In this document: positions 1 through 13,180 of the stretch, piece after piece | Layout of the letters: each line of letters opens with the position of its first letter | How positions within the stretch are numbered: position 1 is the first letter of the stretch | From: Clostridiales bacterium | GTDB taxonomy: Bacteria; Bacillota; Dehalobacteriia; UBA4068 | NCBI GenBank assembly: GCA_009783415.1 | Contig: WRHF01000081.1 | Coordinates: 1 to 13,180 of the forward strand | Direction: 5' to 3' | DNA length: 13,180 bases | Position numbers and translations under genes: made by a program | Notes under the pieces: model-generated | The model's database searches: none | The model's input: only the letters and a program-made list of their open reading frames with translations | What the model was told of the DNA's origin: nothing

Positions 1-877
1 CGATTGTAGCCTGGATATTGGTGGGGTAGGCTGCCTGATTATTAGGATGCATTGTTTTCCATGAAAATCCGTGATCATACTCTGTTTGCCGTTCAAAAGA
101 GGCAAATTGGAGCATGCAGCGCTCCAGGGCATTGCGTTCTTTCGATATTTCCAGAATAACCGGCTCGGCGCCCATTGTTTCCCGAAAAAGGGCGGTCAAG
201 TCATTACTTAGACTAAAATGATTTTCCGATTTCGCAACCAAAGTCATCCGGGCCAAGTTTAAGGTGATTCGCTCCAGCTTGTTTCGGTTTTTGCGAAAGG
301 CGGCGCATTGGAGGCGGAATTTGTTATCCCGCGGGGAATAGCAAAGCTTATAAGGATGATACTGGCGTTTGCTCCGGCTGCCCTTCGGACTGTCATATTC
401 AATGATCAATGGGCTTTGCTCTTTGATTGCTTGTAAAATAGTCTTAAACCGGGATCCATAACCGGCATCCTCATAATCATCCCCGTCCAAATGGCGGTCA
501 TAAATGTGAAAATCATCGCTATTAAACAGAGGCGGGGTATCCGCAAGGGATTCCTCTAATTCGGCATATGATTCTTGATCCAGAAACAACTTGAGCCGCG
601 AATCATTAAGCAAGGATCTTAACCATGACCTTTCCAGGCCGGATAAAGGTCTTTTTATTTCCCCTGATATTTTGGAGTAGTACAAGTCGCCTCTCATTTC
701 TAAAAAACTCCATTCGCCGGAAAACAATGCCGGCAGTAAATGAAAGGTGCTGTCGTAAAAGCCATTGTCTCTGACTAATTCTTCGATCTTGGCTTTGGTC
801 AGGCCATTTTTCGCTTGCTCTAAAATCCGGGCAATCACGGTGAAATAACAACCGTAGACTTCCGAAAACAGTTCCAT
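1..877 (-). CDS. WYL-domain protein, paralog 2. The start is at 877-875 and the gene runs off the window start, so at least 292 aa are present and the C-terminus is missing.
   Basis: I translated the minus-strand frame by hand from ATG 877-875 down to position 1 and found no stop: MELFSEVYGCYFTVIARILEQAKNGLTKAKIEELVRDNGF...QYHPYKLCYSPRDNKFRLQCAAFRKNRNKLERITLNLARM... The segment PYKL..NKFRL..AAFRKNR..ERITL aligns with the WYL core of the upstream paralog (PLKI..GRRYV..YSFRKRR..FRLDYI). The start ATG overlaps the upstream gene's TGA stop as TGATG. An SD-like GGCGGTGA lies 6 nt upstream. The ORF track missed this gene because there is no in-window stop. The track's 93-aa ORF 606..887 is an out-of-frame artifact of it. 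Confidence 0.6.
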   Translation of the reverse strand, partial: MELFSEVYGCYFTVIARILEQAKNGLTKAKIEELVRDNGFYDSTFHLLPALFSGEWSFLEMRGDLYYSKISGEIKRPLSGLERSWLRSLLNDSRLKLFLDQESYAELEESLADTPPLFNSDDFHIYDRHLDGDDYEDAGYGSRFKTILQAIKEQSPLIIEYDSPKGSRSKRQYHPYKLCYSPRDNKFRLQCAAFRKNRNKLERITLNLARMTLVAKSENHFSLSNDLTALFRETMGAEPVILEISKERNALERCMLQFASFERQTEYDHGFSWKTMHPNNQAAYPTNIQATI

Positions 878-2118
878 CAAGAATCACCGCCTTCTCTTGC
901 GGCAGCTATGCCATACATATGTGCCATGCGGTTAATATCGCTGAAAAATCGTTTAACTACCGCTTCGTTTGTGCCTTCCAAACCAATAATACGGCCGGTA
1001 AAGGTTTTGATCCACGGTACTATATCAGTAGAATCGAACATCTCTTTGGTATATAAAAATGTATTGTCATCAAGTCGCTTCAGCTCGCCGCCCTGGCCCT
1101 CGCGCTTGATCCGGTCAATGATATATTGTTCATGCCGCTCATCAATACAAAGCTTCATGCTGATAGTTTCCAAGCGGTGGATACCGCCAAAAGAAACGCC
1201 CCAGACCTTGTCCAGATTGTTGTTAAGTCTTTCTTTCAATTCAGCTGCAAAATCGACCTCTTTATCGACCTTGACCGACTTGATGTAATCCAGGCGAAAG
1301 GTATTAAAGCGCCGCTTACGAAATGAATACATGCAAACATACCGCCGCCCGGTCCCGGCGCTGACAAATATTTTTAGGGGAAGGGCATGAACGATAATGC
1401 TATTGCTGCTGCGGATGCTTTGATTGGCAAAAAATACCGAACGGTTTTGCCGGATGGCCGAGAGCAAATCAAAAAGAATCCCGTCCTCTAATGTATGGGC
1501 GATGTAGTAATGCTTGAAGGCGAACAAATCGTTATCTTGATTTTCACTATCCAGAATATAGCTGCCGATTTCCCCAAAGGGCGCTGCGCCTTGAAAAAAC
1601 TTGACCGCGTCAATCAGTTTCGGCGTCAAGGGGATATTCTGCGGATTTATACTGTAAACAAAGGCCCTGCCCTGCTTTTCTTGCCTGAGCATCCCCAACT
1701 TAACATACTCTTTGCACTTATTCCTGACGGTCTGGGCATCAAAGATCATTTCACTTTTATCGCAAATAAAATCGGTGAGCTCGTCCACAGTCATAGGCGC
1801 GGCTTGGAGGGCGTCCAGAATACAAAAGTGCAGCACTATATCGTTTGCAGTGAAGCTTTTGGATTTCCAGGCGGCATAAAGAGGATTGAGCGGGATATGG
1901 GCGCAGTCAACGGAAATAAAAGATGATTTGTTGCCGCTTTTGTAATCCCATTTCATATATTCACCCAGATAACTTTCACAGCGGCGCTTTTCATTATCAT
2001 AAGTACGGGACGACTTTTTGGTGAAATCGGCGCGCGATTTAAAACCATATACATAAAAATCACGCATATAGTCCCGGATTTTATCGAAATTTTTTATTAG
2101 TTCAGAAAAATCGGACAT
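877..2118 (-). CDS. WYL-domain protein, paralog 1 (about 413 aa), a putative ligand- or RNA-sensing transcriptional regulator transcribed divergently from rtcB.
   Basis: The track ORF is 877..2208 but starts on TTG. The first ATG (2118-2116, MSDFSELIKNF...) has a weak SD-like AGGCAAGG upstream. The C-terminal half contains a WYL-like core, PLKIFVSAGTGRRYVCMYSFRKRRFNTFRLDYIKSVKV, which matches the WYL pattern (..GRWYL..ay....R.FRldRI). The C-terminal tail resembles a WCX extension (VPWIKTFTGRIIGLEG). Confidence 0.7.
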   Translation of the reverse strand: MSDFSELIKNFDKIRDYMRDFYVYGFKSRADFTKKSSRTYDNEKRRCESYLGEYMKWDYKSGNKSSFISVDCAHIPLNPLYAAWKSKSFTANDIVLHFCILDALQAAPMTVDELTDFICDKSEMIFDAQTVRNKCKEYVKLGMLRQEKQGRAFVYSINPQNIPLTPKLIDAVKFFQGAAPFGEIGSYILDSENQDNDLFAFKHYYIAHTLEDGILFDLLSAIRQNRSVFFANQSIRSSNSIIVHALPLKIFVSAGTGRRYVCMYSFRKRRFNTFRLDYIKSVKVDKEVDFAAELKERLNNNLDKVWGVSFGGIHRLETISMKLCIDERHEQYIIDRIKREGQGGELKRLDDNTFLYTKEMFDSTDIVPWIKTFTGRIIGLEGTNEAVVKRFFSDINRMAHMYGIAAAREGGDS

Positions 2119-2278
2119 AACCTTGCCTAAATCAAATTCATAGGTACTTGTACAATGTGAAATATAACACAAATTCGACAAATTTGCAAGAAAATCTATG
2201 ATTCGCAAACTTTTTTAAATGATAATGAAAGCCATTCTTGGTAAACTAATCAGAGAAAAGCACAAGGGGTTGATAATT
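2119..2278. promoter_or_regulatory. Divergent intergenic control region between the WYL-protein gene and rtcB.
   Basis: This is a 160-bp AT-rich spacer between divergent start codons. It contains the palindromes GTACTTGTAC (2144-2153) and CAAATTTG (2179-2186), and an imperfect inverted repeat CTTGTACA..TTTGCAAG. The rtcB SD AAGGGG lies at 2264-2269. Confidence 0.35.
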
Positions 2279-3511
2279 ATGTTTGTATTGCACAACGAAA
2301 ATAACAAGGCGCCGATTAAAATGTGGCTGCCGGATCAAACTTATGCCGATGAGCTGTGCCTGGAACAGGCGCTGAATCTTGCCAACCTCCCATTTATATA
2401 TAAATGGGTCTGTTTAATGCCGGATACACATGCAGGGATGGGAATGCCGATCGGCGGAGTTATAGCGACTACAGATGTGATAATCCCCAATGCGGTGGGT
2501 GTTGACATCGGTTGCGGTATGGCTTTTGTAGGAACCGATATCAGGCTTGAGGAAATCCGCGGGATCATGACCGGCAACGGGTCAATTATTCAGGGAATGA
2601 TCGGCGATATTCTGCGCAATATCCCGGTGGGCTTTAATCATCATAAAAAAATCCAAAGCTGTACCACCTTGGACGATGCCCTGGAATCAATGAATAAGTA
2701 TGAAGCCAATCCCGAGCTTTGCGAGCAAATCGAAGCGGGCTATTATCAGGTAGGAACGCTTGGCGGAGGAAACCATTTTATTGAACTGCAAGAGGATGAT
2801 GAGGGTTATCTGGGCATCATGGTCCATTCCGGCAGCCGCAACTTCGGCAAACAGGTCTGTGATTATTTTCACAATACCGCCCGTGAACTCAACCGCAAAT
2901 GGTATTCCGAAGTACCCCAGGAATGGAGACTGGCTTTCTTGCCGGTGGACAGCAAAGAGGGAAAGCAATATATCAATTGGATGAATCTGGCCCTGGACTT
3001 CGCCGCTGAAAACCGGACCAAAATGATGCTAGCCGTATCTGCGATCGTTGAAAAGTGGATCAATAAACATACAGATATCAGATTCAGCTACACCGCTGAA
3101 ATCAATTGCCATCATAATTATGCCGCTCTTGAAAATCATTATCGCAAAAATGTCTGGGTGCACCGCAAAGGCGCTACCCGGGCAAGAGCAGGAGAGCTTG
3201 CAGTAATCCCCGGCGCCATGGGTTCATACAGCTATGTAGTGGAAGGTCTGGGCAACGAAATAAGCTTTTGCTCATCTTCCCACGGAGCCGGTCGCAGCTA
3301 CTCCCGTAAGGGTGCAATGGAAAAATTTACCACACAGGAAGTCATGCTTGACCTGCAAAAGCAAGGTGTAGTTCTTGGTAAGCATAACAAAGACGATGTA
3401 GCCGAGGAAAGCCGCTTCGCCTATAAAAATATAGACGAGGTCATGGAAAATCAAAAAGACCTCGTAAAACCAATTAAGAGGCTCAAAACCCTGGGGGTAG
3501 TTAAGGGGTAG
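2279..3511 (+). CDS. rtcB: RNA 3'-phosphate / 5'-OH ligase RtcB.
   Basis: The protein shows NKAPIKMW...PFIYKWVCLMPDTHAGMGMPIGGV, GGGNHFIEL, CHHNYAA and SHGAGR, which are the canonical RtcB metal-site and active-site motifs. It aligns with E. coli RtcB from TENAPVKMW onward. I chose ATG 2279 (MFVLHNENNKAPIKMW) because it has the SD AAGGGG 9 nt upstream and gives 410 aa, against 408 aa for E. coli. The track's 2219 start adds 20 unsupported residues. Confidence 0.92.
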   Translation: MFVLHNENNKAPIKMWLPDQTYADELCLEQALNLANLPFIYKWVCLMPDTHAGMGMPIGGVIATTDVIIPNAVGVDIGCGMAFVGTDIRLEEIRGIMTGNGSIIQGMIGDILRNIPVGFNHHKKIQSCTTLDDALESMNKYEANPELCEQIEAGYYQVGTLGGGNHFIELQEDDEGYLGIMVHSGSRNFGKQVCDYFHNTARELNRKWYSEVPQEWRLAFLPVDSKEGKQYINWMNLALDFAAENRTKMMLAVSAIVEKWINKHTDIRFSYTAEINCHHNYAALENHYRKNVWVHRKGATRARAGELAVIPGAMGSYSYVVEGLGNEISFCSSSHGAGRSYSRKGAMEKFTTQEVMLDLQKQGVVLGKHNKDDVAEESRFAYKNIDEVMENQKDLVKPIKRLKTLGVVKG

Positions 3512-3665
3512 TGCCTTATAGGTAATCGGTTATTAAGGCGTTACAGCCTTATATAAATGCTTGTTTTGTCCTATGCTAGGGGTTTGTCCAAAACGCCCTT
3601 GCGGCGCCGGGGATTTTATCTATCCGGTGTATCGGGCAAAATGGCGAGGCTCCGTAAACGGGGCA

Positions 3666-3740
3666 CCAATGACAGCACGGGGGTTCGATTCCCCCACCCT
3701 AAAAAAAGGGTTAGCTCAATCGGCAGAGCATGTCTCTTGG
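3666..3740 (+). ncRNA. Circularly permuted tRNA-like fold (tRNA-mimic core) directly downstream of rtcB.
   Basis: The elements occur in this order. T-arm: GGGGG-TTCGATT-CCCCC (3679-3695). Acceptor-like 5-bp hairpin: ACCCT-AAAAAA-AGGGT (3696-3711), capped by an A6 loop. Then TA (U8/A9-like), followed by a D-arm GCTC-AATCGGCA-GAGC (3714-3729) with the GG dinucleotide in the D-loop. Flanking strands 3671-3674 GACA with 3731-3734 TGTC, and 3666-3669 CCAA with 3737-3740 TTGG, pair to form a helix in the anticodon-stem position. A 4-nt variable-region analog GCAC lies before the T-stem. This is the arrangement expected when tRNA ends are moved to the anticodon stem. Confidence 0.5.
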
Positions 3741-3805
3741 ATTAAGCTGATAACTTAATCACCAACGGTCAGCGAGTTATCGCCGAGGTTCGAATCCTCA
3801 CTACA

Positions 3806-3830
3806 AAAAGACCTCTCAAGTCTTTTGGAA
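3806..3830 (+). terminator. Weak intrinsic terminator-like hairpin ending the structured RNA.
   Basis: A 7-bp stem AAAAGAC/GTCTTTT with a 7-nt loop. The 3' strand supplies 4 U, followed by GG. The stem is AT-rich, so termination is probably inefficient. Confidence 0.35.
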
Positions 3831-3989
3831 AAATGACGGAAACTGAAAATGTCCCGCAAAGGAACACATCAACTTTGCAACATCCGGCTTGCCAGTGACG
3901 AAAGGGATACCGCCTGTTTGGGTTCTGCCCCATAGTATTTCCTGCGGGAAGTTCACGCCGGACAGGATTTCAGGCAGCTTAACATTTGT

Positions 3990-4014
3990 CCCGCAAGACG
4001 AATGCGGGCATTTT
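3990..4014 (+). terminator. Intrinsic terminator or attenuator hairpin 40 nt upstream of the SPFH gene.
   Basis: Stem CCCGCA-AGACGAA-TGCGGG (6 bp, 5 GC), then CATTTTC. The 5' strand TGTCCCGCAAG duplicates TGTCCCGCAAAG at 3849-3860. Both copies can pair with CCTGCGGGAAG (3940-3950), giving mutually exclusive structures. Confidence 0.5.
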
Positions 4015-4054
4015 CAGGGGAAGTCAAGTAAAAACAAAGAAAGAAGGCATCAAA

Positions 4055-5149
4055 ATGAAAATCATCATCAAAGAAAATGTACGGGGTTTCCTGTTTAAAA
4101 ACGGAGTGTACCGCAAAATGCTCTTCCCCGGCAAGCATAACATTAAAAAGTTCCTGGGTGAAACCTTTGCCCTGGTAGATGTTTCTAAACCTGTTGAGCC
4201 GGCCAATGTTGACATCGCTGTTTTGCTTCGCGACCAAGAGTTTGCAGACAGTGTCACCCGCATTGATGTACCGAACGGTCATATCGCTATCCACATGGAG
4301 GATAAGCGTATCGTCGGTACTCTGAAGCCCGGTACATATTGCTATTGGAACTGCTATCGTGAGCACACCTTTAAGCTGGTCGACATTGCCAAGGCAGAAA
4401 TCAGCGATCTTTCGCCCGAACAGCTGATGACTATACCCCGCAATCTCTATTTCAAAGTGGAAGTACCGCAAGGCGAAGCAGGCCTCTTGTTTTTTGATGG
4501 GAAGTTTGAACGCCCACTGGAAAGCGGAAGTTATTACTTCTGGAATAATATGCAGAAAATTACTTGCCAGAGCGTAGATTTGCGCTCCCAGCTGTTGGAT
4601 ATTGCCGGCCAGGAGATCTTAACAGCCGACAAAGTTTCATTGCGCATCAACTTTGTCTGTTCCTATAAAATCACCGACGCCGTTAAGATCGTCAGTGAGA
4701 TCAAGGACTACAAAGCCCAGATCTACACCCTGACCCAGCTGGCTCTCCGCGAATATATCGGCAAATTCCGTTTTGATGAGCTTTTGGAGCAAAAAGACTC
4801 CATTGCCGCCTTTGTCTTGAAGCAGCTTCAAGCCAAGCAGGACGCCTTGTTTGTCGAATTTTCCGAGGCGGGTTTAAAGGACATCATCCTGCCCGGCGAA
4901 ATCCGCGATATCATGAATACCGTACTGGTCGCCGAGAAAAATGCCCAGGCCAACGTAATTGCCCGCCGCGAAGAGGTAGCATCAACCAGAAGCTTGCTTA
5001 ATACTGCTAAGCTGATGGAAGAAAATACCACTTTGTACAAGCTGAAAGAGCTTGAATATCTGGAAAAAATCTGCGACAAAGTGGGCAATATCTCAGTTGG
5101 CGGCGGAAATTTGTTGAGCGAGCTTAGAGAAATAATGAGCACTAGGTAA
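4055..5149 (+). CDS. SPFH/band-7 (stomatin/prohibitin-like) domain protein without an N-terminal transmembrane segment, 364 aa.
   Basis: I chose the start MKIIIKENV at 4055, with SD AAGAAGG 7 nt upstream. The track's 3986 start lacks an SD. The protein shows the SPFH pattern: E..G.LF.NG.....L.PGKH at the N-terminus, QEILTADKVSLRINFVCSYKITD, then a long helical region ILPGEIRDIMNTVLVAEKNAQANVIARREEVAS...LYKLKELEYLEKI typical of band-7 C-termini. The N-terminal beta segment appears twice (VRGFLFKNGVYRKMLFPGKH and EAGLLFFDGKFERPLESGSYYFWN). Confidence 0.85.
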   Translation: MKIIIKENVRGFLFKNGVYRKMLFPGKHNIKKFLGETFALVDVSKPVEPANVDIAVLLRDQEFADSVTRIDVPNGHIAIHMEDKRIVGTLKPGTYCYWNCYREHTFKLVDIAKAEISDLSPEQLMTIPRNLYFKVEVPQGEAGLLFFDGKFERPLESGSYYFWNNMQKITCQSVDLRSQLLDIAGQEILTADKVSLRINFVCSYKITDAVKIVSEIKDYKAQIYTLTQLALREYIGKFRFDELLEQKDSIAAFVLKQLQAKQDALFVEFSEAGLKDIILPGEIRDIMNTVLVAEKNAQANVIARREEVASTRSLLNTAKLMEENTTLYKLKELEYLEKICDKVGNISVGGGNLLSELREIMSTR

Positions 5150-5180
5150 ATTGGGGTATAATAGCTAATCGAAATACAAA

Positions 5181-5218
5181 AAAGTAGCCCTCAGCTCGTC
5201 ACAGTAGTGGGCTACTTT
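5181..5218 (-). terminator. Intrinsic terminator for htpG, possibly acting in both directions.
   Basis: A perfect 10-bp inverted repeat AAAGTAGCCC...GGGCTACTTT with an 18-nt loop. On the minus strand it is followed by TTTTTTGTATTTC, about 95 nt downstream of the htpG stop. On the plus strand, downstream of the SPFH gene, it lacks a U-run. Confidence 0.6.
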
Positions 5219-5310
5219 GCGCATTATTGGACGTAACCGTTTGAGGTTTTGCCCTTTTCTGTATTTATTATACTACGAATTTAATAAAGCTGTCAATGCT
5301 TTTTTTGATT

Positions 5311-7359
5311 CTAGCTCATGAGCTCGCAGATGGAATTGGCGAACGATACCGGGTCTTCGATGGTCAGGCCTTCTATCAGTAAAGCCTGATGATAGAGTAA
5401 CGTGGTATATGTCTTCAATTTCTCCGGATCACTGCCTTCGAGCTTGGTCAAAGCTGCAAATACGGGGTGATTGCCGTTAATCTCCAGGACCCGGTCGGCT
5501 TTTACCTGGTTATCGGTGGGCATGGAATTTAGGACTTTTTCCATTTCTATCGACAAAGGACCGTCGCTGGTCAGGCAGATGGGGTGGCTTTTTAAGCGTT
5601 TGGAAAGCCTTACTTCTTTTACTTTATCGCCCAAGGCCTCTTTCATGGCAGTAAAGAGGTCTTTATGGGTTTCGGCTTGCTCTTTAGTTGCTTCTTTTTC
5701 TTCTTTACTTTCCAAATCCAAGTCCTTATCAGAGACGCTCTTGATGGTTTTTCCCTGATATTCATTAATGATCTTAATGGCAAACTCATCCACATCCTCG
5801 GTCAGGGCTAAAATATCATAGCCTTTATCCAGCACAAGCTCGGTCTGGGGCAATTGGCGGATCCGGCTGATGCTGCTGCCGCAGGCATAATAGATAGTTT
5901 CCTGGCCCTCGGTCATTTTTTCCAAGTACTCCGCCAGGGTCACCATTTTATCTTCCTTCAGAGAATGATAGAGCAATAAATCCTGCAGCTTGTCCTTATC
6001 GGCGCCAAAACTGTTATAAATCCCGAATTTGAGCTGCATGCCAAAGTTTTTAAAGAAACCTTCGTACTTCTCGCGATCATTTTTGAGCAGCTTGAGCAGA
6101 TCCGACTTGATCCGCTTATCCAGACTCTTGGCTATGGCCTTTACCTGGCGGTCCTGCTGCAGCATTTCCCTTGAGATATTCAGGGAAAGATCCGGGGAAT
6201 CCACCAAACCTCTGACAAAGCTGAAACAATCCGGCAGCAGGTCGGCGCATTTTTCCATGATCAAAACCCCGTTGGCATAAAGTTGCAGGCCCTTTTCATA
6301 TTCTTTGCTGTAATAGTTGTAAGGGGTATTCAGAGGTATATAAAGGATCCCGTCATAGCTGATGGTTCCCTCCGCGCTGATATGGCTGTAGGTCAAAGGA
6401 ATCTCGTAATTGGAAAATTTTTCCATATAAAACTGTTCATAATCTTCTCCGTTGACCTCATTTTTATTACGCCGCCAGAGGGGAACCATACTGTTTAGGG
6501 TATCGATTTCCTGGTAATCTTCATATTCCGGCGCTTTTTTGTCGTCGCTATCCTCTGTCGCTTTGGGCCGCCTTTTGGTTAGGGCCATCTTGATGGGGTA
6601 GCGGATATAATCGGAATACTTTTTGACTATGTCCTGAATTTTGTACTGATCCAGATACTGACTGTAATTTTCCTCATCGTGGTTGTCTTTGAGCGCCAGG
6701 ATGATGGTTGTACCAAAGCCCTCTTTTTCATAAGGCTCGATACTATAGCCGTCAGCGCCCTCGGATTGCCAGCGCCAGGCTTCATTACTGCCATAGGCTT
6801 TACTGATCACGGTGATTTCTTTGCTGACCATAAAGGCGGAGTAAAAGCCCACCCCAAACTGACCGATAATATCAATATCAAAACCCGCCTCTTTGGCTTC
6901 ATCCTCTTCAGCTGGTTGAGCAGCTGTTGTTTCCTCTGCAGCATCTAAAGGTGTATCCTGGGACTCGGAAGCACTGTCATCTTCCTCTTCGTTTTCTTCT
7001 TCACCCATTCTTTCCGGCTTGAATTTTTCTAAATTATCCTTGTTTTCCTGTCTGAAATCCATAGTTCCGCTTTTGGCAATAGTACCCAGATTATTTTCCA
7101 GTTCCTCTTTGGTCATACCAAGGCCATTATCCCGAATAGTCAAGGTGCGGTTATCCTTGTCGGCCTCAATAAAAATCTCGAAGTCGCTCCGGTCAAAAGA
7201 CAGCCCGTCTTCGGTCAGGGTTTTGAAATAGAGCTTGTCCATGGCATCGCTGGCATTGGAGATCAGTTCCCGCAAAAAGATTTCTTTGTGGGTATAAATT
7301 GAATTGATCATCAGGCCCAATAAGCGTTTCGATTCCGCCTTAAATGGTTTTTTCTTCAT
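5311..7359 (-). CDS. htpG: Molecular chaperone HtpG (Hsp90), 682 aa.
   Basis: The protein shows [27 protein letters not shown], which matches the E. coli HtpG N-terminal ATPase signature, along with GTIAKSGT, a charged linker, and a [12 protein letters not shown]-terminal region. I chose the start at M14 ([17 protein letters not shown] 7359-7357), preceded by GGGGG 7 nt upstream. The track's M1 at 7398 has no SD and would lie inside the CIRCE operator. Confidence 0.9.
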
Positions 7360-7384
7360 AAGCAAACCCCCAGAAATAATATTA

Positions 7385-7411
7385 TTAGCACTCTCCATAG
7401 TCGAGTGCTAA
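7385..7411 (-). promoter_or_regulatory. CIRCE operator (HrcA binding site) in the htpG leader.
   Basis: TTAGCACTC-tccatagtc-GAGTGCTAA is a perfect match to the CIRCE consensus TTAGCACTC-N9-GAGTGCTAA. It extends to a 13-15 bp inverted repeat (ATTATTAGCACTC / GAGTGCTAATAAT), located between the promoter and the htpG SD. Confidence 0.85.
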
Positions 7412-7415
7412 TAAT

Positions 7416-7444
7416 ATAATATAACTAAATTTCCCATTTGTCAA
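7416..7444 (-). promoter_or_regulatory. Sigma-A-type promoter for htpG.
   Basis: The minus strand reads TTGACA (complement of 7439-7444), a 17-nt spacer, then TATTAT (complement of 7416-7421), immediately upstream of CIRCE. This is the classical arrangement for an HrcA-controlled promoter. Confidence 0.5.
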
Positions 7445-7460
7445 GCAAAAAAAATAGATA

Positions 7461-7489
7461 TTGTATTTGCCCTCGAAATAAGCTATAAT
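7461..7489 (+). promoter_or_regulatory. Sigma-A-type promoter for the small peptide gene.
   Basis: TTGTAT (7461-7466), a 17-nt spacer, then TATAAT (7484-7489). It is divergent from the htpG promoter. Confidence 0.45.
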
Positions 7490-7579
7490 ATGAAATAGCA
7501 CATATGCATAAGGGCGGTGGGCTTACCCCGGAAGGTGGTGATGGTATTAACCAAATCCAGCCTGAAGGAGGTGAAGCCA

Positions 7580-7663
7580 ATGAGTACATATGAAGCGCTT
7601 TCATTAATGATTGCATTCGGTACACTGATTATTTTGGTTCTGAAATTCAGGACTAAAAAATAA
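7580..7663 (+). CDS. Stand-alone small membrane peptide, 27 aa: MSTYEALSLMIAFGTLIILVLKFRTKK.
   Basis: ATG 7580 is preceded by SD AAGGAGGTG with a 6-nt spacer. The peptide is a single hydrophobic helix with a basic C-terminal tail (RTKK). The TAA stop is embedded in the 5' strand of a strong terminator. The gene has its own promoter. The 3' two-thirds of the ORF is duplicated at 9421-9477. The ORF track does not list it because it is under 60 aa. Confidence 0.5.
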   Translation: MSTYEALSLMIAFGTLIILVLKFRTKK

Positions 7664-7698
7664 CCCGCCCTGCTGTCTAGGCTACCGGGTTATTTTTT
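7659..7698. terminator. Bidirectional intrinsic terminator immediately after the small ORF.
   Basis: A 9-bp stem AATAACCCG/CGGGTTATT with an 18-nt loop, then TTTTTT on the plus strand. The preceding A6 run gives a U-run on the minus strand as well. Confidence 0.6.
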
Positions 7699-7739
7699 AA
7701 CTTTGGTAGGACTACCGCCTTTAAAGCGGTTGTGCTATT

Positions 7740-7771
7740 GAGGGGACGTTCACAGCGTCCTCTCGGTTTTT
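7740..7771 (+). terminator. Second intrinsic terminator (plus strand).
   Basis: GAGGGGACG-ttcacag-CGTCCTCTC forms 9 bp with one G-T wobble. It is followed by GGTTTTT. A further small hairpin ACCGC-CTTTAAA-GCGGT lies at 7713-7729. Confidence 0.6.
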
Positions 7772-7804
7772 ACCACAATTTCATTGTAGCATAGCTATAA
7801 TCTT

Positions 7805-7832
7805 TTGTCAATATTTTAGCGTATTTTATCAT
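7805..7832 (+). promoter_or_regulatory. Candidate promoter for the radical-SAM gene.
   Basis: TTGTCA (7805-7810), a 16-nt spacer, then TATCAT (7827-7832). It is flanked by direct repeats TAGCATAGCTATAAT (7787-7801) and TAGCATAGTTATAC (7835-7848). Confidence 0.3.
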
Positions 7833-7915
7833 ATTATAGCATAGTTATACTTTTTCCGACAGCCGGATGGTTGTGCCTAAAGAGGAATAGTCATTAATAT
7901 GAAAGGCGGTGGCAA

Positions 7916-8992
7916 ATGAATTTTGATTTAGAGCAATACCTGACCGATGGAATAGAACAGCTTGTTAAGGATGCGCTGAGGGTTACCTTGAGGAACCCGA
8001 AACAAAGCGGGTTTTTCCTGCGCTTTGCAGCTGCATCGCAAAAAGCAGCCAAGCGCAGGCATGATTTTGAAGAGGCCGGCGAGCATATCCCATCTTTTTT
8101 GATTGCCAGCATCACCGATAACTGCAATCTGGATTGCGCCGGCTGTTATGCAAGGGCAAATAATACCTCTGCCGTAGAGTTACCCGTTTCTACCTGGGAG
8201 CGCATTTTTGCTGAAGCAGAAGAGCTGGGGATTTCCGTCATTCTGCTGGCGGGGGGTGAACCTCTGCTCCGCCGTGATGTACTGGAAGCAGCTGCCCGGC
8301 GGCCGAAGATTCTATTTCCAGTGGTCACCAATGGAACCCTATTGGATGACCCGGCCCTGTACCTGTTTGATACTTGCCGCAACCTTGTTCCCGTTGTCAG
8401 CATCGAAGGGGATGCGGCCATTACCGACTCCAGGCGCGGGCAAGGCATATACATACAGGCTAGGGAAGCCATGGCCCGCCTGCGGGAACGGGGTCTTCTG
8501 TTTGGCGCTTCCATCACGGTAACAGCAGCTAATTTAGATACTGTGACCGATGGCCTCTTTATGGATAAATTGGAACGATCCGGCTGCAAGGTAGCTTTAT
8601 TTGTGGAATATGTCCCGGTGGATAAGGCAGTTCTTCCTTTAGATAATAAAGGACAGGCAACCCTTGCCGTCCGCGTCAATGACTTAAGAGCCCGCCAGAG
8701 GGGAATGATCATAATTTCCTTCCCCGGTGATGAAGCAGAATCCGGAGGATGCCTGGCGGCCGGAAGAGGGTTTTTCCATATCAACGCATCCGGCGGCGCC
8801 GAGCCATGCCCATTCTCACCGTATTCGGATCTAAATCTCAAAGATACCTCGTTGCGGGAAGCCCTCAAATCCCCGTTATTTACCCGCCTGCGGGAAGAAG
8901 GGATCCTTGACGCCAAGCATACCGGCGGTTGTGTACTCTTCGAACAAAAGGAAATTGTAGCAAAACTAGCAACCAACGACGCAACAACATAA
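7916..8992 (+). CDS. Radical-SAM enzyme (CX3CX2C) with GGEPLL and TNGTLL motifs and a Cys-containing C-terminal region. It may be a SPASM- or twitch-like peptide- or cofactor-modifying enzyme.
   Basis: The protein shows ITDNCNLDCAGCYA (Cys triad), ILLAGGEPLL, VVTNGTLL and a C-terminal GGCLAAG...AEPCPF...GGCVLF. About 70 aa of N-terminal extension precede the Cys triad. The gene is more GC-rich than its neighbours; this also produces the spurious 296-aa antisense ORF at 8146..9036. The SD-like AAAGGCGGTGG lies upstream of ATG 7916. Confidence 0.8.
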   Translation: MNFDLEQYLTDGIEQLVKDALRVTLRNPKQSGFFLRFAAASQKAAKRRHDFEEAGEHIPSFLIASITDNCNLDCAGCYARANNTSAVELPVSTWERIFAEAEELGISVILLAGGEPLLRRDVLEAAARRPKILFPVVTNGTLLDDPALYLFDTCRNLVPVVSIEGDAAITDSRRGQGIYIQAREAMARLRERGLLFGASITVTAANLDTVTDGLFMDKLERSGCKVALFVEYVPVDKAVLPLDNKGQATLAVRVNDLRARQRGMIIISFPGDEAESGGCLAAGRGFFHINASGGAEPCPFSPYSDLNLKDTSLREALKSPLFTRLREEGILDAKHTGGCVLFEQKEIVAKLATNDATT

Positions 8993-9093
8993 ATAAAAAA
9001 CAAGTTCTTTACTTCAATCCCGCTTTGCGTAAGCAAAGCTACAACAACTCAACACTCATAACCCATAACTCAACACTGCGGTCGCAGACCGCC

Positions 9094-9369
9094 TTAGAGT
9101 ATTTCTACACTTGTCAGTTCCGCATTTGCCTCCTCTTCCATAAAGCGAATGATTTCAGCCAGCGAACGCTGCCCAAAAGAAGCATCAGAAGATACAAGGG
9201 CAATGCCTATAGTTAATGTTTGCCAAATGTCCTGAGTATCAACTTCAGCAACAGAAACATTAAAACGCTGCCGGGTCTTGTCGATAAGGCTACGCCTGAC
9301 CTGCCTTTTATCTTTCAAGGAAGTTGAATGGGGGATATAGAAAGTTAATTTTGCTGAAGTAATGAACAT
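9094..9369 (-). CDS. DUF503 (YlxP-like) family protein, 91 aa.
   Basis: MFITSAKLTFYIPHSTSLKDKRQVRRSLIDKTRQRFNVSVAEVDTQDIWQTLTIGIALVSSD matches the DUF503 signature (SLKEKR...R.L.......FNVSVAE.D.QD.WQ...IG.A.VS). The SD AAAGGAG lies 7 nt upstream of ATG 9369. Confidence 0.75.
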   Translation of the reverse strand: MFITSAKLTFYIPHSTSLKDKRQVRRSLIDKTRQRFNVSVAEVDTQDIWQTLTIGIALVSSDASFGQRSLAEIIRFMEEEANAELTSVEIL

Positions 9370-9420
9370 TATTATTCTCCTTTATACTATCAAAGCCAGT
9401 AGAGGCTATGTCTAGAAATA

Positions 9421-9477
9421 ATGATTGCTTTCGGAACACTTATTATTTTGATCCTGAAATTCAGGACAAAAAAATAA
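9421..9477 (+). pseudogene. Truncated remnant of the small peptide gene (MIAFGTLIILILKFRTKK).
   Basis: It is in-frame and homologous to residues 10-27 of the 7580 ORF, with an internal ATG only. It has no SD or promoter, and an in-frame TAG lies 7 codons upstream. It is probably non-functional. Confidence 0.4.
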
Positions 9478-9514
9478 CCCGCCCTTTGTCTAGGTTTTCG
9501 GGTTATTCTTTATA
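9473..9514. terminator. Intrinsic terminator. It is strongest on the minus strand and probably terminates the aroQ-fusion transcript.
   Basis: The same 9-bp stem as at 7659-7694. On the minus strand it is followed by TTTTTTTGTCC (7 U). On the plus strand the U-run is weaker (CTTTAT). Confidence 0.5.
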
Positions 9515-9552
9515 ACACCGGTAAGCCTACCGCCTTTAAAGCGGTTGTGCCC

Positions 9553-9585
9553 GAGGGGACGTGCGTAGCGTCCTCTCTTTTTATT
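9553..9585 (+). terminator. Intrinsic terminator, repeat copy B.
   Basis: A 9-bp stem with a 7-nt loop, followed by TTTTTATT. Confidence 0.5.
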
Positions 9586-9692
9586 ACAATATCATTTTAG
9601 CATAGCTACAATGTATTGTCAATAATTTAACTTGTTTCGTTATATTGTTAGAAAATTTACCCATCTATCGGGAGCCCATAAGTTTTATCCGT

Positions 9693-10415
9693 TTATACTA
9701 CTAACAAAGCCCGTAAGGCCAGGATATAGCTTTGGATGCCCAAACCATAAATAGACCCCCGGCATACTGCTGCCAGTACTGAGTGGTGGCGGAATTCTTC
9801 CCTGGTGTGGATATTGGAAAGATGTACCTCTATCACGGGGGTGGTTACGGCGGCGATGGCATCGCGGATGGCCAGGCTGTAATGGGTATAGGCCCCGGCA
9901 TTTAAAATAATTCCGGCATAAGCGCTGCTATCTTGGATCCAGCTAACTATTTTACCTTCACAATTGCTTTGATGGCAGGTTACGGTTGCCCCCAGTTCTG
10001 TTCCCAGCTCCGAAAGGGTTTGATTGATTTGATCTAAAGTGGCGGAGCCATAATGCTCCGGTTCCCGGTCTCCCAATAAATTCAGATTTGGGCCATGAAT
10101 AACTAGAATTTGCTTCATTGGATTATCACTCCCCTCAAGATTTTGCAGCAACTTGGCCTGATACGAGCGGGAAATTCCCATCAGCCCCTGCATAAAGCTG
10201 GTAGCTTCCCCGGTCAATTCCGGCCCAGCCAAAGCGGCAGCTTGCTCAATAACCTCCCGCTCCCGAACAGGGTCGGTCAAGGCCAAGCCGCTATCTCTCT
10301 TAAGCTGTGCCACACCCCGGACAAACTCCATCCGCCGGGTAAAAAGCTCCAAAAGCCGGCTGTCGATTTCATCTATTTGAGAGCGCATGGAGGATATTTG
10401 ACCTTGGTAATTCAT
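9693..10415 (-). CDS. aroQ: Bifunctional fusion of an AroQ-class chorismate mutase (residues 1-99) and a type II 3-dehydroquinate dehydratase (residues 100-240).
   Basis: The N-terminus SQIDEIDSRLLELFTRRMEFVRGVAQLKRDSGLALTDPVREREVIE is an AroQ chorismate mutase helix bundle. The C-terminus shows ILVIHGPNLNLLGDREPEHYG, HQSNCEGKIV, NAGAYTHYSLAIRDA and IEVHLSNIHTREEFRHHS, which are type II DHQase signatures. SD AAGGAG lies 7 nt upstream of ATG 10415. An internal strong SD GAGGGGAG lies 8 nt upstream of M100 (10118-10116). An out-of-frame TGATAA is present at the junction. Confidence 0.85.
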   Translation of the reverse strand: MNYQGQISSMRSQIDEIDSRLLELFTRRMEFVRGVAQLKRDSGLALTDPVREREVIEQAAALAGPELTGEATSFMQGLMGISRSYQAKLLQNLEGSDNPMKQILVIHGPNLNLLGDREPEHYGSATLDQINQTLSELGTELGATVTCHQSNCEGKIVSWIQDSSAYAGIILNAGAYTHYSLAIRDAIAAVTTPVIEVHLSNIHTREEFRHHSVLAAVCRGSIYGLGIQSYILALRALLVV

Positions 10416-10498
10416 AGCTTATCTCCTTGTAGAGTAATGCATAACTCCTACTCCCTACCCCAGATAAACTGGAAAAGAATTCAAAAACAAATTAGACA

Positions 10499-10534
10499 CG
10501 GATCTACGCGGATTAAAAACGGATTAGCACGGAT
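10499..10534. repeat. Four helically phased direct repeats of CGGAT(T) in the aroF-aroQ spacer.
   Basis: aCGGATc, gCGGATt, aCGGATt and aCGGATt start at 10499, 10509, 10520 and 10530, giving spacings of 10, 11 and 10 bp. They are followed by T8. They sit in a 218-bp intergenic gap between two co-directional biosynthetic genes, and no T-box consensus is present. Confidence 0.5.
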
Positions 10535-10633
10535 TTTTTTTATTATTTCATGCATCATTTTGAATCTACATCCTTGCAGGTCAATCAAGAGATGAGGTAT
10601 ATTTTGTGGCTTTTTTTGTTCGAATTTGAGAGC

Positions 10634-11647
10634 TTAGTTCCTAGTCCCTTCAAGTGCTTCTCTCAATTTACGGATATTATAAACAAGCCGGTCAAACTGA
10701 TCAGCAGAAACAGACTGGCCTCCATCGCAGAGGGCTTGTTCCGGATGATTATGTACTTCTATCATCAAGCCATCGGCTCCTGCCGCTACTGCTGCCAAAG
10801 ACATGGGTTCTACCAAATTTCTCTGGCCTGTGCCATGAGAAGGATCTACTATTACCGGCAAATGAGATTTCTCTTTTATAACCGGTACCGCCGAAAGATC
10901 CAAAGTGTTGCGGGTAGCGGTCTCAAAAGTGCGGATGCCCCGCTCGCAGAGGATGACCGGGGCGCCTCCTATCAGCACATATTCCGCTGCCATCAGCAGT
11001 TCGTCAATGGTAGAGGCAGGCCCCCGCTTCAGTAAGACCGGCTTATCCAGCCGGCCTACCTCCTTTAGAAGGGGGTAGTTCTGCATATTTCTGGCTCCGA
11101 TTTGAATGATATCGACATGTTTATCGAAATCGTCTAAATATTCAGCCGATATTATTTCAGTAACTACAGGCAAGCCGGTTATTTCCCTGGCTATTTTCAG
11201 CAAATTCAAGCCTGCTTGGCCCAAGCCCTGGAAAGCATAAGGAGAGCTGCGGGGTTTGAAAGCTCCTCCCCGCAAGAAATTAGCGCCCAGGGACTTTACT
11301 TCCCGGGCAATGCTCAGCATTTGCTCTTCGCTTTCCACCGAGCAGGGCCCGGCTATTATTGCAAAATGCCCGCCGCCGATTTTTTGTCCCCCGCATTCTA
11401 TCACGGTATCGCCGGGATGAAAATCCCGTCCAGCCAGCTTATAAGGCTGAGATACCGGCATTACCCGCTCAATAAAGGGGTAGCGCAATAAAAGATCAGG
11501 GCAAAGGGCAAAGGTATCGCCTAAAAGGCCAAGCAGATGGGTATCCGCTCCCTGAATCTCTTTGACTATCAAGCCTTTGGCGGTCATCATGTTCTTGATG
11601 AGGTCTATTTGAGCGGTTTGGGCATCCGGCCTAAAAACAATGATCAT
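10634..11647 (-). CDS. 3-deoxy-D-arabino-heptulosonate-7-phosphate (DAHP) synthase, type I-beta, with an N-terminal ferredoxin-like regulatory domain; 337 aa.
   Basis: The protein aligns along its whole length with Thermotoga maritima DAHPS (MIVVLKPG...PYKLVSREFHP.DTVI...GYFTIIAGPCSVE...LRGGAYKPRTSPYSFQGLG...IIQIGARN.QN...KPVLLKRG...ILCERGIRTFE.ATRNTLD.SAVP...SHLP..VDPSH). I chose the start MIIVFRPDAQ at ATG 11647-11645, with SD GGAGGAAG upstream. The track's longer 385-aa ORF overlaps the upstream gene. Confidence 0.9.
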   Translation of the reverse strand: MIIVFRPDAQTAQIDLIKNMMTAKGLIVKEIQGADTHLLGLLGDTFALCPDLLLRYPFIERVMPVSQPYKLAGRDFHPGDTVIECGGQKIGGGHFAIIAGPCSVESEEQMLSIAREVKSLGANFLRGGAFKPRSSPYAFQGLGQAGLNLLKIAREITGLPVVTEIISAEYLDDFDKHVDIIQIGARNMQNYPLLKEVGRLDKPVLLKRGPASTIDELLMAAEYVLIGGAPVILCERGIRTFETATRNTLDLSAVPVIKEKSHLPVIVDPSHGTGQRNLVEPMSLAAVAAGADGLMIEVHNHPEQALCDGGQSVSADQFDRLVYNIRKLREALEGTRN

Positions 11648-11660
11648 TCTGCTTCCTCCA

Positions 11661-13142
11661 TTAGCCATTAGCCTGGGCTTTAATTTCTGCAACCTTTTTT
11701 GCCCCCAAAAAGTATTCGGCCACCTCAAGAAAAATCCGGGAAAAACCGTGCTTTTGGTATTCCTTTTTATAGCCTTTAAGAAAATTAGCATCGACTTTCA
11801 GGCTTTCCAGGGTGGCATAAACAAAGTCTTGGACCAGCGGTTCCGGAAATTGATAACCTTCCAGCCCTCTAAGATAGGCCAAATGCTCCAGGCTATCCTG
11901 GTGGGGGTAGGCGAGCAGGCCATAAGGGGAAAATTGGGCGCCGGCAGCTATTGCTCCGGCAAAAGAATCCTCATAGCCGCAGGCCCCGCTCCCGAAAGGG
12001 GAATTATTGATATGCTCATAGCCGGTAATTCCTGATAAAAGATTTTCAAAATCCTGATCTTTTTGGGGATTTTTTTGCGGCACATAATCTGCTATGCCAT
12101 AAATCACTTGCCCCGCCTGATGAAAGGAAATCAAGCTTTGGGCTTTTTCCTCGCCGACATAATAATAGATCCATTTGATCAAGGCTCTTGTTTCCAGGGC
12201 CTGGCCCAAATACTCTCCTTTGTAGAGATTTTCCTTGAGCAATGTTTTGCCATGATCCCAAAAGCCGGTTTCCGGGCCGATATTGTTACGGTTCAAATCT
12301 ATGCCGCTGGCGCTGCCTTTGAGGCCGCCCTTTTTTTGTTCCTTGGGCTTATTGATAACTATTTCCCGGCCATCAGGATTCAGGGAAGGGATCAAGACTA
12401 TTTTAATCTGATTTAGTAATTCCCGGCAATAGGGGTCTTGTTGAGCCTTTTCCAGAATCTCATAAGCCATTTGGATCAAGGCCGCCGTACCAAACTGCTC
12501 TTTGGCATGAACATTGCCAATATAAAGCATAATTTTTCCCCGGCCGTTGCCTATGGTCAGGCTATAAATATTTCTCCCCCCGCCTGTTTTGCCGATCACA
12601 AAAAGCCGGGCCAGCCGGTAGCGGCTGAGATCTTTGATGTATTCTTCCAATTTTTGATAAGTGTAAGTGGTATTCAGATTATATTTTTTAAATTTTTTCG
12701 GCAGGGCATTATCTTTAGGAATTATTTCCTGCCAAACTGTGCTTATCGCTTTATTGAATACTGCGGCATTCATGCCGGCAATTGTCATTTCACCATTAAC
12801 GCCCAGCTCTTTTAATCTGGCATTAGCTTCGGCAAGGCTATAGGTGGGAAAAGATACCTGAAGTTCTCTGCCAAAATAAAGCAAATTGACAGTATATACC
12901 AGATCCGGCCAGGGTGTGCCGGGATAATTATTGTGATATTCTAAATATTCATTTAAATTAGCTTCTTTGTATTCCGGCTCTTTATATAGTTCAGTTAAAT
13001 CCATACTGTGATCCGGGTAGTTTTCATCTGAATCATTTGTGCTTGACAGAGCGGTTTTATCTCCCGGGATATTAAGAAAAATCCCGCTTGAAATCAATAT
13101 GATTCCGGCAATCAGAGTCAAAAGTCTGGCCTTTTTTTTCAT
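11661..13142 (-). CDS. Secreted M14-family zinc carboxypeptidase, resembling gamma-D-glutamyl-diamino-acid peptidases; 493 aa.
   Basis: An N-terminal signal or anchor, MKKKARLLTLIAGIILISSGIFL, is followed by the zinc site HAKE, then NPDG, DLNRN (substrate Arg) and SFHQAG (third zinc ligand His). These are the hallmark M14 motifs in the correct order. SD AGAGGAG lies upstream of ATG 13142. The stop lies 13 nt before the DAHPS start. Confidence 0.85.
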   Translation of the reverse strand: MKKKARLLTLIAGIILISSGIFLNIPGDKTALSSTNDSDENYPDHSMDLTELYKEPEYKEANLNEYLEYHNNYPGTPWPDLVYTVNLLYFGRELQVSFPTYSLAEANARLKELGVNGEMTIAGMNAAVFNKAISTVWQEIIPKDNALPKKFKKYNLNTTYTYQKLEEYIKDLSRYRLARLFVIGKTGGGRNIYSLTIGNGRGKIMLYIGNVHAKEQFGTAALIQMAYEILEKAQQDPYCRELLNQIKIVLIPSLNPDGREIVINKPKEQKKGGLKGSASGIDLNRNNIGPETGFWDHGKTLLKENLYKGEYLGQALETRALIKWIYYYVGEEKAQSLISFHQAGQVIYGIADYVPQKNPQKDQDFENLLSGITGYEHINNSPFGSGACGYEDSFAGAIAAGAQFSPYGLLAYPHQDSLEHLAYLRGLEGYQFPEPLVQDFVYATLESLKVDANFLKGYKKEYQKHGFSRIFLEVAEYFLGAKKVAEIKAQANG

Positions 13143-13180
13143 TTTTCTCCTCTTTTCGAAATTATATTTCTTCAGCCGCC

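Follow-up and report, generated by a model that had tools for sequence, protein, structure and literature searches.

What controls RNA repair in the Clostridia? The question is raised by a 13,180-nucleotide stretch of DNA from a Clostridiales bacterium (GCA_009783415.1, WRHF01000081.1:1-13180; the window, below), in which two WYL-domain genes, WYL1 and WYL2, lie next to the RNA ligase gene rtcB. The original prediction was that the pair is divergent from rtcB, and the gene layout confirms this. To our knowledge, the only characterised sensor that couples RNA damage to the induction of RtcB is RtcR, which belongs to the proteobacteria. The WYL pair is very probably a dedicated stress-responsive switch, because it adjoins the RNA-repair operon across hundreds of Clostridia and because the promoter of this operon has a near-invariant 21-bp site. 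We put at roughly 0.7 the probability that WYL1 and WYL2 together make up a two-subunit transcription factor dedicated to the clostridial RNA-repair operon, a joint reading that takes in a heterodimer, binding to the site, a nucleic-acid ligand and activation.

Gene Organization of the Locus

The features of the locus are collected in Table 1. WYL1 lies within a longer minus-strand ORF (877..2208). The existence of a second gene that the ORF track does not list was also confirmed; WYL2 is missing from the ORF list because its frame runs off the end of the window. The predicted TGATG overlap is present as well, with the WYL1 stop codon (TGA, 879-877) and the WYL2 ATG having one base in common. 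This overlap and the Shine-Dalgarno sequence in the window, and the mostly overlapping or abutting genes across 80 related loci (the junction is -17 to +6 nt in 65 of them), agree with the translational coupling that had been proposed. The two genes are not one frameshifted gene, since separate ORFs with their own starts, each encoding a complete HTH-WYL-WCX protein, are present in all 80 loci.

Table 1. Features of the WYL1-WYL2 and rtcB locus, in window coordinates.
Feature	Position	Strand	Details
WYL2, 5' part only	1..877	-	ATG 877-875; frame open to base 1; 292 codons
Translational coupling signal	875..894	-	Shine-Dalgarno GAAGGCGGTG at 894-885 within the WYL1 3' end, plus TGATG 879-875
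WYL1	877..2118	-	413 aa from conserved ATG at 2118 (translation)
Predicted sigma-70-type promoter of the WYL1-WYL2 operon	2161..2189	-	TTGCAA, 17 nt, TATATT, upstream TG (promoter scan)
Candidate operator	2202..2222	+	TTCGCAAACTTTTTTAAATGA; non-palindromic, 21 bp; about -52 to -32 of the rtcB promoter
Extended -10 of the rtcB promoter	2239..2247	+	TGG TAAACT, 16 nt after the operator
rtcB RNA ligase, first operon gene	2279..3511	+	410 aa from ATG 2279; Pfam RtcB 378 bits
tRNA-like / Y-RNA-like non-coding RNA region	3560..3805	+	between rtcB and the SPFH gene
SPFH/Band-7 protein, last module gene	3986..5149	+	Pfam Band_7 112 bits

Complete WYL2 proteins are 311-368 aa long in the 76 loci that have the whole gene on the contig. 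Because identity breaks at window bases 1-72, which do not align to a contig carrying a 96%-identical WYL2, the WYL2 sequence can be trusted only for residues 1-268 of about 324 (window 74-877). Judged by this alignment, the last 24 WYL2 codons in the window (bases 1-72) are foreign sequence. As for the promoter of the pair, comparable -35/-10 pairs precede WYL1 in many of the orthologous loci, with at least nine of 12 matches in 24 of 54.

The start of rtcB is most likely at 2279 because homologues align from residue 1 there, an AAGGGG ribosome-binding site is present, and the alternative start at 2219 is inside the operator and upstream of the predicted -10. Therefore, the intergenic region is 2119-2278, which agrees with the original prediction, and the rtcB transcript is predicted to start at about 2254.

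The non-coding region after rtcB has two sub-threshold Rfam matches, to YrlA (3678-3729, E 9e-4) and to tRNA (3710-3801, E 0.15); ARAGORN and Rfam at gathering thresholds gave no match anywhere in the window. At this sub-threshold level, the RNA matches the type published as 'b7a-tRNA', and with it the order rtcB, tRNA-like RNA and SPFH/Band-7 is present on one strand in the window. In most of the loci the SPFH/Band-7 gene follows rtcB and the gene order is kept. Downstream of the operator, 33 of 71 loci have a T-loop string, and have it strand-specifically; the tRNA-like RNA is probably a member of the regulon. An RtcR-type gene, predicted to be missing, is indeed absent among the window ORFs (Pfam, NCBIfam), and a sigma-54 promoter (TGGCAC-N5-TTGC-like) was not found in 2119-2278.

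The Two WYL Proteins

The strings that had been quoted as WYL cores are found verbatim in both translations. Both proteins also score above the gathering score of the Pfam WYL family (PF13280, 21.8 bits), WYL1 with 27.1 bits and WYL2 with 26.1 bits, and PADLOC WYL models match them too; no NCBIfam model matches either one. The Pfam WYL domain is present in 21 of 22 WYL1-family members and in 84 of 118 WYL2-family members, and 48 of the 118 WYL2 relatives have a Pfam WCX domain. There are 3028 WYL1 homologues.

WYL1 consists of a conserved N-terminal region (residues 1-90), possibly a YafY-type wHTH, followed by a wHTH at about 91-157, the WYL domain at 215-284 and a WCX-like C-terminal domain at about 317-401. 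The order in WYL2 is wHTH, WYL (144-216) and WCX. The AF2 model of WYL1 has a low overall confidence (pLDDT 63.5) and does not resolve the conserved N-terminal 90 residues; its Foldseek matches are PafBC, DriD, CapW and BrxR, with E values of 1e-9 to 1e-6. WYL2, modelled via a 96%-identical orthologue, has a pLDDT of 85 and PafBC as its top match (E 1e-11). The alignments of both proteins extend over about 330-355 columns of the PafBC-RNAP complex (9fnd), DriD, CapW and BrxR (E 1e-11 to 1e-6), and PafBC (9fnd) is the best structural match of each. A sequence-only search of PDB chains gave no match with single sequences and marginal matches with profiles. The models thus indicate that WYL1 and WYL2 are wHTH-WYL-WCX transcription factors, with the WCX and N-terminal HTH of WYL1 taken from a low-confidence model.

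The two proteins differ in the residues that they conserve. Aligned to the PafB WYL domain, WYL1 has counterparts of Y196 and R211 and also a basic cluster (mapped to PMC11804915); in a manual alignment to PafB, WYL2 keeps the R214 equivalent alone. Conserved Arg, Lys and Gln residues are present in the two helix-turn-helix regions of WYL1, and the WYL2 helix-turn-helix is without conserved basic residues.

The original prediction had considered WYL1 and WYL2 to be paralogs because of similar N-termini. BLASTP between the two gives an E value of 1.8, and a profile-profile comparison (hhalign) is significant for the WYL domains (E = 1.3e-5) and not for the N-termini (E = 0.08). Since the alignment is limited to the WYL domains, the claim of similar N-termini is unsupported, and recent paralogs of that kind are ruled out.

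A Near-Invariant Site in the rtcB Promoter

The candidate operator has the consensus TTCGCA-N3-TTTTTTAWATGA, and its last four bases fall at the start of the -35 position. It is present as a single exact copy in the window, where 0.01 would be expected, and in all 55 of the rtcB/WYL intergenic regions, though the proteins are only 46-75% identical. By inspection, it is self-complementary at six of its 21 positions. A search for a palindromic operator in 2100-2300 of this window gave one weak 17-nt inverted repeat with 71% complementarity.

The distance from the site to the promoter is also fixed. In 65 of the 70 unique promoters, 39 of them with TGn, the motif is followed at exactly 19 nt by a TAnnnT sequence, and the spacer is not conserved. 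Therefore, with the -10 at a fixed distance, the motif is centred near -42. One might ask if the motif and the -10 are simply the -35/-10 pair of an alternative sigma factor; this is ruled out by the 34 nt from TTCGCA to the -10.

A metagenome scan produced 116 exact matches to the motif, 66 of which are inside an RNA-repair module. None of the other 50 has a -10 at the right distance and they are without module genes, and so, we treat them as chance matches. On the same grounds, these metagenome matches give no sign of a wider regulon beyond the module.

Conservation and Linkage across Genomes

Linkage was followed in 80 related loci, each from a species-level genome. WYL2 comes directly after WYL1 in all of them, and from this gene arrangement we consider WYL1-WYL2 to be an obligate, translationally coupled pair. 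The pair is linked to the RNA-repair module in 70 of the 80 loci. In 55 of the 80, rtcB is divergent from and adjacent to the pair; 15 more loci with the operator have rtcB elsewhere on the locus, the tRNA-like RNA and SPFH gene, a Ro-like DUF2828/DUF7788 gene or a replaced gene. The remaining 10 loci have the pair without rtcB or the motif within 6 kb, and two of these 10 have less than 200 nt of upstream sequence.

Where the operator is present, it travels with the target operon and not with the genes of the WYL pair. It remains beside rtcB in loci that have rtcB away from the pair, and in loci without rtcB it remains beside the tRNA-like RNA accompanied by an SPFH or Ro-like gene. Some metagenome contigs have the motif and rtcB without an adjacent WYL pair. 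These contigs and the 10 loci above speak against the proposed link, and for them we assume that regulation occurs in trans. The sampled regulon consists only of RtcB, the tRNA-like RNA and SPFH or Ro-like genes, with the motif preceding no DNA-repair gene in this sample. The WYL pair system is found in no fewer than 582 species-level genomes, most of them from Clostridia, with Lachnospiraceae of the human gut included.

Proposed Mechanism and Alternatives

The original prediction has held up in part: the two proteins are wHTH-WYL-WCX factors by their models, they form an obligate coupled pair, gene order and the operator tie them to rtcB, and there is neither an RtcR gene in the window nor a sigma-54 promoter upstream of rtcB. 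Close paralogy and membership of the PafBC family proper are not supported. Building on the part that stands, we propose that WYL1 and WYL2 form a PafBC-like heterodimer and that this complex binds the 21-bp candidate operator. WYL1 would supply the DNA-reading heads because of the conserved Arg, Lys and Gln in its two helix-turn-helix regions; the WYL2 helix-turn-helix may contact the partner or sigma region 4 instead of DNA. A nucleic-acid ligand bound across both WYL domains would switch the complex on, and this ligand could be RNA fragments or ends from ribonuclease damage, or ssDNA. The activated complex would then stimulate sigma-A RNA polymerase, in either a class-II or a sigma-adaptation manner, and induce RtcB, the tRNA-like RNA and the SPFH protein. 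The pair would thereby take the role that RtcR, a CARF-domain activator, has in the proteobacteria.

The identity of the ligand is where the strongest competing explanation arises, and we consider it a serious one, though short of an even chance: the pair may sense ssDNA from DNA damage or phage replication, with RNA repair induced within the response to genotoxic stress or phage. The ligand is ssDNA and not RNA in all HTH-WYL-WCX regulators for which both structure and ligand have been worked out (PafBC, DriD and CapW), the PafB-like Tyr and Arg positions are kept in WYL1, and the proteobacterial rtc operon responds to DNA-damaging conditions (PMC9879122). Against this stand a sampled regulon made up of RNA-repair parts only, with no DNA-repair gene behind the motif, and the prediction that RNA fragments with cyclic ends are sensed by WYL domains (PMC9503650).

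A second alternative accepts the site and reverses its sign. Like BrxR or CapW, the pair could be a repressor that sits on -52 to -32, occludes the -35/UP region of a functional extended -10 promoter and is freed by its ligand. The end of the operator plus two variable bases matches the -35 hexamer TTGACA at three to four of six positions in 50 of 54 promoters; this weak -35, together with TGn in 39 of 70, means that RNA polymerase might need no help, and a promoter that works unaided would point to repression rather than activation. The structural matches include CapW and BrxR, and in some loci, such as L011-L013, 13 nt separate the motif from the WYL1 start codon, so that a complex bound there would prevent transcription of the WYL genes themselves. 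Yet class-II activators classically bind where this site lies, near -42 and at a strictly kept distance from the -10; repressors usually bind over the -10 or the transcription start. Furthermore, PafBC and DriD, the closest two in structure, activate transcription, and the ATGA of the motif is far more invariant than a usual -35 hexamer, while the -10 hexamers vary. We therefore prefer activation and regard repression as somewhat doubtful.

We think it improbable that WYL1 and WYL2 fail to heterodimerise. They could exist as separate homodimers, or one could be a non-DNA-binding modulator of the other, so that their adjacency reflects co-regulation only. PafBC aside, the matched WYL regulators of documented oligomeric state are indeed homodimers, the sequence that WYL1 and WYL2 have in common is only the WYL domain, and the extra wHTH of WYL1 might suffice for DNA binding. 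Against this, the pair co-occurs in 80 of 80 loci with overlapping or abutting genes, and a single conserved, asymmetric site is found per promoter, with no sign of a conserved palindrome. The motif is also duplicated as a whole unit, 41 bp away, in loci L030 and L032, with a weaker second copy in L034.

Finally, it is very hard to believe that the motif belongs to another factor, be it a global regulator or an alternative sigma factor, and that the WYL pair is a mere neighbour of rtcB. In favour of this view, the operator is a candidate drawn from sequence, its AT-rich composition includes a T-tract with the potential to serve as an UP element, and it accompanies rtcB on some contigs without adjacent WYL genes. 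Against it, the motif and the pair are in the same intergenic region in 55 of 55 cases from several families of Clostridia, the spacing of the motif fits no -35/-10 pair of any sigma factor, and exact motifs with a correctly spaced -10 were seen in the metagenomes in the RNA-repair module only.

If the heterodimeric activator is correct, a more specific version can be put forward tentatively, and we would not bet on it as yet. The pair may be the first RNA-responsive WYL factor, in which two non-equivalent WYL domains jointly bind damaged-RNA ends (e.g., tRNA halves with a 2',3'-cyclic phosphate) or the tRNA-like RNA of the operon itself, and which activates sigma-A RNA polymerase from the -42 site. 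Such a factor would do with WYL domains, and independently, what the RtcR switch does with CARF, and the tRNA-like RNA would give feedback.

Part of this idea has a precedent. PMC9503650, citing Burroughs and Aravind 2016, already states that WYL factors regulate RNA-repair pathways and perhaps sense RNA fragments with cyclic ends. The literature searched on WYL and RNA repair contained no description of the WYL pair, the operator or the promoter architecture; since a later paper of that laboratory cites Burroughs and Aravind 2016 for WYL transcription factors, the WYL link may already be recorded in it. Neither the pairing nor the promoter architecture seems to have been described so far. The system is compact, widespread and testable: two small proteins, one positioned 21-bp site and an output of a ligase, a tRNA-like RNA and an SPFH protein. 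It would show whether WYL domains, which in transcription factors have so far been ssDNA binders, also read RNA damage. Since the same candidate operator precedes them even without rtcB, the locus is also a handle on the still unvalidated 'b7a-tRNA' and on the SPFH and Ro-like partners.

Comparison with Known Systems

RtcR (CARF, AAA+, HTH) is the functional analogue of the pair, being a divergently encoded, ligand-sensing regulator of the rtcB operon (rtcBA, proteobacteria). However, it belongs to an unrelated family and has an unrelated mechanism, CARF plus sigma-54, whereas the promoter here is of the sigma-70-type extended -10 kind. The ligand of RtcR is given in PMC7790460 as tRNA fragments with a 2',3'-cyclic phosphate, and the rtc locus of Pseudomonas aeruginosa also includes an SPFH gene (PMC13086221). 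The operon in the window has exactly the composition of the RtcB / Band-7 / 'b7a-tRNA' system of Burroughs and Aravind 2016, as relayed by bioRxiv 10.1101/312249, and a Ro-like partner swaps in at some of our loci. What that source describes, as far as it is relayed there, is the effector module, to which the regulator pair, the operator and the promoter are added here.

DriD (Caulobacter), CapW and BrxR have the same three-domain architecture and fold, with WYL2 reaching a TM of up to 0.5 to DriD, and they are likewise encoded beside the stress or defence operon that they control. CapW and BrxR repress defence systems and DriD senses ssDNA. All three are single-gene homodimers, whereas the locus described here has two dissimilar subunits and an asymmetric site. 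The accessory protein of Cas13d that is also named WYL1 binds ssRNA through a different design: its N-terminus is a ribbon-helix-helix, and it acts directly on Cas13d as a modulator, not on a promoter as a wHTH-WYL-WCX regulator. It is nevertheless a WYL protein tied to an RNA-targeting system and a weaker structural match (6oaw, E 1e-6 to 4e-5).

The closest relative in design is PafBC, the DNA-damage response activator of Mycobacterium and other Actinobacteria. It is likewise encoded by two adjacent genes, each wHTH-WYL-WCX, an arrangement found here in 80 of 80 loci, and basic residues are likewise kept in its WYL domains. The DNA sites fit this pattern: homodimeric DriD binds a palindrome (PMC10853764), and heterodimeric PafBC binds a non-palindromic promoter element at a fixed position relative to the -10 (PMC8635444), as the candidate operator is. 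The two systems are not orthologous, since the profile match to PafB has an E value of about 0.1 and involves the WYL domain only; this marginal similarity and an operator at -52 to -32 rather than -26 leave membership of the PafBC family proper, as noted above, unsupported. WYL1 is also longer, by about 90 residues, and includes a second wHTH. The PafBC genes are in Actinobacteria at the Pup-proteasome locus, and those described here are in Clostridia with rtcB, SPFH and htpG genes as neighbours. PafBC targets about 150 DNA-damage genes; the target of the WYL pair is an RNA-repair operon. The hybrid promoter of PafBC has a canonical -10, no -35 and an element at -26 (sigma adaptation), and in the clostridial promoter the site is at -52 to -32 and ends like a weak -35, so that the two are alike in principle and not in geometry. 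The locus would also reveal if a two-subunit design in the style of PafBC had an independent origin in the Firmicutes.

Gene Organization

Two reading frames follow one another on the minus strand of window positions 1-2208. The first had been listed as an ORF at 877..2208; aligning it with 21 homologues places its start codon at ATG 2118, which gives a protein of 413 amino acids (WYL1). The WYL2 frame begins at ATG 877-875 and is open through base 1 (292 codons), and nothing but the end of the window kept it off the ORF list. The WYL1 stop codon TGA (879-877) and the WYL2 start codon have one base in common, forming TGATG. The divergent gene is a clear match to RtcB (Pfam, 378 bits), and a 474-nt gap separates its 3' end from an SPFH/Band-7 gene (Pfam). 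Thus, the sequence bears out the original prediction of two tandem, overlapping WYL genes divergent from rtcB, the second of them overlooked because the window ends.

The rtcB gene most likely starts at 2279 rather than 2219, because the orthologues align from that methionine, an AAGGGG ribosome-binding site is present and 2219 is inside the conserved operator. The longest rtcB ORF runs from ATG 2219, upstream of the predicted -10; the conserved start at 2279 gives 410 amino acids. On L081, a sister contig with a 96% identical WYL2, a gene caller took the start equivalent to 2219 (430 amino acids). In the SPFH/Band-7 protein, about 158 N-terminal residues form an extension that no Pfam model matches (3986-4460, plus strand); the start codon is uncertain, being TTG at 3986 here versus a 364-amino acid gene call on the sister contig.

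Every alignment of WYL2 homologues ends at residue 268, and DNA identity to L081 breaks off abruptly at window base 72. This loss of identity marks bases 1-72 as a contig-end artefact or chimera, or else a rearrangement breakpoint, and the last 24 codons of the WYL2 frame as foreign. The homologues indicate a true WYL2 length of about 324 amino acids. A 40-mer from the window start had no occurrences among 200 fetched loci.

Coordinates of predicted features in the window, the WYL1 protein and related loci (L numbers)
Feature	Position	Strand	Basis
Candidate operator	2202-2222	+ (rtcB direction)	Sole copy in window; 0.01 chance matches expected
Extended -10 of rtcB, TGG-TAAACT	2239-2247	+	Fixed spacing to motif
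WYL operon promoter, ordinary sigma-70 type, TTGCAA-17-TATATT	Window		Promoter scan, predicted
WYL2 ribosome-binding site, GAAGGCGGTG	8 nt upstream of WYL2 ATG	-	Sequence
T-arm plus D-arm stretch like Rfam YrlA	3678-3729	+	27 bits, E 9e-4, sub-threshold
tRNA-like fold, 35-nt insert in anticodon region	3710-3801	+	Rfam tRNA E 0.15, sub-threshold
WYL1 wHTH	Residues 91-157		Predicted model
WYL1 WYL domain	Residues 213-287		Predicted model
WYL1 WCX-like domain	Residues 317-401		Predicted model
Ro/TROVE-like gene under operator	L043:3951-5432		
Ro/TROVE-like gene under operator	L050:3949-5418		
Ro/TROVE-like gene under operator	L060:4054-5643		

The Two WYL Proteins

Both proteins exceed the curated Pfam WYL threshold of 21.8 bits (WYL1, 27.1; WYL2, 26.1), so the predicted homology holds. 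PADLOC WYL models also match both, and all of the WYL-core peptide strings quoted originally are found in the translations. The accompanying claim that similar N-termini make them paralogs is not supported: BLASTP of one against the other gives E=1.8, a whole-length profile-profile comparison aligns the WYL region alone, and domain by domain the values are E=1.3e-5 for the WYL domains and E=0.08 for the N-termini. Neither method detected similarity outside the WYL domain. The two proteins have a common fold and domain order, yet they are not recent duplicates.

For WYL2 the protein modelled was a near-identical full-length orthologue; the model is confident (pLDDT 85, pTM 0.67), and its best solved structures, each matched over nearly the whole chain, are PafBC-RNA polymerase (E 1e-11), DriD (TM ~0.5), BrxR and CapW. 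Pfam WCX is found in 48 of 118 WYL2 relatives. Overall confidence is lower for the WYL1 model (pLDDT 63.5), in which three domains are well predicted and which matches PafBC, DriD, BrxR and CapW at E 1e-9 to 1e-6. Its N-terminal 90 residues are very conserved and are not resolved in the model. In our reading, the S-RTYDNEKRR-ESYL stretch within these residues may be a YafY-type HTH recognition helix. The presumed recognition helix of WYL2 (consensus FYDSAFHLLPxLFSGEW) has no conserved basic residue, unlike WYL1, where R38, R45, R46, Q129, R132 and K134 are conserved.

Distribution and a Conserved Candidate Operator

WYL1 has 3028 detectable relatives, and at least 582 species-representative genomes, mostly Clostridia, contain relatives; the clostridial carriers are Lachnospiraceae, Clostridiaceae, Eubacteriaceae, Defluviitaleaceae and Anaerotruncus/Ligaoa-type genera. 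All of the 80 best loci have a WYL2 orthologue immediately after WYL1, with a junction of -17 to +6 nt in 65. It is settled that two non-identical wHTH-WYL-WCX proteins are always encoded together, mostly with translational coupling. The divergent upstream neighbor is rtcB in 55 loci, usually followed by the SPFH gene. Two of these 55 (L001 and L021) have rtcB reduced to about its first 60 codons before the SPFH gene.

A 21-nt motif is present in all 55 rtcB/WYL1 intergenic regions. It reads TCAT-t-TAAAAAA-nnn-TGCGAA on the WYL strand and TTCGCA-N3-TTTTTTAWATGA in the rtcB direction, and it matches at 16 or more of 21 positions in every region and at 21 in many, while the proteins have diverged to 46-75% identity. 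By inspection it is non-palindromic, with 6 of 21 positions self-complementary. In 65 of 70 distinct promoters, once the sites are lined up in the rtcB direction, a TAnnnT hexamer falls exactly 19 nt past the motif; 39 of them have a TGn extension just before the hexamer, and the 16 bases between motif and extended -10 are not conserved. The -10 assigned here predicts a transcription start near 2254, which puts the motif at about -52 to -32, centered near -42. One asymmetric, near-invariant site is thus firmly established as part of the RNA-repair operon promoter. Overall, the WYL pair is tied to this promoter and the RNA-repair module in 70 of the 80 loci. The regulatory unit is real and conserved and very probably functional, and we put the probability that it is the dedicated regulator of the RNA-repair operon at about 80%.

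The distance from the WYL operon's own promoter to the motif differs between loci; in some, only 13 nt separate the motif from the start codon of WYL1, so that autoregulation would be possible there. A weak 17-nt inverted repeat (2187-2203 and 2224-2240, 71% complementary), with its arms on either side of the operator, reaches into the -35 and extended -10 elements of the two divergent promoters. Two loci have two operator copies in the same orientation, 41 bp or about four helical turns apart (L030:1891-1952, L032:5903-5964), and in L030 only the promoter-proximal copy keeps the fixed -10 spacing, an arrangement that suggests cooperative tandem binding. A weaker second copy was seen by eye in L034 around 5870-5931. 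Neither a sigma-54 promoter upstream of rtcB nor an RtcR-type gene was found in the window, in agreement with the original remark that no RtcR is present.

The Candidate Operator Follows the RNA-Repair Genes

Where rtcB lies kilobases from the WYL pair (L037, L040, L056, L058, L067), the motif precedes rtcB and not the WYL genes. Loci that lack rtcB (L006, L026, L028, L036, L038, L078) have it ahead of the tRNA-like RNA and SPFH gene. Three loci (L043, L050, L060) have a DUF2828/DUF7788/VWA (Ro60/TROVE-like) gene behind the motif in place of RtcB-SPFH, with a tRNA-like T-loop in between in L050 and L060; a strict pattern found no T-loop in L043. The scaffold partner of the tRNA-like RNA is interchangeable under one regulator. 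L147 and L181 also have the operator and -10 before a Ro-like gene; L043, L050, L060 and L147 retain the divergent WYL pair, and the L181 sequence is too short to show it.

In L029 (Clostridium muellerianum; 3881-5524, minus strand), the operator and -10 precede a 547-amino acid protein without a Pfam match, which begins with 17 residues from the RtcB N-terminus (MFTIYNKKTKKPIKIWL). It seems that the rtcB 5' end is kept in L029, L001 and L021 while the remainder is replaced or lost.

A scan of metagenome contigs for the exact motif pattern gave 116 loci. Sixty-six are in the RNA-repair module, with the WYL pair divergent wherever the sequence suffices. The other 50 have no module genes and lack a correctly spaced -10 in every case (0/50); we take them to be chance matches. 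Therefore, in the sequence sampled, the regulon is the RNA-repair module alone. About 4 kb past WYL2, L081 encodes an RlaP-family nucleotidyltransferase (PF10127, "RNA ligase-associating Pol-beta"; 13083-13838); a position weight matrix found no operator copy before it.

The stretch from rtcB to the SPFH gene holds two tRNA-like elements (3560-3805, plus strand), neither reported by ARAGORN or by Rfam at gathering thresholds. The T-loop GGTTCGAWTCC occurs downstream of the operator on the same strand in 33 of 71 loci and never on the opposite strand. The elements fit the predicted "b7a-tRNA".

Proposed Heterodimer, Ligand and Mode of Action

The homodimer DriD binds a palindrome (PMC10853764), and the heterodimer PafBC recognizes a non-palindromic element at a fixed distance from the -10 (PMC8635444). 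By this rule, an asymmetric site and two unlike subunits suggest that WYL1 and WYL2 would probably form a PafBC-like heterodimer.

Of all parts of the model, the ligand is the least secure. The PafB residues needed for ssDNA binding have been identified (PMC11804915). In a profile alignment of the WYL1 and PafB WYL domains, Y196 is kept as Y260 and R211 as R275, a basic cluster (K268, R269, R270) lies around R204/R208 and a tyrosine replaces R214. The manually aligned WYL2 keeps only the R214 equivalent (R210). Judging by these residues, both WYL domains could contribute to one shared nucleic-acid groove, as the two PafBC domains do. A regulon made up of RNA-repair parts only speaks for products of RNA damage, and all solved precedents speak for ssDNA; that RNA rather than ssDNA is the signal seems somewhat less likely than not.

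A site that is centered at -42 and keeps strict register with the -10 occupies the classic class-II activator position. This position, together with the two best structural matches being activators, tips our reading slightly towards activation. A BrxR/CapW-style repressor of the same operon is somewhat less likely; in its favor, ATGA plus the next two bases resembles TTGACA at 3-4 of 6 positions in 50 of 54 promoters and an extended -10 is often present.

Comparison with Known Systems

The regulated module is the RtcB/Band-7/"b7a-tRNA" system; a summary in bioRxiv 10.1101/312249 credits its prediction to Burroughs and Aravind (2016). In a later paper (PMC9503650), the same laboratory raised the possibility that transcription factors of the CARF and WYL kinds detect cyclic-phosphate RNAs, and stated that "some of these TFs regulate ... 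RNA repair pathways"; for WYL transcription factors it cites the 2016 work. Therefore, the general idea of WYL factors controlling RNA repair is not new. The literature searched did not contain an obligate pair of subunits of this design, the additional wHTH in WYL1, the operator with its fixed promoter geometry, or an operator that, in loci lacking rtcB, stays with the tRNA-like RNA and the SPFH or Ro-like partner of that RNA.

The WYL pair belongs to the HTH-WYL-WCX class of regulators. It falls outside the PafBC family proper, as there is no orthology and the phylum, the locus and the position of the element are all different, but it is like PafBC in its working principle, and we class it as a functional analogue of RtcR.

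Follow-up and report, generated by a model that had tools for sequence, protein, structure and literature searches.

A structured RNA with a circularly permuted tRNA-like module lies between rtcB and an SPFH gene in Clostridia

The window analysed is a stretch of 13,180 nucleotides from a Clostridiales bacterium (assembly GCA_009783415.1, contig WRHF01000081.1). It carries a cassette of two WYL-domain regulator genes followed, on the opposite strand, by the RNA ligase gene rtcB, a structured RNA and a gene for an SPFH/Band-7 protein (Table 1). No rtcA gene was found within the window. The reading frame of rtcB was called from 2219, but a ribosome-binding site (AAGGGG-N9-ATG) precedes the ATG at 2279, and relatives were called at 410 aa. 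WYL regulator 1 probably starts near 2118 rather than at the ORF-call end of 2208 (called lengths of relatives, 406–418 aa), and divergent promoter-like sites were located at 2161–2202 by a promoter/terminator scan. Full-length relatives of WYL regulator 2 carry WYL and WCX domains (for example L001:2665–3636). PafBC-type pairs are two adjacent paralogues with HTH, WYL and WCX domains in each. A preliminary description of this DNA had placed WYL regulators next to rtcB, and Pfam matches bore out two of them. The WYL domain was detected in both proteins and WCX in one, below cutoff (20.4 bits, Pfam cutoff 23.9), and no HTH domain was detected by Pfam in either.

Table 1. Genes and RNA elements of the locus, in window coordinates.
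Feature	Position	Strand	Details
WYL-domain regulator 2	2–880	−	Pfam WYL, E = 8.9e-6; gene clipped by window edge
WYL-domain regulator 1	877–2208 (ORF call)	−, divergent from rtcB	Pfam WYL, E = 4.8e-6
rtcB RNA ligase	2279–3511	+	410 aa; Pfam RtcB, E = 9.7e-113
Conserved hairpin UAAGGC/GCCUUA, then UAUAUAA	3534–3551	+	Helix 1; 93% paired, variation one-sided only
5' domain, three-way junction	3561–3644	+	Helices 2–5
5' domain P1	3561–3571/3634–3644
5' domain P2	3574–3583/3595–3603
5' domain P3	3604–3609/3625–3630 and 3612–3614/3618–3620
Small hairpin GCUCCG-UAAA-CGGGGC	3649–3664	+	Helix 6; 98% paired, 2 compensatory pairs
Circularly permuted tRNA-like module	3666–3740	+	Partial YrlA match, covariance model R1, compensatory pairs
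Closing stem (anticodon-stem equivalent)	3671–3674/3731–3734 and 3666–3669/3737–3740		GACA/UGUC and CCAA/UUGG
T-arm 1	3679–3695		GGGGG-TTCGATT-CCCCC
Acceptor-like hairpin	3696–3711		ACCC(U)-A-rich loop-(A)GGGU
U8-A9 equivalent	3712–3713		UA
D-arm	3714–3729		GCTC-AATCGGCA-GAGC
Variable hairpin GAUUAAG-CUGAUAA-CUUAAUC	3740–3760	+	Helix 11; 91% paired, 2 compensatory pairs
Short hairpin, then directly T-arm 2	3772–3799	+	Helices 12–13; 100% paired, 3 compensatory pairs; hairpin 3772–3775/3780–3783
T-arm 2	3785–3799		GAGG-TTCGAAT-CCTC; stem 3785–3788/3796–3799, loop UUCGAAU
Anticodon-stem-loop-like hairpin AAAAGAC-CUCUCAA-GUCUUUU	3806–3826	+	Helix 14; core stem 3809–3812/3820–3823
3' domain, long irregular multi-helix	3835–4025	+	Helices 15–21; 38/56 pairs compensatory
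3' domain, outer helices	3835–3837/4023–4025, 3842–3854/4006–4018, 3856–3864/3870–3878, 3880–3885/4000–4005
3' domain, inner helices	3891–3904/3983–3994, 3920–3930/3960–3971, 3938–3941/3948–3951
SPFH/Band-7 ('slipin') protein	4055–5149	+	364 aa; Pfam Band_7, E = 2.8e-32

The cassette was compared across 80 related Clostridia RtcB loci. The gene for WYL regulator 1 was present in 70, that for WYL regulator 2 in 68 and the SPFH gene in 52; 50 of these 52 also carry the RNA module, with the arrangement rtcB, RNA, SPFH kept. At loci lacking the SPFH gene the module is usually missing as well (21 of 28). Four of the seven exceptions are truncated contigs, and a module without an adjacent SPFH gene was found at L018, L020 and L072. 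The two WYL genes, rtcB, the RNA and the SPFH gene were the sole conserved gene set among the related loci, with no other recurrent neighbour, and the cassette occurs amid unrelated genomic contexts with differing neighbours. Carriers include the isolates Anaerocolumna xylanovorans DSM 12503, Clostridium sp. KNHs205, Petralouisia muris, Roseburia sp. 1XD42-69 and Lachnoclostridium sp. An131/An138.

The rtcB–SPFH intergenic region is filled by the structured RNA. From comparative alignment A6, 133 base pairs in 21 helices were assigned to it. The proportion of paired cells was 94.2%, against 36–47% in slid controls, and changes on both sides were seen at 66 of the 133 pairs. Slid controls gave 15–23 such pairs and shuffling 30 ± 3.4, with none of 500 shuffles reaching the observed count; the structure was derived and counted on the same alignment, which inflates the paired percentage and, to a lesser degree, the compensatory counts. 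The minimum free energy z-score of 3530–4050 was −4.0. As predicted from the alignment, the RNA begins near 3561 (perhaps at 3534) and ends near 4025, a length of some 470 nt, and the permuted module is only its core; the 3560–3830 first proposed is thus too narrow. The SPFH gene and the 5' and 3' domains that bring the RNA to this length had been overlooked. On the + strand of the interval the scan returned no promoter-like site and no convincing terminator-like site. The sole terminator-pattern match (3597–3612), which was not taken as a terminator, is part of the conserved 5' domain.

Just past the rtcB stop, the hairpin at 3534–3551 is conserved in sequence among the relatives in alignment A6; it may serve in processing, mark the 5' end or act as a weak attenuator. 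The junction of the 5' domain is highly conserved (GCGG(U/C)GCC...GGU(A/G)U). The base of P3 covaries over 24 loci (UA in 21, CG in 3), and P1 differs in sequence between subgroups with complementarity retained. The hairpin at 3649–3664 is optional and some relatives are without it. In the 3' domain, conserved unpaired islands (GGAUACCG at 3905–3912, CCCAUAG, GCCGGA and CUUAAC) interrupt the helices. An independent mixed alignment gave compensatory changes at 15 of 18 pairs of this domain, and an equivalent domain is present in the Lachnospiraceae subgroup, where a closing helix ACUUUUAUCCC/GGGAUAAAAGU was preferred along with a local P1. The sequence GGATACC occurs in 45 of the 80 loci, and at each of these 45 the element is present at least in part (at L015 and L048 the module match is weak or partial). 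The last helix ends about 30 nt 5' of the SPFH start codon.

Several further pairings were considered and not adopted. For a putative long-range pseudoknot of GGUAU in the 5' domain with AUACC in the 3' domain the data speak neither for nor against, GGUAU being accounted for by the local P3 with compensatory changes. A pseudoknot between AUGG, in the linker 5' of T-arm 2, and CCAU, in the CCCAUAG loop, had non-compensating variants. The RNAalifold pairing of UAUUUC (5' domain) with GAGGGAUA (3' domain) in the Lachnospiraceae subgroup was set aside in favour of the local P1, and a GCCU/AGGC helix within the 3' domain was dropped at just 60% paired. Viral contigs scanned with a DNA pattern of the 5' domain yielded chance matches: no module was found in the 80 that were searched of at least 120 matching stretches.

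Within the core, all of the elements listed in the preliminary description (T-arm, acceptor-like hairpin, UA, D-arm, flanking strands, hairpins and a second T-arm) were found at the positions given there, and the tRNA-like part has the order of a tRNA whose ends have been moved to the anticodon stem. A covariance model built on the module (R1) gave the window a score of 59.3 bits (E about 1e-15) and had no match in 723 kb of unrelated viral DNA, but it also scores tandem tRNA genes at 30–55 bits and alone cannot separate modules from these. With R1 the module was recovered in 57 of the 80 loci, spanning 65–82% RtcB identity, in every one on the rtcB strand and mostly 100–350 nt past the rtcB stop; some relatives carry two or three modules in tandem. 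When the rtcB-downstream regions were aligned, the T, D, acceptor-like and closing stems covaried, and 12 of the 17 module pairs had compensatory changes. Tertiary features of tRNA are retained as well. U8, A14, G53, T54, T55, C56, A58 and C61 are invariant, and the 15:48 (Levitt) pair covaries (G:C in 47, A:U in 5, other in 4). That the motifs might be decayed tRNA fragments or att-site remnants, raised at the outset as what would overturn the claim, is contradicted by this covariation and by the fixed order and strand in 57 loci.

Downstream of the module, the hairpin at 3740–3760 had been described as an anticodon arm like that of tRNA-Ile. The hairpin itself is real; its loop is not conserved, close relatives lack it (it is missing at L081 and L089), and the other subgroups showed no evident counterpart. 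It is the last hairpin, at 3806–3826, that represents the conserved anticodon-loop-like element; its 7-nt loop matches the pattern YU-NNN-RA. Between the two lies the second T-arm, and T-D-T is the dominant architecture across loci. Of 55 distinct loci, 33 carry anticodon-loop-like hairpins, whose density of 2.1 per kb compares with 0.54 per kb in the background. Among 45 such hairpins, 22 have GUN as the loop triplet, compared with 38 of 545 (7%) in the background, and the loop reads CUGUNAA in about half of the family cases; that of the window itself is CUCUCAA, not GUN. U33-G34-U35 marks the tRNAs for Tyr, His, Asn and Asp, on which colicin E5-type nucleases and tRNA-guanine transglycosylase act.

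As the preliminary description had concluded, the RNA is not a standard tRNA gene. ARAGORN returned zero tRNA and zero tmRNA in the window, and the Rfam tRNA model reached 19.9 bits against a threshold of 29. Over all 80 loci ARAGORN reported no intergenic tRNA with one exception, a 'tRNA-Glu' in L029 in which the D-arm had been read through into the next T-arm. A canonical cloverleaf, whose two ends form a 7-bp acceptor stem and whose anticodon arm lies between D- and T-arm, was also rejected on pairing: the 5' acceptor-like strand pairs beside the upstream T-arm, not with sequence past T-arm 2. A tmRNA combines a tRNA-like domain with a tag reading frame and pseudoknots; the tmRNA and permuted tmRNA models matched nothing beyond a 17–18-nt T-arm, at 13–15 bits. 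At gathering score no Rfam family matched the intergenic regions of the window and 18 related loci, and in E-value mode the YrlA, tRNA and tmRNA models gave sub-threshold matches. The large RNAs ROOL, GOLLD, OLE, raiA and HEARO (Rfam 15) had no gathering-score match in the same regions and no sub-threshold match on the intergenic region. They resemble the window RNA in their length of several hundred nucleotides, many covarying helices and conserved unpaired islands, and in their occurrence in Firmicutes and in gut or rumen Clostridia. Unlike them, the window RNA has a fixed spot in a protein-coding operon and recognisable tRNA modules. The flanking 5' and 3' domains match no catalogued RNA family.

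The closest catalogued relative of the core is YrlA (RF02553; Chen et al., 2014; Wang et al., 2018), with which it shares the permuted order, the invariant tRNA positions, the covarying 15:48 pair and linkage to an rtcB operon. The YrlA model matched the window at 27.2 bits (E = 0.0011, model positions 30–81 of 114), exactly over T-arm, acceptor-like stem and D-arm, and L060 at 37.4 bits (positions 19–90). The likeness to the YrlA tRNA-like domain proposed in the preliminary description was thereby upheld. The window falls short of the YrlA gathering score of 69 bits, a weak test that an Rsr-adjacent candidate at L263 also fails, and R1 matches a genuine Rsr-linked YrlA-like RNA at 64 bits. 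Model positions 1–18 and 91–114 stayed unaligned in both the window and L060; these hold the Ro60-binding part, which is absent.

YrlA is a Y RNA of 80–130 nt that carries a long terminal stem with a Ro60/Rsr-binding motif (GNCGAAN0-1G) near its 5' end, and an rsr (TROVE) gene is normally found on the same strand no more than about 4 kb away. Unlike YrlA, the window module sits inside an RNA of about 470 nt with an extra T-arm and an anticodon-loop-like hairpin, has no Ro60-binding stem or motif and no rsr nearby, and its partner gene encodes an SPFH protein. The sole match to GNCGAAN0-1G, GACGAAAG (3897–3904), is part of a helix in the 3' domain that covaries, and relatives do not conserve the match. 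The absence of an Rsr/Ro60 gene from the window, noted earlier from the sequence, was confirmed by tblastn with a genuine TROVE + vWA_Ro60 protein from L263 as query, and none was found within about 6 kb at the window and 89 related loci (best E-value 2).

The preliminary description also knew of no Rsr-independent, rtcB-linked tRNA mimic in Firmicutes and held that this one may be new. The novelty fails in part: according to the summary in Wang et al. (2018), Burroughs and Aravind (2016) used comparative genomics to predict tRNA-like RNAs linked to RtcB and Band-7 genes ("b7a-tRNA"), and noted that YrlA occasionally lies beside Band-7. In the summary by Wang et al. (2018), b7a-tRNA is a predicted RNA said to resemble authentic tRNA strongly, and a cofactor hypothesis is already voiced for Band-7 with b7a-tRNA as for Rsr with YrlA. 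The two systems share RtcB next to Band-7/SPFH and a tRNA-like non-coding RNA; unlike b7a-tRNA as described there, the window RNA is permuted, has large extra domains and is ARAGORN-negative. A distant locus, L222, fits that summary's description of b7a-tRNA (tRNA-model scores of 50 and 43 bits), and distant SPFH genes (34–42% identity) also have tRNA-like RNAs directly upstream. A pattern scan of metagenomes gave mostly tandem tRNA genes, L222, L263 and L283 being the informative loci. Literature searches found no later description of an RtcB/Band-7 tRNA-like RNA. An RtcB-linked tRNA mimic was, on the account of Wang et al. (2018), already predicted in 2016, and the novelty of the window RNA is partial.

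The SPFH protein was modelled with AlphaFold2 (pLDDT 84, pTM 0.58) as an SPFH domain preceded by three N-terminal beta repeats and followed by a long C-terminal helix, without a hydrophobic N-terminal helix. Foldseek matched the model to stomatin, HflK/C and prohibitin, with near-full-length alignments to major vault protein; the vault likeness comes from a single predicted model with low TM-scores (about 0.43). In predicted fold both proteins have beta repeats, an SPFH 'shoulder' and a long helix. The vault combines a cage-forming SPFH-type protein with a small structured RNA, and the pairing proposed for these loci would be analogous. The differences are that the chains in the matched vault protein structures have about 800 aa as against 364 aa for the bacterial SPFH protein, and that the vault has the TROVE-domain protein TEP1, with no TROVE protein here.

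The structure of the RNA, its conservation, its gene linkage and the absence of Rsr at the loci are established here. The reading preferred for them, with a probability of roughly 45%, is that the RNA may serve as cofactor or scaffold of an RtcB–SPFH RNA-repair particle; it would then be transcribed, bound by SPFH or RtcB and engaged in repair. The large non-coding RNA (3561–4025) would be co-transcribed with rtcB and the downstream SPFH gene under the control of the two divergent, possibly PafBC-like WYL regulators. The SPFH protein, presumably soluble, would form a ring or cage like its structural relatives and hold the RNA by its 5' and 3' domains. Through its tRNA-shaped parts the RNA may then recruit or mimic tRNA-recognising factors and broken tRNAs, the latter for resealing by RtcB. 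Parallels are seen in Ro60 and YrlA of the Salmonella rsr-yrlBA-rtcBA operon and in the Band-7 systems with tRNA-like RNA of Burroughs and Aravind. The operon also resembles the RtcR/CARF rtcBA operons (Hughes et al., 2020) as a presumably stress-inducible RNA-ligase operon with a divergent ligand-sensing regulator; RtcR is a sigma-54 activator with a CARF domain, and here a WYL pair (WYL + WCX) takes that position.

Among the alternatives, a decoy or competitive inhibitor is rather unlikely. The module and the anticodon-loop-like hairpin would absorb tRNA-targeting toxins such as anticodon nucleases and be co-induced with the ligase that mends what these toxins have cut. The conserved 7-nt loop and its enrichment in GUN suit this idea, and Hughes et al. 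(2020) suggested competitive inhibition as a possible role of YrlA. The window loop does not carry GUN, however, the idea leaves the conserved 5' and 3' domains (about 280 nt) and the strict SPFH linkage unexplained, and Salmonella YrlA is not cut by the RecA-dependent nuclease (Hughes et al., 2020).

It is improbable that the RNA acts as a damage sensor, in which the cut or nicked tRNA-like RNA would yield a ligand that activates both WYL regulators, as tRNA halves do for the CARF domain of RtcR. WYL domains are nucleic-acid-binding sensor domains that stand in RtcR's place at this locus, and damaged tRNAs activate RtcR in Salmonella (Hughes et al., 2020). However, the RNA lies inside the regulated operon, 3' of rtcB, where the scan revealed no separate promoter for it, and would therefore be scarce before induction, and ordinary cellular tRNAs could signal equally well.

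A cis-acting leader or processing element is a long shot. The structure would control how the SPFH portion of the mRNA is stabilised, processed or translated, for example as tRNA-like 'punctuation' for RNase P/RNase Z. Its position immediately upstream of the SPFH gene, with the final helix so near the start codon, and its loss along with that gene agree with such a role; the near-perfect co-occurrence suits leader and scaffold readings equally. The reported cleavage of M. smegmatis YrlA by RNase P in vitro (Chen et al., 2014) offers a precedent. Against it, no terminator/anti-terminator or sequestered ribosome-binding site was found, some 470 nt with 21 helices and tertiary-pair covariation are far beyond the needs of known leaders, and three loci keep the module without an adjacent SPFH gene.

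An ordinary YrlA whose Ro60/Rsr is encoded elsewhere in the genome is very unlikely: the tRNA-like domain does match the YrlA model and R1 does recognise an Rsr-adjacent RNA, but the missing Rsr within about 6 kb (window and 89 loci), the missing terminal Ro-binding stem, the unconserved motif match and the usual distance of YrlA from rsr (up to 4 kb) all count against it. That functionless remnants of tRNA genes or integration sites are seen, as tRNA-like pieces in a mobile-looking cassette with varying neighbours might suggest, has a negligible chance given the extensive compensatory change, the invariant tertiary positions and the fixed order and strand in 57 loci.

If the repair-particle reading is followed further, the RNA may represent an uncatalogued class of large, ornate bacterial RNA (about 470–700 nt) that, with RtcB and a soluble SPFH protein similar to major vault protein, forms a vault-like repair particle in Clostridia of the gut and the termite gut. 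Damaged tRNAs or tRNA-targeting toxins would be docked or mimicked by the permuted modules, the spare T-arm and the CUGUNAA loop, while the conserved 5' and 3' domains would fix the RNA inside the protein cage. This fuller picture is speculative, and the odds are against it as a whole.

The RNA bears on the substrates of bacterial RtcB and on the roles of tRNA-like cofactor RNAs such as YrlA. The family offers a well-defined RNA (133 supported pairs) in a compact five-part cassette, with isolates among its carriers. Should the RNA prove to be an mRNA leader and nothing else, it would be an unusually elaborate one. If it assembles with the SPFH protein, it would form a bacterial counterpart of vault or Ro–Y RNA particles, and would be a new large structured RNA suited to cryo-EM.

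Species-representative genomes were scanned with the RtcB protein of the window, yielding 80 loci (RtcB identity 65–82%), all from Clostridia, mostly Lachnospiraceae, and many from gut or termite-gut assemblies. All ORFs of these loci were clustered for recurrent neighbours. Only four gene families recurred: RtcB, two WYL-domain proteins encoded divergently upstream of rtcB (70 and 68 of 80 loci) and an SPFH/Band-7 protein encoded downstream (52 of 80); the next commonest neighbours were unrelated housekeeping genes. The tRNA-like module of the RNA between rtcB and the SPFH gene was present in 50 of the 52 SPFH-bearing loci and absent from 21 of the 28 loci without SPFH; four of the seven exceptions are contigs stopping short of the SPFH position. 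RNA and SPFH gene travel together. Nine more metagenomic relatives (SPFH 73–85% identical) kept the order rtcB, gap, SPFH in otherwise unrelated neighbourhoods.

With a simple T-arm...D-arm pattern, about 30 of the 80 loci already showed the module downstream of rtcB. RNAalifold predicted 17 pairs from 29 module sequences; compensatory changes were seen at 12 pairs, in the T-stem, acceptor-like stem and closing stem; covariation had been named in the preliminary description as a check on the structure. The covariance model R1, built on this alignment, detected the module in 57 of 80 loci at 43–81 bits, every time on the rtcB strand and in most cases 100–350 nt past the rtcB stop. No match was obtained on 723 kb of unrelated viral DNA. 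Tandem tRNA genes also scored 30–55 bits, so that R1 alone cannot tell modules from tandem tRNAs; the intergenic regions adjoining rtcB gave no tRNA calls with ARAGORN. U8, A14, G53, T54, T55, C56, A58, Y60 and C61 were invariant in the model-based alignment of the 57 modules, and the Levitt pair of tRNA covaried (G15:C48 in 47, A15:U48 in 5, other in 4; the window has A15/C48). The same tertiary signature was the argument for YrlA as a tRNA mimic (Chen et al., 2014).

ARAGORN made no tRNA or tmRNA call across the window, as expected from the earlier statement that this is not a standard tRNA gene, and no Rfam family reached its gathering score there. In E-value mode, the best structured Rfam match on 3450–4060 was YrlA (27.2 bits, E = 0.0011; gathering score 69 bits), with model positions 30–81 of 114 aligned to exactly the T-arm, acceptor-like stem and D-arm; the proposed Rfam scan returned this partial match to the tRNA-like part. 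The Rfam tRNA model scored 19.9 bits on a reading that begins at the D-arm and ends at T-arm 2.

Structural features of the RNA between rtcB and the SPFH gene in the window
Feature	Position	Strand	Remark
Hairpin directly past rtcB stop	3534–3551		
5' three-way junction	3561–3644		Highly conserved junction GCGG(U/C)GCC...GGU(A/G)U; basal pairs covary across 24 loci
Small hairpin	3649–3664		Optional
tRNA-like module	3666–3740		
Module flanking strands			Paired: GACA/UGUC and CCAA/UUGG
T-arm 1	3679–3695	+	GGGGG-TTCGATT-CCCCC
Acceptor-like hairpin	3696–3711	+	4–5 bp, ACCC(U)/(A)GGGU, A-rich loop
D-arm	3714–3729	+	GCTC-AATCGGCA-GAGC, preceded by UA
Variable hairpin	3740–3760	+	Loop CUGAUAA
Short hairpin and T-arm 2	3772–3799		
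T-arm 2	3785–3799	+	Second T-arm
Anticodon-loop-like hairpin	3806–3826	+	Final hairpin after T-arm 2
3' domain	3835–4025		190 nt, closed by 13-bp long-range helix

Each element placed within 3560–3830 by the preliminary description was present in the sequence; the finding stood, but its extent did not, the module being the central part of a far larger RNA of roughly 470 nt. Sequences on both flanks of the module were likewise conserved, and 12 complete intergenic regions closely related to that of the window aligned well. RNAalifold on these gave 116 pairs (59 with compensatory changes), to which three conserved hairpins were added, yielding a final structure of 133 pairs in 21 helices. Paired cells amounted to 94.2%, against 36–47% with partners slid by 1–3 columns, a percentage inflated because the structure came from the same alignment. 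The compensatory counts are less affected: 66 pairs changed on both sides, against 15–23 in the slid controls and 30 ± 3.4 in shuffles, none of 500 of which reached 66. The minimum free energy z-score of 3530–4050 was −4.0. Unpaired conserved islands of the 3' domain were GGAUACCG, CCCAUAG, GCCGGA and CUUAAC. Other subgroups had an identical plan with different helix sequences. GGATACC was found in 45 of 80 loci and in none lacking the element altogether; L015 and L048, with weak or partial module matches only, do carry it. Two overlapping plus-strand ORFs (62 and 65 aa; 3557–3758) span the 5' domain and module, and in L081 a gene caller placed a 96-aa ORF in the corresponding region; paired-site covariation and indels among relatives argue against coding.

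The usual arm order in the family was T-arm, D-arm, T-arm; some loci had two or three tandem modules, the extra T-arm always last. The CUGAUAA-loop hairpin, previously taken for a tRNA-Ile-like anticodon arm, lost that reading: its loop was unconserved, the hairpin was missing in L081 and L089, and no counterpart was evident in other subgroups. The conserved anticodon-loop mimic is a different small hairpin of the form (A)GAC-YUNNNRA-GUC(U), placed before or after T-arm 2 by subgroup and present in 33 of 55 distinct loci (2.1 per kb vs 0.54 per kb background). Its central triplet was GUN in 22 of 45 (background 38 of 545); the window's own loop is CUCUCAA. U33-G34-U35 marks the queuosine-family tRNAs (Tyr, His, Asn, Asp) and is recognised by tRNA-guanine transglycosylase and colicin E5-type anticodon nucleases; that such recognition bears on this RNA family is speculation. 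Among the rival explanations, a decoy for tRNA-targeting nucleases would draw on these tRNA-shaped parts, and a damage sensor for WYL proteins on the recurrent WYL pair.

No promoter-like site was found on the plus strand inside the rtcB–SPFH region and no convincing terminator-like one, the lone terminator-pattern match (3597–3612) lying within the conserved 5' domain; this makes co-transcription of the RNA with rtcB and SPFH the simplest interpretation. The SPFH start codon (4055) lies about 30 nt beyond the last RNA helix, a placement also open to a cis-acting leader of SPFH.

The cassette neighbours differed in every locus and included defence-type genes (DndE, an SMC/AAA protein and AbiTii; L081:4021–6095, L082:4290–5819), suggestive of a mobile island for stress or defence. 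In several unrelated loci the cassette was closely followed by genuine tRNA-Glu(UUC) and/or tRNA-Cys(GCA) genes (L073:6729–6883, L078:6960–7244, L069:5844–5915); in L078, which has neither RNA nor SPFH, they lie directly after rtcB. The 5' end of a 16S rRNA gene followed SPFH shortly downstream in two loci (L046:6729–6792, L058:9385–9448), and a second rtcB-like gene about 600 nt downstream in another (L048:9454–10548). In L018 and L020, rtcB was followed by a 715-aa protein without Pfam match (L018:7376–9643, L020:7353–9647) and, about 2.3 kb downstream, by a solitary T-arm/acceptor-like/D-arm module with no 5' domain and no SPFH gene; an RNA of the same kind may here have another partner in this protein. 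In the window, htpG (Hsp90; 5311–7398, minus strand) converges on the SPFH gene and has a perfect consensus sigma-70-type promoter (TTGACA-18-TATAAT, 5267–5296). ORF 9693–10415 fuses a chorismate mutase type II domain to a type II dehydroquinase domain and adjoins a DAHP synthase gene, marking an aromatic amino-acid cluster unrelated to the RNA.

YrlA was defined by a tRNA-like domain, a 5' GNCGAAN0-1G Ro-binding motif and proximity to rsr, and was searched only in genomes with a TROVE gene (Chen et al., 2014). [quoted passage not shown] The proposed permuted, YrlA-like topology held: the YrlA model aligns to the module, and R1 also matched, at 64 bits, the RNA of L263, a classical rtcB ... 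YrlA-like RNA–rsr locus that, like L222 and L283, was returned incidentally by a metagenome scan. The L263 RNA too stays below the YrlA gathering score. L263 encodes a genuine TROVE + vWA_Ro60 protein, met by chance; tblastn with it found no Rsr in the window, as previously noted, or in 89 related loci (best E-value 2). GACGAAAG at 3897–3904 fits the Ro-binding motif and was judged a chance match because it lies inside a covarying 3'-domain helix and is unconserved in relatives. A Y RNA for a remote Ro60 would share the YrlA likeness and has these searches against it; decayed tRNAs are an improbable source of helices that covary.

As summarised by Wang et al. (2018), Burroughs and Aravind (2016) predicted that in some bacteria RtcB adjoins a Band-7 protein and a strongly tRNA-like 'b7a-tRNA', and that YrlA occasionally adjoins a Band-7 protein, both pairings without experimental validation. 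At the system level, and contrary to the earlier claim, tRNA mimics linked to rtcB and independent of Rsr had already been described. No later description of such RNAs was found in the literature. The window RNA is a variant of these computationally predicted RtcB/Band-7 RNA systems, a member of the class but permuted and greatly enlarged. The ~470-nt architecture, extra T-arm, CUGUNAA hairpin and WYL-pair control matched no Rfam family and were not found described in the literature, taking the 2016 work as summarised in 2018. L222 has an SPFH protein 34% identical to that of the window and, directly upstream of the gene, two abutting matches to the tRNA model (50 and 43 bits; 5408–5553), named Tyr-GUA and Ile-AAU by ARAGORN. 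The former has 73 nt and lacks the long variable arm expected of bacterial tRNA-Tyr; bacteria do not normally use the AAU anticodon of the latter. A GC-rich spacer of about 330 nt lies before the SPFH gene. These RNAs fit b7a-tRNA proper. In L283 (SPFH 42% identical), tRNA-like units form a chain immediately upstream of the SPFH gene.

The SPFH protein (364 aa) matched stomatin, QmcA and HflK chains by sequence profile. Its AlphaFold2 model (pLDDT 84, pTM 0.58) comprises three beta repeats at the N-terminus, the SPFH domain and a long helix, with no N-terminal hydrophobic helix. Foldseek returned ring- and cage-forming SPFH proteins over ~230–250 aligned columns and major vault protein over 400–433, nearly the full query; the modelled likeness to major vault protein is suggestive only.

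Our leading reading, held at slightly under even odds (roughly 0.45), is that the RNA may be an operon-encoded cofactor or scaffold of an RtcB–SPFH RNA-repair particle. The analysis shows the RNA structure, how it is conserved, its linkage to the neighbouring genes and the lack of Rsr, and from these its transcription, binding and function are inferred. The WYL pair would induce the RNA, its tRNA-shaped parts would provide surfaces for mimicry or docking, and proteins would bind on a platform formed by the conserved 5' and 3' domains.

What the first reader, a model, noticed from the sequence alone, without database searches (positions are those of the whole stretch)
7461..7915. Highly expressed 27-aa hydrophobic/basic peptide gene, with its own promoter, a strong SD and two tandem terminators, immediately upstream of a radical-SAM enzyme
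The peptide MSTYEALSLMIAFGTLIILVLKFRTKK has every hallmark of a real small gene: a -35/-10 pair, the SD AAGGAGGTG, and a stop codon embedded in a strong terminator with a second terminator 45 nt later. Its physico-chemical profile (one transmembrane helix plus a cationic tail) is that of type I toxins or holin-like small membrane proteins. Alternatively, a short peptide gene followed by attenuating hairpins and then a radical-SAM enzyme is the classical layout of a RiPP precursor and its maturase. Either reading would make this an undescribed small-protein system.
Basis: partly seen in the sequence, partly recalled or inferred. Interest (0 to 1): 0.65.

Follow-up and report, generated by a model that had tools for sequence, protein, structure and literature searches.

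The report
Type I toxin–antitoxin cassette, known family
The 27-residue peptide gene is real, but it belongs to the known BsrG/BsrE/TxpA-type "holin-like toxin" family, which is silenced by a convergent antisense RNA, and nothing links it to the neighbouring radical-SAM gene.

Summary
The ORF is present at 7580-7663 (+) and encodes MSTYEALSLMIAFGTLIILVLKFRTKK. It has a strong SD and a perfect -10 box. It matches Pfam PF16935 Hol_Tox at 46 bits against a cut-off of 23.3.

The surrounding RNA, about 7498-7763, aligns end to end with Rfam BsrG. The score is 46-48 bits with E of 2e-8 to 2e-10, which is below the gathering score of 55. The predicted fold reproduces the probed bsrG mRNA layout: a long 5'/3' helix, internal stem-loops holding the SD and the stop codon, and a terminal terminator.

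A strong convergent promoter (TTGACA-17-TGcTACAAT, 7811..7783, minus strand) would drive an antisense RNA of about 120 nt across the toxin 3' region. This RNA would end at the bidirectional hairpin on the stop codon. Promoter, hairpin and helix all recur across more than 119 family loci in Bacillota.

None of those loci carries a radical-SAM homologue, and five radical-SAM orthologue loci at 67-71% identity lack the peptide. The RiPP reading is therefore rejected.

New observation: a second, 5'-truncated copy lies at about 9419-9626. It keeps the 3' structure and the antisense promoter, so it is probably an orphan antitoxin. Verdict: a new member of a known kind, of low interest.

The parts
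7461..7489 (+). Toxin promoter: TTGTAT (7461-7466), a 17-nt spacer, then TATAAT (7484-7489). The transcription start is inferred at about 7495-7500.
   Evidence: Read from the sequence. The -35 matches only 3 of 6 positions, so the scan did not list it. The Rfam BsrG alignment starts at 7498-7501.
7498..7772 (+). Toxin mRNA of about 275 nt, with a BsrG-like architecture.
   Evidence: Rfam RF01412 aligns over its full length at 46.3/48.1 bits, E 2e-8/2e-10, below the gathering score of 55. The minimum free energy is -105.3 kcal/mol, z = -6.2.
7499..7527 (+). 5' arm of the long-range helix P1. It pairs with 7705-7734 (25 bp in four sub-helices).
   Evidence: Helix list. Across 90 non-redundant family loci, cognate 5'/3' arms pair better than non-cognate arms: median -37.8 against -26.7 kcal/mol, p = 8e-22.
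7565..7575 (+). Shine-Dalgarno sequence GAAGGAGGTGA. It is partly paired in the free mRNA. It is predicted to pair with the freed 5' arm GGCUUACCCC when the 3' region is absent or blocked.
   Evidence: An SD-like motif precedes 115 of 124 family ORFs.
7580..7663 (+). Toxin ORF of 27 residues, MSTYEALSLMIAFGTLIILVLKFRTKK: one hydrophobic helix and a basic tail.
   Evidence: Pfam PF16935 at 46 bits against a cut-off of 23.3. PHROG 9488 at E 8e-11. tblastn homologues in 39 phage and 225 plasmid records. 124 family ORFs, mostly 23-29 residues.
7654..7699 (.). Symmetric hairpin over the stop codon (AAAAAATAACCCG...CGGGTTATTTTTT). It is the SL3-equivalent of the toxin mRNA and the predicted terminator of the antisense RNA. 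The antisense U tract is the complement of the Lys-Lys-stop codons.
   Evidence: Perfect 14-nt arms. Fold energy -19.4 kcal/mol. A post-stop hairpin at or below -12 kcal/mol occurs in 83% of 123 loci, against 2% of shuffles.
7705..7734 (+). 3' arm of P1. It contains a local alternative hairpin ACCGCCUUUAAAGCGGU.
7737..7772 (+). Terminator of the toxin mRNA (SL4-equivalent), two nt after P1.
   Evidence: -18.9 kcal/mol, followed by UUUUU. This matches the position of bsrG SL4 (PMC3834814).
7783..7811 (-). Convergent antitoxin promoter: TTGACA (7811..7806), a 17-nt spacer, then TACAAT (7788..7783) with a TG extension.
   Evidence: 11 of 12 matches. A promoter of at least 10 of 12 in the same position and strand occurs in 52% of 122 family loci. 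The controls give 11% on the other strand and 3% in shuffles. The -10 edge sits at stop+90 to +130, and at +119 in the window.
7653..7776 (-). Predicted antitoxin antisense RNA of about 120 nt. It is fully complementary to the last codons, stop codon and 3' UTR of the toxin mRNA.
   Evidence: Inferred from the promoter and the hairpin terminator (-43.3 kcal/mol, z = -3.8). There is a weak Rfam RatA match at 7781..7691 (25.8 bits, E 0.35, gathering score 49). RatA passes its gathering score at the same relative place in Listeria and E. faecalis relatives.
9419..9626 (+). Second, 5'-truncated copy of the cassette. It holds:
- a remnant ORF at 9421-9477 (MIAFGTLIILILKFRTKK, no SD);
- a post-stop hairpin at 9473-9507;
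- a P1 3'-arm equivalent at 9520-9550;
- a terminator at 9553-9577 plus a T run;
- an antisense promoter at 9622..9594.
   Evidence: Family HMM hit at E 3.4e-8. Repeats spaced 1811-1815 nt. 83% identity to copy 1. Substitutions fall on 5 of 91 stem and promoter positions against 21 of 57 loop and linker positions, Fisher p = 2.3e-6.
9467..9587 (-). Predicted orphan antitoxin RNA of copy 2.
   Evidence: Promoter TTGACA-17-TAAAAT with TG, 11 of 12 matches. Fold energy -39.5 kcal/mol. Its duplex with the 3' part of the copy-1 toxin mRNA is -161 kcal/mol, against -54 for shuffles.

Best explanation
The locus is a chromosomal type I toxin-antitoxin cassette of the Hol_Tox family (the BsrE/BsrH and TxpA/BsrG toxins).

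**The toxin mRNA.** A weak sigma-A-type promoter (-10 at 7484-7489) makes an mRNA of about 275 nt. Its 5' end (7499-7527) pairs with its 3' UTR (7705-7734). This closes a compact fold that holds the SD, the 27-codon ORF and a hairpin over the stop codon. A separate terminator follows at 7737-7772.

**The antitoxin RNA.** A stronger convergent promoter (7811..7783, minus strand) makes an antisense RNA of about 120 nt. This RNA is perfectly complementary to the last codons and the 3' UTR. It ends at the symmetric hairpin, whose U tract is the complement of the toxin's Lys-Lys-stop codons.

**Repression.** By analogy with SR4/bsrG and SR5/bsrE, the duplex is expected to trigger RNase III-dependent decay. 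It also strips the 3' arm from helix P1. The freed 5' arm (GGCUUACCCC) is then predicted to pair with the SD, which blocks translation. If repression fails, the peptide inserts into the membrane through its single helix with the basic tail in the cytoplasm, and it harms the cell envelope.

**The second copy.** A truncated copy at 9419-9626 has lost its toxin start but keeps the antisense gene. It probably supplies extra antitoxin in trans.

**Shown:** family membership, RNA architecture, and conservation of the promoter, hairpin and helix.
**Inferred:** expression, toxicity, RNase III involvement, the SD switch, and trans-protection by copy 2.
For: **Peptide family**
- Pfam Hol_Tox at 46 bits against a cut-off of 23.3.
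- The same model hits SPbeta-like, Brevibacillus-phage, Listeria and E. faecalis peptides. It also hits my recalled BsrG sequence.
- tblastn homologues on plasmids are annotated 'putative holin-like toxin'.

**RNA architecture**
- Rfam BsrG aligns over its full length at E 2e-8 to 2e-10.
- The relatives score 212 and 121 bits for BsrG, or 143-163 bits for rli28. In the rli28 loci, RatA on the opposite strand passes its gathering score.
- The fold has z = -6.2 and the P1/SL1-SL3/SL4 layout. This layout was determined experimentally for bsrG mRNA (PMC3834814).

**Conservation across the family**
- Convergent promoter: 52% of loci against 11% and 3% in the controls, clustered at stop+90 to +130.
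- Cognate 5'/3' arms pair better than non-cognate arms, p = 8e-22.
- Post-stop hairpin: 83% of loci against 2% of shuffles.

**Paralogue comparison**
- Substitutions avoid stems and the antisense promoter, p = 2.3e-6.

**SD switch**
- The fold of the truncated or antitoxin-blocked mRNA pairs the 5' arm with the SD.

**Literature**
- 3'-overlapping antitoxins in B. subtilis (PMC6562991).
- EF3263 has an antisense RNA of about 110 nt and is toxic in E. coli (PMC2887945).
- rli28 and ratA are highly expressed on Listeria plasmids (PMC9484302).
Against: - There are no expression or toxicity data for this locus.
- The Rfam BsrG score is below the gathering score (46-48 against 55).
- The RatA match is not significant (25.8 bits, E 0.35).
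- The predicted change in SD accessibility on antitoxin binding is modest: P(unpaired) falls from 0.45 to 0.37.
- BsrE-type toxins are only weakly toxic (PMC6562991). A weak ComI match (21.7 bits, cut-off 55) hints that some relatives may have non-lethal roles.
- The first hairpin could also terminate some sense transcripts early. That would give a short mRNA lacking the P1 3' arm.
- The family set came from a pattern that fixed the N-terminal motif. Conservation of that motif within the set is therefore circular.
Confidence: 0.85

Rival explanations
1. RiPP system: the peptide is a precursor that the downstream radical-SAM enzyme (7916-8992) modifies. The hairpins would attenuate read-through into the maturase gene.
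For: - The peptide gene lies next to a gene with a radical-SAM domain (52.9 bits) and a sub-threshold SPASM match (16.1 bits against a cut-off of 21.5).
- Weak core-only NCBIfam similarity to sactipeptide and ranthipeptide maturases.
- A second (truncated) copy of the peptide gene lies on the other side of the radical-SAM and DUF503 genes.
Against: - tblastn finds no radical-SAM homologue (E <= 1e-3) in the stored stretch (up to 8 kb) around any of the 119 or more family loci.
- Radical-SAM orthologues at 67-71% identity sit behind DUF218, Peptidase_M24 or TetR genes, with short or no intergenic gaps. A family HMM finds no Hol_Tox ORF there.
- A terminator and a strong convergent promoter lie between the two genes.
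- The peptide has no Cys and no leader/core organisation.
- No NCBIfam maturase model comes near its cut-off.
- Homologous peptides sit on phages and plasmids with unrelated neighbours.
Confidence: 0.02
2. A non-lethal small membrane protein of the same family. It would act as a modulator of a membrane machine or as a stress-responsive factor, in the way ComI inhibits competence. The antisense RNA would tune its level rather than prevent killing.
For: - Weak NCBIfam ComI match, residues 1-20, 21.7 bits.
- BsrE and BsrH are toxic only when over-expressed (PMC6562991).
- The locus is chromosomal, among housekeeping genes, and not on an evident mobile element.
- The family is multi-copy in many genomes.
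Against: - The ComI score is far below its cut-off of 55.
- The whole regulatory architecture matches that of characterised toxin loci: a sequestered SD, a strong convergent antisense promoter, and retention of the antitoxin in the decayed copy.
- Family members BsrG and EF3263 are demonstrably toxic (PMC3834814, PMC2887945).
Confidence: 0.1
3. A non-coding regulatory RNA of the rli28 type, in which the ORF is incidental and not translated.
For: - Rfam classes rli28 and BsrG as sRNA genes. The window matches rli28 at 36.6 bits, below its gathering score of 45.
- The ORF was not called in the source record.
Against: - The peptide is conserved at the protein level across very divergent nucleotide sequences, with length, hydrophobic core and basic tail all kept.
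- The SD is strong and correctly spaced in 115 of 124 loci.
- Between the two window copies, the shared 18 codons differ at 5 nt but at only 1 residue.
- rli28 loci are now read as bsrH-like toxin mRNAs (PMC9484302).
Confidence: 0.03

Closest known systems
[quoted passage not shown]
   Same: - The toxin mRNA is of similar size: about 275 nt here, 294 nt for bsrG.
- Both have a long helix between the 5' end and the 3' UTR.
- Both have the SD in a short stem and the stop codon in a stem-loop.
- Both have a terminator directly after the long helix.
- Both have a convergent antisense RNA over the 3' region. The predicted overlap here is about 120 nt, against 123 nt for SR4.
- A refolding that sequesters the SD more tightly when the antitoxin binds is shown for SR4 and predicted here.
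   Different: - The Rfam score is below the gathering score (46-48 against 55).
- The peptide has 27 residues and is of the BsrE/BsrH type, not the 38-residue BsrG.
- The predicted antitoxin is shorter, about 120 nt against 180 nt.
- The host is an uncultured Clostridiales bacterium, and the locus is not in an evident prophage.
- Nothing has been tested experimentally.
bsrE/SR5 and bsrH/as-bsrH (the BsrE/BsrH toxin group; Pfam PF16935 Hol_Tox)
   Same: - The peptide has a similar length (27 residues against 29-30) and the motif M-S-T-[YF]-[EQ]-A-L-x-L-M-[IL]-A-F-G.
- It has a single transmembrane helix and a Lys-rich end.
- The antisense RNA overlaps the 3' end.
- The group is reported as widespread in Bacillus, Lactobacillus, Halobacillus and Enterococcus (PMC6562991).
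   Different: - I did not have the BsrE or BsrH sequences in hand. The assignment rests on Pfam and on SPbeta-like and Listeria homologues.
- SR5 is reported not to change the SD structure, whereas a switch is predicted here.
rli28 / bsrH-like / ratA loci of Listeria and Enterococcus plasmids (Rfam RF01492 and RF01776); EF3263 of E. faecalis
   Same: - The 5' UTR has an upstream SD-like GGTGATG motif and an in-frame upstream start.
- The Hol_Tox peptide is shared.
- The antisense RNA sits at stop+30 to +118.
- An antisense RNA of about 110 nt was detected for EF3263 (PMC2887945).
   Different: - The window scores only 36.6 bits for rli28 (gathering score 45) and 25.8 bits for RatA (gathering score 49).
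- The window locus is chromosomal, not plasmid-borne.

Membership tests
Pfam PF16935 Hol_Tox (putative holin-like toxin) | Whole-protein score above the curated gathering score. | tested here: met
   46 bits against 23.3, E 4.7e-12, residues 1-23 on profile positions 1-23.
Pfam PF16935 Hol_Tox (putative holin-like toxin) | Short peptide of about 25-40 residues, with one hydrophobic helix and a basic C-terminus. | tested here: met
   The sequence has 27 residues, with ALSLMIAFGTLIILVL followed by KFRTKK. The helix was read by eye and not run through a predictor.
Rfam RF01412 BsrG (toxin mRNA) | Covariance-model score at or above the gathering score (55 bits). | tested here: not met
   46.3 and 48.1 bits, although the alignment is full-length (1-259) at E 2e-8 and 2e-10. 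The locus works like BsrG but is not a curated member.
Rfam RF01412 BsrG (toxin mRNA) | Long 5'/3' helix P1 enclosing SL1-SL3, with terminator SL4 adjacent (PMC3834814). | tested here: met
   Predicted fold: 7499-7527 pairs with 7705-7734, and the terminator is at 7737-7767. This is in silico only.
Type I toxin-antitoxin system with a 3'-overlapping cis-antisense antitoxin | Convergent promoter that yields an RNA complementary to the toxin mRNA. | tested here: met
   TTGACA-17-TGcTACAAT at 7811..7783. Position and strand are conserved across the family.
Type I toxin-antitoxin system with a 3'-overlapping cis-antisense antitoxin | The antisense RNA is actually made and represses the toxin. | not testable with these tools
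   No transcriptome is available for this contig.
Type I toxin-antitoxin system with a 3'-overlapping cis-antisense antitoxin | The peptide is toxic when de-repressed or over-produced. | not testable with these tools
   Toxicity is known only for the relatives BsrG, BsrE (on over-expression) and EF3263 (PMC6562991, PMC2887945).
Rfam RF01776 RatA (antitoxin RNA) | Score at or above the gathering score (49 bits) on the strand opposite the toxin 3' UTR. | tested here: not met
   25.8 bits, E 0.35, at 7781..7691. The Listeria and E. faecalis relatives pass at 49.1 and 58.4 bits.
RiPP precursor plus radical-SAM/SPASM maturase | Conserved co-occurrence of the peptide family with the enzyme family. 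| tested here: not met
   No radical-SAM hits in the family loci. No Hol_Tox ORF at five radical-SAM orthologue loci.
RiPP precursor plus radical-SAM/SPASM maturase | The enzyme matches a maturase family, or carries a SPASM domain above its cut-off. | tested here: not met
   SPASM at 16.1 bits against 21.5. The best NCBIfam maturase hits score 48-69 bits against cut-offs of 340-650.
RiPP precursor plus radical-SAM/SPASM maturase | Co-transcription of the precursor and the maturase. | tested here: inconclusive
   A terminator at 7737-7772 and a convergent promoter at 7811..7783 lie between the two genes. Read-through cannot be excluded without RNA data.

The most novel reading that the evidence does not exclude
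The cassette may have been partly co-opted to control its neighbour.
- The 11-mer of the toxin 5' arm (AAGGGCGGTGG, 7510-7520) recurs with one mismatch as the ribosome-binding site of the radical-SAM gene (AAAGGCGGTGG, 7902-7912).
- The P1 3' arm (7712-7723) is therefore complementary to that site, with a predicted duplex of -20 kcal/mol over 11 contiguous pairs. The core of the arm (CTACCGCCTTTA) is identical in copy 2, but no sense promoter is evident there.
- The toxin mRNA could thus act as an anti-SD RNA on radical-SAM translation. The two antitoxin RNAs carry the same motif as the ribosome-binding site and could act as decoys that relieve the block.
- Separately, the truncated copy may be a maintained orphan antitoxin that protects in trans.
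Probability: 0.05. Interest if true: 0.5.

Novelty: new member of a known kind. Interest (0 to 1): 0.2.

Why it matters
The locus adds one unannotated member to a known family. The gene was not called in the source record.

In passing, the survey shows that this toxin family, together with its convergent antisense promoter and long-range mRNA helix, is abundant and often multi-copy in Negativicutes and Clostridia. These groups include gut genera such as Phascolarctobacterium, Megasphaera, Dialister and Veillonella. A 2019 review stated that homologues of known type I toxins were found in few clostridial species (PMC6563280).

The intact cassette paired with a toxin-less copy that retains its antitoxin is a tidy natural example of toxin-antitoxin decay.

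The practical lesson for the scan is that a short hydrophobic ORF next to a radical-SAM gene is not enough to call a RiPP.

Tried and rejected
I used tblastn in the annotated collections and degenerate DNA patterns instead.
- blastn of 7461-7915 against phages found nothing. Nucleotide similarity to relatives is confined to the SD and the N-terminal codons.
- PADLOC found nothing for the peptide, and only generic radical-SAM (pVip) similarity for the enzyme.
- A full-length covariance model of about 275 positions would exceed the calibration limit. I tested covariation with cognate against non-cognate arm duplexes instead.
- I tested whether 7816-7915 holds further cassette remnants: a second extended -10 box, and a promoter-like stretch with a 5'-arm-like stretch before the radical-SAM ATG. 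The local alignment was not better than shuffles, with 62 of 300 reaching the observed score. I rejected the idea as unsupported.
- The comparison of sense and antisense promoter scores used search windows of unequal length. I did not use it as evidence.

Full report
**Observation**

The ORF is present. It starts at ATG 7580 and stops at TAA 7661-7663, and it encodes MSTYEALSLMIAFGTLIILVLKFRTKK. The SD GAAGGAGGTGA lies at 7565-7575.

Upstream there is a perfect TATAAT at 7484-7489, 17 nt after TTGTAT at 7461-7466. The -35 matches only 3 of 6 positions, so the consensus scan did not list this promoter.

Two hairpins follow the ORF. The first is symmetric, with perfect 14-nt arms at 7654-7667 and 7686-7699, and it covers the stop codon. 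The second lies at 7737-7767 and is followed by a U run.

An in-frame ATG at 7541 could give a 40-residue form. The family profile, however, starts at the Met of 7580.

**What the peptide is**

- It matches Pfam PF16935 Hol_Tox at 46 bits against a cut-off of 23.3, E 4.7e-12.
- It matches PHROG 9488 at E 8e-11.
- tblastn finds homologues in 39 phage records: Brevibacillus phages, SPbeta-like phages, Listeria phages and streptococcal satellites.
- tblastn also finds homologues in 225 plasmid records from Lactococcus, Enterococcus and Listeria. Many of these are annotated 'putative holin-like toxin'.
- The same Pfam model hits those peptides, and also my recalled BsrG sequence.
They span Negativicutes, Clostridia and Bacilli, often with several copies per genome or tandem copies.
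- The ORFs are mostly 23-29 residues, and an SD-like motif precedes 115 of 124 of them.

**What the RNA is**

Rfam BsrG aligns over its full length to 7498-7763. The score is 46.3-48.1 bits with E of 2e-8 to 2e-10, below the gathering score of 55. Rfam rli28 scores 36.6 bits.

In the relatives, BsrG scores 212 bits (SPbetaL8) and 121 bits (Brevibacillus phage Emery). rli28 scores 143-163 bits in the Listeria and E. faecalis plasmids. In those plasmids the RatA antitoxin model passes its gathering score on the opposite strand, just 3' of the ORF.

The window transcript 7499-7772 folds at -105.3 kcal/mol with z = -6.2. The fold has these parts:
- a 25-bp helix between 7499-7527 and 7705-7734;
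- internal stem-loops carrying the SD and start codon;
- a hairpin over the stop codon;
- a terminator two nt after the long helix.

This is the layout determined by probing for bsrG mRNA. There, P1 pairs nt 1-35 with nt 232-262, SL1-SL3 lie inside it, and terminator SL4 lies one nt from P1 (PMC3834814).

**The antitoxin**

[quoted passage not shown] The RNA it would make starts at about 7776. It runs through the complements of the terminator and of the P1 3' arm. It ends at the symmetric hairpin, where the U tract is the complement of the Lys-Lys-stop codons. This RNA folds at -43.3 kcal/mol, z = -3.8.

The arrangement is conserved across the family loci:
- A promoter matching at least 10 of 12 positions lies on the antisense strand in 52% of 122 loci. 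The figure is 11% on the other strand of the same DNA and 3% in shuffles. The -10 edge clusters at stop+90 to +130, and lies at +119 in the window.
- A post-stop hairpin at or below -12 kcal/mol is present in 83% of loci, against 2% of shuffles.
- Cognate 5' and 3' arms pair better than arms taken from different loci. The medians are -37.8 and -26.7 kcal/mol over 90 non-redundant loci, p = 8e-22. This is covariation at family scale.

**Mechanism**

By homology with SR4/bsrG and SR5/bsrE, the antisense RNA should pair with the 3' region and promote RNase III-dependent decay (PMC3834814, PMC6562991).

A second effect is predicted. When the 3' region is absent (a nascent or truncated transcript) or blocked (antitoxin bound), the freed 5' arm GGCUUACCCC pairs with GG.AGGUGAAGCC, which is the SD. 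This parallels the SR4-induced extension of the SD helix. It is inference only, and the computed change in SD accessibility is small, from 0.45 to 0.37.

The mode of action of the toxin is not known for this subgroup. BsrG perturbs envelope synthesis without forming pores (PMC6562991).

**The radical-SAM neighbour**

The contig comes from an uncultured Clostridiales bacterium. The radical-SAM protein belongs to a large family: all 8000 candidates scored had E <= 1e-20.

Five orthologue loci at 67-71% identity (from four distinct proteins) have DUF218, Peptidase_M24 or TetR genes directly upstream. A family HMM finds no Hol_Tox ORF in them. Conversely, tblastn finds no radical-SAM homologue in any of the family loci. 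SPASM is below its cut-off, and no maturase model comes close to passing. The RiPP reading is therefore rejected.

**A second copy**

The family HMM also hit the frame that opens at 9403, at E 3.4e-8. Positions 9419-9626 are a copy of 7605-7815 at 83% identity, spaced 1811-1815 nt from it.

This copy has lost its promoter, 5' UTR, SD and first codons. An alignment suggests a 14-nt deletion after a vestigial ATG at 9408. The remnant reads MIAFGTLIILILKFRTKK.

It keeps the post-stop hairpin, the P1 3' arm, the terminator (9553-9577, flagged) and the antisense promoter (TTGACA-17-TAAAAT with TG, 9622..9594).

Substitutions between the two copies avoid stems and promoter hexamers. They fall on 5 of 91 such positions, against 21 of 57 loop and linker positions, p = 2.3e-6. 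The predicted antisense RNA of this copy would still pair strongly with the intact toxin mRNA, at -161 kcal/mol against -54 for shuffles. It is most simply read as an orphan antitoxin.

The two copies flank the radical-SAM gene and a convergent DUF503 gene. Tandem copies are common in the family, so an ancestral tandem pair split by a rearrangement is plausible. I could not test this.

**Comparison and verdict**

The locus works like bsrG/SR4 and bsrE/SR5. It is a curated member of Pfam Hol_Tox. It falls short of the Rfam BsrG, rli28 and RatA gathering scores.

The RiPP reading and the claim that the system is undescribed are not. This is a new member of a known kind, and interest is low.

Noticed in passing
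window 9419-9626 (+), antisense promoter 9622..9594 (-): A second, 5'-truncated copy of the toxin cassette, 83% identical to 7605-7815. The toxin start and SD are lost. The 3' structure, terminator and antisense promoter are conserved, so it is probably an orphan antitoxin. Together with copy 1 it flanks the radical-SAM and DUF503 genes as direct repeats about 1813 nt apart.
   Followed up: yes
window 7385-7411, with the minus-strand promoter at 7444..7416: A perfect CIRCE operator (TTAGCACTC-N9-GAGTGCTAA) overlaps the promoter region of htpG (5311-7398, minus strand). I know CIRCE as the HrcA heat-shock operator. This points to HrcA-type control of htpG, immediately next to the toxin promoter.
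   Followed up: partly
window 7902-7912 compared with 7510-7520 and 7712-7723: The ribosome-binding site of the radical-SAM gene (AAAGGCGGTGG) is a one-mismatch copy of the toxin 5' arm. It is therefore complementary to the P1 3' arm, with a predicted duplex of -20 kcal/mol. Orthologues have different ribosome-binding sites. About 0.2 matches are expected in the whole window. The wider region 7816-7915 shows no significant similarity to the cassette.
   Followed up: partly
window 7783-7805 and 7833-7855: A direct repeat 50 nt apart duplicates the extended -10 box of the antisense promoter (TGCTACAAT and TGCTATAAT). Each copy is an imperfect palindrome (TTGTAGC-ATA-GCTATAA). It could be a second antisense start, an operator pair near the radical-SAM promoter, or chance in AT-rich DNA.
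   Followed up: partly
window 3678-3729 (+), downstream of RtcB (2219-3511); WYL-domain gene at 877-2208 (-): Sub-threshold matches to the tRNA-like part of the Y-RNA-like family YrlA (27.2 bits) and to the 3' end of tmRNA lie just after an RtcB RNA-ligase gene. A WYL-domain regulator is divergently transcribed. ARAGORN calls no tRNA. This may be a tRNA-like or Y-like RNA associated with RtcB.
   Followed up: no
loci L054, L088, L089, L123; also L027/L038/L055, L014/L046/L050 and L029/L047/L077: The toxin family is multi-copy in single genomes of Phascolarctobacterium, Dialister and Megasphaera. In an Oscillospiraceae genome and in two Megasphaera MAG loci (L089, L054) it occurs as tandem pairs 330-400 nt apart. 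In several Negativicutes and Clostridia loci I inspected, the antisense -10 box directly abuts the 3' arm of the long helix, with no separate terminator hairpin.
   Followed up: partly
window 7541-7579 (+): An in-frame upstream ATG, preceded by an SD-like GGAAGGTGGTG, could give a 40-residue N-terminally extended peptide. The same GGTGATG arrangement with a second SD occurs in the Listeria, Enterococcus and Lactococcus rli28-type loci, where annotators used the longer ORF.
   Followed up: partly

What the first reader, a model, noticed from the sequence alone, without database searches (positions are those of the whole stretch)
9418..9628. About 212 bp of the small-ORF module is duplicated 1.8 kb away as a 5'-truncated copy with conserved hairpin stems and divergent loops
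The 3' two-thirds of the peptide ORF, both terminator hairpins, the ACCGC/GCGGT hairpin and the TAGCATAGCTA(T/C)AAT..TTGTCAATA box recur in the same orientation (7604-7817 versus 9418-9628). In copy B the ORF has lost its start region and SD. The stems are identical between copies, but the loop of hairpin 2 differs. This suggests selection on structure, or a miniature mobile or recombination-prone element that carries a terminator plus an outward promoter. In copy B the palindromic terminator serves as the terminator of the convergent aroQ operon. The element's promoter-like box would fire antisense into aroQ.
Basis: seen in the sequence. Interest (0 to 1): 0.55.

Follow-up and report, generated by a model that had tools for sequence, protein, structure and literature searches.

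The report
Toxin–antitoxin module plus truncated paralogue
The repeat is two copies of a known kind of small-RNA-controlled toxin–antitoxin module (the Bacillus bsrG/bsrE type): one copy is complete, and the other has lost the front of its toxin gene but keeps the antisense-RNA antitoxin gene, which is an ordinary way for such modules to decay.

Summary
The duplication is real: 7605-7835 matches 9419-9646 in the same orientation at about 82-84% identity (BLAST E 4e-59).

Copy A is a complete type I toxin-antitoxin locus of the B. subtilis bsrG/bsrE/bsrH class.
- It encodes a 27-aa Hol_Tox peptide (Pfam 46 bits, cut-off 23.3).
- Its mRNA matches Rfam BsrG over the full model length (46.3 bits, E 2e-8). 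Eight sibling loci score above the Rfam cut-off.
- A strong convergent promoter on the minus strand (TTGACA-17-TACAAT) should produce an antisense RNA of about 124 nt.

Across 22 related copies from metagenomes, MAGs and viral contigs, its -10 is nearly invariant, the hairpins covary, and wobble pairs assign each terminator to its strand.

Copy B keeps the antitoxin promoter, all stems and the terminator. It lacks the toxin promoter, 5' UTR, SD and codons 1-9. A related contig (L009) carries an intact module next to a DUF503 gene, in the same position and orientation.

Four other family members also have disabled toxins with retained antitoxin parts. I found no transposon-like ends. This is a new member of a known kind, and whether copy B still functions is open.

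The parts
7461..7489 (+). Predicted toxin promoter (TTGTAT-17-TATAAT). The transcription start is predicted at about 7497, at AGCACA.
   Evidence: Read from the sequence. Siblings have a TATAAT at the same distance before the conserved AGCACAAGTGCATAAGGGCGGT 5' end. Its -35 matches only 3 of 6, so the scan did not list it. Inferred.
7497..7771 (+). Toxin mRNA of copy A, about 275 nt, with bsrG-like architecture. A long helix P1 joins the 5' end to the 3' segment, and the terminator follows directly.
   Evidence: Rfam BsrG RF01412 matches 7501-7763 over the full model, 46.3 bits (GA 55), E 2e-8. MFE -110.6 kcal/mol, z -7.24, with nt 1-32 paired to about nt 208-239. The consensus fold of 12 family mRNAs, including an SPbeta-like phage locus, keeps P1.
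7580..7663 (+). Toxin ORF, MSTYEALSLMIAFGTLIILVLKFRTKK (27 aa), preceded by the SD GGAGGTG.
   Evidence: Pfam Hol_Tox PF16935, 46 bits against a 23.3 cut-off, E 4.7e-12. It is 55.6% identical to the peptide of an SPbeta-like phage locus that scores 212 bits for Rfam BsrG.
7655..7698 (.). Hairpin 1 of copy A, a two-way terminator just after the stop codon. It is read as the terminator of the antisense RNA.
   Evidence: Stem AATAACCCG/CGGGTTATT with T runs on both strands. In the family, 28 cells are G.U only on the antisense strand and 5 only on the sense strand.
7712..7735 (.). 24-mer CTACCGCCTTTAAAGCGGTTGTGC, identical in both copies. It is the 3' strand of helix P1 in the toxin mRNA and forms a local hairpin in the antisense RNA.
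   Evidence: longest shared block. A 20-22-nt core of it was found exactly in 24 loci judged to be family members, three of which are duplicates of one viral contig. It pairs with the conserved 5' end GGGCGGT...GCACA.
7740..7771 (+). Hairpin 2 plus a T run, read as the terminator of the toxin mRNA. It also forms the 5' hairpin of the antisense RNA.
   Evidence: All 9 pairs show compensatory changes in the family. Twelve cells are G.U only on the toxin strand and none only on the antisense strand.
7783..7811 (-). Antitoxin promoter of copy A, TTGACA-17-TACAAT with an extended -10 TG.
   Evidence: 11 of 12 matches. The -10 is nearly invariant, and a -35 lies at 17 nt in 21 of 22 family copies.
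7653..7776 (-). Predicted antitoxin RNA of copy A (SR4/SR5-like), about 124 nt. It is complementary to the last about 119 nt of the toxin mRNA.
   Evidence: The ends are inferred from the promoter and terminator positions. Fold -43.3 kcal/mol, z -3.8. No expression data.
9419..9477 (+). Remnant of the toxin ORF in copy B (codons 10-27, MIAFGTLIILILKFRTKK). It has no SD, no 5' UTR and no promoter.
   Evidence: Compared with copy A there are 5 synonymous and 1 conservative change (pS 0.405, pN 0.024, P 0.003).
9468..9511 (.). Hairpin 1 of copy B, followed by seven T on the minus strand.
   Evidence: All 11 of 11 pairs are kept.
9527..9550 (.). The identical 24-mer in copy B.
9553..9577 (.). Hairpin 2 of copy B. 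The stem is identical to copy A and the loop differs.
9594..9622 (-). Antitoxin promoter of copy B, TTGACA-17-TAAAAT with an extended -10 TG.
   Evidence: 11 of 12 matches.
9466..9587 (-). Predicted orphan antitoxin RNA of copy B, about 122 nt.
   Evidence: Fold -40.9 kcal/mol, z -3.07. It could pair with the toxin mRNA of copy A: ddG -74 kcal/mol, against -147 for the cognate pair and -4.8 +/- 2.1 for shuffles. Inferred.
9399..9420 (.). Deletion junction of copy B. These 22 nt stand where the related contig L009 has 285 nt holding the toxin promoter, 5' UTR, SD and codons 1-9.
   Evidence: L009 1109-1392 matches window 9116-9398 (DUF503 gene and its upstream region), and L009 1678-1950 matches window 9421-9687.

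Best explanation
Copy A (about 7461-7835) is a complete type I toxin-antitoxin locus of the bsrG/bsrE/bsrH type.

How it is built:
- The plus strand gives a highly folded mRNA of about 275 nt for a 27-aa membrane peptide of the Hol_Tox family.
- A strong convergent promoter on the minus strand, just beyond the toxin terminator, gives an antisense RNA of about 124 nt.
- The antisense RNA ends at the two-way hairpin placed right after the toxin stop codon, so the two RNAs are complementary over about 119 nt at their 3' ends.

How it most likely works (inferred by analogy with SR4 and SR5):
- Pairing starts at a hairpin loop and spreads.
- The duplex marks the toxin mRNA for RNase III cleavage and may also tighten the structure that hides the SD.

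Copy B (9419-9646) is a paralogous module that was an intact toxin gene for most of its divergence from copy A.
- A deletion of about 260 nt then removed its toxin promoter, 5' UTR, SD and first nine codons.
- Such deletions are tolerated, whereas losing the antitoxin first would be lethal. That is why what survives is the antitoxin gene plus the toxin 3' end.
- Copy B probably still makes an antitoxin-like sRNA that can pair imperfectly with the toxin mRNA of copy A.

Shown here: the homology, the architecture, the conserved promoter, the covariation and the deletion.
Inferred: transcription, toxicity, the mode of repression and any present function of copy B.
For: Toxin and its mRNA:
- Pfam Hol_Tox scores 46 bits against a 23.3 cut-off. 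Seven of 10 sibling peptides also pass the cut-off, and two more match just below it.
- Rfam BsrG matches over the full model: copy A scores 46.3 bits, E 2e-8.
- Siblings that share the 20-mer core of the conserved segment score 55.6-78.8 bits, at or above the GA of 55.
- A true SPbeta-like phage locus scores 212 bits and encodes a peptide 55.6% identical to the window's.
- The predicted mRNA fold has the long 5'-3' helix plus an adjacent terminator described for bsrG (PMC3834814). The consensus fold of 12 mRNAs keeps it.

Antitoxin:
- Minus-strand promoters match 11 of 12 positions with TG in both copies.
- In an alignment of 22 copies, the -10 is nearly invariant and a -35 lies 17 nt upstream in 21 of 22. 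This region is at least 45 nt from the sequence used to find the copies.
- Hairpins covary.
- Strand-specific wobble pairs assign hairpin 2 to the toxin strand (12 cells against 0) and hairpin 1 to the antisense strand (28 against 5).

Copy B as a deleted paralogue:
- The ORF remnant differs from copy A by 5 synonymous and 1 conservative change (P 0.003).
- Stems differ at 1 of 52 positions against 27 of 82 elsewhere.
- Contig L009 has an intact module in the same position and orientation next to a DUF503 homologue. The window lacks exactly the toxin 5' part.
- Four other family copies have disabled toxins with the 3' part kept: L015, L016, L022 and L025.

Population and distribution:
- Both copies are present at 99.3% identity in a contig from another sample (L034). 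Copy B and its flanking genes are also present, at 99-100% identity, in two further samples (L036, L037).
- Multi-copy, tandem and phage-borne distribution is typical of type I TA families (PMC2887945).
Against: - There are no expression data, so both RNAs, their ends and the toxicity of the peptide are predictions.
- Copy A itself scores below Rfam's gathering threshold (46.3 against 55).
- All family members were found through an exact 20-22-mer, so conservation of that segment is partly by construction.
- The predicted antitoxin (about 124 nt) is shorter than SR4 (180 nt) and lacks its non-complementary 5' stem-loop.
- Nothing shows that copy B is under selection since its truncation. Two strain SNPs in 228 nt cannot be told apart from neutral.
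- L009 could correspond by position to copy A rather than copy B, because it carries two DUF503 copies. In that case it is a paralogous rather than an orthologous reference for the deletion.
Confidence: 0.85

Rival explanations
1. Copy B is inert debris. The antitoxin promoter and stems look intact only because the deletion is recent. The locus makes no RNA of consequence and is drifting.
For: - The pattern of synonymous change in the ORF remnant shows that most A-B divergence predates the truncation, so little time may have passed since.
- Copy B carries 2 strain SNPs in 228 nt while copy A has 0 in 339 nt.
- One truncated sibling, L015, has already lost its -35.
Against: - The promoter matches 11 of 12 positions with an extended -10. 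All 26 stem pairs and the seven-T terminator are intact.
- The truncated state is shared by strains about 1% diverged from three other samples.
- Neither SNP touches a hexamer or a stem.
- A sequence this close to consensus is likely to be transcribed, whatever its use.
Confidence: 0.3
2. The repeat is a miniature mobile or recombination-prone element that carries a terminator and an outward-firing promoter.
For: - The unit is multi-copy. It occurs in tandem pairs (L014, L023, L026), on viral contigs (L029-L033) and next to a group II intron (L008).
- Two truncated copies share the same breakpoint, TAATGAT.
Against: - No terminal inverted repeats or target duplications were seen at either copy.
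- The conserved promoter faces inward on the other strand.
- The plus-strand TATAAT is absent from most family members.
- The full unit is a protein-coding plus antisense-RNA module with matches to Pfam and Rfam toxin-antitoxin families.
- No presence/absence polymorphism was seen among the four sampled strains.
- The shared breakpoint has roughly a 15-20% chance of arising among five disabled copies (my estimate).
Confidence: 0.04
3. The minus-strand promoter, hairpins and terminator form a cis-acting leader or attenuator that controls the downstream minus-strand genes (htpG after copy A, DUF503 after copy B). The small plus-strand ORF is incidental.
For: - Both copies lie upstream of a minus-strand gene.
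- The truncated sibling L016 also has a gene start about 45 nt after the terminator.
- There is a weak Rfam Thr_leader match on the minus strand at 7654-7755 (25.8 bits, E 0.27).
- DUF503 has no convincing promoter of its own in the 9370-9470 interval.
Against: - Most family copies have no gene following in the antisense direction.
- htpG has its own 11-of-12 promoter at 7444->7416.
- The ORF is a significant Hol_Tox match and has been under purifying selection.
- The Thr_leader match is at chance level.
Confidence: 0.04

Closest known systems
bsrG/SR4 of Bacillus subtilis prophage SPbeta (Rfam RF01412; Jahn and Brantl 2013, PMC3834814)
   Same: - Small hydrophobic toxin.
- Toxin mRNA whose 5' end pairs with a 3' segment in a long helix P1, directly followed by the terminator.
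- Stop codon at the base of the hairpin that is the antitoxin's terminator on the other strand.
- Convergent antisense RNA overlapping the 3' end by about 120 nt.
- Full-length match to the Rfam model.
   Different: - The peptide is 27 aa, against 38 aa for BsrG, and resembles the shorter peptides of the class.
- The antitoxin promoter sits right after the toxin terminator. The predicted antitoxin is therefore about 124 nt, against 180 nt, and lacks SR4's non-complementary 5' stem-loop.
- Copy A scores below Rfam's cut-off.
- The host is an uncultured Clostridiales bacterium.
bsrE/SR5 and bsrH/as-bsrH of B. subtilis (P6 prophage, skin element) and the SPbeta-like phage locus L039
   Same: - Toxin length class: 27-30 aa with an MST(F/Y)(Q/E)AL..LM..FG motif.
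- The L039 peptide MSTFQALMLMLAFGSFIIALLTYINKK is 55.6% identical to the window's and lies in an RNA scoring 212 bits for Rfam BsrG.
- The review PMC6562991 notes that bsrG/SR4-type loci can carry BsrE/H-type peptides and that the bsrG and bsrE RNAs fold alike.
   Different: - Sequence divergence.
- The C-terminal half of the window peptide (LIILVLKFRTKK) differs.
- The mechanism known for SR5 is mRNA decay only. Which mode applies here is unknown.
Decayed chromosomal type I loci and duplicated type I loci in general (Fozo et al. 2010, PMC2887945; hok/sok remnants in E. coli K-12, from my own knowledge)
   Same: - Type I modules are often tandemly or locally duplicated.
- Copies vary between strains.
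- Toxins are often the part that is disabled while the antisense gene persists (for the duplication tendency).
   Different: - Those are different toxin families.
- Here the decay is a clean 5' deletion rather than an IS insertion or a point mutation.
Type I toxin-antitoxin systems of Clostridia (C. difficile CD0956.2/RCd10 and relatives; PMC6563280, PMC5961336)
   Same: Small membrane toxins with convergent antisense RNAs in Clostridia, often in prophages.
   Different: I found no link to those families here. The present peptides match Hol_Tox and the mRNAs match Rfam BsrG. I did not compare them directly with the C. difficile systems.

Membership tests
Pfam PF16935 Hol_Tox (putative holin-like toxin) | Score at or above the curated whole-protein cut-off (23.3 bits). 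| tested here: met
   The copy A peptide scores 46 bits, E 4.7e-12. Seven of 10 sibling peptides pass the cut-off and two more are just below it. The copy B remnant is too short to test (18 aa; the tool needs 20).
Rfam RF01412 BsrG (toxin mRNA) | Covariance-model score at or above the gathering score (55 bits). | tested here: not met
   Copy A scores 46.3 bits, E 2e-8, with a full-length match 1-259. Copy B gives no match. Siblings with the same architecture and the same 20-mer core do pass: L024 78.8, L018 75.7, L026 68.1 and 66.4, L022 57.3, L029 56.7, L028 56.6, L023 55.6. Membership of copy A therefore rests on homology to members, not on its own score.
bsrG/SR4-type type I toxin-antitoxin system | Toxin mRNA with a long 5'-3' helix (P1) followed at once by the terminator stem-loop. 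| tested here: met
   MFE fold of 7497-7772. Consensus fold of 12 mRNAs including the SPbeta-like phage locus. Description of bsrG mRNA in PMC3834814.
bsrG/SR4-type type I toxin-antitoxin system | Antisense RNA gene convergent with the toxin gene and overlapping its 3' end by about 100-140 nt. | tested here: met
   By sequence only. Minus-strand promoter matching 11 of 12 positions in both copies. The -10 is nearly invariant with a -35 at 17 nt in 21 of 22 copies. Terminator with antisense-specific G.U pairs. Predicted overlap about 119 nt. Transcription was not observed.
bsrG/SR4-type type I toxin-antitoxin system | The peptide is toxic when overproduced, and the antisense RNA neutralises it (mRNA decay through RNase III and/or block of translation). 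| not testable with these tools
   This needs expression experiments.
Complete type I toxin-antitoxin locus (applied to copy B) | Translatable toxin ORF with start codon, SD and promoter. | tested here: not met
   Homology starts at codon 10. No SD, 5' UTR or promoter is present. About 260 nt are missing relative to L009. Copy B is a toxin-less remnant with an antitoxin gene.
Miniature transposable element (MITE-like) | Terminal inverted repeats and target-site duplication at the ends of the unit. | tested here: not met
   No inverted repeat joins the ends of either copy. The only inverted pair involving them (I18) is the promoter palindrome shared between copies. The flanks share no duplicated sequence.

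The most novel reading that the evidence does not exclude
The toxin-less copy B is a maintained orphan antitoxin, not a relic. On this reading, its sRNA acts in trans as a spare or immunity antitoxin against the copy A toxin mRNA, or against incoming phage-borne bsrE/G-type modules. Read-through of its terminator also supplies transcription to the DUF503 gene, which has no convincing promoter of its own. Recurrent loss of the toxin with retention of the antitoxin (5 of the 26 or so distinct family copies examined, two with the same breakpoint) would then reflect selection for anti-addiction elements.
Probability: 0.15. Interest if true: 0.5.

Novelty: new member of a known kind. Interest (0 to 1): 0.25.

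Why it matters
- It explains an odd-looking repeat with conserved hairpins as ordinary biology: a bsrG/bsrE-class type I toxin-antitoxin module and a decayed paralogue.
- It extends this class, studied almost only in Bacillus prophages, to uncultured Clostridiales and Defluviitaleaceae genomes and their viral contigs. It also provides an alignment with clear covariation and a conserved antitoxin promoter, which could seed an Rfam model for the antitoxin.
- The set of toxin-disabled, antitoxin-retaining copies is a small natural data set on how such modules decay.
- None of this changes current understanding of the class.

Tried and rejected
- **Synteny through the radical SAM gene between the copies.** The closest homologues are at most 74% identical. 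Their contigs (L002-L006) share no neighbours and have no such module, so they say nothing about the origin of the repeat.
- **DNA search of the phage collection with copy A.** Only three chance-level fragments were found.
- **A third copy in the window.** The nhmmer family profile finds only the two.
- **Residual homology left of the copy B breakpoint.** The MAFFT alignment suggested a decayed SD and start codon plus a 14-nt internal deletion. Local alignment scores against copy A and L009 are no better than shuffles, so I dropped this.
- **Constraint on copy B from strain SNPs.** Copy B has 2 SNPs in 228 nt against 5.2 expected at the synonymous rate (P 0.11). Other intergenic DNA is also far below that rate (2 in 631 nt), so the test has no power.
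- **Which copy is closer to L009's module.** A-B is 84.3%, B-L009 84.5% and A-L009 81.6%. This is not resolved.
- **Weak Rfam matches.** rli28 on the plus strand (36.6 bits, E 0.12) and Thr_leader on the minus strand (25.8 bits, E 0.27) overlap copy A. I treat both as noise; the rli28 match covers the promoter, 5' UTR, SD and most of the small ORF.
- **Chance hits to the 20-mer.** Three genome hits (L019, L020, L027) lie in coding DNA without the surrounding architecture.
Full report
**1. The observation**

The window holds one collinear direct repeat, 7605-7835 versus 9419-9646.
- Start-to-start spacing is 1811-1815 nt (families D1-D4 and D6; alignment).
- BLASTN gives 82% identity over 233 nt, E 4e-59.
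- A family profile finds no third copy.

All the listed parts recur:
- the last 18 codons of the small ORF
- hairpin 1 (7655-7698 / 9468-9511)
- an identical 24-mer containing the ACCGC/GCGGT hairpin (7712-7735 / 9527-9550)
- hairpin 2 (7740-7764 / 9553-9577)
- the TAGCATAGCTA(T/C)AAT..TTGTCAATA box

Copy B has no start codon, SD or 5' UTR. Between the copies, 1 of 52 stem positions differs (A-U to G.U) against 27 of 82 other transcribed positions (P = 5e-6).

**2. What copy A is**

*The toxin.* The small ORF 7580-7663 encodes MSTYEALSLMIAFGTLIILVLKFRTKK. It matches Pfam Hol_Tox at 46 bits against a cut-off of 23.3.

*The toxin mRNA.*
[quoted passage not shown] The score is 46.3 bits, E 2e-8, which is below the gathering score of 55.
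- The RNA predicted from about 7497 to about 7771 folds at -110.6 kcal/mol (z = -7.2). Its first about 32 nt pair with nt about 208-239, and the terminator follows directly.
- That is the architecture determined experimentally for bsrG mRNA: helix P1 between nt 1-35 and 232-262, then the terminator SL4 (PMC3834814).

*The antitoxin promoter.*
- On the minus strand the scan finds TTGACA-17-TACAAT with an extended -10 TG at 7811->7783. The matching TTGACA-17-TAAAAT lies at 9622->9594 in copy B.
It fires into the element, not out of it.
- An RNA starting near 7776 would run through hairpin 2, the conserved hairpin and hairpin 1. On that strand hairpin 1 is followed by six T.
- The result is an antisense RNA of about 124 nt complementary to the last about 119 nt of the toxin mRNA (fold).
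- The B. subtilis antitoxins overlap their toxin mRNAs by 100-140 nt at the 3' ends in the same way (PMC6562991).

**3. Related sequences**

*Source.* The window is a metagenome contig, ENA ERZ27257320 k141_4959478. NCBI labels its proteins 'MAG: Clostridiales bacterium'.

*How the family was found.* I searched for a 20-22-nt core of the 24-mer.
- It occurs exactly in 12 JGI metagenome contigs.
- It occurs in 7 contigs of Defluviitaleaceae and Eubacteriales MAGs, plus 3 chance hits in coding DNA.
- It occurs in 5 IMG/VR viral contigs.
- Some MAGs carry it on several contigs or as tandem pairs (L014, L023, L026).

*Shared plan.* All true hits have the same layout:
- a TATAAT promoter
- a conserved 5' end, AGCACAAGTGCATAAGGGCGGT
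- an SD
- a 26-36-aa peptide ending in lysines
- hairpin 1, the conserved segment, hairpin 2 with a T run, then a minus-strand promoter

*Family matches.*
- Seven of ten sibling peptides pass the Hol_Tox cut-off, and two more match just below it.
- Eight sibling loci score 55.6-78.8 bits for Rfam BsrG, at or above the cut-off.
- The window peptide also finds SPbeta-like Bacillus phages by tblastn.
- In one of them the matched locus scores 212 bits for Rfam BsrG. It encodes MSTFQALMLMLAFGSFIIALLTYINKK, which is 55.6% identical to the window peptide.
- The toxin is therefore of the short BsrE/BsrH-like kind inside a bsrG-type RNA. The B. subtilis review describes this combination for other Bacillus species.

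**4. Evidence for the antisense gene and for strand assignment**

I aligned 22 distinct copies in antisense orientation (A2).
- The most conserved feature outside the search anchor is the minus-strand -10 (TA.AAT invariant). A TTGACA-like -35 lies 17 nt upstream in 21 of 22 copies.
- This promoter is at least 45 nt from the anchor, so it is independent evidence.

The three hairpins are supported by covariation:
- 93.5% of cells are paired.
- 13 pairs have changes on both sides, including all 9 pairs of hairpin 2.
- The covariation score is 0.331, against at most 0.175 with slid partners. None of 500 shuffles reaches the observed value.

G.U pairs are strand-specific, so they show which strand each hairpin serves.
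- Hairpin 2 has 12 cells that pair only on the toxin strand and none that pair only on the antisense strand. It is the toxin mRNA terminator.
- Hairpin 1 has 28 cells that pair only on the antisense strand and 5 only on the sense strand. It is the antitoxin terminator.

The extreme conservation of the 24-mer has a reason beyond ascertainment. It is the 3' strand of helix P1, pairing with the conserved 5' end. There is a compensatory switch between CTTACC/GGTAAG and CTTGC/GCAAG lineages. The same segment also forms a local hairpin in the antisense RNA.

**5. What copy B is**

*What is kept and what is lost.*
- Kept: the antitoxin promoter, all 26 stem pairs, the seven-T terminator and toxin codons 10-27.
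- Lost: everything 5' of codon 10.

*Timing of the truncation.* The ORF remnant differs from copy A by five synonymous changes and one conservative change (pS 0.405, pN 0.024; P = 0.003 under neutrality). The two toxin genes therefore diverged while both were under selection as proteins, and the truncation is recent relative to that divergence.

*Evidence for a deletion.* A related contig, L009, has a DUF503 homologue, then an intact module, then a second DUF503 homologue.
- Its DUF503 gene and upstream region (1109-1392) align with window 9116-9398.
- Its module from codon 10 onward (1678-1950) aligns with window 9421-9687.
- The window therefore lacks the 285 nt that hold the toxin promoter, 5' UTR, SD and codons 1-9, and has 22 unrelated nt instead.
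- L009 has two DUF503 copies, so it may be a paralogous rather than an orthologous reference. Either way it shows the undeleted state of a DUF503-adjacent module.

*Other disabled copies in the family*:
- L015 is truncated at the same TAATGAT.
- L016 has its 5' UTR and ORF deleted.
- L022 has lost its 5' UTR, SD and stop codon.
- L025 has its SD region deleted.
- This bias is expected, because a cell survives loss of the toxin but not loss of the antitoxin alone.

*Population data.* The whole locus with both copies is present at 99.3% identity in a contig from another sample (L034). Copy B with its two flanking genes is also present in two further samples, at 99.0% (L036) and 100% (L037).
- Copy A is identical in L034, the only other contig that covers it.
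- Copy B has two SNPs (in L034 and L036), in a linker and in the promoter spacer.
- There is no presence/absence polymorphism.

**6. Mechanism**

*Shown:* the homology to the bsrG/bsrE class, the RNA architecture, the conserved convergent promoter, the covariation and the deletion.

*Inferred by analogy with SR4 and SR5:*
- The antisense RNA pairs with the 3' part of the toxin mRNA, starting at a hairpin loop.
- The duplex is cut by RNase III.
- Pairing may also stabilise sequestration of the SD.
- The family consensus fold pairs the SD (GGGGGU) with the CCGCCC right after the stop codon. That is a prediction only.

*Copy B.* It most likely still yields an sRNA of about 122 nt. In silico it can pair with the toxin mRNA of copy A: ddG -74 kcal/mol, against -147 for the cognate pair and -4.8 +/- 2.1 for shuffles. 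Whether that matters in the cell is unknown. The strain SNP data cannot tell constraint from drift.

**7. Rivals**

*A miniature mobile element with an outward promoter.*
- There are no terminal repeats or target duplications.
- The conserved promoter faces inward.
- The plus-strand TATAAT is confined to this sub-lineage.
- The unit matches Pfam and Rfam toxin-antitoxin families.

*A minus-strand leader for htpG and DUF503.*
- Most family copies have no downstream gene in that direction.
- htpG has its own strong promoter.
- The ORF has been under protein-level selection.

*Copy B as inert debris.* This remains a real possibility for its present function. It does not change what copy B is.

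**8. Novelty and verdict**

- Type I toxin-antitoxin loci of this class are well described: their tendency to duplicate, their association with prophages, and TxpA-like sequences in Clostridiales (PMC2887945; PMC6562991).
- This is a new member of a known kind in an uncultured lineage, plus a decayed paralogue.
- The one mildly unusual point is the recurrent retention of antitoxin genes after toxin loss, with two copies sharing a breakpoint. Chance is not excluded; I estimate a 15-20% probability of such a coincidence among five disabled copies.
- Interest is low to moderate.

Noticed in passing
window 3660-3800 (+), just 3' of rtcB (2219-3511): tRNA-like pieces lie here: a T-arm GGGGGTTCGATTCCCCC, an acceptor/D-arm-like GGGTTAGCTCAATCGGCAGAGC, and a second T-arm GAGGTTCGAATCCTC. 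Rfam gives sub-threshold matches to YrlA (Y RNA-like; 27.2 bits, E 0.025) and to the tmRNA 3' end (18.5 bits). ARAGORN calls no tRNA. Two WYL-domain genes lie upstream. This could be a Y-RNA-like or tRNA-mimic partner of the RtcB ligase.
   Followed up: partly
L009 1090-2244 (JGI contig Ga0123356_10160580): The arrangement is a frameshifted DUF503 copy, then an intact toxin-antitoxin module, then a second DUF503 copy whose product is 91% identical to the window's DUF503. This suggests an old tandem duplication of a DUF503-plus-module unit in this lineage. The 5' UTR of this module also carries an internal tandem duplication of about 40 nt.
   Followed up: partly
window 9419 and L015 about 225 (breakpoints): Two independently truncated copies lose homology to their intact relatives at the same TAATGAT (Leu9-Met10-Ile11). 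They are window copy B and L015, a truncated relative of L010. In L015 the TAA serves as the stop codon of the upstream gene and overlaps the internal ATG as TAATG. Chance is not excluded.
   Followed up: partly
window 7787-7801, 7837-7851, 9598-9612 (+): The box TAGCATAG(C/T)TA(T/C)A(A/C)T occurs three times against 0.01 expected. Two copies overlap the -10 of the antitoxin promoters and are part of a near-palindrome. The third lies about 65 nt upstream of the radical SAM gene start. It could be an operator. Among relatives only L009 has a similar box.
   Followed up: no
L008 1403-1518 and 3125-3200: A group II intron starts about 15 nt from the 5' end of this contig's toxin-antitoxin copy. 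Rfam scores are 106 bits for group-II-D1D4-2 and 59 bits for Intron_gpII.
   Followed up: no
L022 2353-2585; L025 5452-5686; L016 731-935: Other ways the toxin is disabled while the antitoxin part is kept. L022 lacks the 5' UTR and SD, and an extra A in the A run removes its stop codon. L025 has its SD region deleted, so the 5' UTR runs straight into the ATG. L016 has the toxin promoter -10 fused directly to the end of the ORF.
   Followed up: partly
window 9370-9470 (-), upstream of DUF503 (9094-9369): There is no convincing promoter for DUF503. The only candidates are two 9-of-12 matches, one of which would start inside the SD. Transcription may come from read-through of copy B's terminator or from the upstream aromatic amino-acid operon.
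   Followed up: no

Follow-up and report, generated by a model that had tools for sequence, protein, structure and literature searches.

A chorismate mutase–type II dehydroquinate dehydratase fusion gene in uncultured Clostridia with a putative former gene boundary at its junction

The stretch of DNA analysed here (the window) is 13,180 nucleotides long and carries on its minus strand an open reading frame (ORF) that encodes two enzymes of aromatic amino-acid synthesis in one chain, a chorismate mutase (CM) and a type II 3-dehydroquinate dehydratase (DHQ). The gene, its upstream region and its neighbour are laid out as follows:

9693..10415, minus strand: complete CM-DHQ fusion ORF, 240 codons from an ATG start plus a TAA stop.
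10137..10415, minus strand: AroQ-class CM domain, residues 1-93 (Pfam CM_2 and AlphaFold2).
10119..10136, minus strand: linker codons 94-99 (E-G-S-D-N-P), a predicted coil (DSSP and pLDDT).
9696..10118, minus strand: type II DHQ domain, residues 100-240 (Pfam and TIGR01088).
10423..10428, minus strand: the fusion gene's own Shine-Dalgarno (SD) sequence, AAGGAG, for the start at 10415; −8.3 kcal/mol, near the DHQ median of −9.25.
10416..10643, minus strand: leader and promoter region travelling with the gene, 97.7% identical to a relative (L001) up to 10643.
10584..10557, minus strand: sigma-70-like site (promoter scan).
10491-10532: 21-nt tandem repeat in the leader (repeat search).
10634..11791, minus strand: DAHP synthase (DAHPS) gene with an FXD regulatory domain (Pfam DAHP_synth_1 and DAHP_snth_FXD).

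Synteny with L001 breaks at 10643, and the true start of the upstream DAHPS gene is likely the ATG at 11647. The fusion gene and this neighbour are part of a cluster of shikimate-pathway genes. Searched against Rfam at gathering thresholds, the entire window gave no match, and hence no known riboswitch or leader.

Residues 10-86 of the fusion protein match the Pfam family CM_2 (PF01817; E 2e-18, 66.8 bits against a cut-off of 27), and by passing this curated threshold the domain is a member of the AroQ class by profile. The best NCBIfam model is TIGR01805, with a score of 57.6 that lies below the equivalog cut-off of 71.2; the same model was the best match for every CM tested, comprising those of fusions from both clades described below, the free CM of locus L028, two pheA proteins and the window. 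AroQ CMs are all-helical, with three-helix chains that intertwine as dimers. In an AlphaFold2 monomer model, the window CM domain is predicted to form three long helices (residues 3-42, 49-63 and 68-93) at a pLDDT of about 89-97. What we take to be the active-site set of the E. coli enzyme (Arg11', Arg28, Lys39, Arg51, Glu52, Ser84 and Gln88) has equivalents throughout in the window CM: R11, R28, K39, R51 and Q86 were invariant across 20 fusion proteins, and E52 and S82, also present in the window, were conserved in at least 90% of them.

The second domain matches DHquinase_II (PF01220, residues 102-237; E 5e-59, 198.4 bits) and the NCBIfam model TIGR01088 aroQ (residues 102-238; 198.9 against a cut-off of 169.85), identifying it as a full-length DHQ at the equivalog level. 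N110, R117, Y122, N172, H178, D185, E196, H198, R205 and R209 were likewise invariant. The M. tuberculosis catalytic set, made up of Asn, Arg and Tyr of the lid loop together with a His/Glu/Arg group (N12, R19, Y24, N75, H81, D88, E99, H101, R108 and R112), has equivalents throughout in the window. Type II DHQs are dodecamers. PDB relatives of the domain reach E about 1e-40, several of them with 12 chains or a multiple of 12, and the fusion protein probably assembles as a DHQ dodecamer bearing CM dimers. The sequence-only reading of this DNA had described an AroQ CM reading straight into a complete type II DHQ at Met100, and this held up: one 240-aa ORF contains both Pfam domains, and on sequence grounds 9693-10415 is a real single gene joining the two enzymes.

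On the minus strand, the junction between the domains reads CTTGAGGGGAGTGATAATCCAATG and contains the following:

10129..10136, minus strand: SD-like GAGGGGAG (duplex energy with the 16S 3' tail).
10123..10128, minus strand: TGA-TAA in the +2 frame, a possible relic stop pair that is statistically unremarkable.
10116..10118, minus strand: the Met100 ATG, where stand-alone DHQases and the 141-aa product annotated by NCBI begin.

The AlphaFold2 model gave a pLDDT of 63 for the residue block 91-100, with DSSP coil at the seven residues 94-100, and linker length and sequence vary among fusions. Met100 aligns with Met1 of P0007 and other stand-alone DHQases, and the first 12 nt of the DHQ part (ATGAAGCAAATT) are the same in the window and in the DHQ gene of L086. 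The two genes are also found apart at other loci, in keeping with the earlier suggestion that a former gene boundary lies here.

Anti-SD pairing of GAGGGGAG continues into the adjoining TGAT, to about 6 nt from the ATG, and the resulting GAGGGGAG(TGAT) duplex of −15.1 kcal/mol ranks 5th (top 1.1%) when the 441 sites that precede an ATG on either strand are compared. An 8-nt spacer had been reported for this site, but the distance from GAGGGGAG to the ATG is 10 nt. The SD had also been called as strong as any in the window; it is indeed stronger than expected, but among the window's gene starts that of a radical-SAM gene (−15.8), and only that one, exceeds it. The internal SD beats the start of the fusion gene itself (−8.3), and because it beats 98% of 112 real stand-alone DHQ starts (median −9.25), it is a credible relic. 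When codons were resampled with the peptide QNLEGSDNP held fixed, the duplex energy reached −15.1 kcal/mol or lower in 3.4% of trials, with a median of −9.6. Glu-Gly codons are intrinsically SD-like, as 40% of resamplings reach −10 kcal/mol, and this was counted against an SD relic. Local RNA at the site shows no structure (z = +0.63). With a suitably spaced SD and ATG that the mRNA leaves exposed, it is a predicted internal initiation site. The TGATAA is present out of frame at 10123-10128 as had been noted, with a further TGA 9 nt upstream in the same frame, but by itself it is no more than chance: the ORF holds 3 out-of-frame tandem stop pairs against 2.4 expected, and such a pair arose in 19% of codon resamplings with the peptide fixed.

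We consider it probable, from comparison of these sequences, that a bifunctional CM-DHQ gene was born here from neighbouring genes, and that Met100 and GAGGGGAG(TGAT) are the original DHQ start and ribosome-binding site (RBS). A CM-encoding gene immediately upstream of DHQ, and translationally coupled to it, would have lost the stop codon that closed it off from the DHQ frame, and the former DHQ start and RBS would now be read as Glu-Gly-Ser...Met. The last step may have been a small frame-changing lesion within GGGGAG, where a single nucleotide was deleted or a larger deletion ended. Adding back one base within GGGGAG (for example GGAG to GGAGG, or G4 to G5) brings TGA TAA into frame, and under a 1-nt-deletion model the deletion is confined to those 6 nt. 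The earlier proposal of a 1-nt indel fusing two genes is therefore self-consistent within GGGGAG, but loss of the PDT and ACT domains from an upstream pheA also fits the synteny. No close unfused relative of the window lineage was found among the matches listed; the next DHQ has only about 65% identity, and the ancestral state and the mutation are therefore reconstructed, not seen directly.

What occupies the place of the window CM in unfused relatives bears on both points. At L028 the order is SK.SDH, DAHPS, CM (91 aa) and DHQ, with the CM stop and DHQ start overlapping as TGATG, and at five other loci (L086, L088, L089, L009 and L078) pheA, encoding CM-PDT-ACT, lies directly upstream of DHQ. 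DAHPS is followed by pheA and DHQ in L086 and L088, and by CM and DHQ in L005 and L028, as in the window. In a genome scan of 80 DHQ loci, a free CM adjacent to DHQ occurred only in L028, with pheA nearby in L009, L078 and L030. Because the slot between DAHPS and DHQ holds a free CM (TGATG) or pheA in relatives, Met100 is probably the old DHQ start.

The pheA loci raise the tentative possibility of a specific route, in which deletion of PDT and ACT from an upstream pheA joined its CM, part of the interdomain linker and the DHQ RBS to DHQ. This concerns only the route and is compatible with birth of the fusion from neighbouring genes. The closest stand-alone DHQ is among the five syntenic relatives with pheA directly upstream, whereas a free CM gene fills the slot at only the one locus, L028, which nevertheless shows that a free-CM intermediate is possible. 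The linkers of pheA proteins (RKRLFPGEETLL and QRLMLPGQPRE) resemble the fusion linkers KGEETEP, QGEAPEE, KGEDTG and EGSDNP, and the linker Gly is invariant in four fusions, but such matches span 3-4 residues, and nucleotide alignments against pheA 3' ends were not significant (P 0.3-0.9). In L086 the last residues of the pheA protein are NLE, after which come TAG and GGAGG; in the same register the window has NLE-GGG-GAG. CMs of pheA and of the fusions share an NCBIfam subtype, but the fusion CMs could not be placed within those of pheA in the CM tree.

When the 45 nt preceding Met100 were aligned at the nucleotide level with unfused boundaries and with pheA linkers, nothing significant emerged apart from a 13-of-15-nt match to the L088 linker. 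This match was set aside as probably coincidental, as it is not collinear with the protein alignment.

Judged by sequence, the window gene is one of several such fusions in gut-type Clostridia. CM-DHQ fusions were found in six further lineages (P0004, P0005, P0006, P0293, P0294 and P0296) at 46-52% identity, and at least 14 further CM-DHQ clusters (at 50% identity) form a separate, older DHQ clade, whose four members included in the tree group with 99% bootstrap support; among these clusters is a 631-aa CM-DHQ-SDH-SK protein. The additional fusions were retrieved with a 4-sequence profile; a word-index protein search with the CM domain alone gave no matches. A metagenome scan with the window protein (pattern NAGAYTHY) yielded no close relative among the matches listed, the only known fusion there being L093, which is P0293. 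Bootstrapped neighbour-joining trees, built for each of the two domains, resolve only P0005 with P0293 (92%), P0004 with P0294 (100%) and the older clade (99%). The window DHQ is nearer to stand-alone DHQs (62-66%) than to those of other fusions (55-61%), and this greater nearness is the one pointer to a possible independent origin of the window fusion.

Comparison among the fused lineages revealed how their parts evolve. Within two fused sister pairs, dN/dS was about 0.20 and 0.34 for the CM and about 0.09 and 0.18 for the DHQ; the CM part in other fused lineages is under purifying selection. The linkers are 20-27% identical within the sister pairs, suggesting that they evolve almost neutrally. 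Among the seven window-type lineages the junction Met is retained in five and lost in P0293 and P0296, and no older-clade protein (0 of 14) has a Met there. Junction SD energies in other window-type fusions were −12.0 (L004), −9.4 (L003), −1.3 and −1.8, with L005 and L091 keeping the Met without an SD, and an SD at or beyond the −9.25 median of real DHQ starts occurred in three of the seven. An internal start is thus not conserved among the orthologues (SD in 3/7, Met in 5/7, older clade 0/14). Boundary signals appear to decay after fusion, given that the SD or the Met is gone from other fusions, and because linkers elsewhere are near-neutral, the window fusion would be either comparatively young or still using its internal start. 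Out-of-frame stops also occur near other junctions, with a TAA before the SD in L004 and a TAATG in L005; these are compatible with relics and also expected by chance.

Use of the internal start would mean that the SD and ATG are under selection and that both the 240-aa CM-DHQ and a 141-aa DHQ are made, for example tuning the CM:DHQ ratio in a mixed dodecamer. The strength of the SD relative to stand-alone DHQ starts and to the gene's own SD, at an unstructured site, agrees with such dual products, as does the retention of SD and ATG in L004 and L003 despite fast linker drift, and functional isoforms from in-frame internal starts are documented in E. coli (bioRxiv 10.1101/520783). We nevertheless regard this as doubtful: neither the SD (L005, L091) nor the Met (P0293, P0296) is kept throughout, the older clade never has the feature, and a recent fusion accounts for the same data without selection.

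It is unlikely that the gene is instead an ancient, stable fusion with no former boundary, in which GAGGGGAG would be a by-product of the Glu-Gly linker codons and TGATAA of the Ser-Asp-Asn codons. Fusions at 46-52% identity together with the old clade, the recurrence of Gly/Glu-rich linkers, and the resampling results (a median of −9.6 kcal/mol and a tandem stop in 19%) are what such a history would lead one to expect, and the sequence-only reading had itself named in-frame orthologues with a conserved linker and no TGATAA as evidence for it. The orthologues at 46-52% are indeed fused in frame and lack TGATAA, yet their linkers show no conservation, and relatives without the fusion exist as well. 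Moreover, the SD is in the top 3.4% given the peptide, Met100 and the next codons coincide exactly with the start of a stand-alone DHQ gene, the window DHQ is not nearest to other fusions, and established fusions' linkers have lost the SD.

Several known systems resemble parts of this protein. Like the P-protein PheA, it joins an N-terminal AroQ CM with TIGR01805 as its best NCBIfam match through a short linker to another enzyme of the aromatic pathway, and in relatives pheA fills the very slot upstream of DHQ that is held here by the CM. It differs in that the partner is a type II DHQ (step 3), not the next enzyme after CM, and in being without an ACT regulatory domain. CM and DHQ do not catalyse successive steps, which excludes substrate channelling as the reason for a CM-DHQ fusion. 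A further resemblance is to the CM-linked DAH7P synthases, in which an AroQ CM, N-terminal in Bacillus/Geobacillus and C-terminal in Porphyromonas/Prevotella, is fused to an early shikimate enzyme from a non-adjacent step; in the window, however, the partner is DHQ, and the neighbouring DAH7P synthase already has its own FXD regulatory domain. In PniDAH7PS, prephenate bound at the CM domain allosterically inhibits the partner enzyme (PMC8408635), a possible functional analogy for CM-DHQ. Residues 100-240 are a full-length, typical member of the stand-alone type II DHQs (AroQ/DHQ2; PDB 2uyg, 1gqo and 1h05), from which the window protein differs by a 99-residue N-terminal extension that is a second enzyme. 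In-frame internal initiation sites have been mapped in E. coli by Ribo-RET (bioRxiv 10.1101/520783), and the strong SD and in-frame ATG at a domain boundary of the window ORF resemble them, making the 141-aa product a candidate C-terminal isoform; unlike those sites, this one is only predicted, is not conserved in orthologous fusions and may be a relic.

Our searches of the PDB found no chain with both domains, and neither there nor in full-text literature searches did we find a solved structure, a biochemical description or any other description of a CM fused to dodecameric type II DHQ. A more far-reaching scenario, which we think improbable, is that a functional RBS places CM-DHQ and free DHQ in mixed dodecamers, that step 3 responds to chorismate or prephenate by way of CM dimers at the two-fold axes, and that CMs have been repeatedly captured from pheA in Clostridia. 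If true, shikimate step 3 would have a feedback device like that of the CM-linked DAH7P synthases, on a different enzyme. Under our preferred reading, the birth of the fusion from neighbouring genes, the gene would be a fusion with a visible seam, the second gene's start codon and a top-strength RBS being intact, and the unfused forms, the window fusion and the decayed older fusions would form a natural series for the fusion of operon neighbours and the erosion of their boundary signals.

The 240-aa ORF is found in the window, in L001 (a 35-kb ENA contig), in L002 (Logan run SRR5248970), in P0272 (JGI, an 11.6-kb contig) and in P0273 (a 13.2-kb contig), the last being an identical protein called on another assembly. 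Across at least four independent assemblies, representing three alleles, the encoded CM and linker residues do not differ, and the two relatives read at the DNA level, L001 and L002, also match the window nucleotide for nucleotide at the junction. There was no lesion private to one assembly, no disruption of key residues and no relaxed constraint of the kind expected of an artefact or a pseudogene. It is very improbable that the 141-aa DHQ alone is the real gene and the 99 upstream codons a decaying CM remnant, even with a strong internal SD and with NCBI (PGAP) calling only the 141-aa DHQ on two assemblies of the lineage (MCL1873751.1, from a contig of 13,180 nt like the window, and MDR2711705.1): the CM is preceded by an SD and begins with an ATG of its own, its three-helix AroQ fold is predicted with confidence, its catalytic residues are intact, it is unchanged at the amino-acid level among the three alleles, and CM dN/dS is 0.2-0.34 in other fused lineages. 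The idea, raised earlier, that a frameshift error in sequencing or assembly had merged two genes is hardly credible even though the critical base lies within a short G run, because independent assemblies, at least four of them and produced from different samples by different pipelines, contain the intact ORF, short-read data are not prone to errors at a homopolymer of G4, and six other lineages are fused in frame. With the chorismate mutase left unannotated by NCBI, pathway reconstructions would wrongly report a missing Phe/Tyr branch-point enzyme in these uncultured Clostridia; the 141-aa call, P0271 / MCL1873751.1, corresponds to residues 100-240 of the window protein.

The window carries one open reading frame in which an AroQ chorismate mutase (CM) runs into a type II dehydroquinase (DHQ), with the following features at the seam.

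9693..10415, minus strand: CM-DHQ fusion ORF, 240 residues, ATG start with AAGGAG upstream
10129-10136, minus strand: Shine-Dalgarno (SD)-like GAGGGGAG, 10 nt before the Met100 ATG
10123-10128, minus strand: TGATAA in the +2 frame, from sequence reading
10116-10118, minus strand: Met100 codon, from sequence reading

The Pfam hits were CM_2 (E 2e-18), covering residues 10-86, and DHquinase_II (E 5e-59), covering residues 102-237. In NCBIfam, the DHQ part scored 198.9 over residues 102-238, exceeding the TIGR01088 equivalog cut-off of 169.85, and the CM part best matched TIGR01805, the Gram-positive CM type. The AlphaFold2 model (mean pLDDT 91.8) consists of three long CM helices (3-42, 49-63 and 68-93), a coil linker (94-100) that has the chain's lowest confidence, and a flavodoxin-like alpha/beta DHQ domain whose first strand spans 101-107. 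The fusion belongs fully to each of the two enzyme families, and the two activities are predicted to be intact.

A frameshift sequencing error had been offered as one explanation for the continuous frame, and this was not borne out: the 240-aa ORF recurs in locus L001 (35-kb ENA contig), locus L002 (Logan assembly of SRR5248970) and the database proteins P0272 (11.6-kb JGI contig) and P0273 (13.2-kb contig), which with the window make up three alleles, and the CM and linker residues are unchanged in all four. L001 and L002 show 21 nt differences from the window within the gene and identical junction nucleotides. The full 240-aa product is what JGI, ENA and Logan predict on other assemblies. 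NCBI's MCL1873751.1 covers just the 141-aa DHQ, beginning at Met100 and identical to window residues 100-240, and on the sister contig its pipeline likewise annotated only a 141-aa DHQ (MDR2711705.1). Because NCBI places the start at Met100, the chorismate mutase domain is left unannotated; the window fusion poses an annotation problem and shows a nicely preserved seam.

Profile searches recovered the architecture in six further window-type lineages at 46-52% identity (P0004, P0294, P0005, P0293, P0006 and P0296) and in an older, distinct fusion clade comprising 14 or more clusters at 50% identity, which is marked by "INPAAYTHTS" and has 99% bootstrap in the DHQ tree (four members placed). One older-clade protein, P0163 (ENA contig), is a 631-aa, four-domain shikimate-pathway protein, CM-DHQ-SDH-SK (SDH, shikimate dehydrogenase; SK, shikimate kinase). 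Among the catalytic residues compared across 20 fusion proteins, R11, R28, K39, R51 and Q86 of CM never vary and E52 and S82 are kept in at least 90%; in DHQ, N110, R117, Y122, N172, H178, D185, E196, H198, R205 and R209 never vary. For the two fused sister pairs with good support, dN/dS was 0.20 and 0.34 in CM and 0.09 and 0.18 in DHQ, and the linkers were only 20-27% identical. Conserved catalytic residues, the domain dN/dS values and diverged linkers together argue for a fusion protein that works and can be selected, with a linker that drifts freely. No paper or solved structure describing a CM-DHQ fusion was found in the literature or the PDB; the architecture is little noticed yet widespread, and it is of a known kind, aromatic-pathway fusions that include an AroQ CM. 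Tandem DHQ-DHQ fusions of ~300-317 aa are also fairly common (P0002, P0003, P0010, P0121-P0125 and P0295), one example being a Rectinema cluster of 22 members; in P0010 the catalytic motifs are gone from the second copy.

In other loci, a comparison that the sequence-only reading had asked for, CM and DHQ are separate. L028 (Oscillospiraceae MAG) has the order SK.SDH - DAHP synthase - CM (91 aa) - DHQ (141 aa), and there TGATG serves as the overlapping CM stop and DHQ start. L086, which holds the closest stand-alone DHQ, reads SK.SDH - DAHP synthase - pheA - DHQ, where pheA encodes CM-PDT-ACT (PDT, prephenate dehydratase); L088 reads SDH - DAHP synthase - pheA - DHQ, and pheA lies directly upstream of DHQ in L089, L009 and L078. 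DAHP synthase precedes CM-DHQ in the window and L005, and SK or SDH precedes the fusion in L003, L004, L090 and L091. CM-DHQ adjacency is uncommon overall (4/80 genome loci; 1/80 among the metagenome matches listed). The L086 DHQ gene starts ATGAAGCAAATT, identical to window codons 100-103, with TAG-GAGGTGG upstream, and this identity points to Met100 as the probable ancestral DHQ start codon and to the preceding region as a former ribosome-binding region.

On the minus strand the junction reads CTT GAG GGG AGT GAT AAT CCA ATG. The fusion, SD, +2-frame TGATAA and Met100 had been described correctly, apart from a spacer put at 8 nt, but only one of the two proposed boundary signals stood out. 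When the stretch before each ATG of the window, both strands included, was scored for pairing with the 16S 3′ tail, the Met100 site (-15.1 kcal/mol) ranked 5/441; the radical-SAM gene (-15.8) has the only stronger gene start in the window, and the fusion gene's own start scores -8.3 kcal/mol. Among 112 stand-alone DHQ starts in related loci, the median was -9.25 and only 1.8% reached -15.1. With the peptide QNLEGSDNP fixed and codons drawn from window usage, -15.1 was reached in 3.4% of trials and -10 in 40%, the latter because Glu-Gly codons are purine-rich. The SD-like motif is therefore unusual, with the encoded amino acids supplying part of its strength. Local RNA around it showed no significant structure (z = +0.63). 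The TGATAA is unremarkable: the ORF contains 3 tandem stop pairs outside its reading frame where 2.4 would be expected, and given the peptide such a pair arose in 19% of codon resamplings.

For TGA TAA to have once terminated the upstream gene in frame, a single base would have to have been lost, and because a further TGA lies 9 nt upstream in the same frame, the lesion would be confined to the 6 nt GGGGAG. Restoring GGAG to GGAGG would yield ...NLEGR-TGA-TAA and a canonical extended SD, GGAGGTGAT; restoring G4 to G5 would yield ...NLEGE-TGA-TAA. The proposed 1-nt indel is precise and self-consistent, one restored base putting TGA-TAA in frame, but is not demonstrated. The position of pheA directly upstream of DHQ in relatives points to another possible route, in which pheA lost its PDT-ACT portion and its CM was left joined to DHQ. 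The fusion linkers KGEETEP, QGEAPEE, KGEDTG and EGSDNP look like the interdomain linkers of pheA (RKRLFPGEETLL), the L086 pheA protein ends NLE-stop where the window reads NLE-G, and all CM domains tested, the window's included, fall in one NCBIfam subtype, although the linker and end matches cover few residues and the nucleotide alignments did not reach significance. Indel and pheA deletion are not exclusive, since a free CM of the L028 type might have come from pheA in the first place.

The junction Met is kept in five of seven window-type lineages, lost in two (P0293, KKPK; P0296, QKEK) and present in 0/14 older-clade proteins, and junction SD energies are -15.1 in the window, -12.0 in L004, -9.4 in L003, -1.3 in L005 and -1.8 in L091. 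Boundary signals, on these losses, decay after fusion. The intact SD of the window, with its top strength, would then reflect either a young fusion or internal initiation used in the window lineage. Consistent with a young fusion, the window DHQ matches stand-alone DHQs at 62-66% versus 55-61% for other fusions. Bacterial examples of in-frame internal starts have been documented (bioRxiv 10.1101/520783).

Substrate channelling is unlikely because the two reactions, steps 3 and 8 of the Phe/Tyr route, are not consecutive; the simplest advantages of the fusion are co-expression and co-regulation. A 12-subunit tetrahedral DHQ comprises six two-fold-related subunit pairs, which could carry six CM dimers. 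An allosteric role for CM is conceivable by analogy with CM-linked DAH7P synthases, in which the partner enzyme is inhibited when prephenate binds the CM domain (PMC8408635).

Three further elements flank the fusion gene.

9622..9594, minus strand: near-consensus sigma-70-like promoter, in window 9370-9692
9553-9577, plus strand: terminator, in window 9370-9692
10491-10532, fusion-gene leader: 21-nt tandem direct repeat ATTAGACACGGATCTACGCGG / ATTAAAAACGGATTAGCACGG, four ACGGAT-like cores

In L001, from a strain 98% identical, a Septu defence pair at 10810-12553 separates the fusion gene from the DUF503 gene (PtuA, E 8e-85; PtuB, E 1e-44); in the window this slot, 9370-9692, holds 323 nt of unrelated non-coding DNA. 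Synteny with L001 stops at ~10643, at the DAHP synthase stop, and L001 has a spore-germination permease gene, not DAHP synthase, upstream of the fusion gene. The near-identical strains thus have the fusion gene with its 228-nt leader in common, but not the upstream neighbour. The leader repeat, for which Rfam returned no match, may be an operator. The longest DAHP synthase ORF (10634-11791) overlaps the upstream M14 carboxypeptidase ORF (11661-13142) by 131 nt; the ATG at 11647 (SD -9.3 kcal/mol), giving a 338-aa protein as in relatives, is the likelier start. Elsewhere in the window, at 877-3511, a WYL-domain protein gene (minus) is divergent from an RtcB RNA ligase gene (plus), beyond which lie SPFH/Band 7, HtpG (Hsp90), radical-SAM and DUF503 genes.
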